The translations under genes and the position numbers were made by a program. A DNA stretch of 37,957 nucleotides from an uncultured archaeon (GTDB taxonomy: Archaea > Asgardarchaeota > Heimdallarchaeia > Heimdallarchaeales > Heimdallarchaeaceae). How positions within the stretch are numbered: position 1 is the stretch's first letter; the number at the start of each line of letters is the position of its first letter. Of this stretch, positions 1 through 37,957 are shown one piece after another. The notes beneath the pieces were generated by a model that had not been told where the DNA came from, made no database searches, and saw nothing but the letters and a program-made list of their open reading frames with translations. The stretch lies in contig CAZJUB010000022.1 in the NCBI GenBank assembly GCA_964549075.1, forward strand, positions 1 through 37,957, given 5' to 3'.

Positions 1-108
1 GAGCTACCTTATTACGAGGTATCTGCTAAGGATGGAACTAATATAACAGAAATTTATTATCATTTAACTGATATGATGATTGACAAATCAGTTGAAGCAG
101 AAAAATAG
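1..108 (+). CDS. C-terminal fragment of a Ras/Rab-like small GTPase (5'-truncated by window edge)
   Basis: Frame 1 reads ELPYYEVSAKDGTNITEIYYHLTDMMIDKSVEAEK*; EVSAK-x-G-x-N matches the G5 (ETSAK) motif followed by the final helix; no C-terminal Cys/CaaX. Confidence 0.8.
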   Translation, partial: ELPYYEVSAKDGTNITEIYYHLTDMMIDKSVEAEK

Positions 109-298
109 TACCTGTTTTTCTCAATAATTTTTATTTTAATTTTCTTACCGATTATTTTATTATCAAGAAACTATCTTTTTAAACAACTTTCAAGATTATT
201 TCTTTTGTAATCTGTCATGGGGTTACATCATAAACTTTAATTTATGAGCAACTTTCGTCCAGTATAGAAGGTAAATTTGAGTATTATAGGTGAATACA

Positions 299-853
299 TT
301 GGCTGAAATCACAGATGTGAGAATTAATGGTCGTGGAGGTCAAGGTGCGGTAACTGCATCTCGTCTTCTAGCAGAAGCAGCAATTCTTGAAGGACAATAT
401 GTCCATGCTTTTCCAAATTTTGGTCCAGAAAGAGCAGGGGCACCAGTTACTTCCTTCGCTAGGATATCCCCAGAACCTTTTACTGAAAAAACAGAAGTTT
501 ATGAACCTCTGATAGTTGTAGTTATTGATCCTTCACTACTAGAAGATGTACCTGTAGCTGCAGGTTTGAAAGATGGAGGGACTATAGTCGTCAATTATGA
601 TGGTATGAAAGAGAATTTAGTGAAGTACTTCGAAGGAATACAAGCTAACATTTTCAAAGTAGATGGATCAAAAATCGCAGTAGAAGAGATAGGTAGAAAT
701 GTTCCTAATCTAGTTATGCTAGGAGCGTTAGTTAAAGTGACCGGGATTGTGAAACTTGAAAGTTTAATATCGGTTACACTCAATCGTTTTAAGGGAGTTT
801 TAGGTGAAAAGAATGAAGTTGCGATTAAAAGAGCTTATGAGGAGGTCGTATAA
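299..853 (+). CDS. porG: Pyruvate/2-oxoacid:ferredoxin oxidoreductase gamma subunit
   Basis: GRGGQGAVT, FPNFGPERAGAPV and NLVMLGA motifs; TTG at 299 preferred because the GTG at 290 lies inside the AGGTGA RBS (288-293). Confidence 0.93.
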   Translation: MAEITDVRINGRGGQGAVTASRLLAEAAILEGQYVHAFPNFGPERAGAPVTSFARISPEPFTEKTEVYEPLIVVVIDPSLLEDVPVAAGLKDGGTIVVNYDGMKENLVKYFEGIQANIFKVDGSKIAVEEIGRNVPNLVMLGALVKVTGIVKLESLISVTLNRFKGVLGEKNEVAIKRAYEEVV

Positions 854-1182
854 TGGAAAATATGATTGATAAAAAGCCACCAGAAGAATTTGAAAGATGG
901 GTAAAAGAAAAGTGGGGGAGTTCAAAGATACCAGAAGGAGGAGTAGTTCCGTATCATTCATCTTATGGATATAAGACAGGAGCTTGGAGTGCTTTCAAAG
1001 CAGTGATAGACAAAGAGAAGTGTATTAGTTGTATGAATTGTTTTTATTACTGTCCAGATTCAGCTATAATAATGGATGAAAATATGAAAGCAACCTGTGA
1101 CAAAGTTTTTTGTAAGGGTTGTGGGATCTGCTCAAAAAATTGTCCTGCAGATGCAATTGAAATGAGGAGGGTAACAAGATGA
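853..1182 (+). CDS. porD: Pyruvate/2-oxoacid:ferredoxin oxidoreductase delta subunit (2x[4Fe-4S])
   Basis: KTGAW motif; CISCMNCFYYCP and CKGCGICSKNCP ferredoxin motifs; TAATG overlap with porG and GAGGAGG RBS. Confidence 0.93.
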   Translation: MENMIDKKPPEEFERWVKEKWGSSKIPEGGVVPYHSSYGYKTGAWSAFKAVIDKEKCISCMNCFYYCPDSAIIMDENMKATCDKVFCKGCGICSKNCPADAIEMRRVTR

Positions 1183-2366
1183 GTGGAATACGAGAAGTAA
1201 AAGGAATGACTGGTGATGAAGCTATTGCTAACGCTGCTAAACTAGTAAATCCTGATGTTGTTGCAGCTTATCCAATAACTCCGCAGACAATCATTGTGGA
1301 GCACTTCAGTGATTTTGTAAGTAATGGTGAGGTTGATACAAGTTATATTCCAGTTGAATCAGAGCATAGTGCGATGTCTGCATGTGTTGGAGCTTCTTTA
1401 ACAGGAGCACGAGTATTTACAGCTAGTGCTAGTGCAGGTCTTGCACTTATGTATGAGATTCTATATGTGGCTTCAGGATTGAGGTGTCCTATTGTTTTAG
1501 CTGTTGCAAATAGAGCGTTTTCGGCTCCAATTAATATTCATGGAGAATGTACCGACCAAATGGTTTGTCGAGATGCTTCTTGGATATCACTTTTTGGAGA
1601 ATCTGCTCAAGAAGCATATGATGAAACAATTTTATCTTTCAAAATTGCAGAACATCCTGATGTTATGCTTCCGGCAATGTTTGGGGTTGAAGGTTTTATT
1701 GTAACACATGCCCTGGAAAGAGTGGAATCATTGAGCAAACAACAAGTAGAAGATTTTCTGCCAGAATCAAGAGCAGCTAAATATCGTTTTACTCCTGATG
1801 AAATTATGAGTTTTGGCTCTCTTGTTCTTCAAGATTATTATATGGAAATTAAACGCCAACAAGAAGAAGCTATGATTAAAGCTTATGATGTAACCAAGAA
1901 AGTTATGGAAGAATTTACAGAAATGTCTGGGAGAAAAATGGAAGTTATTGAAGAATATAAGTTGGAAGATGCAGAATATGCATTTATTTCATATGGAGCT
2001 ACAGCTGGAAATGCAAAAGCAGTTGTTGATAGACTCCGAAGTAAAGGAGAAAAAGCAGGAGCTTTAAAGATTAGACTGTATAGACCCTTCCCTTCACTAG
2101 ACATTCATGAAGCTTTGAGTGGAATCAAAGCAGTGAGTATTTTAGATAGATCTGCAACCTTTGGATCACCTGGAACAATACTACAGTCAGATCTATCAAC
2201 CGCTTTATACGGTAAAGAAAATGTACCTACTTTACATGGCTATATTAACGGTTTAGGCGGAAGAGTTTTAACACTACCAGAAATAGAAGAAATTTATCAA
2301 AAAACCAAAGAATACCATGATGTCGGGATGACCACGACATTAGATTGGGTAGGGTATAGGAGTTGA
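1179..2366 (+). CDS. porA: Pyruvate/2-oxoacid:ferredoxin oxidoreductase alpha subunit
   Basis: [21 protein letters not shown] and GLGGR motifs; ATGA overlap with porD. Confidence 0.93.
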
Positions 2367-4456
2367 GAAAGATGACATTACAATTACCAAAAGTATCTGT
2401 AAAGGACCTTCAAGAATGGTCAAAACTTGAAGAAGTTTTTACTTCGGGACATAGATTATGTGCGGGTTGTGGTGCTGGTATTATGGCAAGACAGGTGACA
2501 CTTGCAGCAAAAGCACTTGGAGACCCATATATGATAGTTAATGCGACTGGATGTTTAGAGGTTGCTTCAACTATTTATCCTTACACTGCCTGGAATGCTC
2601 CTTGGTTACACAATGCATTTGAAAATGCAGCTGCCACAGCTTCTGGTGCAATCGAAGCTATGAATGCTATGCAAAGAAAAGGTATAATGAGAGAAAAACA
2701 TGTAAATATGATAGTCTTTGGTGGAGACGGTGGGACCTATGATATCGGTCTTCAAAGTCTCTCTGGAGCTATAGAACGAGGGCATGACTTCTTGTATGTG
2801 TGCTATAACAACGGTGCTTATATGAACTGTCTTAGCCTAGATACTCATATATTAACCAAAGAGGGTTTGAAAAGAGTTACAGATCTTAAACTAGGAGAAC
2901 ATGTTTATGCAATGGATCAAAAAACTGGTGAATTAGTACTAAAAGAGTGTAGTGGTATTTATGACAATGGTATCAAAGAAGTTTATGAAGTGATGACTCA
3001 CCATCATAGCATAAAGACAACAAAAAATCATCCATTTTTAACAGTTCAACGAAGTAAAATTAAGGAAGAGAATAAACTTGTGTGGAAAACTCTTGAAGAA
3101 CTCCAAATAGGCGATGAAATAGTAGTTCTTAGAAAATTAGATGAAGGAAAGAGCTACACTTTCAAGGAAATAGAACTCTCACAGCTGGGTGATTACAAGG
3201 TTAATAAACTGAATGAAGCTAAGATACCAGAAAAGAGTTCTCCTGATCTTATGGAATTTTTCGGTTTATTTATTGGTGATGGTTGGGTTAGACCACATAA
3301 AGCTGAAGTTGGATTTTCTCTCCCAGAAGAAACAGAGGGAAGAAAAAGGTTAGTGGAGTTATCAAAGAAGCTTTTTGATTTAACACCTTCTGAAAGCAGT
3401 AAAGATGATGTTTACATCTATTCTGTAAACTTAGCTAAATTTGTTGATTCACTAGAGATAGGAAAAGGTGCAAGAAATAAGAAAATCCCATCATGGATGT
3501 TTAAACTTCCTTATAAAGAAAAGGAAAGCTTGATAAAAGGTTTACTTCTATCAGATGGTTATTTAATTGGTAATAGTAACAGATATGTTTCTGCTAGTTT
3601 TGAACTCCTTAAGACATTAAGATTACTCCTACAAACCATAAACTATAGAGTAGGTAAGATTCATACTCAAAAGAAGAAAAAGGGAACCTTTGTTGTTTAT
3701 AGAAAGTTACTAGAAGACAGTTCATATGGCTATATCTGCTTTAGTAAAAGAGCAGAACCAAATATAAAGAAATATCTTTCTCAAACAAAACAGAGAGACT
3801 TTTTAGCAGACAATATGAACTTCAGAACTGAAAAAATTATTTCTATAGAATATGTTAGAGCTGAGCCTACAATTGATCTTAGAGTTGAAGAAGAACACAA
3901 CTTTATTGCTGATGGTATAGTTGTTCATAATACAGGCATTCAACGATCAGGTGGTACACCTCAAGGAGCTGCAACGACTACTACTCCTGCTGGATCTGTT
4001 ATACCTGGTAAAATCCAATGGCAAAAACCATTAGCAGAAATTATGGCTGGACACGATATTCCGACCTTTACTGCTAGTCCTGCTTACCCTAGAGACTTAA
4101 TGGCTAAAGTTCAAGCTGGTCTTAAATTTGAAGGTCCTGCTTTTATGTTAGTAGATTCTTCTTGTAACTTAGGACAAAGATATCCTCCAGATCAAGCAAT
4201 AGAGGTTTCCAAATTAGCTGTTAAAACTTGTTTCTTCCCTCTTTACTATACTTGCAAAGATGAATGGATTTTAACTGGTATCTCTGCTCGTATAGCTAAA
4301 GATCCAGAAAGAAAACTTCCTGTAGAGGATTATCTTAAACCTCAAGGAAGGTTTAGACATCTGTTTAAACCTGAATGGAAAAAGAAAATGATACAAATAC
4401 AAGATGAAGTAGATGAGAAGTGGAATCGTTTAGTTAGGAAAGCTTCTCTTCATTAA
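2363..4456 (+). CDS. porB: Pyruvate/2-oxoacid:ferredoxin oxidoreductase beta subunit precursor, intein-containing
   Basis: [26 protein letters not shown]...[14 protein letters not shown] (TPP motif split by intein), [11 protein letters not shown]; start may be ATG at 2372. Confidence 0.93.
2828..3931 (+). mobile_element. Intein with LAGLIDADG homing endonuclease (368 aa) in porB
   Basis: Starts CLSLDT, block B TKNHPF, LAGLIDADG-like blocks FFGLFIGDG and [10 protein letters not shown], ends [12 protein letters not shown] followed by +1 Thr; removal restores YMN-TGIQRS. Confidence 0.95.
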
Positions 4457-6107
4457 TCTTGCTCTTTTTTCCTCTTTTTCTTGAAGACCATTTTTTTTCT
4501 AAAGTTTGTTTTGTTGTGAAAGTAAAAGTGCGATATTCTTCATTGATAAAAAGTTTCAAGTCTTTGTAGTTGTTTACATCAAATAAAGCATAATGTATTT
4601 CTATGTTGAATAATAATATCATTGTTAATGCTAGTAGAGAAGTATAGAAAATATGTAACCATTTAACATTGAAAATGATCCAGATGTTTAAAACAAAAAT
4701 CCACATAAATACACAACTGAAAATAAAAAAACTGAAAAGACTCATATAAACCTGTGTTGTTTCCTTTGAGAAAAATGATCCTATTTTTTGTTTTTTCTTT
4801 TTCACCGTATCTATATCTTTATTTTTTAGAAATAAATTTGAGACTCTTTTAGAGAATTTTATGATCTTGATGTCCAGAGTTTCCCCCCAACACGCTAAAG
4901 CGATAATCACGAAAGGAATGAAATATGAGTCATAGTACTTGTAATTCCCTCTAGATAAGAAGATATGGCTTCCAATTGTAAACATTGCAGTATAAGAGAA
5001 AAGGTTAATTTTATCTTGTCTCATTTTTTTTGCAGATAATAACATTACACAACAGCAAATAAAAACAAAAATTAACAATGGTAAATACATTTGGTTAGCA
5101 TCTTTGTACAAAACTGCTGCATTATACCAGAAAGTTCTTCCTGTCTCTTGATACCGATATAAAAACGCATGAAACGGTGTTGTAGACCAGAGGATATGGT
5201 CACCATCTATACCAAAATGTGTATTTTCAGTACCTCCAGGCCATAATTGCTGAATAAAATATCGTATCGGTGATATAACTAACCAAGGCAATGACAAAAC
5301 AACATATGTTATGATACCTATTATGAGATATTCTACACCTTTTCTAAAATTGTTTCGAGCAACATAAACCAACCAGAGAGGAGCCAAAAATAATGCATTA
5401 AGTTTTGTTAAGATAGCTATTGTAAGAAAGATAGCTGATTGTTTATGTTTTTCTCTACTGAGAAAATAAATAGAAATGACTGTAAATGTTGTAAACATAT
5501 AGGTGTTCAAGTAAAGTGTATCATTATAAAAAAGCACAATAGGCATAAAGATGAACATAATTGAAGCAAGAAGAGAATAGACTTGATTCATAATATTTCT
5601 CTTTCTATCATCCTTCTTCTTTCGCAAAATAAGATATATAAACACTGTAGTTATTGAATCAAAGATAATTGGAGCAGAGACAACAGAAAGCCAGGTTTTT
5701 TGAGAAATTGTCATACCTGGGAAAATAATATCAATAAAAACAGAGATTATAGTCAAACCATAAACAAATATTGGACCATATACATATCCACTTAATGGAA
5801 AACCTCTATCTAAGAGATAAGGATTCCATTGCTCGTATTTGAATGCATTTAGATACTTAACATAATATGTTTGAGCATCAGGAAAAATTTCCCAGGTATA
5901 TGCCTCTGGATTGTTATAACTATAATAAAGAGCATTTTGAATAGATACAGAAAGATCATAGTTAGCATAAAACCATTCTCGAATGTAAATTCTAATAGCA
6001 ATTGAAATGGTAAATAGAACTATAACTACTGAGGTTTGAAAAAGTATGTTTTTCCAATCTTTTTCCAATTGTTTTTTAGCTTTTTCAAGCACTCTTAAGT
6101 TAGGCAC
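4434..6107 (-). CDS. Polytopic membrane glycosyltransferase, GT-C fold (GT87/PIG-M-like mannosyltransferase)
   Basis: About 11-13 hydrophobic segments; PD..YY and YVYGP in first external loop, AILTK motif; overlaps porB 3' end convergently by 23 nt. Confidence 0.6.
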
Positions 6108-6233
6108 AATATACCCATTTCAAATGTATTGTTAAATTTTACCTAATAGAACTTGAGTATAAAAACTCCAAAGAAATTTCCTGACATGCAAGTAAACTGC
6201 AATGAAATTGAACACTTTTAAAAGTTCTTACAC

Positions 6234-6299
6234 ATTCCTTCCTCTGGCAAGGCTTATCCATTCGTGGCATGCTTCATAACCGGATAAGGGAGGGAGAAT
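6234..6299. ncRNA. Candidate structured RNA or cis-element (unassigned)
   Basis: GC-rich island in AT-rich intergenic DNA; CTTATCC(6253-6259)/GGATAAG(6282-6288) and CCTTCC(6237-6242)/GGAGGG(6289-6294) nested stems; TTTTAAAA upstream near 6216-6223. Confidence 0.35.
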
Positions 6300-6345
6300 T
6301 ATCACCTTTCACGGATAGTTTTATATTTGTCTTTATTTTGTATTC

Positions 6346-8196
6346 TTGTATTATATGAATAATCATTCTCTATCTAAAAAGACTACTGGTTCATTTTATA
6401 CACCTACTTACATAGTAGATTTTATGGTGGACCGAATTTTTTACTACCTTAATTTGGAAGGACATATGTCTATGAAGTCGTTTCAAACATTCAAAAAATC
6501 ACTCAATAACTTGACTTTTTGTGATCCTTCTTTAGGTAATGGGAATTTTATAATAGGTGTTTTAAAACGAATTTGGAATGATTTAAAGACATTTACTACA
6601 ATAAGACCAGAGAACAAGAATGCTTTCTTTAGAAATTTTTTTGAACATAATATCTATGGTATAGAGTTAAATCCTAAAGCACTGGAAGAATGTAAAGAGA
6701 AAATAATTTTCTTTTTTCCAATCTTATATAATTGCTCACCTGATAACCTCAAAATTGGTAATAGCATAGTTGACACAGATTCCATTGAAATATTAGCACC
6801 TGAGGATGCTGAAAAAATAAGATCTTTTAATTGGATTGAGCAGTTTAAACCAAGAACTACTTTTGATGTCATAATCGGAAATCCTCCTTATTATAATCTT
6901 AAGAAAATGGCTCTTATAGACCAAAATGCGAAAATACTTTTTCATTACTTAAAAACTTCTAACATATGGAGCGATTATCATCGCTCTTCTTCAGATATAT
7001 ATTACTATTTCATCTTTCAAGCTTTCAAATACCTATCTGATGGAGGTTTACTCTCTTTTATACTCCCTAATTATTGGATAGAAAATAAATATGCTGATAT
7101 TCTGCGAGAGAAAATTTCTGAAAAACAAATTCTTGAGCTTCTAGATTTAAGCAATTTTAAAATTTTCAAAGATAATAGTCGATGGCTTAACATTACAAAT
7201 TGCATTACACTGATTCAAAATAGTTCTCCAACACATGAAGTCAAAATTGCTCGAAATATTCCCAAAATGATTTTAGAAAATTACAAAAAAGAGAAAAATT
7301 CTATAGACAGGTACTTTTTTGAGATTGAACATACGAATTTAAATAAGGAAAAATGGATCCTTTCTCCAAATTTGCCTTTTCTTAAAAAACTAGAAGATAA
7401 AGGTAGAATTACAACACTCGATAGTGAAGCTAAAATCTTCCAAGGAATGTCTCCAGGAGTCAAGGATATTTTTGTTATGTCACAATCTAAGGCTAGAGAA
7501 TTAATGCTCGAAAAAGATGTTTTAGTTCCTTTTATTACTAATAGTGGTATTAAAAGATGGATAATAGATACTAACAGCTTAAAAGCTGCAATTCTTCCTT
7601 CACAAATAAGTGACCTCAATAATTATCCAAATGTGAAAAACTATCTAGAACACAATTGCGAGAAATTATTAGCAGGACCAGATAGAGAAAGGTTACTTTT
7701 AAAAGAGAAAATAAGATGGTTTGATTATAGTGTTTATAGAAATCTAGAGGCTTTCAATAATAATAAAGAGAAGATTATGGTTCCTTACAGAAGCTTAACT
7801 CCTCGTTTTGGTCTTGATGAAAATTGCACATTTGGAGCAACTGATATATATGCTATTCTCCCAAAAAATCACGATGATTTACATTTTCTTTTAGGTATTT
7901 TGAATAGTGAAATTGTTCATTTTTGGTACACCGAAGCAGGTAAGAGAAAAGGTAAAATGTTGGAGTTTTTTAGTGATCCATTAAAAAATGTCCCCATACC
8001 AAAAACTGATGAAAAAAAGACATTATCAGCTATTGTAAAAGATTTAATCAGAGCATCAAAAAATTCTTCACTTAACAAAAAATGTTTCTCTAATCTTGAA
8101 GAAGAATTGAATATTGAGGTTGCTCGATTATATGGTGTTGACTACACTTATTTCAGAAACAAAATTTTCTTTAAAAGTAATAATTCAAACAAATGA
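6346..8196 (+). CDS. N6-adenine DNA methyltransferase, Eco57I/TaqI-like (gamma class) with C-terminal target-recognition domain
   Basis: GSFYTP, DPSLGNGNF (motif I), YGIE, IIGNPPY (motif IV), LLGILNS in TaqI_C-like region; start may be ATG 6355. Confidence 0.88.
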   Translation: MYYMNNHSLSKKTTGSFYTPTYIVDFMVDRIFYYLNLEGHMSMKSFQTFKKSLNNLTFCDPSLGNGNFIIGVLKRIWNDLKTFTTIRPENKNAFFRNFFEHNIYGIELNPKALEECKEKIIFFFPILYNCSPDNLKIGNSIVDTDSIEILAPEDAEKIRSFNWIEQFKPRTTFDVIIGNPPYYNLKKMALIDQNAKILFHYLKTSNIWSDYHRSSSDIYYYFIFQAFKYLSDGGLLSFILPNYWIENKYADILREKISEKQILELLDLSNFKIFKDNSRWLNITNCITLIQNSSPTHEVKIARNIPKMILENYKKEKNSIDRYFFEIEHTNLNKEKWILSPNLPFLKKLEDKGRITTLDSEAKIFQGMSPGVKDIFVMSQSKARELMLEKDVLVPFITNSGIKRWIIDTNSLKAAILPSQISDLNNYPNVKNYLEHNCEKLLAGPDRERLLLKEKIRWFDYSVYRNLEAFNNNKEKIMVPYRSLTPRFGLDENCTFGATDIYAILPKNHDDLHFLLGILNSEIVHFWYTEAGKRKGKMLEFFSDPLKNVPIPKTDEKKTLSAIVKDLIRASKNSSLNKKCFSNLEEELNIEVARLYGVDYTYFRNKIFFKSNNSNK

Positions 8197-8988
8197 ACAT
8201 ATTAACCGCCATTCATCATAGCCTGCTAAATACAATCTTACATCAGGAAAATTTAATTCTTTAAGAACTAAATAGACTAATGCTGATTGAGGTGCAGACT
8301 CACAAAAAACAACTATGTTCTTATCAGGTGTTATTTGTCGAGCTTCAAGTTCTGCAAAAAGAAGTTCTTTATCTCTTATAATAAAATAATCTGGCTTTTC
8401 TTCGAATAAATCTAAATACCAAAAATGTATGGCTCCAGGAATACTTCCACCTTGTTGATCTAAGAGTAAAGCATACTCTGATCTATTGTCAACGAATGTG
8501 TATTTTCCTGTATGTAGATCAATAAGTATTTCGTCTTTGGTGATTAGGATATTTTCATTTGTTTCTTTTAGTTCGATATTACCTCTAGGAAATTTAACAA
8601 GTTCTGTTGTCAGCTCATTTTCTTCCTTCTCCCATTTAGAGTAGGCTCCATCAAGAAGAATAACATCGTTGAAACCAAAATAATGAAGAGTCCATGCAGC
8701 TAAAGAACAGTTTAGATTGAAAACATCATCAACTAAAATTAGTTTATCATCTTGATTTATACCTTTTTCTTGGAGATAGTGACTAAGCTTATTTCTATCT
8801 GGAATAATGTTAATGCCATCTTCATCTTGTTGAGTGAAATAATTATTGTCAATATGTATGGAATTTTTTATGTGTCCTTTGTCAAATTTATGTTGCTCCC
8901 TCAAATCTAGAATTTTATACTGATTCATATAGTTATTTGATTTGATTTCAGCTATGGAAACAAAATTCCTAAACTTAGTTTCACTCAT
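8185..8988 (-). CDS. Tandem-domain rhodanese/sulfurtransferase
   Basis: LDLR..F..GHI, LDGAYSKW, DNRS, GSIPGA, active-site VFCESAPQS, YLAGYDEW. Confidence 0.88.
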   Translation of the reverse strand: MSETKFRNFVSIAEIKSNNYMNQYKILDLREQHKFDKGHIKNSIHIDNNYFTQQDEDGINIIPDRNKLSHYLQEKGINQDDKLILVDDVFNLNCSLAAWTLHYFGFNDVILLDGAYSKWEKEENELTTELVKFPRGNIELKETNENILITKDEILIDLHTGKYTFVDNRSEYALLLDQQGGSIPGAIHFWYLDLFEEKPDYFIIRDKELLFAELEARQITPDKNIVVFCESAPQSALVYLVLKELNFPDVRLYLAGYDEWRLICSFV

Positions 8989-9033
8989 CTATTATTATAA
9001 ATATGAGGTTCAAATAATAATCTTGTCCTAGTA

Positions 9034-9999
9034 CTAGTCCTTGAGTTTCGCTAACGTCCCTGCGTATATGAGAGGTAAAGCGATAGTGATATCTGAAACA
9101 ACATTTACCATTGTACTATGAGCACCAACTTTTCCCCAAGAAATTGCTTCGTTTAAAGAAGCTCCAGATAATCCTCCTGTTTCGACTCTATCCATCGTTA
9201 TTTGAATAGCATAATCAAATGTTTTTGGAGACATGAGTCTTGATTGAAAGATATAATTTTTAGGTACTCCTCCACCTAAAAATAAGACTCCAGCTTTTTC
9301 TGCATCTCTTGCTATGCGTTGTATTTTTCCTAAATCGTCCATAGAATCTATTAAAGTGCGATTCATTTGAGAAAATAACCATAATTGTAAACCAAGCACA
9401 CTGTCACTTAATGCAGGAATAAATATAGGAATATTTTTTTCATAAGCAGCTCTTACAAATGAATTTGAATCATCTAATCGTTTCCCGATTTGGAATAATA
9501 AATCACTGGTAGAAATAGCTAATGTTTTGTTTTCATCTTTAAATTCTTCCCAAATCTCTCGATAAATCGGTTGTATTTTGTCTTCTAGTTTTCCAAATGA
9601 ATCATCAGCTACGAATGCATCATAAATCCGGTCAATCGATTTGTTCCTTAATTCAACATCTGATTCGTAGGGAATATCTTTGACGTGTTGTCCACCAACA
9701 GCTTCGATGATGTCATGGGTTGCATTTGCACCAGTGGATACTATTACATGTACCATTTCATTTTTAATCATGTTTGTTAGTATTTTCCTCATACCACCAG
9801 GAACCAAAGCTCCTGCTACTCCCAGAAATACAGTTGCTTTTTCTTTTAACATATTAGAGTAAATATTTACTGCTTTGGCAATTCTCCCTGGACCAAAAAC
9901 GCCAGCTTGATCAAATTGTGTTATTATCTCGTTAATAGAAGATAAATCATCAATATCAATCGGATTTATTCTAGAAGGATGATTTTGTTTAGGATTCAT
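9034..9999 (-). CDS. dys: Deoxyhypusine synthase
   Basis: STGANATHD, DRIYD, GGGVPKN, TGGLSGA, EAISWGK (catalytic Lys). Confidence 0.93.
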   Translation of the reverse strand: MNPKQNHPSRINPIDIDDLSSINEIITQFDQAGVFGPGRIAKAVNIYSNMLKEKATVFLGVAGALVPGGMRKILTNMIKNEMVHVIVSTGANATHDIIEAVGGQHVKDIPYESDVELRNKSIDRIYDAFVADDSFGKLEDKIQPIYREIWEEFKDENKTLAISTSDLLFQIGKRLDDSNSFVRAAYEKNIPIFIPALSDSVLGLQLWLFSQMNRTLIDSMDDLGKIQRIARDAEKAGVLFLGGGVPKNYIFQSRLMSPKTFDYAIQITMDRVETGGLSGASLNEAISWGKVGAHSTMVNVVSDITIALPLIYAGTLAKLKD

Positions 10000-10012
10000 C
10001 TAACTCAGTTGT

Positions 10013-10309
10013 CTAAGAGTCACTCCCCTCTTTAGCCTTTTCGATAAGTAATTCTATCTCTTTAGCTCTAAAAGGTGATTCTTCAAGTTCTGTGTGGTCT
10101 ATAGGGCATATATATCGAATTTCATCTGCAACTTGAATAGATCCTAGAGGAAGTTTGCAGATGTATACTCTTCCACAAGCCCTACAATAAAAAGTAGACC
10201 TAGTAGCTTCTTCAAAAATTGCAACATCTGCATCGATAGCACAAGTTGGACATGGAAACATGCATATAGTGGGTCTGTAGGACGTTTTTTTCGACATTAA
10301 ACTCATCAA
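10013..10309 (-). CDS. Small zinc-ribbon protein
   Basis: CPTC, CRAC and CPxDH motifs. Confidence 0.6.
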   Translation of the reverse strand: MMSLMSKKTSYRPTICMFPCPTCAIDADVAIFEEATRSTFYCRACGRVYICKLPLGSIQVADEIRYICPIDHTELEESPFRAKEIELLIEKAKEGSDS

Positions 10310-10374
10310 TTTCAGATTTTTGATTTATGTAGTATATTTAATAATGATTTATTAAATTTGTCTGTCTATTCTCA

Positions 10375-11154
10375 TTACATCCATAGTCTTAATTTTGGAA
10401 AATGAAAAACTTCATCTTCTCCTAAAACAAAAAGCTCGAAATCTTGTAGATCTGCATGATCTCTAAGTAATGGAATTATGTGGTGATTCTTCAAATGCGG
10501 ATTAATAGGACTTCCTGATGAATATTCAGTAAATGCTGGAACTACTAAGATTTTCTGAGTCATGGATTTTAACGGTCCTAATAAGAATGAAGGATTTCTT
10601 ACTTTCTGTAAACCATTTATTCTTGATTCGAATACTGGATGTAAATGACCTACTATAATGTATTTAATATCCTCTGTGAGTTCTATTTCAAGTTCTTTAT
10701 CTCCATGAGTTATGTAGTATTTACCAATAGTAAAATCAGTTGCATGGCTGATAACATTTTCAAAATCTTTTAAAGCCCAAGAAAGAAAAATATCGTGATT
10801 TCCTTTTATAACATGTATTTCTGGAACTAAAGGACTTATTTCTTTGAAAAACTTTTTTACATCTCTATTTTCAATTTTGGTTGGTTCTTGAAAACTGTGT
10901 TTTATGTCTCCATTTAGAATTAGTTTGTTAGGTTTCAAGTTCTCGAGATAAAATCTGAAGGTTTCAATAATTTGATTTGTGAGATTATGAGGAACATAAG
11001 ACCCATCATCTTGCATAATAGCTTCTAGACCAAGATGTAAATCAGCAATTACTAAAGCGTTGAATTCTTGTAGGAAAAGAATGGGTTTTTTGTCCACAAT
11101 TTTCATATCAGATGTTATCTCATAGAACTGGATGTTCATTTGTCGAAATAACAT
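10375..11154 (-). CDS. Calcineurin-like metallophosphoesterase (archaeal ICC-like)
   Basis: ADLHLG, NGDIKH, KGNHD, THGD, GHLHP, VPAF motifs. Confidence 0.9.
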   Translation of the reverse strand: MLFRQMNIQFYEITSDMKIVDKKPILFLQEFNALVIADLHLGLEAIMQDDGSYVPHNLTNQIIETFRFYLENLKPNKLILNGDIKHSFQEPTKIENRDVKKFFKEISPLVPEIHVIKGNHDIFLSWALKDFENVISHATDFTIGKYYITHGDKELEIELTEDIKYIIVGHLHPVFESRINGLQKVRNPSFLLGPLKSMTQKILVVPAFTEYSSGSPINPHLKNHHIIPLLRDHADLQDFELFVLGEDEVFHFPKLRLWM

Positions 11155-11195
11155 TTTAAAGTATAATATAAAAAATTGTGCGATTTGAACAAAAA

Positions 11196-11882
11196 TTATT
11201 CTTCTTTCTTTGTTAAGCCAATTGAAGCAAATTTGACTGAATAGATTTTTTTACAAGCTTCACAACAATGATAAATTATTGAATTCATCTTTTCAGCTAG
11301 CAGATAGAAAATAAAAATCTGCTTCCAATCTGTTTTCTCAGAAGGTAATTCTTGCAATAGTAATCGGTATAACTTGTGGGCTCCAATTTCAATATTAGTA
11401 ATACTTGATTTATCAAACATTTCAATATCAGAAAGATTTGCGTGAACAAGAAAACCAAATACCTGAATACTTTCAAGAATTGCTGTATTAAAGTTATAGA
11501 AATATTCTAGAGTTTGTAATTGCATTTTTATGTGCTCTTGTGTTAGTAGCGATATTAATTCAGCTTTTAATTTTGCAACTTGTTTCAAATGAGAAAAAAT
11601 AGGGTCGTATTGATTTATTGATATCTCGAATCTATCTATAGGTTGGTAAATCGTCGAGGTGATGTCATCTACAAAATTGACAACATTCTGATAAAGCTGT
11701 TCCATTTTTTCCACCCTTTCAACCATGCCAGGATGATATAAAAGAGATAATGTTGTTAAATCTGCCATTCTTATTAGTGTATCACTTACCAATGTTGAGC
11801 AATACAAGATAGTCTCTGCAATATCTTGCTTGGTTTTTTTTTCAGAAGCCATGAACCATTTCCCAAATGAGAAAATTAGCAT
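11196..11882 (-). CDS. Helical protein, possibly divergent PhoU/DUF47 family
   Basis: All-helical pattern with two repeats; IE..AHKLYRLLLQEL...LAEKM resembles DUF47 but acidic ligands are degenerate. Confidence 0.35.
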   Translation of the reverse strand: MLIFSFGKWFMASEKKTKQDIAETILYCSTLVSDTLIRMADLTTLSLLYHPGMVERVEKMEQLYQNVVNFVDDITSTIYQPIDRFEISINQYDPIFSHLKQVAKLKAELISLLTQEHIKMQLQTLEYFYNFNTAILESIQVFGFLVHANLSDIEMFDKSSITNIEIGAHKLYRLLLQELPSEKTDWKQIFIFYLLAEKMNSIIYHCCEACKKIYSVKFASIGLTKKEE

Positions 11883-11924
11883 TCTCCTATATAGGTGTTA
11901 TGCAAAATAAGGATTTTATCCTTA

Positions 11925-13313
11925 TTATTTGCATGCTTTGCTTCTAGTTGGGGATAACATTTGAACCTCTAAATCAACTCTATTGATTGTTAGAATAATA
12001 CCACTTTGATCTTGTAGATTCTGAATTGTGTTTTTCTCTAAAATGCTTTCTTCTGTTGGAATTAGAAGAATGGTAGATGAAGAGATATTTGCAATTTGTA
12101 TAATTGCATTTACTGGAAGATGATCTGAACCAAGATCATCATATATTGTATTTGTACCAACATTACTACCTATCAGTGTATTATTAAAATACTGATTTAC
12201 AAAGATAAAATCAATTCTAGAAAGAATCGTTGGAACATTCAGAGTATAACCTGGATCAGTAGGATGTAAATATCTGAAAACATCAGTAAAATTATGAACT
12301 TTTGAAGAATAATTACCATATATTGGATCATCGGGTTCAAGCAACATAGTTACAGGACCATATCCAAAATCAGCGCCAGGATCCCCAGCTAATTCACCAA
12401 TATCGAATGGAGATAGAGAGTTGATGTCACCTGCATAAATGATCGGAACATCACCCAATTCATCCATATAATTGATAATACCTTCTTGTTCTCTTTCCCT
12501 CCTCCATTCTTCAAATTCACCTTCACAACACTTCAAATGAAATCCTATTACATTTATCTCAACACCTGTGACGTTAATTGCTACATGTAGGAAATCGTGA
12601 GTTGCATAATATGTTGTGTTATCATCTAATGTCAATTCACCAATTTGAGTAACATTTAAAATTGGATATCTACTAAAAATTGCTTCACCTGTTGTTGGGA
12701 AACTATCATGCTGAGTTGTAAATCCTTCATATGGTGCTTCTTGGTAGAAATAACCATTATAATAATTCAACATTAGTTTGAGTTTCTTATTATTTGCTTC
12801 ATTCCAAGTTCCTGTTTCTACAAATACGATAATATCAGCATTTTCTGCCTTAACCACATCCTTCCACTCTGGTTCAGAACCACTCTCATAGATATTATAA
12901 GAGAGGAATTTGAAATAATCTGTTGGTGCTGGATTTACAAAATTATCTATGGTAATCTGAATCTCAGTTTCAGCAGTCAAGTTAACTAAATCATAAGCTA
13001 TAGCTTTAAGGTTATATGGCCCATCTGAGTATTGAGTTGTATCTAAAAGGTATGGTACTGAACTAGAAATAAGGGTATCGTTAAGATAAAGTTCAATTAA
13101 CTGAACTTCAGAATTGTCTGATCCTGTATCCCCAGCTGTACAATTGATTAGAACTTCACCAGATAAGACCTCCCAAATTGTAGGATTATCTATCTTAATC
13201 GTTGGAGGAATAGTGTCTCTATTTAAAAGCACAATTGAAGTTGGAACAACAATTGCAACAATTATGACTGCAACTGCGGATATAATGAAAACCTTAGATT
13301 TAAAGAAACTCAT
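11925..13313 (-). CDS. Membrane-anchored extracellular endonuclease/exonuclease/phosphatase (EEP) protein with Ig-like domain
   Basis: N-terminal TM helix, DTIPP...DGPYNLKAIAYD Ig-like domain, SYNI, VE, GDIN, RIDFIF, SDHLPV catalytic motifs; ATG 13313 preferred to 13340. Confidence 0.85.
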   Translation of the reverse strand: MSFFKSKVFIISAVAVIIVAIVVPTSIVLLNRDTIPPTIKIDNPTIWEVLSGEVLINCTAGDTGSDNSEVQLIELYLNDTLISSSVPYLLDTTQYSDGPYNLKAIAYDLVNLTAETEIQITIDNFVNPAPTDYFKFLSYNIYESGSEPEWKDVVKAENADIIVFVETGTWNEANNKKLKLMLNYYNGYFYQEAPYEGFTTQHDSFPTTGEAIFSRYPILNVTQIGELTLDDNTTYYATHDFLHVAINVTGVEINVIGFHLKCCEGEFEEWRREREQEGIINYMDELGDVPIIYAGDINSLSPFDIGELAGDPGADFGYGPVTMLLEPDDPIYGNYSSKVHNFTDVFRYLHPTDPGYTLNVPTILSRIDFIFVNQYFNNTLIGSNVGTNTIYDDLGSDHLPVNAIIQIANISSSTILLIPTEESILEKNTIQNLQDQSGIILTINRVDLEVQMLSPTRSKACK

Positions 13314-13430
13314 TGTAATCGTTATAAAAAAAGAAATCAAGTTAATAATACTTGTGCTTCTCTTTTGGTCATTTTAAAAAGAACAAATTAGAATAAATAG
13401 ACTTGCTTAGAGTTGAAGAGTGAAAAAAGG

Positions 13431-13973
13431 CTAATCAAAAAGCTTTCCTAATTTATGAGCCCATTCCTCAATTTCATCCCAATTTCTATTATCATACTGA
13501 TACTCATGTAATCTTGTTATCATGCCTTCAGTAACTATTGCAGGTAATAGATTTTCAGGACCTTTAGCAAAATTCGGTAATTCCTCTTTTGGTATCCTTC
13601 CGCCAAATGCTGCAATAGCAACGGGTTTTAGATTTGGAAACTCATCAAGAACTTTTACCAAAAAATTTTCATAGGCATAATCATAGAGATCTTTCTCACC
13701 AGCATATGATGAAGAGATGAAGATTGCCACTTTTTTATTTCCAAAATTATTTTTAAGATACTTTTTTGCATTTTCTGTCCATTCTCCATATTTGATTCCG
13801 CTTCCAATAACAATATTATCAAAATCATCTAAATCAGGACATGCATGCCAATTTTCTAAGTTCCAGATTTCTACATGTTGATTATAATTTTTTTCTAAAA
13901 TTTTCTGAATAGTAGCGCATGTTTCTGGGGTTGCACCATATCTGGTTCCGTATACTATTAATGTTTCTTTCAC
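13431..13973 (-). CDS. Flavodoxin-domain protein (HemG/Flavodoxin_5-like)
   Basis: LIVYGTRYGAT FMN loop, VIGSGI, FGG, DNRNWDEIEEWA; AGGTGA RBS. Confidence 0.88.
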   Translation of the reverse strand: MKETLIVYGTRYGATPETCATIQKILEKNYNQHVEIWNLENWHACPDLDDFDNIVIGSGIKYGEWTENAKKYLKNNFGNKKVAIFISSSYAGEKDLYDYAYENFLVKVLDEFPNLKPVAIAAFGGRIPKEELPNFAKGPENLLPAIVTEGMITRLHEYQYDNRNWDEIEEWAHKLGKLFD

Positions 13974-14123
13974 TTACTCACCTAAAAGAATATTTTTCAC
14001 GAGACAAAGAGATGTAGCTAAATATAAAACATTTCTCTTATAACTAAAAAACCATCTTTCCTCACCTCTTTTCTCAAAAAGCATGGAAAAACTTTATTTA
14101 TACGTCAAAATAGTTCACTCTTT

Positions 14124-15923
14124 ATGCGTAGATTCGCAAGTATTGATTTTCTTCGTGGATTTGCTATTTGGTTGATGTTATTATTACACGAGTTGATGAG
14201 AGTTTTAGATTATTCTTGGGCTACAGATCCTACTAAAGCACAATTTTTTTCCGAGATGCCTATTATTTACACAATTTTAATGCTGTTAATTATGTTTCTT
14301 GGTGGATGGTGCGGATTTTTCCTTCTTATAAGTTCAATTGGAAATACAATTTCGATGCAAAAAGCGTTGCAAAAAGGAAATTCAGTTGGGAGTGTTGTAA
14401 TAAAACAATTATTGTTGGGTTTTCTATTATTACTTTGTGCTTTCTTCATAGAATCAATAGGTGGTTATGGTTCTATGTTAGGACAAGTTGCAATGGGGCG
14501 TGCAATTAATCCAAGTCTAATTTATAGGTCATTTTGGTGTGAAACAATTCATGCTATAGCTTATGCGATGATAGCTAATGCATTCTTAGGGGGATTGTTA
14601 GCAATAAGAGGTGGTATAAAGAAGACAACACGTAACATCATCATAAATTTATCACTAGCTATAGTAGTTATTGGAGTAACTGCAATAGTCTATAACGCAC
14701 CTATGACTTACGGTGGAATAACCAAAGCTCAAGATTTTGGTTTAATTCAATTGATGAATCAAAATCCTGCTGGAGGTTCTGTATCTGAATTTTTCATTAA
14801 GATTTTTCTGTTTCCATTCATCGGACGTCCTGAACCCATTCTACCATTCTTAGCTACAGCTTTGATTGGAAATGTCATCGGAATCTTGTTAGCGAGAGAA
14901 AAACCATTTTGGAAAGAAATGAGAATTGGGATGGTAATTGCGACTGTATTAACTTTTGGAGGTTTAGTTTGGGCTTTTATCATGGTAGCTAATGGAAAAC
15001 AAGATCTACTTCAGTTATTTAGAGACGCGTGGAATATTCCTTCTCTTGTAGCTTGGTTGCCGATGTATTTATTTACGCTAGGAACGCAATTAGTTGCTGT
15101 ATTTTTAGTCATTAGACTTGTGGAATTCAGAGGTAGAGGAAAAGAATTCGCAGAAAAAACGAGATATTTTAGAAGGCAAGGATTCGTTGCACTTTCTATT
15201 TATGCCTATCAATTCCTGGATGTTATACCTAGATGGATAATGTCACTTTTCCTATGTATACCATATCCAACTACCTACAAAACGATATCTAGTACTGTAG
15301 GATTTTTATTGAAAACTAGATTTCAATCAATACCTTATTGGATAATCTCTGATTCACTCGGATGTACTCCGATGGTAAATTCAAGTGGAGTTTTAGTTGA
15401 ACATAATCTCTAGGGTCCATGGGTATTTTTAGTGATTGTCCTGAATTTTCTAATTTGGCAAGGGCTTTTGCTTCTCTGGGAAAAGATTAGTTTTATTGGT
15501 GGGTATGAGTGGTTGATAAATGTTATCGCTGGTTTCTTTATCAAATCTAGGAGAATAAGAGAAACAGCTGAAGGAACAGAATTGTATCCTTGGTGGAAAC
15601 CAAAACGTTTGGATGCTCAAGCTTATTTATATGATGTAGACTGGATAAACATAATAGAGAAAAAAGAAATTAATCACAAAGAAAAAACTGAATCCATTGT
15701 TGCACTTAAGGTTACAGCTATTAATCTTGTTTTCAATATTTTTATTTTCTTTTTGCCAGTTACAATATTCGGTTTAATGGTTACTATGAATGCTAGAAAA
15801 ACTGAAGGTAAAAATTCTTTAAATACTGCAGCTTTAATCTGTGGAATTTTAGGTTTTGTCGTTTGTCTTGCATCAATTATCGTCATGTCCAATATTCCTA
15901 ATTCGGTACTAGGTCTTGTGTAG
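14124..15923 (+). pseudogene. Polytopic membrane protein (DUF1624/HGSNAT-like N-terminus, DUF418-like C-terminus) interrupted by one in-frame TAG at 15411-15413
   Basis: RFASIDFLRG..I.LM...H at N-terminus; ORFs 14124-15413 and 15432-15923 share a frame and read ...HNL*GPWVFLVIV...LWEK..FIGGYEW; may be pseudogene, sequencing error or readthrough. Confidence 0.6.
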
Positions 15924-15927
15924 TTTA

Positions 15928-16317
15928 TTAGAAAGACCTATTGTTTCCCTTTAATCCTTTTTTTGTAGTTGCATCAAGTAGTAAATGGCTTAGATATCCG
16001 AGGAGAAACGAAAAAATCAGATAAATGAAGATTTGCGTATTATAGAGAGGAATGAGAACAAAACAAGTTATAAAAGACAGTATAAAAAAAACTGAGAGTA
16101 TAAACCAAGAATGAAAGAATTTCCTATGATCTGGATTTGTTGGTCTTTCTATTATATCTGGAAGAATAGAACCAATGAAAGCACAGATAATAGATAGAGA
16201 TAATATAAGTGTTAATTGTAGATAATTTAAATCTTCTGAAAAACCCCAATAGGAAACACCTACAAGAGGAATTGCTAAAACAAAGCCACCTACAATGTGT
16301 GTTATTCTATTAGGCAT
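15928..16317 (-). CDS. Membrane-bound metal-dependent hydrolase (YdjM family)
   Basis: TH, LPD, HRKFFHS, SHLLLD motifs with TM helices. Confidence 0.85.
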   Translation of the reverse strand: MPNRITHIVGGFVLAIPLVGVSYWGFSEDLNYLQLTLILSLSIICAFIGSILPDIIERPTNPDHRKFFHSWFILSVFFILSFITCFVLIPLYNTQIFIYLIFSFLLGYLSHLLLDATTKKGLKGNNRSF

Positions 16318-16422
16318 TGAATAATCTCCTCTCGTTAATTATATAATATGCATATTATAAAAACTAAAGTAAAACAGATGTCATACAATAACACGTATTA
16401 AGGATACAAGTTATTTGTTCTT

Positions 16423-16863
16423 ATGGACAATGTATTCTCGACAGCTGAAATCTGGATAGATAAATTAAAGTTAACTACCGATTTAATTCTTCACCTAGAT
16501 AATAACACTAAATTGCCAAATGGCTGGGGTAAGAGAGAACTACTTATTCACTTAACAGGTTGGGATGAGGAGTTTATAAATTTTTCAGAAAAAATGAGAC
16601 AACAAGTTATGTTTTATGAGTTTTATGAGGAAAATGGTGAAGATAAGAATCAACAGTTTTTCAGAGATAACGAGCATTTAGATCTTGATTCTGCACTTTT
16701 AAAATTTAAAAAACTACGTAAGAAGTTAATCTCAGTTTACGAAGAAATTCTGATTGACTATCCTCAAGATAATGAGGAATTTCTAGGTTTCTTCTCTATT
16801 TGGTGGCACGATTTACATCATTTAAAACAAACTGGAATTGATGTGTCAGAACTAGAAAAGTAA
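16423..16863 (+). CDS. DinB-superfamily four-helix bundle protein (ClbS/DfsB-like)
   Basis: W..RELLIHLTGWD and C-terminal HDLHH metal motif. Confidence 0.7.
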   Translation: MDNVFSTAEIWIDKLKLTTDLILHLDNNTKLPNGWGKRELLIHLTGWDEEFINFSEKMRQQVMFYEFYEENGEDKNQQFFRDNEHLDLDSALLKFKKLRKKLISVYEEILIDYPQDNEEFLGFFSIWWHDLHHLKQTGIDVSELEK

Positions 16864-16940
16864 TCGATTACATTTAGTATATTTCATTTTCTTTATTTTG
16901 CGAAAAAATTTTAAAACAGTTGTTGTGTTTGAAATACATC

Positions 16941-17858
16941 ATGAGTGATGTAAAGACAAAAACAAAATTAAAAGGTTTGATTATTAATTCAGCATTCTAT
17001 ACTTTAGCAATAGGCATAGCGATACTAGCTGGATATCTTCTTTATGATTATATTACAAATCCGTTATTGTTATTTTTAGTTACTGATATAATAGCTACAT
17101 TAGTTATTTTTATTGCTAGTACGATATTTAAGAATACTAGTTTCTATGATCCTTATTGGAGTTTTATTCCGATTGTTATAGCAATCTACTGGTTTATAGT
17201 TGGAGGGCTGGAATTAGGCGAATTTAAAGCATCCCAGTTTGTGATTCTAGCTGTTGTTGGTGTATATGGATTAAGGTTGACTTACAATTGGATTAGAAGT
17301 TGGGAAGGTTTTAAGCATGAGGATTGGAGATATGTTAAGTACAGAATTGAGAAACCCAAATTATTCTGGATAATCAATCTAACTGGTTTACAGCTGATGC
17401 CAACGATACTCGTATTTCTTGGTTGTATCCCTCTTTATCCTGCTTTTACAAATCCGATTCAATTTTCAGAACCGATACAATGGAGTAATATCCTTTTTTA
17501 TATTCTAGGTCTCGTTATTACAGTAACAGCTATCTTTATCGAAGCGCTAGCAGATGAGCAGCAATATGTTTTCCGTCAGAAGAAACAACCTGGTCAACTT
17601 TTAGATACAGGTTTGTGGAGTGTATCAAGACACCCTAATTATTTTGGAGAGATAAGTTTCTGGTGGGGAGTGTATTTCTTAGGCCTTTCAGGTGACACAA
17701 CTTATTGGTGGGCTTTCGTTGGTCCTTTAGCCATTCTGGTTTTATTCGTTGTTGTAAGTATCCCATTAATGGAAAGTAGATTAAAGCAAAGGTACCCCGA
17801 TTACAAAGATTATCAAAAAAGAGTTTCACTGCTTATACCTTGGTTTAAGAAAAAATAG
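16941..17858 (+). CDS. DUF1295 family membrane protein (steroid 5-alpha-reductase/ICMT-like)
   Basis: SFYDPYWS, EDWRY, EALADEQ, GLWSVSRHPNYFGE motifs; ATG 16941 preferred to TTG 16920. Confidence 0.88.
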   Translation: MSDVKTKTKLKGLIINSAFYTLAIGIAILAGYLLYDYITNPLLLFLVTDIIATLVIFIASTIFKNTSFYDPYWSFIPIVIAIYWFIVGGLELGEFKASQFVILAVVGVYGLRLTYNWIRSWEGFKHEDWRYVKYRIEKPKLFWIINLTGLQLMPTILVFLGCIPLYPAFTNPIQFSEPIQWSNILFYILGLVITVTAIFIEALADEQQYVFRQKKQPGQLLDTGLWSVSRHPNYFGEISFWWGVYFLGLSGDTTYWWAFVGPLAILVLFVVVSIPLMESRLKQRYPDYKDYQKRVSLLIPWFKKK

Positions 17859-17875
17859 TCTACGTACTCTGAGTA

Positions 17876-17946
17876 AATTACTGTTATTTAGCAGTAATTG
17901 ATGAAAAAGAAATGAAAAAAATATGAAAAATGTTATGAAAAAAAGA
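17876..17946. terminator. Putative bidirectional terminator between convergent genes
   Basis: AATTACTG/CAGTAATT hairpin (17876-17899) plus four ATGAAAAA units at 17901, 17912, 17923 and 17935 (oligo-T tracts on the minus strand). Confidence 0.5.
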
Positions 17947-17947
17947 A

Positions 17948-18499
17948 TTAAGGGGCAACATACCAACTATTGAAGAAATATAAGAGTATAATTCCCGCAG
18001 CTAATATGATTAAACCATTAACTAACAAAAACATTCTTGAAACTTTTGGTGGCATAGTTTTTCTTCCTTCATCATTTATCCAGAAGATATGTACTAGAGC
18101 TGTTCCTTCCCAACTTTTTGGTTTTAAGTCCAGGAAAAGATGAGATGCATGTCCTATGTGATAAAATGCATAGATTGGAACTAGAAAAAATACAACCTCT
18201 CCCATATTTCTAATGAAGAATAATGGAATTGAGATTACTAAAGGGAGGAAGAAGGAATGGGTGATTACATTTCTATGTGGAAGAAATTTATCCCAAAGTA
18301 AATCATAATCTGGCAATTGTGCTCCAAAATGACATGCCATAAAGGAAAGTACAATCCAAACTGAATGAACTTCCAAACCACTTAACGTAGTTATCTCCAA
18401 GTTAATTAAATTAGTATATCTCTCTAAAGCATAGAAAATACCTAAAAAAGCACCCCAGAAAAGAGTACCACCTATAAGATGTATTTTACGATTAGCCAA
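17948..18499 (-). CDS. Membrane-bound metal-dependent hydrolase (YdjM family), second copy
   Basis: IH, LPDYD, HRNVITHS, SHLFLD motifs; AAGGTGA RBS before TTG. Confidence 0.82.
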   Translation of the reverse strand: MANRKIHLIGGTLFWGAFLGIFYALERYTNLINLEITTLSGLEVHSVWIVLSFMACHFGAQLPDYDLLWDKFLPHRNVITHSFFLPLVISIPLFFIRNMGEVVFFLVPIYAFYHIGHASHLFLDLKPKSWEGTALVHIFWINDEGRKTMPPKVSRMFLLVNGLIILAAGIILLYFFNSWYVAP

Positions 18500-18574
18500 A
18501 TAATCACCTTTCGATACTAAAAGAGATGTTAACTTGCTTTTAAACTTTCATGCAAGTAAAATGAAAAGAAAGAA

Positions 18575-18679
18575 TTAGAGGAGAGAACCTTTGATCATCA
18601 TTAGGGAGTTAATCGCATTATTTCTCTCCTTTTTAAGGTCTTGTTTGATTTTTTCATCAATTTTATTTGTTTTTCGCAT
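18575..18679 (-). CDS. Small 34-aa protein MRKTNKIDEKIKQDLKKERNNAINSLMMIKGSLL (absent from ORF track)
   Basis: ATG at 18679, AGGTG RBS 6 nt upstream, TTTAAAA TATA-like box near 18710-18716, T-rich tract after the stop. Confidence 0.55.
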   Translation of the reverse strand: MRKTNKIDEKIKQDLKKERNNAINSLMMIKGSLL

Positions 18680-18725
18680 TTTTTGCACCTAAATTTACCT
18701 ACTTGCCCCTTTTAAAGTAACTTGC

Positions 18726-18751
18726 TCACAGAATGTGAACACAAGTTGTGA
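18726..18751. promoter_or_regulatory. Tandem palindromic operator-like site
   Basis: TCACAgaaTGTGA (18726-18738) directly followed by ACACAagtTGTGA (18739-18751), in a divergent promoter region. Confidence 0.5.
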
Positions 18752-18862
18752 TATGAAAAAACAAAATCCATATGATAAGAGAGCAAAACATTATGTAAAT
18801 ATTCTATTGAAGATGTAAGTTTTTCAATAAATCTTAAATTTCTAGATGGATTTGTCTACTAG

Positions 18863-19372
18863 ATGGAAGAAAGAATTGTTTATTCAGTTGATTATTACAC
18901 TGATATCAATGAAGATGACTGTCTAAATTACCAGCTTATGTTTAATGCTGAATATCCAACAATAATAGAAAGAGCCACATTAGATTATTGTAAGAAAAAG
19001 CTTCTAAATACTGAAGATCCTGTTAGAATCTTTACAGCAAGAAGTATTCAATCTGAAGGTTCAAAACTTATAGGTTTAATTATAGTTAGACGAAAGGATG
19101 GATTAGAAGAAGTTCCTTGGATATCTATGGTTATCCACAGAGATTATCAAAGAAAAGGCATAGGCTCAACATTATTAGAAAAAGCGAAACAGTATTATGA
19201 TATTCTTCATGGTTGGTGTACACCTGCAGATGGGTATGAAAGAGAAGATGGTTCGGTATATCCAAGCCCTTTAAATTTTTATAAGAAACATGGTTTTATA
19301 ATCGTAAAAGAAAATGTTAACGAAGTCGAAGGACTAGACTTAGTCGAGATAGCTTGGAGTAAGGAAAATTGA
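18863..19372 (+). CDS. GNAT family N-acetyltransferase
   Basis: YQRKGIGSTLL acetyl-CoA motif A; FYKKHGF motif B. Confidence 0.88.
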   Translation: MEERIVYSVDYYTDINEDDCLNYQLMFNAEYPTIIERATLDYCKKKLLNTEDPVRIFTARSIQSEGSKLIGLIIVRRKDGLEEVPWISMVIHRDYQRKGIGSTLLEKAKQYYDILHGWCTPADGYEREDGSVYPSPLNFYKKHGFIIVKENVNEVEGLDLVEIAWSKEN

Positions 19373-19917
19373 GCAAAAATTCTGTGATTATCAGGCAAGC
19401 TAACTTTACAGATATAGAGGGCATAGCTTATGTTGGTTATCATTCTTGGGTAACAACATATACAGGAATTTTTCCAGATGAGTTGATTAAAGAAAGAACA
19501 CCTGAAAAACGTATACCTTATATTAGACTGAATTGGAAAGGTTTTGAAGAACAAATTTCTGAATATCCGACAAGAAGAATTTTAGTAGCAGAAAACTTTG
19601 AAAAGCAGATTGTTGGATTCGTAGCAGGAGGGGAAATTTTCCATGAAAAACAATCATATGACTGCGAAATGTATGCTTTTTATATCTTAAAGGAGTATCA
19701 AAGAAAAGGTTTAGGAACGAGGTTGTTTAACGAAATGCTTAGATTTCTCAAACAATTTGATTATGAAACGATGATAATTTGGGTTTTAGAAGAGAATCCA
19801 GCTTGTTTATTTTATGAAGCGATGAGGGGTAGAGCTAAAGAAACTATTATACAACATCGAGATGGAAAAGACTATACTGTTATGGGATATGTCTGGGAAG
19901 ACATAAAAAAGCTATAA
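19369..19917 (+). CDS. GNAT family N-acetyltransferase
   Basis: IRQA, SW.TTY.G, YQRKGLGTRL, WVLEENPACLFYE; 4-nt overlap with upstream GNAT. Confidence 0.9.
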   Translation: MSKNSVIIRQANFTDIEGIAYVGYHSWVTTYTGIFPDELIKERTPEKRIPYIRLNWKGFEEQISEYPTRRILVAENFEKQIVGFVAGGEIFHEKQSYDCEMYAFYILKEYQRKGLGTRLFNEMLRFLKQFDYETMIIWVLEENPACLFYEAMRGRAKETIIQHRDGKDYTVMGYVWEDIKKL

Positions 19918-19977
19918 AGCAAAAAACTATTAAGAAGCCGTATTTCTTCTACTTTAACATTCCATGAGGTTTATATT

Positions 19978-21249
19978 TTGCAACCGGAACAACCTTTATT
20001 TTTTGAGAAGAAGGTTTTCAAAAATCATTGGTTAAGTTTTGAAAAAAATGAGATTTTTCTTTTAATTAGTTTCTTCTTTTTAGGTGGAGCTTTTGCTAAT
20101 TACGAACCTTATGCACCTTTCTGGTTACAAGATCTTTTTAGTGTCAATTCTTTTCTTATCATTGGTCTAGTTACTATTATTCCTAGTATAGCAGTTGCGG
20201 TTGGAACTTCGTTTTGGGGGTACTTTGCAGATAGATTTGGAATAAAGAAATTTGTACTTCTTGGTATATTTTCATATTGTATTTTGTTTTTTAGTCTGAT
20301 ATTTACAACTAATGCAACATATTTTTTGATAGCTGTTTTAATTGGTACTATCGTAGGTGCAGCTCAATCATCAAATTACTATGCTTTAGGAGAAAAAATA
20401 ATTGATAAACCTCGTACTGTGGTTTTTGCAAAAATGATCGGAGCAATCAGTTTGTCATGGGTGATATTAAGCCCAATTATTGGTTGGATAAGTGACACAT
20501 ATGAAGAGGAACCTTTAACTGCGATGAAAATTCAGTTGATAATTGCAGTTGTTTTTTGTGTAATTTCTCTCGTATTAGCTCTATTTATCGAGGAAAAAAA
20601 CCAAGAAAAATACGAAATAGAAGAAAACCTAAAACTTAGTAATAGAAGAACTCTAACCTATTTTCCTTATCTCTTTACAATTATGATGATGGTAGTTTTT
20701 ACTTGGGAAATGACAGGAGGCTTTTGGGCTTTTATTTCTATTTATTTTCTTGATGTTCTAGTAATCCCAAGAACACTTTATGGTGTTTATCTTATCATTA
20801 AAACTGCTCTTGCTATACCATTGTCTTTTCTATTAGGTAGAGTGAAAAGACATGGAAAAAACACTTTGATTATGATTATGTTCGGAACTTGGTCAGTTAT
20901 TATGTTCTTTTTTATGATGATGTTCCCTTTAAATTGGTTAATGATTCTTTTACTCTATAGTATTCCGATGTATCCATTATATAGTGTGACATATCAAAAC
21001 ATTCTATCTGATCTTACTCCTAAAGAAAGAAGGGCAACTGCTTTTGGTATTATGGCAACTATACGAACTATCGGTTATGTTGTAAGTATATTGTTATTAG
21101 GGTTTATAGCTGATAAATTAATTAAAGGTATATTTACAATGTTAATTGCTTCTTTTGTTTTTTCTGTAATTGCTTTGACTTTTATTTTAGTTTTTTATAT
21201 TATGAATAGATTGAATAGAGATGCTTTAAGAAGCACGGAAGTCTTATAA
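19978..21249 (+). CDS. Major facilitator superfamily transporter
   Basis: 12 hydrophobic segments; WGYFADRFGIK motif A; RATAFG in C-terminal half. Confidence 0.9.
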   Translation: MQPEQPLFFEKKVFKNHWLSFEKNEIFLLISFFFLGGAFANYEPYAPFWLQDLFSVNSFLIIGLVTIIPSIAVAVGTSFWGYFADRFGIKKFVLLGIFSYCILFFSLIFTTNATYFLIAVLIGTIVGAAQSSNYYALGEKIIDKPRTVVFAKMIGAISLSWVILSPIIGWISDTYEEEPLTAMKIQLIIAVVFCVISLVLALFIEEKNQEKYEIEENLKLSNRRTLTYFPYLFTIMMMVVFTWEMTGGFWAFISIYFLDVLVIPRTLYGVYLIIKTALAIPLSFLLGRVKRHGKNTLIMIMFGTWSVIMFFFMMMFPLNWLMILLLYSIPMYPLYSVTYQNILSDLTPKERRATAFGIMATIRTIGYVVSILLLGFIADKLIKGIFTMLIASFVFSVIALTFILVFYIMNRLNRDALRSTEVL

Positions 21250-21272
21250 TCATTAACAATTTTCTGTATTCA

Positions 21273-21923
21273 ATGAATAATAAGAATCCAAATTGCATTT
21301 GTACCTGGGAGGATGAAAAAAATTGTGAGGATTGTGTACTAAAAGGAAGATTGCATTGTCATTTAGACAAAAAATATAGTATAATCTTCATGATACCTTT
21401 TCTAATAGGTTTTGTACCAGCTTTCATTGGTTTAATATTATTAGATTTTCCTTTGAATTTAATTTCAACACTTGTTTGGATTGGATACATGGTGTTTTTC
21501 TTTCTTATTTGGGAGCCACCAATTCTTTGTGCTCATTGTCCTTTTTATGCTGAAGGAGAAACAAAGATTTTGAAATGCTCAATAAATTATGGCTTCTTTA
21601 AAACCTCAAAATTTAAACCTGGTCCTGCAACAAGATGGGAGAAAATTCAATTCCTTGTCGGAGCTAATATTATGTTCTTAATTCCAATAGTATTTCTAGC
21701 TATTGGACAAAAATGGATTTTCTTAGGATTATGTGTTTTTGGTATCGTTCTATGGTATATTACTATTCAACTAAAAATTTGTACAGATTGCATTAATTTT
21801 TCATGTGTACTTAATCGTGTTCCTAAAGAAATTAGAGATGAATTTCTAAAAAAGAATCCTGAGATGTATGAAGCTTGGAAAGCAAGTGGCTACGTATGCG
21901 ATGACGAGAAAGAGGAAGAATAA
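21273..21923 (+). CDS. Cys-rich membrane protein of unknown function
   Basis: 4 TM helices with Cys clusters CICTW..CEDC..HC, CAHCPFY..C and CTDCINFSC. Confidence 0.7.
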   Translation: MNNKNPNCICTWEDEKNCEDCVLKGRLHCHLDKKYSIIFMIPFLIGFVPAFIGLILLDFPLNLISTLVWIGYMVFFFLIWEPPILCAHCPFYAEGETKILKCSINYGFFKTSKFKPGPATRWEKIQFLVGANIMFLIPIVFLAIGQKWIFLGLCVFGIVLWYITIQLKICTDCINFSCVLNRVPKEIRDEFLKKNPEMYEAWKASGYVCDDEKEEE

Positions 21924-21929
21924 TTATTC

Positions 21930-22166
21930 TTAGATCAATTTAGCTGTATCTTTTTTCCTATAAAGCACATACTCAACGGGTACTATCCCCCCTCTGTTGT
22001 AGTGAGAAAGAATAGCCTCATGATCCTTAGTACAATAATGATCATTAATTGTACACAAAACAGCAATTTCTGATATGTCCATCCAGTTTTCTCCATCAAC
22101 ACTACATTCAGCAATACCATATTGAGAAATAAAGAGTTCATTAATCATATGTCTTTTTAATGACAT
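21930..22166 (-). CDS. Small hypothetical protein
   Basis: 78-aa ORF filling the gap, co-oriented with neighbour; C..C...H.C...H pattern. Confidence 0.55.
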   Translation of the reverse strand: MSLKRHMINELFISQYGIAECSVDGENWMDISEIAVLCTINDHYCTKDHEAILSHYNRGGIVPVEYVLYRKKDTAKLI

Positions 22167-22213
22167 TTGGATATAAAAACAGAGAAAATATTGTCCCCTT
22201 ATTGAAAGTGAAA

Positions 22214-22993
22214 TCAGGAGATGCTAAGCATTTTCTTGATATTTTCCGAAAATATCATCTGTTGGGTTGTTTCATCTAATTTTAATTTGGTGTATCTGTT
22301 TTTATCTTCATTTAGTATTTGTTCAATTTTTGATGGTTCTGTGTTTGTACCAAAGACTAGATCTTGGAAAGCATTTTCCCAATACAGGAATTTTTCCAAA
22401 CCAATCGAATCTATTCTTTTTCGCCACCCATCTTGTTCACCTGTTAGATCTAGATATACATTGGCTCTCATACGAGCGAGTTCAGCAGCATCTGTATTCC
22501 AGTGACCTCCAAGTTGAGACAGGATAATATTAAGATCTGGAAAAGAATTAGCTATTGGTTCAAGTCTTAAAGGATGCATATCTAAAGACAGAACCATATC
22601 TTTTGGAGAAGATTCTGCGACAGTAATTAAGCCAGTATGGAAAAGTATAGGCATATTTAATCTCTGAGCGGCTCCCCAAAGTGGAAGAAAAGCTGGGTCA
22701 TTATATGGCTTTTTAGGTATTGCAGCTTTTAACATCCGAAATCCAAGAGAATGAGCATCTTGAATTTCTAAAGCATTTGTAACTCCAGGACGAATAAAAT
22801 AGGTTCCAACAAATCTAGGTGAAAAGTCATCAACAATTTTGAGAATTTCTTTATTAGTAACAGAGTTGAACATTGATCCCATCCCACTAATACATGCTTT
22901 AGAAATCTCTAATCGATTCATCTCAGTCATAAGCTCTAAAACATAACCTGGTAGAGCAAGAATATTTGCATGGGCATCTATAATTTCCATCAA
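22214..22993 (-). CDS. Amidohydrolase_2-family TIM-barrel protein with degenerate metal site
   Basis: IIDAH, PILFHTG, FPDLNII, NVYLD, FGT motifs. Confidence 0.8.
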   Translation of the reverse strand: MMEIIDAHANILALPGYVLELMTEMNRLEISKACISGMGSMFNSVTNKEILKIVDDFSPRFVGTYFIRPGVTNALEIQDAHSLGFRMLKAAIPKKPYNDPAFLPLWGAAQRLNMPILFHTGLITVAESSPKDMVLSLDMHPLRLEPIANSFPDLNIILSQLGGHWNTDAAELARMRANVYLDLTGEQDGWRKRIDSIGLEKFLYWENAFQDLVFGTNTEPSKIEQILNEDKNRYTKLKLDETTQQMIFSENIKKMLSIS

Positions 22994-23050
22994 AGAATTA
23001 TAGTTAATACAGTAATTAAATCTATCTTCAAAAATAAATGGGGAGGTAAT

Positions 23051-24346
23051 TTACCTTAATTCATTCTTGAGTAATCTACCTAGTATTTCTATGCCTTCAT
23101 TTATGTTTGTAGGATTCAATAAAGAATATCCAAGCCTCATTGTATTCGAAGGAACTTTGAAAGCTTCTAATTTACTTTCCTCCGTTATTGCATAACCATT
23201 TGACGGGAAAAACTGATATCCAGGAACATACATAACTTCGTTTTTTATAGCTTTCTCGATAAATTCTTTAGAGTTAAAGGTTTTATTCTCAGTTTCATAC
23301 CAAACAAAGAATCCTCCAGTAGGTTTTGTGAAAACTCCTCTTGGCATATGTTCTTCTACAGCTTTTACCATTGCATCTCTGCGTTTTTTATATTCCTCTC
23401 GAATTGCTGGAATTTGATGATCAATATGTTTATCATAGTATTTAGCTACAATTTTTTGGACATATTCTGGAGTACATAAGTCGTAAAATCCTTTAACCTT
23501 CACAATATTCTTATAAATGTCAGCTGGAAGAACTGAGTAACCTACTCTGAAAGAAGCAGCTTCCTTCGTTGTTGTACTAATATAAACTATCTTATCATTT
23601 TCAACATCATACTTTTTTAGAGGTGAATATCGCTTCCCATAAAACTGAATTTCTTTATAAGCTGCATCTTCAACTATGAGAATATCTTTGTGAGGTAACA
23701 TTATATCAAGAATATGTTGTTTTCTTTTTTCAGGTAATGTTGTTCCCTTTGGATTATCAGAATATGGAACAAGATAAAGAATTTTAGGTCTTTTATTAAA
23801 TTTGATTTCACACAGATTTATTGCTACATCAAGGTATTCTGGTAACAGACCATTTTCATCAGAAGGAAGAGTTACAATTTTAGCTCCTAATTTTTGAGCT
23901 GGCATTAAAAATCCTAAGTAAGTAGGTCTTGTAGTTAAAATAATATCTCCAGGATTAATCAATATGTCATTTATTGCATAAAGCATCTGTTGTGATCCAG
24001 TTGTTATCACAATATCCTCTTTTGAGCATCTTATTCCTTCTTTTCTGTTCATTCTATTCGCAAGAATTTCTCTAAGCTCATCAGAACCTTCAGTTTTTCC
24101 ATAATTATAATTAATCAAAACAGAATCAAGTTTGTTCTGAAGCAATTCTTGTTCTTCTGATATTATCTCTATTAATATCTGATGAAAGGTTTCTATTGGT
24201 AAGACTCCGGGTTTTCCTCCACCAAAATAATATTTCACATTATATTTTAATAATCTCCTTATTTCGCTTTCTTCAGCATTATATACCCAATCTGCAAAAG
24301 TTCTTTTTTGTTCTTCAACAGCTTTTTGTATTGTCATATTATTCAC
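23051..24346 (-). CDS. PLP-dependent aminotransferase, class I/II (LysN/Aro8-like)
   Basis: GGGKP, ITTGSQQ, NPKG, EDAAY, TTTK...FRVGY (PLP Lys), PTGGFFVW, MRLGYS. Confidence 0.9.
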   Translation of the reverse strand: MNNMTIQKAVEEQKRTFADWVYNAEESEIRRLLKYNVKYYFGGGKPGVLPIETFHQILIEIISEEQELLQNKLDSVLINYNYGKTEGSDELREILANRMNRKEGIRCSKEDIVITTGSQQMLYAINDILINPGDIILTTRPTYLGFLMPAQKLGAKIVTLPSDENGLLPEYLDVAINLCEIKFNKRPKILYLVPYSDNPKGTTLPEKRKQHILDIMLPHKDILIVEDAAYKEIQFYGKRYSPLKKYDVENDKIVYISTTTKEAASFRVGYSVLPADIYKNIVKVKGFYDLCTPEYVQKIVAKYYDKHIDHQIPAIREEYKKRRDAMVKAVEEHMPRGVFTKPTGGFFVWYETENKTFNSKEFIEKAIKNEVMYVPGYQFFPSNGYAITEESKLEAFKVPSNTMRLGYSLLNPTNINEGIEILGRLLKNELR

Positions 24347-24429
24347 TTATCTACTCGCTTTTTACTCGTGCTTTATATACTTAAAAATATATTTACGCAT
24401 ACATAAGATTTATAACGAAATTTTTACAA

Positions 24430-24894
24430 ATGTCAAATATGTATGATGAAACTGATTTGAAAATTATACAAATGTTAAAACGAGATTCTAGAATCAACCG
24501 ACAAGTGATAGCAGAAAACCTCGATAATATTACCAGGCAAACAGTTCATAATAGAATTAAAGCTTTAGAAGAAAAAGGAATTATTTTGAAATATACAATT
24601 CTAACAAACGATAAGAAACTCGGGAAAGAGGTTACTGCAGTAATTTTAGTTATTCTAGATAGAGCTGCAAGTGTATGGGAATTTACTGCAAAAGAATTGT
24701 GGAAACAACAGCAAGAGTTGGGAATTATCGAGATGCATCATTTAGCTGGAGAATATGATGTGATGTTAAAATTAAAAACAGAGAGTATAGAAAAACTAGA
24801 AAAAATTTTAGCGATAATAACTACAATTAAAGGTGTTCAAAGAACACATACGATGGTGTGTTTATCCAGCTTTGAACAAGGTTTTGTTTTATGA
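24430..24894 (+). CDS. Lrp/AsnC family transcriptional regulator
   Basis: DETDLKII..L..DSR helix-turn-helix, RIKALEEKGII, RAM domain GEYD...GVQRTHT; divergent from the aminotransferase. Confidence 0.92.
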   Translation: MSNMYDETDLKIIQMLKRDSRINRQVIAENLDNITRQTVHNRIKALEEKGIILKYTILTNDKKLGKEVTAVILVILDRAASVWEFTAKELWKQQQELGIIEMHHLAGEYDVMLKLKTESIEKLEKILAIITTIKGVQRTHTMVCLSSFEQGFVL

Positions 24895-24898
24895 AAGC

Positions 24899-25960
24899 TT
24901 ACAACCATTTCTTTCTTTTGAAGTAATAGACAAGACCAAGAAATACAAGAATCATAAAGATCCAAATACCAAGGTAGCCATATTTCCAAGTAAGTTCAGG
25001 CATATATTGAAAATTCATCCCATAAACTCCAGCAATAAATGTAAGAGGTATAAAAATAGTAGCTATGATTGTTAAAACCTTCATAATTTCATTCATTTTA
25101 TTGCTTATACTAGAAAGATAAATATCTAACAATCCGGAGACCATATCGCGATTTGATTCAAGGGTTTCTATAATTCTTACAATGTGATCATAAATATCTC
25201 TGTAATAAACAACATCTGTTTCCTTGATAAGTTTTGAATCTCCTCTTAAAATAGAATTTATTATCTCTCTAGAAGGGGTGACATTTTTTCTGACTTGTAT
25301 GATATTGCTTTTTAATCTGTGTATGCTAAATAGAAGATCTTTAGTTGGTTTTGTAACTAGTTCCTCCTCAGTATCTTCTATTTTTTCACTAAGAGTTTCT
25401 AGAGTAATAAAATAATTATCTACAATTGTATCGATTATTGTATAAAACAAAAAATCAACACCAGATCTTCTTATTCTACCTCTTTTACCTCTAATTCTTT
25501 CTATAATTGGATTAAATAAATCAGTTTTTTTATCTACAAAAGTGATGACTAATCCTTGATAATATAATAAACAGATGTGATTACTTATCAATATCTCATC
25601 AACCTCCAACTTGAATTCCTTTAAAATCGCAAATACATAATCTTCATAAAATTCAACCTTGACTCTTTCATATATATTAACGATATCTTCCATTATAAGA
25701 GGGTGAATGTTGAGATTTTTTCCAAGAGTTTCTATATTCTCTTCATTATGGATTCCATAAATAATTAGCCAGTTATTCTTTTTTAAATCTCTTTTTTTAA
25801 TAAATTCTTCAATTGAAGTCAATTCGTACTTTTTATATTCTGGTTCATTGTATTCTATGAGTACCATTTCAATTGGTTCTTCATTTTTCTCGCCAGTATA
25901 GCTTACAGTTCCTGGGGGTGAACCTACTTTGCTTTGATTCTTTCTTTTGTTTGAAAACAT
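24899..25960 (-). CDS. corA: Magnesium/cobalt transporter CorA
   Basis: GSPPGT, HPLIMEDI, MNEIMKVLT, PLTFIAGVYGMNF..MPEL. Confidence 0.95.
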   Translation of the reverse strand: MFSNKRKNQSKVGSPPGTVSYTGEKNEEPIEMVLIEYNEPEYKKYELTSIEEFIKKRDLKKNNWLIIYGIHNEENIETLGKNLNIHPLIMEDIVNIYERVKVEFYEDYVFAILKEFKLEVDEILISNHICLLYYQGLVITFVDKKTDLFNPIIERIRGKRGRIRRSGVDFLFYTIIDTIVDNYFITLETLSEKIEDTEEELVTKPTKDLLFSIHRLKSNIIQVRKNVTPSREIINSILRGDSKLIKETDVVYYRDIYDHIVRIIETLESNRDMVSGLLDIYLSSISNKMNEIMKVLTIIATIFIPLTFIAGVYGMNFQYMPELTWKYGYLGIWIFMILVFLGLVYYFKRKKWL

Positions 25961-26027
25961 TATTCACACATATCTCCTATCAATTATATATTTTATCCAA
26001 AAAGATTTTCTTTTCCAGCTTTAAATA

Positions 26028-26723
26028 CTAAATGCTAATCTTACTTTCTATTCTTTTTCTATCCTGTTGCTTTATTTCGTTCAAACCTACAAGCATATCT
26101 GGATTGAATTTACTCCAGTTGACACAATTTTCATGATACCAACGAAAAGAAAGATTTTCTTGATAATATGATGGTTCACCTAACCTCAAAGAATCTCTCT
26201 CAATGTAATTTTTACATTTATTGCATTTTGAAACTCCACTTTTAGCATACTCTAGTTTCCATTTGTTTTCTCTTACTTTCATAAATAGATTTTTGGTTGA
26301 TTTTTGAATTATTTTTTCTAGAATTTCTTTTGGATTATTTCCATCTAAATCATTTGAATCGATTTTCAAATGAAAAATATCAAAATTCCCAACAAAAAAT
26401 ATTAGATTTGCAGGTTTGGTGTATTTGAGATCACCATTAATTTTTACATGTTTAGGTAAAATCTTATTTTTCATTATATATCTAGCTAAGGTAGATGAAA
26501 GCATTTCTGATAACTGTTTTTTATCATATTTCTGTACTTGACCAGTTTTGATCCTGCCGTAAACGTTTCTGATCACAGTTCTTTCGATTTCTTCAATATA
26601 TTCCCGTTTTTTGATAACAAAGAAAAATCCCTCAGGAATTTCCTTTTCAATTTTCATTTGTATGAAATTTCTGGGATCTATGGAATATCCCCATTCTGTG
26701 TCTTCATCTAGATTTATTTTCAT
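26028..26723 (-). CDS. Protein with C-terminal PARP-type zinc finger and unknown N-terminal domain
   Basis: EYAKSG.SKCNKC...I....LRLG...WYHENC...GL.E....D...I matches zf-PARP (C-x2-C...H-x2-C). Confidence 0.85.
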   Translation of the reverse strand: MKINLDEDTEWGYSIDPRNFIQMKIEKEIPEGFFFVIKKREYIEEIERTVIRNVYGRIKTGQVQKYDKKQLSEMLSSTLARYIMKNKILPKHVKINGDLKYTKPANLIFFVGNFDIFHLKIDSNDLDGNNPKEILEKIIQKSTKNLFMKVRENKWKLEYAKSGVSKCNKCKNYIERDSLRLGEPSYYQENLSFRWYHENCVNWSKFNPDMLVGLNEIKQQDRKRIESKISI

Positions 26724-26769
26724 CGGTTTACATTAATAAACAATTTCAGATATTTATCAGTTTCTTAAG

Positions 26770-27735
26770 TCAGTAATATTTTTTCCTAATCTTTCCATAT
26801 TCTTCCTCAAGTGTGCTCATGTATTCTCCTGTTAAATTTATCAAAGAATGCGCATCCTGAACTGTAAGATTCATTTGATAAGTTCGATGGAATTTATCTC
26901 TCTTCAAGATGAACCATGTTACATCTTCTTCCAAAACATCTCTGAATTTCTCTGAAGTTTTTTCTATAGCTTCTACACATGTTTCATGATTTTCTTCAGA
27001 ATCACTTGCCCATTTAAGAGGATAGGTATAAAATGTTGTTCCTTTTTTTCGAAATTTTAATTGTAAACCTTTTGTATCTTCATCAGGTATGAATCTCTTA
27101 GTATTAATTATCCATTTATTAAGCAAACCATTATTCGGTAAAATTGCTGTGGTCCCATCAGATTGATCTACTTTAGTATAATTTACAGTCACTTCAATTA
27201 CTACTCCTTCTGTATCCATATCAGCTATAATAATATAGTCCCCTATTGTAAATGGTCTACTGACAATCAAGTAAAGTCCTGCTAATAAATTACCAATAGT
27301 AGTCGTAGATGCAAAACCTATCGCAGTACCTAGTAAAGCCGCTATACCAATAAGTGTACCTTTGAAAGCTTCGAAACTATTGAGATAGGCTATAATACAA
27401 AATGGAATAATAATTATATTTCCAAGAATTCTTAGAGTGTTTGTTATAGTAGGTGTTACTCTCTCTTTAATTGCTCGAATGAGTAACCTCCAAAGGATAA
27501 TTAATACAATTGCGACAAAAGAATAAAGAATAAATGGAAGTATGTACTGATTCATAAGAACTTCTGTGTATGGATTCTCTATTGTTGATGTTGGATTTTT
27601 TTTCAAATACCAAGTATTATAAGCATTAGATATGAAATTACCTTCTACAAAATAGCTGTAAAAAGCCAATACTACTATAGTTATGAAAATTGCAGCTAAT
27701 ATTATATAAACAATGTATTTCTTTCTAAATTTCAT
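26770..27735 (-). CDS. Small-conductance mechanosensitive channel (MscS family)
   Basis: GTAIGFAS...GNLLAG......RPFTIGDYI...EGVV...YTKV...ILPN. Confidence 0.88.
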   Translation of the reverse strand: MKFRKKYIVYIILAAIFITIVVLAFYSYFVEGNFISNAYNTWYLKKNPTSTIENPYTEVLMNQYILPFILYSFVAIVLIILWRLLIRAIKERVTPTITNTLRILGNIIIIPFCIIAYLNSFEAFKGTLIGIAALLGTAIGFASTTTIGNLLAGLYLIVSRPFTIGDYIIIADMDTEGVVIEVTVNYTKVDQSDGTTAILPNNGLLNKWIINTKRFIPDEDTKGLQLKFRKKGTTFYTYPLKWASDSEENHETCVEAIEKTSEKFRDVLEEDVTWFILKRDKFHRTYQMNLTVQDAHSLINLTGEYMSTLEEEYGKIRKKYY

Positions 27736-27812
27736 ATATCAAGTATAGTATCTTGTTTTTTAAATTTTTTACTTAAGCGTACATATATATATATCAACGA
27801 CTATTTTTAAGT

Positions 27813-28199
27813 ATGAGCGAAAGAGAAATAAAATTTTACAAATTACTAGCTAAAAAATACGAGCTAGCAGAACAATTTTACAATTTGAAGGAAGATATTG
27901 ATGAACTTGAAGCTAAAAAAGCTTCTTATCAGAAAAAACAGGCTTTAGTAAATAAAGACAAACAAGATCATATGGTTAAACAATCAAAACTCAAAGAAGA
28001 AGGAAAATTGGATAAGGCTCTTAAACAAGAAAAAACTATAAAGGAAAAAGAACAAGATATTCTTGAGGCAAAGAAAAAAATTCAAGATATAAAGAAAAAA
28101 CTTGAGAAAAAAAGGCCTGAGATTGAAAAAATAGAAAGTGATTTGAAATCTGTTGATTCAAAATTACAGCTAGATTTTCCAAACAAATTCCAGAATTAG
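27813..28199 (+). CDS. Coiled-coil (helical hairpin) protein
   Basis: K/E/Q-rich heptad pattern over about 115 aa with one central Gly (EEGKLDKAL). Confidence 0.7.
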   Translation: MSEREIKFYKLLAKKYELAEQFYNLKEDIDELEAKKASYQKKQALVNKDKQDHMVKQSKLKEEGKLDKALKQEKTIKEKEQDILEAKKKIQDIKKKLEKKRPEIEKIESDLKSVDSKLQLDFPNKFQN

Positions 28200-28346
28200 G
28201 TTTTAAGTAAAATACAACTCTTTTTTATTTTTATACGAACAATAATTCGTTCTATAATCCTTTAAAACAAAGTTAATATAATGATTCTTGGACTAAATAA
28301 CTGTTGATTTAAGGTTCAAATCGAATCCATCGTTGTAAAATAAATA

Positions 28347-28877
28347 GTGATGAAAATGCGTAAACAAAGAATAATAAAGGATTACGATGCCCTCAGAAAA
28401 TTGCACAAAGAAGGGGTTATTGCCCAAGTTAAAGCATTTCCTGGAAAGAAGAAATCTATGGATCATTTAGCTGTTGGTTTCATCGGACCAAAAGGCACAC
28501 CATATGAAGGAGGAAAATATAAATTGGAAATATTCTTCGGATCAAATTATCCCTACAAACCTCCATTTGTAAGATTACATACACCAATTTTCCATCCTAA
28601 CTTTTGGCCAGATCCAAAGGAATATCCTGGTAAACGAAATATCTGCTTGGCATTAGTAGATAATGAATTGATTGGTAAACATGATGGTTGGTCTCCATCC
28701 AAAAATATTACCTCGGTTATTTATTCTATCTTAGCTATGTTCAACATCGATGGAGCATATGTTAATCCTAAAGATGTTTTCAATAAAAAAGCAGCAATTG
28801 AATTTCTGAATGATAGGACCAAATTCATAAAGAAAGCAAGAGCTGTTAATAAGAAATTTGCAAATTCATTTTGGTGA
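28347..28877 (+). CDS. Ubiquitin-conjugating enzyme E2
   Basis: RIIKD, GPKGTPYEGG, YPYKPP, IFHPN, catalytic ICL, WSP motifs. Confidence 0.95.
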   Translation: MMKMRKQRIIKDYDALRKLHKEGVIAQVKAFPGKKKSMDHLAVGFIGPKGTPYEGGKYKLEIFFGSNYPYKPPFVRLHTPIFHPNFWPDPKEYPGKRNICLALVDNELIGKHDGWSPSKNITSVIYSILAMFNIDGAYVNPKDVFNKKAAIEFLNDRTKFIKKARAVNKKFANSFW

Positions 28878-28914
28878 AAATCAATTAAGTATTTTAATTT
28901 ATGGAGTTTAAAAG

Positions 28915-29634
28915 ATGTCAAATGATGAAAATGAGCTTCCAGAAGAATATAAGTTTCTATTAAAGAAGATAGAAGCATTGGAAAAAGCGCTGGAATTTTA
29001 CAAAATTGAAAAAGTCGTTAAAGATACTGAAAGAGAAGAAGAAATAAGTGCAGAAACAATCACTGAAGAAGATCTCCGAATAGAACCAAAACCTGAGATT
29101 GTTATTAATCCAAAAGCATACCTCAAACTAGCAAAGCATTCATTAACTTATGCTAATCCATCTATCCCGAAAAGTGACTGGGTAGAAGTAATTGGACTTC
29201 TTACAGGAAAAATTAGAAATGAAGAAACACCTTTAGAGCAGATATTTGTTGAAGATTATTGGCCAGTCGATCAAGGTGATGCTGTCAGTGTAGAAATTGT
29301 TGATCAAAAAATATTTTCGGAGATCTTTGAGAAAAAAAACAGCGAGCATTTCATCATCGGTTGGGCTCATTCTCACCCAAGTTACACTCCTTTTCTTAGT
29401 GGAGATGATCTCAGAACACACCGTCGATACCAGACTTTTTGGAATAAATCGATTGCTTTAGTTATAGATCCTCTAATGATAGCACCTAACAATTATGGAA
29501 TAGGTGTGTTTAGAATTCATAAAGATAAACAAAATTATTACGAATTATCTACTGAAATACAAGGAATGAGTAGTGAAGCATGTTTTGAATCAATTAACAT
29601 GTTTATGAAGAATCAACTAAATATAGAAGAATAA
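28915..29634 (+). CDS. JAB1/MPN+ (JAMM) metalloprotease, Rpn11/CSN5-like
   Basis: EVIGLL.G, IGWAHSHPSYTPFLSGDD (H-x-H-x7-S-x2-D), ALVIDP. Confidence 0.93.
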   Translation: MSNDENELPEEYKFLLKKIEALEKALEFYKIEKVVKDTEREEEISAETITEEDLRIEPKPEIVINPKAYLKLAKHSLTYANPSIPKSDWVEVIGLLTGKIRNEETPLEQIFVEDYWPVDQGDAVSVEIVDQKIFSEIFEKKNSEHFIIGWAHSHPSYTPFLSGDDLRTHRRYQTFWNKSIALVIDPLMIAPNNYGIGVFRIHKDKQNYYELSTEIQGMSSEACFESINMFMKNQLNIEE

Positions 29635-29638
29635 TTTA

Positions 29639-30751
29639 TTGGATTGTAGAGAATTGGAATTAAATAACTGGAAAACCTATTTAGCAATCACTATCATCGG
29701 AGTAACAATAGGTGTACTTTTTTTAGCAATAAATGGTAATTTGCCAACTGCTCTAATGGTTTTTTTCATTACTCTGTACCTAGTTGTTGCTTTAAAATTC
29801 CTACTTGAAAGACATCACTATAAAAAACATAATTCTGTCTTAGCTAGTACCCAATTTCTCTTACTCCCTTATGTAGTTCTGTTAATGGGAAATTATATAT
29901 CTCCTATAGCTTTGACAGTAGATATCTATGTTATAAGTGTTAATTCAACTGATGTTTTCTTCTTAAATTTAATCTCAATTTCGTTAATAATTCCAGTTAT
30001 AATTCTCTCTCTGCTCTTTAGCAAATATTATTCAAATAGATGGCCTGCAATGGCCATTAATAGAAAAATCAAAAGAGGAAGGAAATTTCCTTTCTTATTT
30101 CATTCTGTATTCATTATTACCTTCTTAATCGGATTTTTCATTAATTGGCAAATTGATTTTGTTTGTTTCATTTTTGTTATTCTTTATTTTGTCTACATTT
30201 TTAGGTACTTCATTGTAGTAGCAATTAACAAATCCCGAAAAGAAGTGAGAGTGAGTGCAAGAACTGCAACAAGAGCTTCTAGTACAAGATCTACAAGTGC
30301 ATCTCAGAGAAGTGGTCAAGTTCCTGTAGCTTCTAGAAGTGGTCAAAGATCAGTTTCAGCTCGTTCCACTAGTGCAACTTCTTCATCTAGAAGAAGTAGT
30401 TCAGCAAGAATCGATCGCGGAATTGATGCTACAACAGCGTCAAGAAAAACCGTTAAAACAACTAAAACTACAACACCAGTCTCTAAAAGTATCTTTCCAA
30501 TTGGTACACCAAAGAAAGAGGAGATGAAATGTATAATTTGCTACATGGATTTTGATAAAAAAGATACAAGAAGAATTATTCTGTGTCCACATTGTAAATA
30601 TCCAGCTCACGAAGACGAATTCTTAAACTGGTTCAATAAATCAAGATTATGTGCAAGATGCAACCAACCTATCTCAACTAAATATGTAAACAATCCTAAA
30701 TATAGAATATCTGTAAAAGTTTATATCGAAAAAGTGATTGAAAAGATATAA
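29639..30751 (+). CDS. Polytopic membrane protein with C-terminal RING-like domain (putative membrane E3 ligase)
   Basis: About 6 TM helices in first ~195 aa, Ser/Arg/Thr linker, C-x2-C-x14-C-x2-C-x4-H-x2-E-x3-W-x6-C-x2-C at 30530-30661. Confidence 0.8.
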   Translation: MDCRELELNNWKTYLAITIIGVTIGVLFLAINGNLPTALMVFFITLYLVVALKFLLERHHYKKHNSVLASTQFLLLPYVVLLMGNYISPIALTVDIYVISVNSTDVFFLNLISISLIIPVIILSLLFSKYYSNRWPAMAINRKIKRGRKFPFLFHSVFIITFLIGFFINWQIDFVCFIFVILYFVYIFRYFIVVAINKSRKEVRVSARTATRASSTRSTSASQRSGQVPVASRSGQRSVSARSTSATSSSRRSSSARIDRGIDATTASRKTVKTTKTTTPVSKSIFPIGTPKKEEMKCIICYMDFDKKDTRRIILCPHCKYPAHEDEFLNWFNKSRLCARCNQPISTKYVNNPKYRISVKVYIEKVIEKI

Positions 30752-30816
30752 AAGTTACAAATGCCAATAATTTAAAAAATAAGTGTATATGAACATTAAA
30801 AGAAGAAGGTTTAACG

Positions 30817-31410
30817 ATGAGGACAATAACACAGCTCTCTACTGCGTTTTTTCTTTCACTACCATTGTTTGGTGTAGCTATTTACTTCTTTATCCAGAAT
30901 GATAATGATAGGGGAAAGGTTTTCATTTTCATAGCAATTTTCGCTCTTTTATCACTCATCATTGTGATACGTAGTATCTACTATCTTAGGCATAGTGCGA
31001 CTTTTAATGAAATCTTTTTCGTATTTATTATACCTCTAGTTCCTGTTACACTCGTTCTGATACAAATTCTATTAGGAATCTATAATGATCCAATTCCAAT
31101 AGTTACTCAGAGTATTTTTGACATTGGTAGTACAAGCTATAGTTTTTACATTAATGTAATTGATTTTATTCTTCTTCCATTTTACATCATTGCTAATTTC
31201 CTTTTACTCAGAACATTTATACGCTATCCTTTCATAAGATTGAAAGGTACTAGCGAAAAAGGAATCCCTCCAAAACTATTTGGATTTTTGTTGATGTTAA
31301 TTATTCCAGCGACTTATATACTGTTATCCTTCTTCTATCTGGAAAATCTATTTCTCATGGTTTTTGGAATAGTTTATTTCTATACTGGACTTCTAACATT
31401 ATTTGTTTAA
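30817..31410 (+). CDS. About 6-TM membrane protein, probable paralog of the upstream RING protein's membrane domain
   Basis: Similar length and hydropathy; shared F[FY][LI]N[LV]I...L[IL]P..I...R[WY]P segment. Confidence 0.65.
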   Translation: MRTITQLSTAFFLSLPLFGVAIYFFIQNDNDRGKVFIFIAIFALLSLIIVIRSIYYLRHSATFNEIFFVFIIPLVPVTLVLIQILLGIYNDPIPIVTQSIFDIGSTSYSFYINVIDFILLPFYIIANFLLLRTFIRYPFIRLKGTSEKGIPPKLFGFLLMLIIPATYILLSFFYLENLFLMVFGIVYFYTGLLTLFV

Positions 31411-31427
31411 ATTAAATTAAAAGAAAA

Positions 31428-32147
31428 TTATTTCGGTCTTTTTTGTTTTGGCTTTTTTTGTGTAGGAAGTTTTTGACTTGGAGTTTTTTGTTTTGGTTTC
31501 TTTTCCTCAATTATTTCAGTTATCTCTTTTGTAGCAGGAGCTTCTCTCTCTCTTTTCTCTTTTATATTCTCTTCTTTGGGGATAGTTCTTGATTCTTGTT
31601 TCTCAGTTTCTGAAAATTGATCTTTGTTACTGGTCGGAGGAATCTCTTCTTTCTTCTCTCTTTCCTCCTTCTCCACAGCTTTCGAATCTAAGATCTCAAT
31701 CTCTCTAAATTCCTCTTTTCTAGGTGGTGCAGACTCTTTTTTCTCCTTTTTCCTAGATTCTTCATCATCAGGAATTATGTTTTTTTCTTTAGTTTTCTCG
31801 AATTGATTCTGCTTTGGAATTTTTGATTTTGGTATTTTTGATTTAGGAATGCTTTTACTGCTTCTTTTAGTTTCAGTGAATCTTTCTGAGCTTGGTTTTT
31901 TAGATTGAATCTGTTCCTCAAAAATTCTCTTGTTTGTTCTTCTGTTTTGTTTTAGTTTAGACTTACTAGGAGCTGGAGTCTTATTGTGTATTTTTTCTTT
32001 TTTAGGAGGTAAATTAATTTCTTCACTAATATGTTGTTTAGGGATTTTAGAGGAAGGTGTCTTTTGTTTAGGAATCTTTGAATCAATTGGATGTTTATGT
32101 TTTGGTCTCTTTGAAGAAGGTTTCTTTTTCTTAATTTTCTTGCTCAT
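31428..32147 (-). CDS. Lys/Glu/Pro/Ser-rich intrinsically disordered protein with SKIPK/KTP repeats
   Basis: ATG 32147 preceded by AAAGGTGA RBS; 239 aa, 4x SKIPK, 3x KTP; strong purine-rich coding-strand bias. Confidence 0.75.
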   Translation of the reverse strand: MSKKIKKKKPSSKRPKHKHPIDSKIPKQKTPSSKIPKQHISEEINLPPKKEKIHNKTPAPSKSKLKQNRRTNKRIFEEQIQSKKPSSERFTETKRSSKSIPKSKIPKSKIPKQNQFEKTKEKNIIPDDEESRKKEKKESAPPRKEEFREIEILDSKAVEKEEREKKEEIPPTSNKDQFSETEKQESRTIPKEENIKEKREREAPATKEITEIIEEKKPKQKTPSQKLPTQKKPKQKRPK

Positions 32148-32388
32148 ATGTAAGTCACCTTTAGTTTGCCTTTCAATTGGATTGAGAAAGTCTACTGATT
32201 TTATACCATTTTTTTTTATTTTCTCATTCAATTCTGCTAATTATTTTGAAGTTATCGAGATTTTAGATAGTTTTGAACTGAGTTTCTATTTATTTTCCTA
32301 AATAATAATGTTTTTTATACTGAAATAGATAATTTTTTAATATTCCGATGTAATATAAGTTAGTTGTATTAAAACAGGATTGATTAAT

Positions 32389-32739
32389 ATGAGCGATGAA
32401 TTTGAAGAATTATCCTTTGATGATGAAGAAGAAGAATTTGAAGAAGAAGAGATTATCTCTAAAACACCTGCAAAATCCAAAACTCCTGCAAGTAAGAAAA
32501 TAAGCGTTTATTTCCAAAGCACAATTGGACCAAGTCCAAAACAAGAAAAACTCGTTGTAGCTACAGATGCACCAATCGGTGATATCAAATACACTGTTAG
32601 CCAAATATTTGGTTTACCTCCAGATGAGTTTCACTTATCACATGCAGGAAGAACCTGTGATCCCGATGATACTTTAGAAGATTATGGTGTTGAAGATGGA
32701 GATACAATCTTACTTATCCCTGTCTCTACAGCTGGATAA
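32389..32739 (+). CDS. Ubiquitin-like modifier with acidic N-terminal extension, ending ...IPVSTAG
   Basis: Beta-grasp pattern ISVYF...IGDIK..VSQIFGLPP....L.HAGR......TLEDYGVEDGDTILL matches ubiquitin's GIPP...L.FAGK...TLSDY.I....T..L; adjacent to E1. Confidence 0.88.
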   Translation: MSDEFEELSFDDEEEEFEEEEIISKTPAKSKTPASKKISVYFQSTIGPSPKQEKLVVATDAPIGDIKYTVSQIFGLPPDEFHLSHAGRTCDPDDTLEDYGVEDGDTILLIPVSTAG

Positions 32740-32795
32740 GAAAAACTATTTCTCTAGAAAATGATGATAGTTTCTCTTTTCTTTTCATTTTTTTT
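32740..32795 (+). terminator. Hairpin plus oligo-T terminator after the Ubl gene
   Basis: AAACTAT/ATAGTTT stem followed by TTTTCTTTTCATTTTTTTT. Confidence 0.45.
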
Positions 32796-32824
32796 AATAA
32801 ATTTAATATACTAAATATTGAGAG

Positions 32825-34084
32825 ATGCATATAATGAGTAAAAAAACTGATACTGAGTCTAATTTTTTTAACGAAGCTTTTTCAAAAGAAGAAAGAACGA
32901 GGTTAGATAGACAATTAAGGTTACCTGGATGGAATCAGAAAGCTCTGAAAGAATCTACTGTAGTTGTTGTAGGAATAGGAGGATTAGGAACAGAAGTTGC
33001 TAAAAATCTAGCTATGGCTGGAGTTGGAACCTTACATCTGATAGATTTAGATATTATCGAATACTCAAATTTGAATCGGCAGATTCTTTTTTCAGATGCA
33101 AACGAAGGTGAACCGAAATCCAAGGTAGCAGCAAGAACTCTAAAACAAATTAATCCTTATAGTAGATATATCTGGCATCATTCGAACCTTGAAGATATCG
33201 ATCCTGAAATCTATGTTTCAGCTGACCTTCTTATATCTGGTTTAGACTCAGTTGCTGCAAGAGGTGAACTCAATAGAAGAGCTGTTCAATATAAGAAACC
33301 TTTGATAGATGGTGGAACAGTGACTTACTACGGACATGTTTATACGTATTTTCCAGGTAAAAATGCTTGTTTACAATGTGATCCACAACCGGAAAGAGAA
33401 AGAGAGACCTTAGCAGCATGTACTTTGGTGGGGATTCCAAGAAAAAGATCTCATTGCTTACTCAAAGGACAACTGTTCTTTGAATCAAAGCATAATAGAC
33501 CTCCTGATACTTCAGTAAAGGAAGAGATGGATATTGTACTTGAATATGCAAACAATTTAGCAAAAGAATATTTTCCACAAGAAAGCTTATTTTCTATTGA
33601 TGAAGCGGTAAAGATGGTTGATCAACATGATCCTACGATTATTACAATCAATGCGGTAATTGCTTCTCTTCAATCACAAGAAGCTTTGAAAATACTTCAC
33701 CACTTGAAAGGCATCGAACTTGGTTCTATAAATCTCGAATACGCCATTTATAATGGATTAATTGGAAAATTCTTCTACTTTGAGAAACCTCCTAATAAGA
33801 AATGTACTCTTTGTGGTGAAAATGCAGCTGTAATAGAAAAGCTGAAGTTACCCAGAACAACAACTGTGGAAAATATTCTATCAATAATACGAAATAAAGG
33901 ATATACCTATGATTTAGACTTTCTACCATCATTCTGGAGAATGGATATGAAAGATCCAGAGGAAGTGAAGCTACATCTAACCTTGGGAGAACAAGGAATT
34001 CGTAATTATGAAACATTCTATATTAGTGGTGTTAATAAAGATAAGAAAGAAGTGGATTTTTATATCCAACTCCAATTGATATGA
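32825..34084 (+). CDS. Ubiquitin-like activating enzyme E1 (ThiF adenylation domain, catalytic-Cys domain, C-terminal ubiquitin-fold domain)
   Basis: RLDRQ, GIGGLG, D.D.IEYSNLNRQ, DGGT, Zn pairs CLQC/CTLC, catalytic CTLVGIPRKRSHC (compare Uba3/Uba2 CT....PR...HC). Confidence 0.93.
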   Translation: MHIMSKKTDTESNFFNEAFSKEERTRLDRQLRLPGWNQKALKESTVVVVGIGGLGTEVAKNLAMAGVGTLHLIDLDIIEYSNLNRQILFSDANEGEPKSKVAARTLKQINPYSRYIWHHSNLEDIDPEIYVSADLLISGLDSVAARGELNRRAVQYKKPLIDGGTVTYYGHVYTYFPGKNACLQCDPQPERERETLAACTLVGIPRKRSHCLLKGQLFFESKHNRPPDTSVKEEMDIVLEYANNLAKEYFPQESLFSIDEAVKMVDQHDPTIITINAVIASLQSQEALKILHHLKGIELGSINLEYAIYNGLIGKFFYFEKPPNKKCTLCGENAAVIEKLKLPRTTTVENILSIIRNKGYTYDLDFLPSFWRMDMKDPEEVKLHLTLGEQGIRNYETFYISGVNKDKKEVDFYIQLQLI

Positions 34085-34202
34085 ATGCTTACCTAATACT
34101 AAATCTATATAATGTAAAATAAATGAGTGTGCAAAGAATGACTTAGTTTTCTAAGACTGTATTCTTTGACTTTTTTAATTTCTGATAAGCTTATTGAATT
34201 GC

Positions 34203-34400
34203 TTATACTGCAGATACATTGGTTGCTTGTGAACCTCTATCAGTTTCTTCAATCTCAAATTCAACTTCAGTACCTTCTCTAAGATCATAAAATTCTCCTT
34301 CAACTCCAGATCTATGGAAGAAGATGTCCTTTTCGTCTCCTTCGACATTGATAAAACCGTAATTGCGGTCATACCATATTCTCTTAATATTACCTTTCAC
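34203..34400 (-). CDS. Cold-shock domain protein
   Basis: RNP1 NYGFI, RNP2 DIFFH, V.FEIE...RG.QA.NV; AGGAGG RBS before GTG. Confidence 0.93.
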   Translation of the reverse strand: MKGNIKRIWYDRNYGFINVEGDEKDIFFHRSGVEGEFYDLREGTEVEFEIEETDRGSQATNVSAV

Positions 34401-34596
34401 AAGGATTCCTCCTTAATTAGTTATATAGAAGCTTTTTAAACTTCTGTGAAATTAAAAACTGCTAATCAGAAATTAACTAATCTTTTAAATGACTACTTCA
34501 AAATCTAACAAACACCTTTTAATTACTCTATTACCAAAAATACTCACTAATAAACTATTTGTTCCAAACGCAGTGAAACGTGATGATTATCTCTTT

Positions 34597-34980
34597 TTAA
34601 AAACCTTGCAGTAATACATAGAAGATATTGTATATCAACCTTTGAAGCTTACCATCTTGTTGTGTTTTCTTGTAAATTTTTTCTAAATCAGCATCTTTTC
34701 CAGCGCTATCCTTTAAGGAATACTCACCATCTTTCCTTGTGTATATAAGATTAAATTCATCTTCAAAGAATTGTTTTAAATAGCTTATTTTTCCTTCTTC
34801 AAGAACATCTTCAAATTCTAAGTAAGATAAGCCTAATCCTTCTTCAGGTGGATGTACTCCTTGAATTATGAAATTTAAAACAATGTCTTTATACTTGCAC
34901 TTCGGACATTTCAGGTGTTCAAACAAAGTTTCATATTCACCATCAAATTTTGTGTCGCATCTCTTACAATAAAACTTCAT
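34597..34980 (-). CDS. Zinc-ribbon hypothetical protein
   Basis: N-terminal CKRC...CPKC. Confidence 0.7.
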   Translation of the reverse strand: MKFYCKRCDTKFDGEYETLFEHLKCPKCKYKDIVLNFIIQGVHPPEEGLGLSYLEFEDVLEEGKISYLKQFFEDEFNLIYTRKDGEYSLKDSAGKDADLEKIYKKTQQDGKLQRLIYNIFYVLLQGF

Positions 34981-35241
34981 CTAGTTATTTTAGCTTTACT
35001 ACTTTAAAAAACTATATAATTAAAAATAGGAAAATTATCCTTATTGTTGTTAAATTATCTCTTCTTTGCATTATCAGGAAGAACCCTATTATAAAACTGC
35101 TTATGATTACTTATTAGTAAAGGAGATACAATTTAGTATTATTTCTGTTATATCTATCATCTTTTAGCATTTTTATAAATACAACATATTCAGATTAACT
35201 GATAGAAACAGATTTGAACATGTTTTACAATTCTATAAAGT

Positions 35242-35739
35242 ATGAATATCAATATCAGACTTAGCATTTTATGCTCTAAATATGGGGAAGAAAGGTTCTT
35301 AAATTGGTGCCATTCATTAGAGATTTTTAGATTCTGCCAAGCTCATCCTTATCCAGATGATTTTGCATCTGATAGATTTATAGCTGTTCTAAAATTCACA
35401 AATAAAGAGCAGCTGAAGAAGATTCTCAAATCACTTAAAGTGAATTTTGAAGAAGTAGACTTAGATATTTATTTGGAACAAGAAGAAACAAAAGTTATTT
35501 ATGGAAAAGCAGAGATAAAGCAATCAAAATGCTTCGTTACAATCAATGAAGTTATAGGAATAATTGAAATAGAAGTCTATGGTGTTGAAGAAGATCCTTA
35601 TGCTTTAACTAATGAAACATTTCACAGCGCAAAGAATATTGATGAATTTTTAAAAGAGTTCGATTATGAATTTTGTAGTTCACCATTTGATGATAACTAT
35701 TGTATCACACCTGAATTCTATCCTGTAGTGTGGGAATGA
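35242..35739 (+). CDS. Hypothetical protein
   Basis: 165-aa ORF with normal composition; no motif recognised. Confidence 0.65.
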   Translation: MNINIRLSILCSKYGEERFLNWCHSLEIFRFCQAHPYPDDFASDRFIAVLKFTNKEQLKKILKSLKVNFEEVDLDIYLEQEETKVIYGKAEIKQSKCFVTINEVIGIIEIEVYGVEEDPYALTNETFHSAKNIDEFLKEFDYEFCSSPFDDNYCITPEFYPVVWE

Positions 35740-36144
35740 TAACTTCTCTAACTTGAATTACATTTTGTAATAAAATCTTATTAATGTTTTAAATTGCAAT
35801 TTCATATGAATTATTGTACAAAATCAAGGGTGGAATACAATACTTCAACTCTTGAGAAGATCTTTCATGAACCAGAAGCAATTTTGAAGGTATGTTTATT
35901 TAAACGTGCATATTATATTAATAATGACTTGAAGATTGATTTCTAAACTGAGGTTTCATTGCGAATGAGGTTGATCTTCTTTGTTTATTACATATTTGAG
36001 TAATTTAAGATTGTTTCAAAGAATATTAATAAGTGTTTTAATATTTTAGTTGACAATAAAGATAAAACCATTTTGAACAGATTATACGAGTGATGTTATT
36101 TCAAATTAATTCAAGAGATTACGAATCTAGAAAGGAGATGTAAG

Positions 36145-37011
36145 ATGAAAATAGAAAATTATAACTGTTTTAGTTTAGAGAAAAAAGGAAATGCAAGTCC
36201 TATCAACAATATGAGAGCAAGATTTGCACGAGTTGATTCAGTTCTTAAATACTTCAAAGAAATTGTGCCAGAAGACTTGAATCGATATGTGTTTGATTTG
36301 AAAAATAAATTTGATGGAGATATTGGTGACTATAGATTTGATAAGAAAGCCTTCGATTGGAAGGAAATTCGCGAAGATTTAGATTTATTGCCCAATTTTC
36401 CTGATCTTGAAGAATCAGTTTTTCAATACATCTGTAAAACCATTAATCTTCCGACAGATTATAAATCTGAAAATGGAGAAATTGAATTATCTTTTTATGA
36501 TCGTGTTAAAGCTGGAGAAACTGTTTCTTATTACTTAGTTAGAACACTAGCAGATATTTATGGAAAACAGGAGGGAACTAAAATTTACAAACAAATAGTT
36601 CCTCTGATGATAAAAGAAAGAAGAAGAAACGAGAAAGAAGAAAGACCAGAAGATCCCAAAACTGTTACTATTTTAGATTCCAATAAAAGTTCAATTGAAG
36701 CTTGGTGTAATATTGGTCTAGTAGATTTCTCGTTTTGTATTTTTGATGATTATAAGATAATATACAGATTTGATAAATGTTTAACACCAGAGGTTCTGAA
36801 GGAGTTTAATGATCCAGATATAGCTTATCTAGCTACTTGTTATATGGCTGATAATCCTGAATTTAATGAGGGAAGAATTATACATATGCGAAGAACACAA
36901 ACGCTTCATCACGCTAAATTCTGTGATGAATTATATTGGAATAATTATATACATCCAGATACAGAACAACCATCTTTAGAATTCACAGAGAAAATAGGGA
37001 AATCTGTTTGA
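36145..37011 (+). CDS. L-2-amino-thiazoline-4-carboxylic acid hydrolase-like (ATC hydrolase/V4R-related) protein
   Basis: KC....., C..D, RTQTL.....CD three-Cys pattern in the C-terminal half; AGGAG RBS. Confidence 0.7.
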   Translation: MKIENYNCFSLEKKGNASPINNMRARFARVDSVLKYFKEIVPEDLNRYVFDLKNKFDGDIGDYRFDKKAFDWKEIREDLDLLPNFPDLEESVFQYICKTINLPTDYKSENGEIELSFYDRVKAGETVSYYLVRTLADIYGKQEGTKIYKQIVPLMIKERRRNEKEERPEDPKTVTILDSNKSSIEAWCNIGLVDFSFCIFDDYKIIYRFDKCLTPEVLKEFNDPDIAYLATCYMADNPEFNEGRIIHMRRTQTLHHAKFCDELYWNNYIHPDTEQPSLEFTEKIGKSV

Positions 37012-37049
37012 AAATAATATAAAAAAATGGAAAAACAATCCCTAAAGGA

Positions 37050-37253
37050 TTAAACATCCTTTGCTGAAACTGTTTTTCTGCCATTATTGGAAGCTCTTTT
37101 TGCGCATCTTCTTGCAATTTCTGCTACCCTTATATTGAACTCTTCATAGAATCCTTCAGAAACATTATAGTCTCCAAGTGTTTTGATATAATCCCTTAAT
37201 TTTGTTTTTACTATTAGAAGCTCTTTAGGCTCTTCAACTACTTTCTTTGGCAT
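37050..37253 (-). CDS. Histone-fold protein with truncated alpha3 (face-to-face/bacterial-type histone)
   Basis: LLIVKTKLRDYIK, NVSEGF, A.RA..NGRKTVSAKD ending immediately after the RxTxxxxD motif; AGGTG RBS. Confidence 0.85.
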   Translation of the reverse strand: MPKKVVEEPKELLIVKTKLRDYIKTLGDYNVSEGFYEEFNIRVAEIARRCAKRASNNGRKTVSAKDV

Positions 37254-37347
37254 TTCTTACACCTAATTTAGTAAATCAGACTATACCATATCTTGTATTT
37301 AAACTATATTATCAGAATAAAAAATAAGTATAGATTCTTCGATTAGA

Positions 37348-37809
37348 TTATTGTTCTTTTAAGATTTTCTTCAAAAACATTATCTGTCCAACATGATAAG
37401 AATTATGAGTCATCGCTACGGTGAACAATTGGATTCTAGGCACATTACGATTGTTTGGTAGTTTTTCTTGTAAATCATGTCTTTCCAATAGTTCTTCAAG
37501 TGCTTCTAAACCATCTACGAATCGTTTTTTAAGTTTTTCAAAATTCTCATCCTTTTTCATATACTCCTCTGTGGGCCAACTCCCTTCATCATCCCATTTT
37601 GGATCATTACCTTTAATATTTTCAATAAAAATATCTTGCCAAAAAACTGTGTGAAATAAAAGCTGCCAAATAGAGTGAGAATCTTCTGAAATGTGAATTC
37701 TAGCAATATCAATTTCTAATTCTGAAATAGCTTTGGCAGGATTAATGTGTGATAAAGCTCCTTTTAAACTATTTTTCAGAGAGAATTGTATTTCTTCTAA
37801 CATGTACAT
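37348..37809 (-). CDS. DinB family protein
   Basis: HSIWQLLFHTVFWQ and HNSYHVGQI motifs. Confidence 0.88.
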   Translation of the reverse strand: MYMLEEIQFSLKNSLKGALSHINPAKAISELEIDIARIHISEDSHSIWQLLFHTVFWQDIFIENIKGNDPKWDDEGSWPTEEYMKKDENFEKLKKRFVDGLEALEELLERHDLQEKLPNNRNVPRIQLFTVAMTHNSYHVGQIMFLKKILKEQ

Positions 37810-37866
37810 AGATTGATGAGGGATACTTAAAAAACATTTGTGACAGACGATTTTAAGTTACTACTC

Positions 37867-37957
37867 TTAACTTTTATGCACTACGGTGACATATTCTGGA
37901 GCTTGTTTTCTCTTCCCTAACATCCACATCCATCTTTTAAAATCTAGACTGAATGTT
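37867..37957 (-). CDS. Probable 3' end of a gene truncated by the window edge
   Basis: Open frame TFSLDFKRWMWMLGKRKQAPEYVTVVHKS* running off the edge. Confidence 0.4.
   Translation of the reverse strand, partial: TFSLDFKRWMWMLGKRKQAPEYVTVVHKS

Follow-up and report, generated by a model that had tools for sequence, protein, structure and literature searches.

An Ala-Gly-ended ubiquitin-family protein and its putative conjugation module in Asgard archaea

The closest described counterpart of the locus analyzed here is an operon of Candidatus Caldiarchaeum subterraneum, in which the same five roles are found together (the ubiquitin CsUb, an E1, an E2, a RING protein, and CsRpn11). This homologous cascade has been reported to conjugate (PMC5654768), and CsRpn11 has been reported both to mature and to deconjugate, with the CsUb variant G77A being processed far more slowly than G78A, yet still cleaved (PMC6043591). 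In Asgard archaea, an E1/E2/RING/JAMM operon has been treated as a forerunner of eukaryotic ubiquitylation, and its tag as a di-glycine ubiquitin. ESCRT-linked ubiquitins of Heimdall AB_125 and Odin, as well as a Helarchaeial Ub/E1/E2/RING cascade, have been described (PMC9192718; 10.1101/2023.07.25.550441). These ubiquitins come from the same phylum as the protein described below, and one of this type is encoded even in the same genome. SAMPs and Urm1, together with UbaA and JAMM1, are likewise archaeal beta-grasp modifiers with a ThiF-type E1 and removal by a JAMM enzyme. SAMPs end in Gly-Gly, and their conjugation is described as requiring no E2 or E3 (PMC11354881).

The window, meaning the whole stretch of 37,957 nucleotides analyzed, encodes a ubiquitin-like protein (Ubl) that ends in Ala-Gly. 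A literature search returned no mention of such an end in Asgard ubiquitin-like proteins; supplements of Asgard genome papers may list these proteins. The reading favored here, with a probability of about 0.78, is that the Ubl represents an Asgard-wide modifier of the ubiquitin family, with Ala-Gly as its reactive end and a cascade of its own, running in parallel to the GG-ended ubiquitin.

Gene, fold and family of the Ala-Gly protein

The Ubl gene occupies positions 32389..32739 of the forward strand, where an ATG at 32389 opens a frame of 116 codons closed by TAA at 32737..32739. An in-frame TTG at 32380, upstream of the ATG, would give three extra residues and was rejected as the start, as orthologues begin at the ATG. 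A search of sequencing runs listed none with RNA. The 3' end reads CTT ATC CCT GTC TCT ACA GCT GGA TAA (I-P-V-S-T-A-G-stop), and the codons thus bear out the initial annotation, which had described a C-terminus with one terminal Gly and no propeptide. It had also described some 35 N-terminal residues as an acidic tract with a second stretch behind it, and residues 1-35 (32389..32493) do form a bipartite tail, predicted to be disordered, in which an acidic F-x-x-L part precedes two S-K-T-P motifs and K-K. A beta-grasp core follows at residues 36-110 (32494..32718), in line with the AlphaFold2 secondary structure, and adenylation and conjugation presumably take place at residues 111-116 (P-V-S-T-A-G; 32719..32736).

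Placement relative to ubiquitin, SUMO, NEDD8, and UFM1 was based on profile and fold rankings. The Pfam ubiquitin profile (PF00240) matched residues 57-109 with 33.6 bits (cut-off 25.4; E 3.3e-08), the Rad60-SLD profile barely exceeded its cut-off (24.4 against 23.8 bits), and the ThiS profile gave no match at E<=0.01. An AlphaFold2 model built on a 37-row alignment (mean pLDDT 77.2, pTM 0.60) showed a beta-grasp fold over residues 37-111; most core positions had a pLDDT of about 88-94, and residues 1-20 and 31-33 stayed below 50. The best Foldseek match was the Caldiarchaeum ubiquitin (6fno_D, also 6fj7; E 1.3e-08, 31% identity, TM 0.80 on the target); TM values of 0.85-0.92 were obtained for human ubiquitin chains in the PDB. 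The 50 best matches comprised ubiquitin, ISG15, SUMO, and UBL domains, with SUMO1 at rank 41 and no UFM1, ATG8, or ATG12 among the matches listed. The PDB entries 8hm1-8hm3 ("Putative ubiquitin") were set aside as relatives, because the one paper found to cite 8HM1 and 8YPT concerns ubiquitin homologues of Bacteroides. A profile of the beta-grasp core found 2327 proteins at E<=1e-3.

The alignment of residues 58-110 with ubiquitin 18-70 places residues 115 and 116 opposite ubiquitin 75 and 76, so that Ala115 is in register with Gly75. In place of the Gly-Gly that typifies the ubiquitin family, the protein thus carries Ala-Gly, with the Ala invariant. UFM1, ATG8, and ATG12 have a single terminal Gly after a non-Gly residue, and a likeness to these modifiers had been proposed from the sequence. 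This likeness was not borne out: the C-terminal tail has the length and register of that of ubiquitin, the fold and profile matches are of the ubiquitin type, and the adjoining E1 resembles UBA2, UBA3, and UBA1, so that no specific relation to the three emerges. Judged from its sequence, the Ubl is a distinct, putatively conjugated member of the ubiquitin family.

The earlier description "SUMO-like" holds only as an analogy: both proteins are ubiquitin-fold modifiers with a flexible N-terminal tail, here disordered in the AlphaFold2 model, and the E1 and E2 encoded here score about equally against SAE2/UBC9 and against ubiquitin/NEDD8 enzymes. In contrast to SUMO, which ends in Gly-Gly, the Ubl ends in Ala-Gly and sits beside a single-chain E1 of 419 amino acids, and its Rad60-SLD match is weaker than its match to the ubiquitin profile. 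The motifs of its tail (acidic F-x-x-L and K-S-K-T-P) also differ from the SUMO consensus.

The differences from the two nearest archaeal ubiquitins are equally clear. While CsUb has Gly-Gly followed by a 9-residue propeptide and lacks a long N-terminal tail, the Ubl has Ala-Gly and no propeptide. The GG-ended Asgard ubiquitins are 78 amino acids long without an N-terminal tail, end in ...R-T-x-G-G in all 19 sequences compared, and have as genomic neighbors the genes of ESCRT-I, -II, and -III as well as that of a compact E1 of 335 amino acids; with the Ala-Gly proteins they share the presence of zero to few residues after the terminal Gly, while the phyletic ranges differ. The genome of the window holds two ubiquitin-family genes, three ThiF E1s, four UQ_con matches, and two JAB matches. 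Its GG ubiquitin, which ends in GG-Ser, is encoded on another contig (C18) as part of an ESCRT cluster that also supplies a separate E1 of 335 amino acids. Pairwise BLASTP gave no alignment between the two ubiquitin-family proteins of the genome, while hhalign paired them with a probability of 96.7% (E 3.4e-10, 23% identity) and brought the Ala-Gly tail into register with the ...RT-x-GG tail of Asgard GG ubiquitin. Eukaryotic ubiquitin scored 36.2 bits to the GG type and 22.8 bits to the Ala-Gly protein. The third ThiF E1 is of the MoeB/SAMP type. Given a parallel GG ubiquitin and this further E1, the IP-x-S-x-A-G tail is probably an identity mark that insulates the Ubl pathway from the others.

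Conservation of the C-terminus and the N-terminal tail

The Ala-Gly end is no quirk of one genome. The pattern P-x-[ST]-x-A-G was present in 95 of 98 Heimdall-type homologues, the exceptions being one truncated, one frameshift-like, and one ending in ...STAD, and in all 120 Loki-type homologues among the matches listed. Among the species loci it occurred in 56 of 57, with the 57th interrupted by a contig end, and residues I110, P111, S113, A115, and G116 were invariant among 37 diverse sequences. The IP-x-S-x-A-G ending is hence almost invariant across Heimdall-type and Loki-type relatives, far above chance. Conservation of the terminal Gly among orthologues had been set beforehand as a test of the modifier reading, and, the exceptions named above apart, this residue proved invariant in both sets.

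Such conservation bears on a rival explanation in which the protein is conjugated just like ubiquitin, Ala-Gly being a frozen accident without an insulating or kinetic role and the N-terminal tail a mere spacer. In a Loki-type family (f20), the GG-ubiquitin query matched in none of 135 genomes while the Ala-Gly protein was found in 120, so that an obvious partner to be insulated from is missing there and insulation from GG ubiquitin is not a universal reason for Ala-Gly. The cleavage of CsUb G77A by CsRpn11, albeit slower (PMC6043591), is also compatible with an accident, and in tandem precursors the tail does serve as a linker. On the other hand, no reversion from Ala to Gly was seen in about 270 sequences, although one base change suffices, and no variation affects either the IP-x-S-x-A-G tail as a whole or His171 of the E1, the residue facing P111 and S113 in the modeled complex. 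All these genomes should, moreover, hold GG-ended carriers of the SAMP/MoaD type, as the third ThiF E1 seen here suggests, and a spacer would drift, whereas the motifs of the tail persist in both Heimdall-type and Loki-type proteins. The accident is therefore considered unlikely, though it retains appreciable weight.

Unlike the motif itself, what comes after the terminal Gly varies. Some genes stop there, and others add a variable stretch of 1-13 residues, as in 53 of the 95 Heimdall-type proteins and at 20 of the 56 species loci. A stop or variable extension after an invariant Gly is the pattern of a processed end, putatively a conjugatable one. Two metagenomic proteins, P0099 (three units) and P0100 (two units), resemble the eukaryotic polyubiquitin precursors in being head-to-tail repeats with each unit ending in the reactive motif. 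Here a unit comprises a tail of its own (35-60 residues), the Ubl, and Ala-Gly; the units differ in sequence, and two extra residues stand at the very end. Such tandems are rare, with two full-length proteins and a fragment (P0155) among 150 representatives listed.

The initial annotation had argued that the modifier is made mature and that the JAMM enzyme would accordingly act as a deconjugase rather than a maturase. The first part holds for this gene, which is a monomeric, single-copy gene in its genome and would be translated in mature form. The second part does not extend to the family, in which the extended proteins and tandem precursors imply a need for a maturase. As the JAMM gene lies beside mature Ubls in 26 loci and beside extended ones in 11, the enzyme most likely does both jobs.

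The N-terminal tail is conserved as well. F5 was invariant and P27 and K31 were at least 90% conserved among the 37 diverse sequences, the motif of Phe, two acidic residues, and a hydrophobic residue occurred in 86 of 93 Heimdall-type and 118 of 120 Loki-type tails, and at least two K-x-P motifs were present in 83 of these Heimdall-type and in all 120 Loki-type tails. An acidic F-x-x-L part followed by two K-x-P motifs is thus a phylum-wide feature of these sequences. Retained on the mature tag, the tail is probably a docking element or an acceptor element for chain formation.

Two other roles for the tail motifs were discarded. S-K-T-P was dropped as a proteome-wide acceptor motif, as it was not enriched in the proteome of the window's genome (12 observed, 11.3 expected). 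The P-[ST]-x-P motif, reported to bind UEV domains (PMC10936438), was not seen in the tails that were read by eye. A Lys/Pro/Ser-rich protein of 267 amino acids with four S-K-[TI]-P motifs is encoded divergently from the Ubl gene on the reverse strand (31428..32231). It was found between the genes for TM197, a membrane protein described below, and Ubl only in the clade of the window, as a clade-specific insert, and in this genome the only ORFs with at least two S-K-[TI]-P motifs were this protein, the Ubl, and one ORF of another contig (C122). Its membership in the Ubl module is uncertain.

The neighboring enzymes and their distribution

The genes for the Ubl, an E1, an E2, a JAMM protease, and a RING-like protein all lie within 28347..34084, on the forward strand. 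The E1 (419 aa; 32825..34084) gave a ThiF match of 191 bits, and its best solved relatives were SAE2/UBA2 (1.5e-34), UBA3 (2.4e-33), and UBA1 (5e-32), with UBA5 reaching only 2.6e-13. The NCBIfam model E1_like_apg7 matched at 2.2e-08, a remote likeness to ATG7, and the SAMPActivE1UbaA model scored 87 bits, far under its cut-off of 450. Cys199 aligned with the Cys of the P-G-C-T-I-R-N stretch of UBA2, and like the Gly-rich loop, NLNRQ, D141, and two CxxC pairs it was invariant among 28 orthologues. A catalytic Cys in the E1 and precursor forms in the modifier family are also features of the Caldiarchaeum operon.

Structure prediction of the E1 with the Ubl core gave ipSAE values of 0.71, 0.73, and 0.73 in three runs, as compared to 0.00 for the best of three controls; the mark applied is one that 116 of 157 solved complexes pass, as do 2 of 215 mismatched pairs. 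At least 95% of the contacts agreed among the runs, the partner pLDDT was at least 89, and the Ala-Gly tail was modeled inside the adenylation site, where Ubl residues 108 and 110-116 contacted the nucleotide loop (50, 52-55) and residues 139-143, 163-171, and 186-193 of the E1. As the two make a textbook pair, the score may be explained by a likeness to solved E1-ubiquitin complexes.

The E2 (176 aa; 28347..28877) had a UQ_con match of 94.5 bits, and its HPN motif and Cys aligned with those of solved E2s (Ubc13-like 2r0j, 7.6e-17; UBC9, 7e-16). The Rpn11-like JAMM metalloprotease (239 aa; 28915..29634; JAB 50.5 bits) had Caldiarchaeum CsRpn11 (6fju, 3.4e-13) as its best solved relative, with H-S-H-P...S-x-x-D aligned. 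By alignment, the catalytic residues of E1, E2, and JAMM are predicted to be intact. The presumed E3 (370 aa; 29639..30751) is a membrane protein whose C-terminal part is a RING-like Cys/His domain and which also has a basic linker rich in Ser and Arg. Pfam RING profiles matched it below their cut-offs (17.4 and 17.1 bits), while its orthologues retained the CxxC...CPxC...H...CxxC end. Hydropathy gave three transmembrane segments, and three to five in eight orthologues. With at least three such segments it differs from the small, soluble RING protein of Caldiarchaeum. In Heimdall-type lineages, the module further includes TM197 (30817..31410, forward strand), a six-helix membrane protein. Its gene followed the RING gene in 33 of 37 complete loci and was absent from Loki-type loci. 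Its AlphaFold2 model reached a pLDDT of 89.2, and it matched no Pfam or NCBIfam family and no PDB structure by Foldseek at E<=0.001, with a best Atlas match of 0.85 that gave no lead.

Of the 57 Heimdall-type loci, 37 had E1, E2, JAMM, and transmembrane RING genes adjoining the Ubl gene, and nine further loci had the E1 before the contig ended. The remaining 11 lacked an E1 in the available flanks, at least seven of them with at least 3 kb on the available side, so that some copies appear to be unlinked. The same order of Ubl, E1, E2, JAMM, and RING-like genes was observed in Loki-type loci. The module was near universal within families, occurring in 24 of 30 genomes of f1, 19 of 22 of f5, and in f20 at the frequency given above for the Ubl. 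From these gene neighborhoods, the five-part module appears to have been kept across Asgard archaea. The proposal of a separate modifier class is supported by the dedicated enzymes in synteny and by the absence of a BLASTP alignment to GG ubiquitin.

Bacterial operons of E1, E2, JAB, and Ubl genes act in phage defence (10.1101/2023.09.26.559546), and the module could by analogy be an antiviral conflict system like bacterial Bil or CBASS-Cap2/Cap3, tagging viral rather than cellular proteins. Beside the operon, Loki-type loci include paralogues with an Ala-Gly Ubl fused to either a HerA-like ATPase or a VWA domain. Both domains are common in defence systems. Yet a near-universal module that is syntenic within families is unlike patchy defence islands. 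PADLOC, with its database of 2023, returned generic E1-domain matches (best 7.2e-19) and weak JAB matches, and no match for Ubl, E2, RING-like protein, or TM197, and the neighbors of the module in the window are of the housekeeping type (MscS, CSD). An antiviral role is accordingly considered improbable.

Slighter still is the chance that the Ubl is a non-conjugated Ubl-domain adaptor, or a ThiS/MoaD-like sulfur carrier merely adenylated or thiocarboxylated by the E1. Sulfur carriers are common among beta-grasp proteins next to ThiF enzymes, a summed ThiS match was obtained for the tandem P0099, and Loki-type loci also encode Ubl-domain proteins of 266-269 amino acids without an Ala-Gly end. 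But the fixed partners speak against this reading, namely the E2 with its HPN motif and Cys together with the RING-like protein and the Rpn11-like JAMM. So do the catalytic-type Cys and UBA2/UBA3-like build of the E1, the lack of a ThiS match for the Ubl itself, and a fold nearest to ubiquitins. An adaptor would not require its last Gly to be invariant and brought to the end by a stop codon or trimming. The fixed E2 and RING-like partners and the eukaryote-like E1 likewise set the module apart from the SAMP system.

Proposed pathway and significance

In the conjugating pathway favored here, the adjoining UBA2/UBA3-like E1 would adenylate Gly116 and then carry the Ubl on Cys199, from which the E2 of the module would take it over. 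The membrane-embedded RING-like protein may steer it to lysines of membrane-proximal targets, and the Rpn11-like JAMM would take it off again, and would also trim the precursors of relatives with C-terminal extensions or tandem repeats. The slowing of CsRpn11 by G77A speaks against this pathway, in that an Ala-Gly substrate would need an adapted JAMM. It also makes the penultimate residue a candidate for a switch of specificity.

These sequences indicate that the tag encoded by the Asgard operon is a separate family with a fixed Ala-Gly end, a conserved N-terminal tail, some polyprotein precursors, and some fusions. The choice of archaeal protein for reconstitution work changes as a result, since the more eukaryote-like GG ubiquitin sits elsewhere, with the ESCRT genes, and proteomics based on di-Gly remnants would miss Ala-Gly conjugates. 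With R88 as the last Arg, trypsin would leave about 28 residues of this Ubl, and chymotrypsin or Asp-N 7-12 residues with ...S-T-A-G at the end. The finding also raises the testable question of how parallel ubiquitin-like pathways stay apart.

A broader and rather doubtful extension is that two or three ubiquitin-type pathways, each insulated from the others, operate in one Asgard cell, the operon and its membrane RING ligase having a modifier class to themselves, with IP-x-S-x-A-G as the code for a co-evolved E1 and JAMM, and the N-terminal tail as a docking and acceptor module with chains on its lysines as in SUMO2/3. If true, the diversification of modifiers with specificity encoded in the tail, polyprotein precursors, and ligation by a membrane-anchored RING protein in an ERAD-like manner would predate eukaryotes, and eukaryotic ubiquitin would derive from the GG-ended, ESCRT-linked branch and not from the tag of the operon.

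Ubiquitin-like protein with an Ala-Gly end

The frame at 32389..32739 (+) opens with ATG and encodes a ubiquitin-like protein (Ubl) of 116 residues that ends ...I-P-V-S-T-A-G and is directly followed by TAA, confirming the single terminal Gly without a propeptide that was proposed in the initial annotation. The disordered N-terminal tail of about 35 residues was likewise recovered: residues 1-35 run from an acidic tract to two S-K-T-P motifs and K-K, and residues 1-20 and 31-33 had a pLDDT <50 in the AlphaFold2 model (37-row alignment), where a beta-grasp fold spans residues 37-111 (mean pLDDT 77.2, pTM 0.60). Residues 57-109 matched the ubiquitin family of Pfam (33.6 bits against a cut-off of 25.4), and a marginal pass was found for Rad60-SLD (24.4 against 23.8). 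The top Foldseek match in the PDB was the ubiquitin of Candidatus Caldiarchaeum subterraneum (6fno_D, E 1.3e-08, 31% identity), followed by eukaryotic ubiquitin at ~25% identity, with SUMO1 at rank 41. As HMMER aligned ubiquitin 18-70 to Ubl 58-110, P-V-S-T-A-G matches the last six residues of ubiquitin in length and register, and Ala115 is placed at Gly75 in the standard ubiquitin numbering. The Ala-Gly-ended Ubl is a real feature.

Conservation of the terminal Gly in orthologues, on which the initial proposal depended, was observed almost throughout. A homology search with the Ubl gave 98 proteins under Heimdall-, Kari- or Hodarchaeal names, 95 of which carry P-x-[ST]-x-A-G, either ending exactly at Gly (42) or continuing for 1-13 residues (53); of the three exceptions, one is truncated, one is a frameshift-like fragment, and one has ...STAD. 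Across 37 aligned, diverse members, residues I110, P111, S113, A115, and G116 were invariant. A scan with one genome per species gave 57 Ubl loci, which are partly non-independent of the motif because one of the two patterns used to find them held it; the motif was present in 56 of these (stop directly after Ala-Gly in 36, an extension of 1-5 residues in 20), and the remaining locus is truncated by the end of its contig. The 98 Heimdall-type homologues, as well as 902 Loki-type homologues, were gathered by sequence similarity and not by that pattern. P0078, of 79 aa and on a 730-base contig, was the sole family member observed in which another residue takes the place of the terminal Gly (...S-T-A-D-A-F). 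Its N-terminal tail is missing as well, and the sequence could represent a decoy or a pseudogene or result from a sequencing error.

The family extends far beyond Heimdall-type archaea. A core profile of the Ala-Gly type (A2) found 2327 proteins at E<=1e-3 among 1.84 billion representatives, with multi-repeat polyubiquitin-like proteins frequent among the best matches. Over 400 genomes of the phylum, it had matches in 196 at E<=1e-6, including 24/30 genomes of family f1, 9/12 of f4, 19/22 of f5, and 120/135 of the Loki-type family f20, whose genomes carry 3-5 copies each; at the same threshold, none were found in f7 (0/12), f12 (0/19), and f14 (0/6). The 902 homologues of an f20 member (E<=1e-5) are named Promethearchaeota or Lokiarchaeota, and all 120 of those listed end in IPAS[TS]AG, with the stop exactly there in 113.

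Maturation, tandem precursors and the N-terminal tail

The initial annotation had also proposed that the modifier is born mature, leaving the JAMM protease as a deconjugase rather than a maturase. This holds for the gene in the window, which needs no trimming, but not for the family, where short extensions and tandem precursors occur. Specifically, the metagenomic proteins P0099 (372 aa) and P0100 (250 aa) consist of three and two head-to-tail units of tail plus Ubl, respectively, each ending in Ala-Gly, with two additional residues at the extreme end of each protein. The units differ in sequence and hence are not assembly repeats, and since every unit keeps its own N-terminal tail after cleavage, the tail would be part of the mature tag. 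These precursors are an archaeal counterpart of polyubiquitin genes. An apparent fragment of another such precursor is P0155.

The JAMM gene adjoins mature Ubls in 26 loci and extended Ubls in 11, and the simplest reading is that one JAMM would perform both maturation and deconjugation. In PMC6043591, the JAMM protease CsRpn11 of Caldiarchaeum is described as doing both, and the G77A variant of its ubiquitin, which gives an Ala-Gly end, as being processed much more slowly than G78A, while G77V was unprocessed. The slow processing of G77A together with the fixed Ala of the present family suggests an adapted protease, a slower removal, or both.

The composition of the tail was shared by Heimdall-type and Loki-type members, as seen for an F-acidic-acidic-hydrophobic motif (86/93 and 118/120 tails, respectively), at least two K-x-P motifs (83/93 and 120/120), an acidic first half (92/93 and 119/120), and a basic second half (81/93 and 120/120). 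It might, at a guess, serve as a docking element or provide acceptor lysines. No enrichment of S-K-T-P was found in the source proteome (12 seen against 11.3 expected). Divergent from the Ubl gene, a 267-aa Lys/Pro/Ser-rich and probably disordered protein is encoded at 31428..32231 (-) and carries four S-K-[TI]-P motifs, where the Ubl tail has two; only one other ORF in the genome, on contig C122, has at least two. Its relatives share 32-64% identity, and only in the clade of the window is the gene placed between the membrane protein gene TM197 and the Ubl. The protein could be a substrate or a partner; alternatively, low complexity might explain by coincidence why the motif is shared.

In some relatives that keep the Ala-Gly end, whole domains replace the N-terminal tail. 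One of these is a HerA-like ATPase (DUF87/HerA_C) and another a VWA domain; a zinc-ribbon with a coiled-coil region also occurs, as does a region that appeared Roadblock-like by eye, with no match in Pfam. The domain-fused members are L094 8075..9829 (-) and P0205; L098 9694..11454 (-); P0176, P0212, and P0238; and P0188, and two of the genes lie within ~2 kb of a Loki-type operon. Because the end is retained, whole enzymes might be conjugated through it. Additionally, Loki-type operons have nearby proteins of 266-269 aa (L091 8067..8873 (+), with counterparts in L095, L096, and L100) whose C-terminal domain is related to the Ala-Gly Ubl; as they end in ...A-L-I-P-S plus a few basic residues, they lack the reactive end, and by sequence appear to be non-conjugatable Ubl-domain paralogues.

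Operon organization and predicted E1 activation

The window encodes, in this order, an E2 (28347..28877, +), the JAMM (28915..29634, +), a multi-TM protein whose C-terminal domain is RING-like (29639..30751, +), the six-helix membrane protein TM197 (30817..31410, +), the Lys/Pro/Ser-rich gene, the Ubl, and an E1 (32825..34084, +). E1, E2, JAMM, and TM-RING genes were all present in 37/57 related loci, 33 of which also have TM197; the E1 was present before the contig end in nine further loci, and 11 had none in the available DNA. Hod-type and Loki-type loci share one gene order (Ubl, E1, E2, JAMM, TM-RING), and the block from E2 to TM197 was relocated upstream in the clade of the window.

The closest relatives of the E1 were SAE2/UBA2 (1.5e-34), UBA3 (2.4e-33), and UBA1 (5e-32). 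Its Cys199 aligns to the catalytic Cys of UBA2, in the stretch P-G-C-T-I-R-N, and the Gly-rich loop, NLNRQ, D141, two CxxC pairs, and C199 were invariant in 28 orthologues. The E2 keeps HPN and the Cys. For the JAMM, the nearest relative is CsRpn11, to whose metal motif it aligns. The RING-like domain scored below the Pfam cut-offs; 8/8 orthologues examined share the Cys/His pattern and have 3-5 TM segments. TM197, directly after the membrane RING gene in 33/37 complete Heimdall-type loci, was modelled confidently (pLDDT 89.2) with a beta-hairpin at residues 95-113. Its invariant residues are R52, Y56, N64, R132, and the stretch R136-Y137-x-F139-I140-R141, and no match was found in Pfam, NCBIfam, Atlas or Foldseek-PDB. 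Outside the operon, a 231-aa protein at 26028..26723 (-) has at its C-terminus a zinc finger of the PARP type (PF00645, 48.1 bits against a cut-off of 39.3) with no catalytic domain attached; this domain, the DNA-nick sensor of eukaryotic PARP and DNA ligase III, occurs here in an archaeon.

Binding of the Ubl by the E1 was supported by a predicted complex of the E1 (28-row alignment) and the Ubl core (15-row alignment), with an ipSAE of 0.71, 0.73, and 0.73, where the best of three controls reached 0.00, although for such a textbook pair the pass may reflect likeness to solved E1-ubiquitin complexes. The ipSAE mark was reached by 116/157 solved complexes and 2/215 mismatched pairs; contacts agreed between runs by at least 95%, with a partner pLDDT of at least 89. 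Ubl residues 108 and 110-116 contacted the E1 at its Gly-rich loop (50, 52-55) and at 139-143, 163-171, and 186-193. Among the 28 orthologues, G164, G170, H171, and Y173 were invariant, and the E1 of the second ubiquitin has Asn in place of His171; a pairing of His171 with the Ubl tail is a tentative lead.

A second ubiquitin and the relation to known systems

Two genes of the source assembly (3.23 Mb, 89.7% complete) belong to PF00240, the Ala-Gly Ubl and a 78-aa ubiquitin on contig C18 that ends ...R-T-K-G-G-S. The latter belongs to a complete ubiquitin-ESCRT cluster (L060 3454..10775) with two Snf7 genes, Vps4, the Vps22/25-like genes Vps25-like and EAP30, a 470-aa UEV-Vps23-Vps28 fusion, and a compact 335-aa E1, corresponding to the ubiquitin-ESCRT cluster described in PMC9192718. 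The genome also encodes a third ThiF gene, four UQ_con matches, and a second JAB gene. BLASTP gave no alignment between the two Ubls at E<=100; hhalign matched the two types at 96.7% (E 3.4e-10, 23% identity) with the tails in register, pointing to homology at the profile level. Eukaryotic ubiquitin was closer to the GG type (36.2 bits against 22.8 for the Ala-Gly Ubl), and 19/19 GG-type sequences from other genomes end in R-T-x-G-G plus 0-4 residues. The two E1s share 41% identity across the adenylation domain, the operon E1 having ~65 additional residues past Cys199 and a longer C-terminus. The GG query matched 135 of the 400 genomes: both types occurred in Heimdall-type families, the GG type alone in f7, f12, and f14, and the Ala-Gly type alone in f19, f20, and f21, where the GG type was not found with a single-protein query. 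Both Asgard types have a common first strand-loop motif (S-T-I-G-P in A2, S-A-I-G-G in the GG alignment A5), which is not known from eukaryotic ubiquitin.

Pfam, Foldseek, and E1 comparisons revealed no specific relation to SUMO, UFM1, ATG8, and ATG12, with which the Ubl had been compared in the initial annotation. SAMPs and bacterial defence Ubl systems were also rejected as specific relatives on profile, fold, E1, and defence-model comparisons. The system belongs to, and would work like, the eukaryote-like archaeal ubiquitylation operons, with conjugation and an insulating role of Ala-Gly being putative. Unlike the present system, those described have a Gly-Gly end and a small soluble RING protein. 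In the openly available main texts searched, Asgard and Caldiarchaeum ubiquitins have di-glycine ends, and no mention of an Ala-Gly class was found. The Ala-Gly end is a variation on the known eukaryote-like type of archaeal ubiquitylation.
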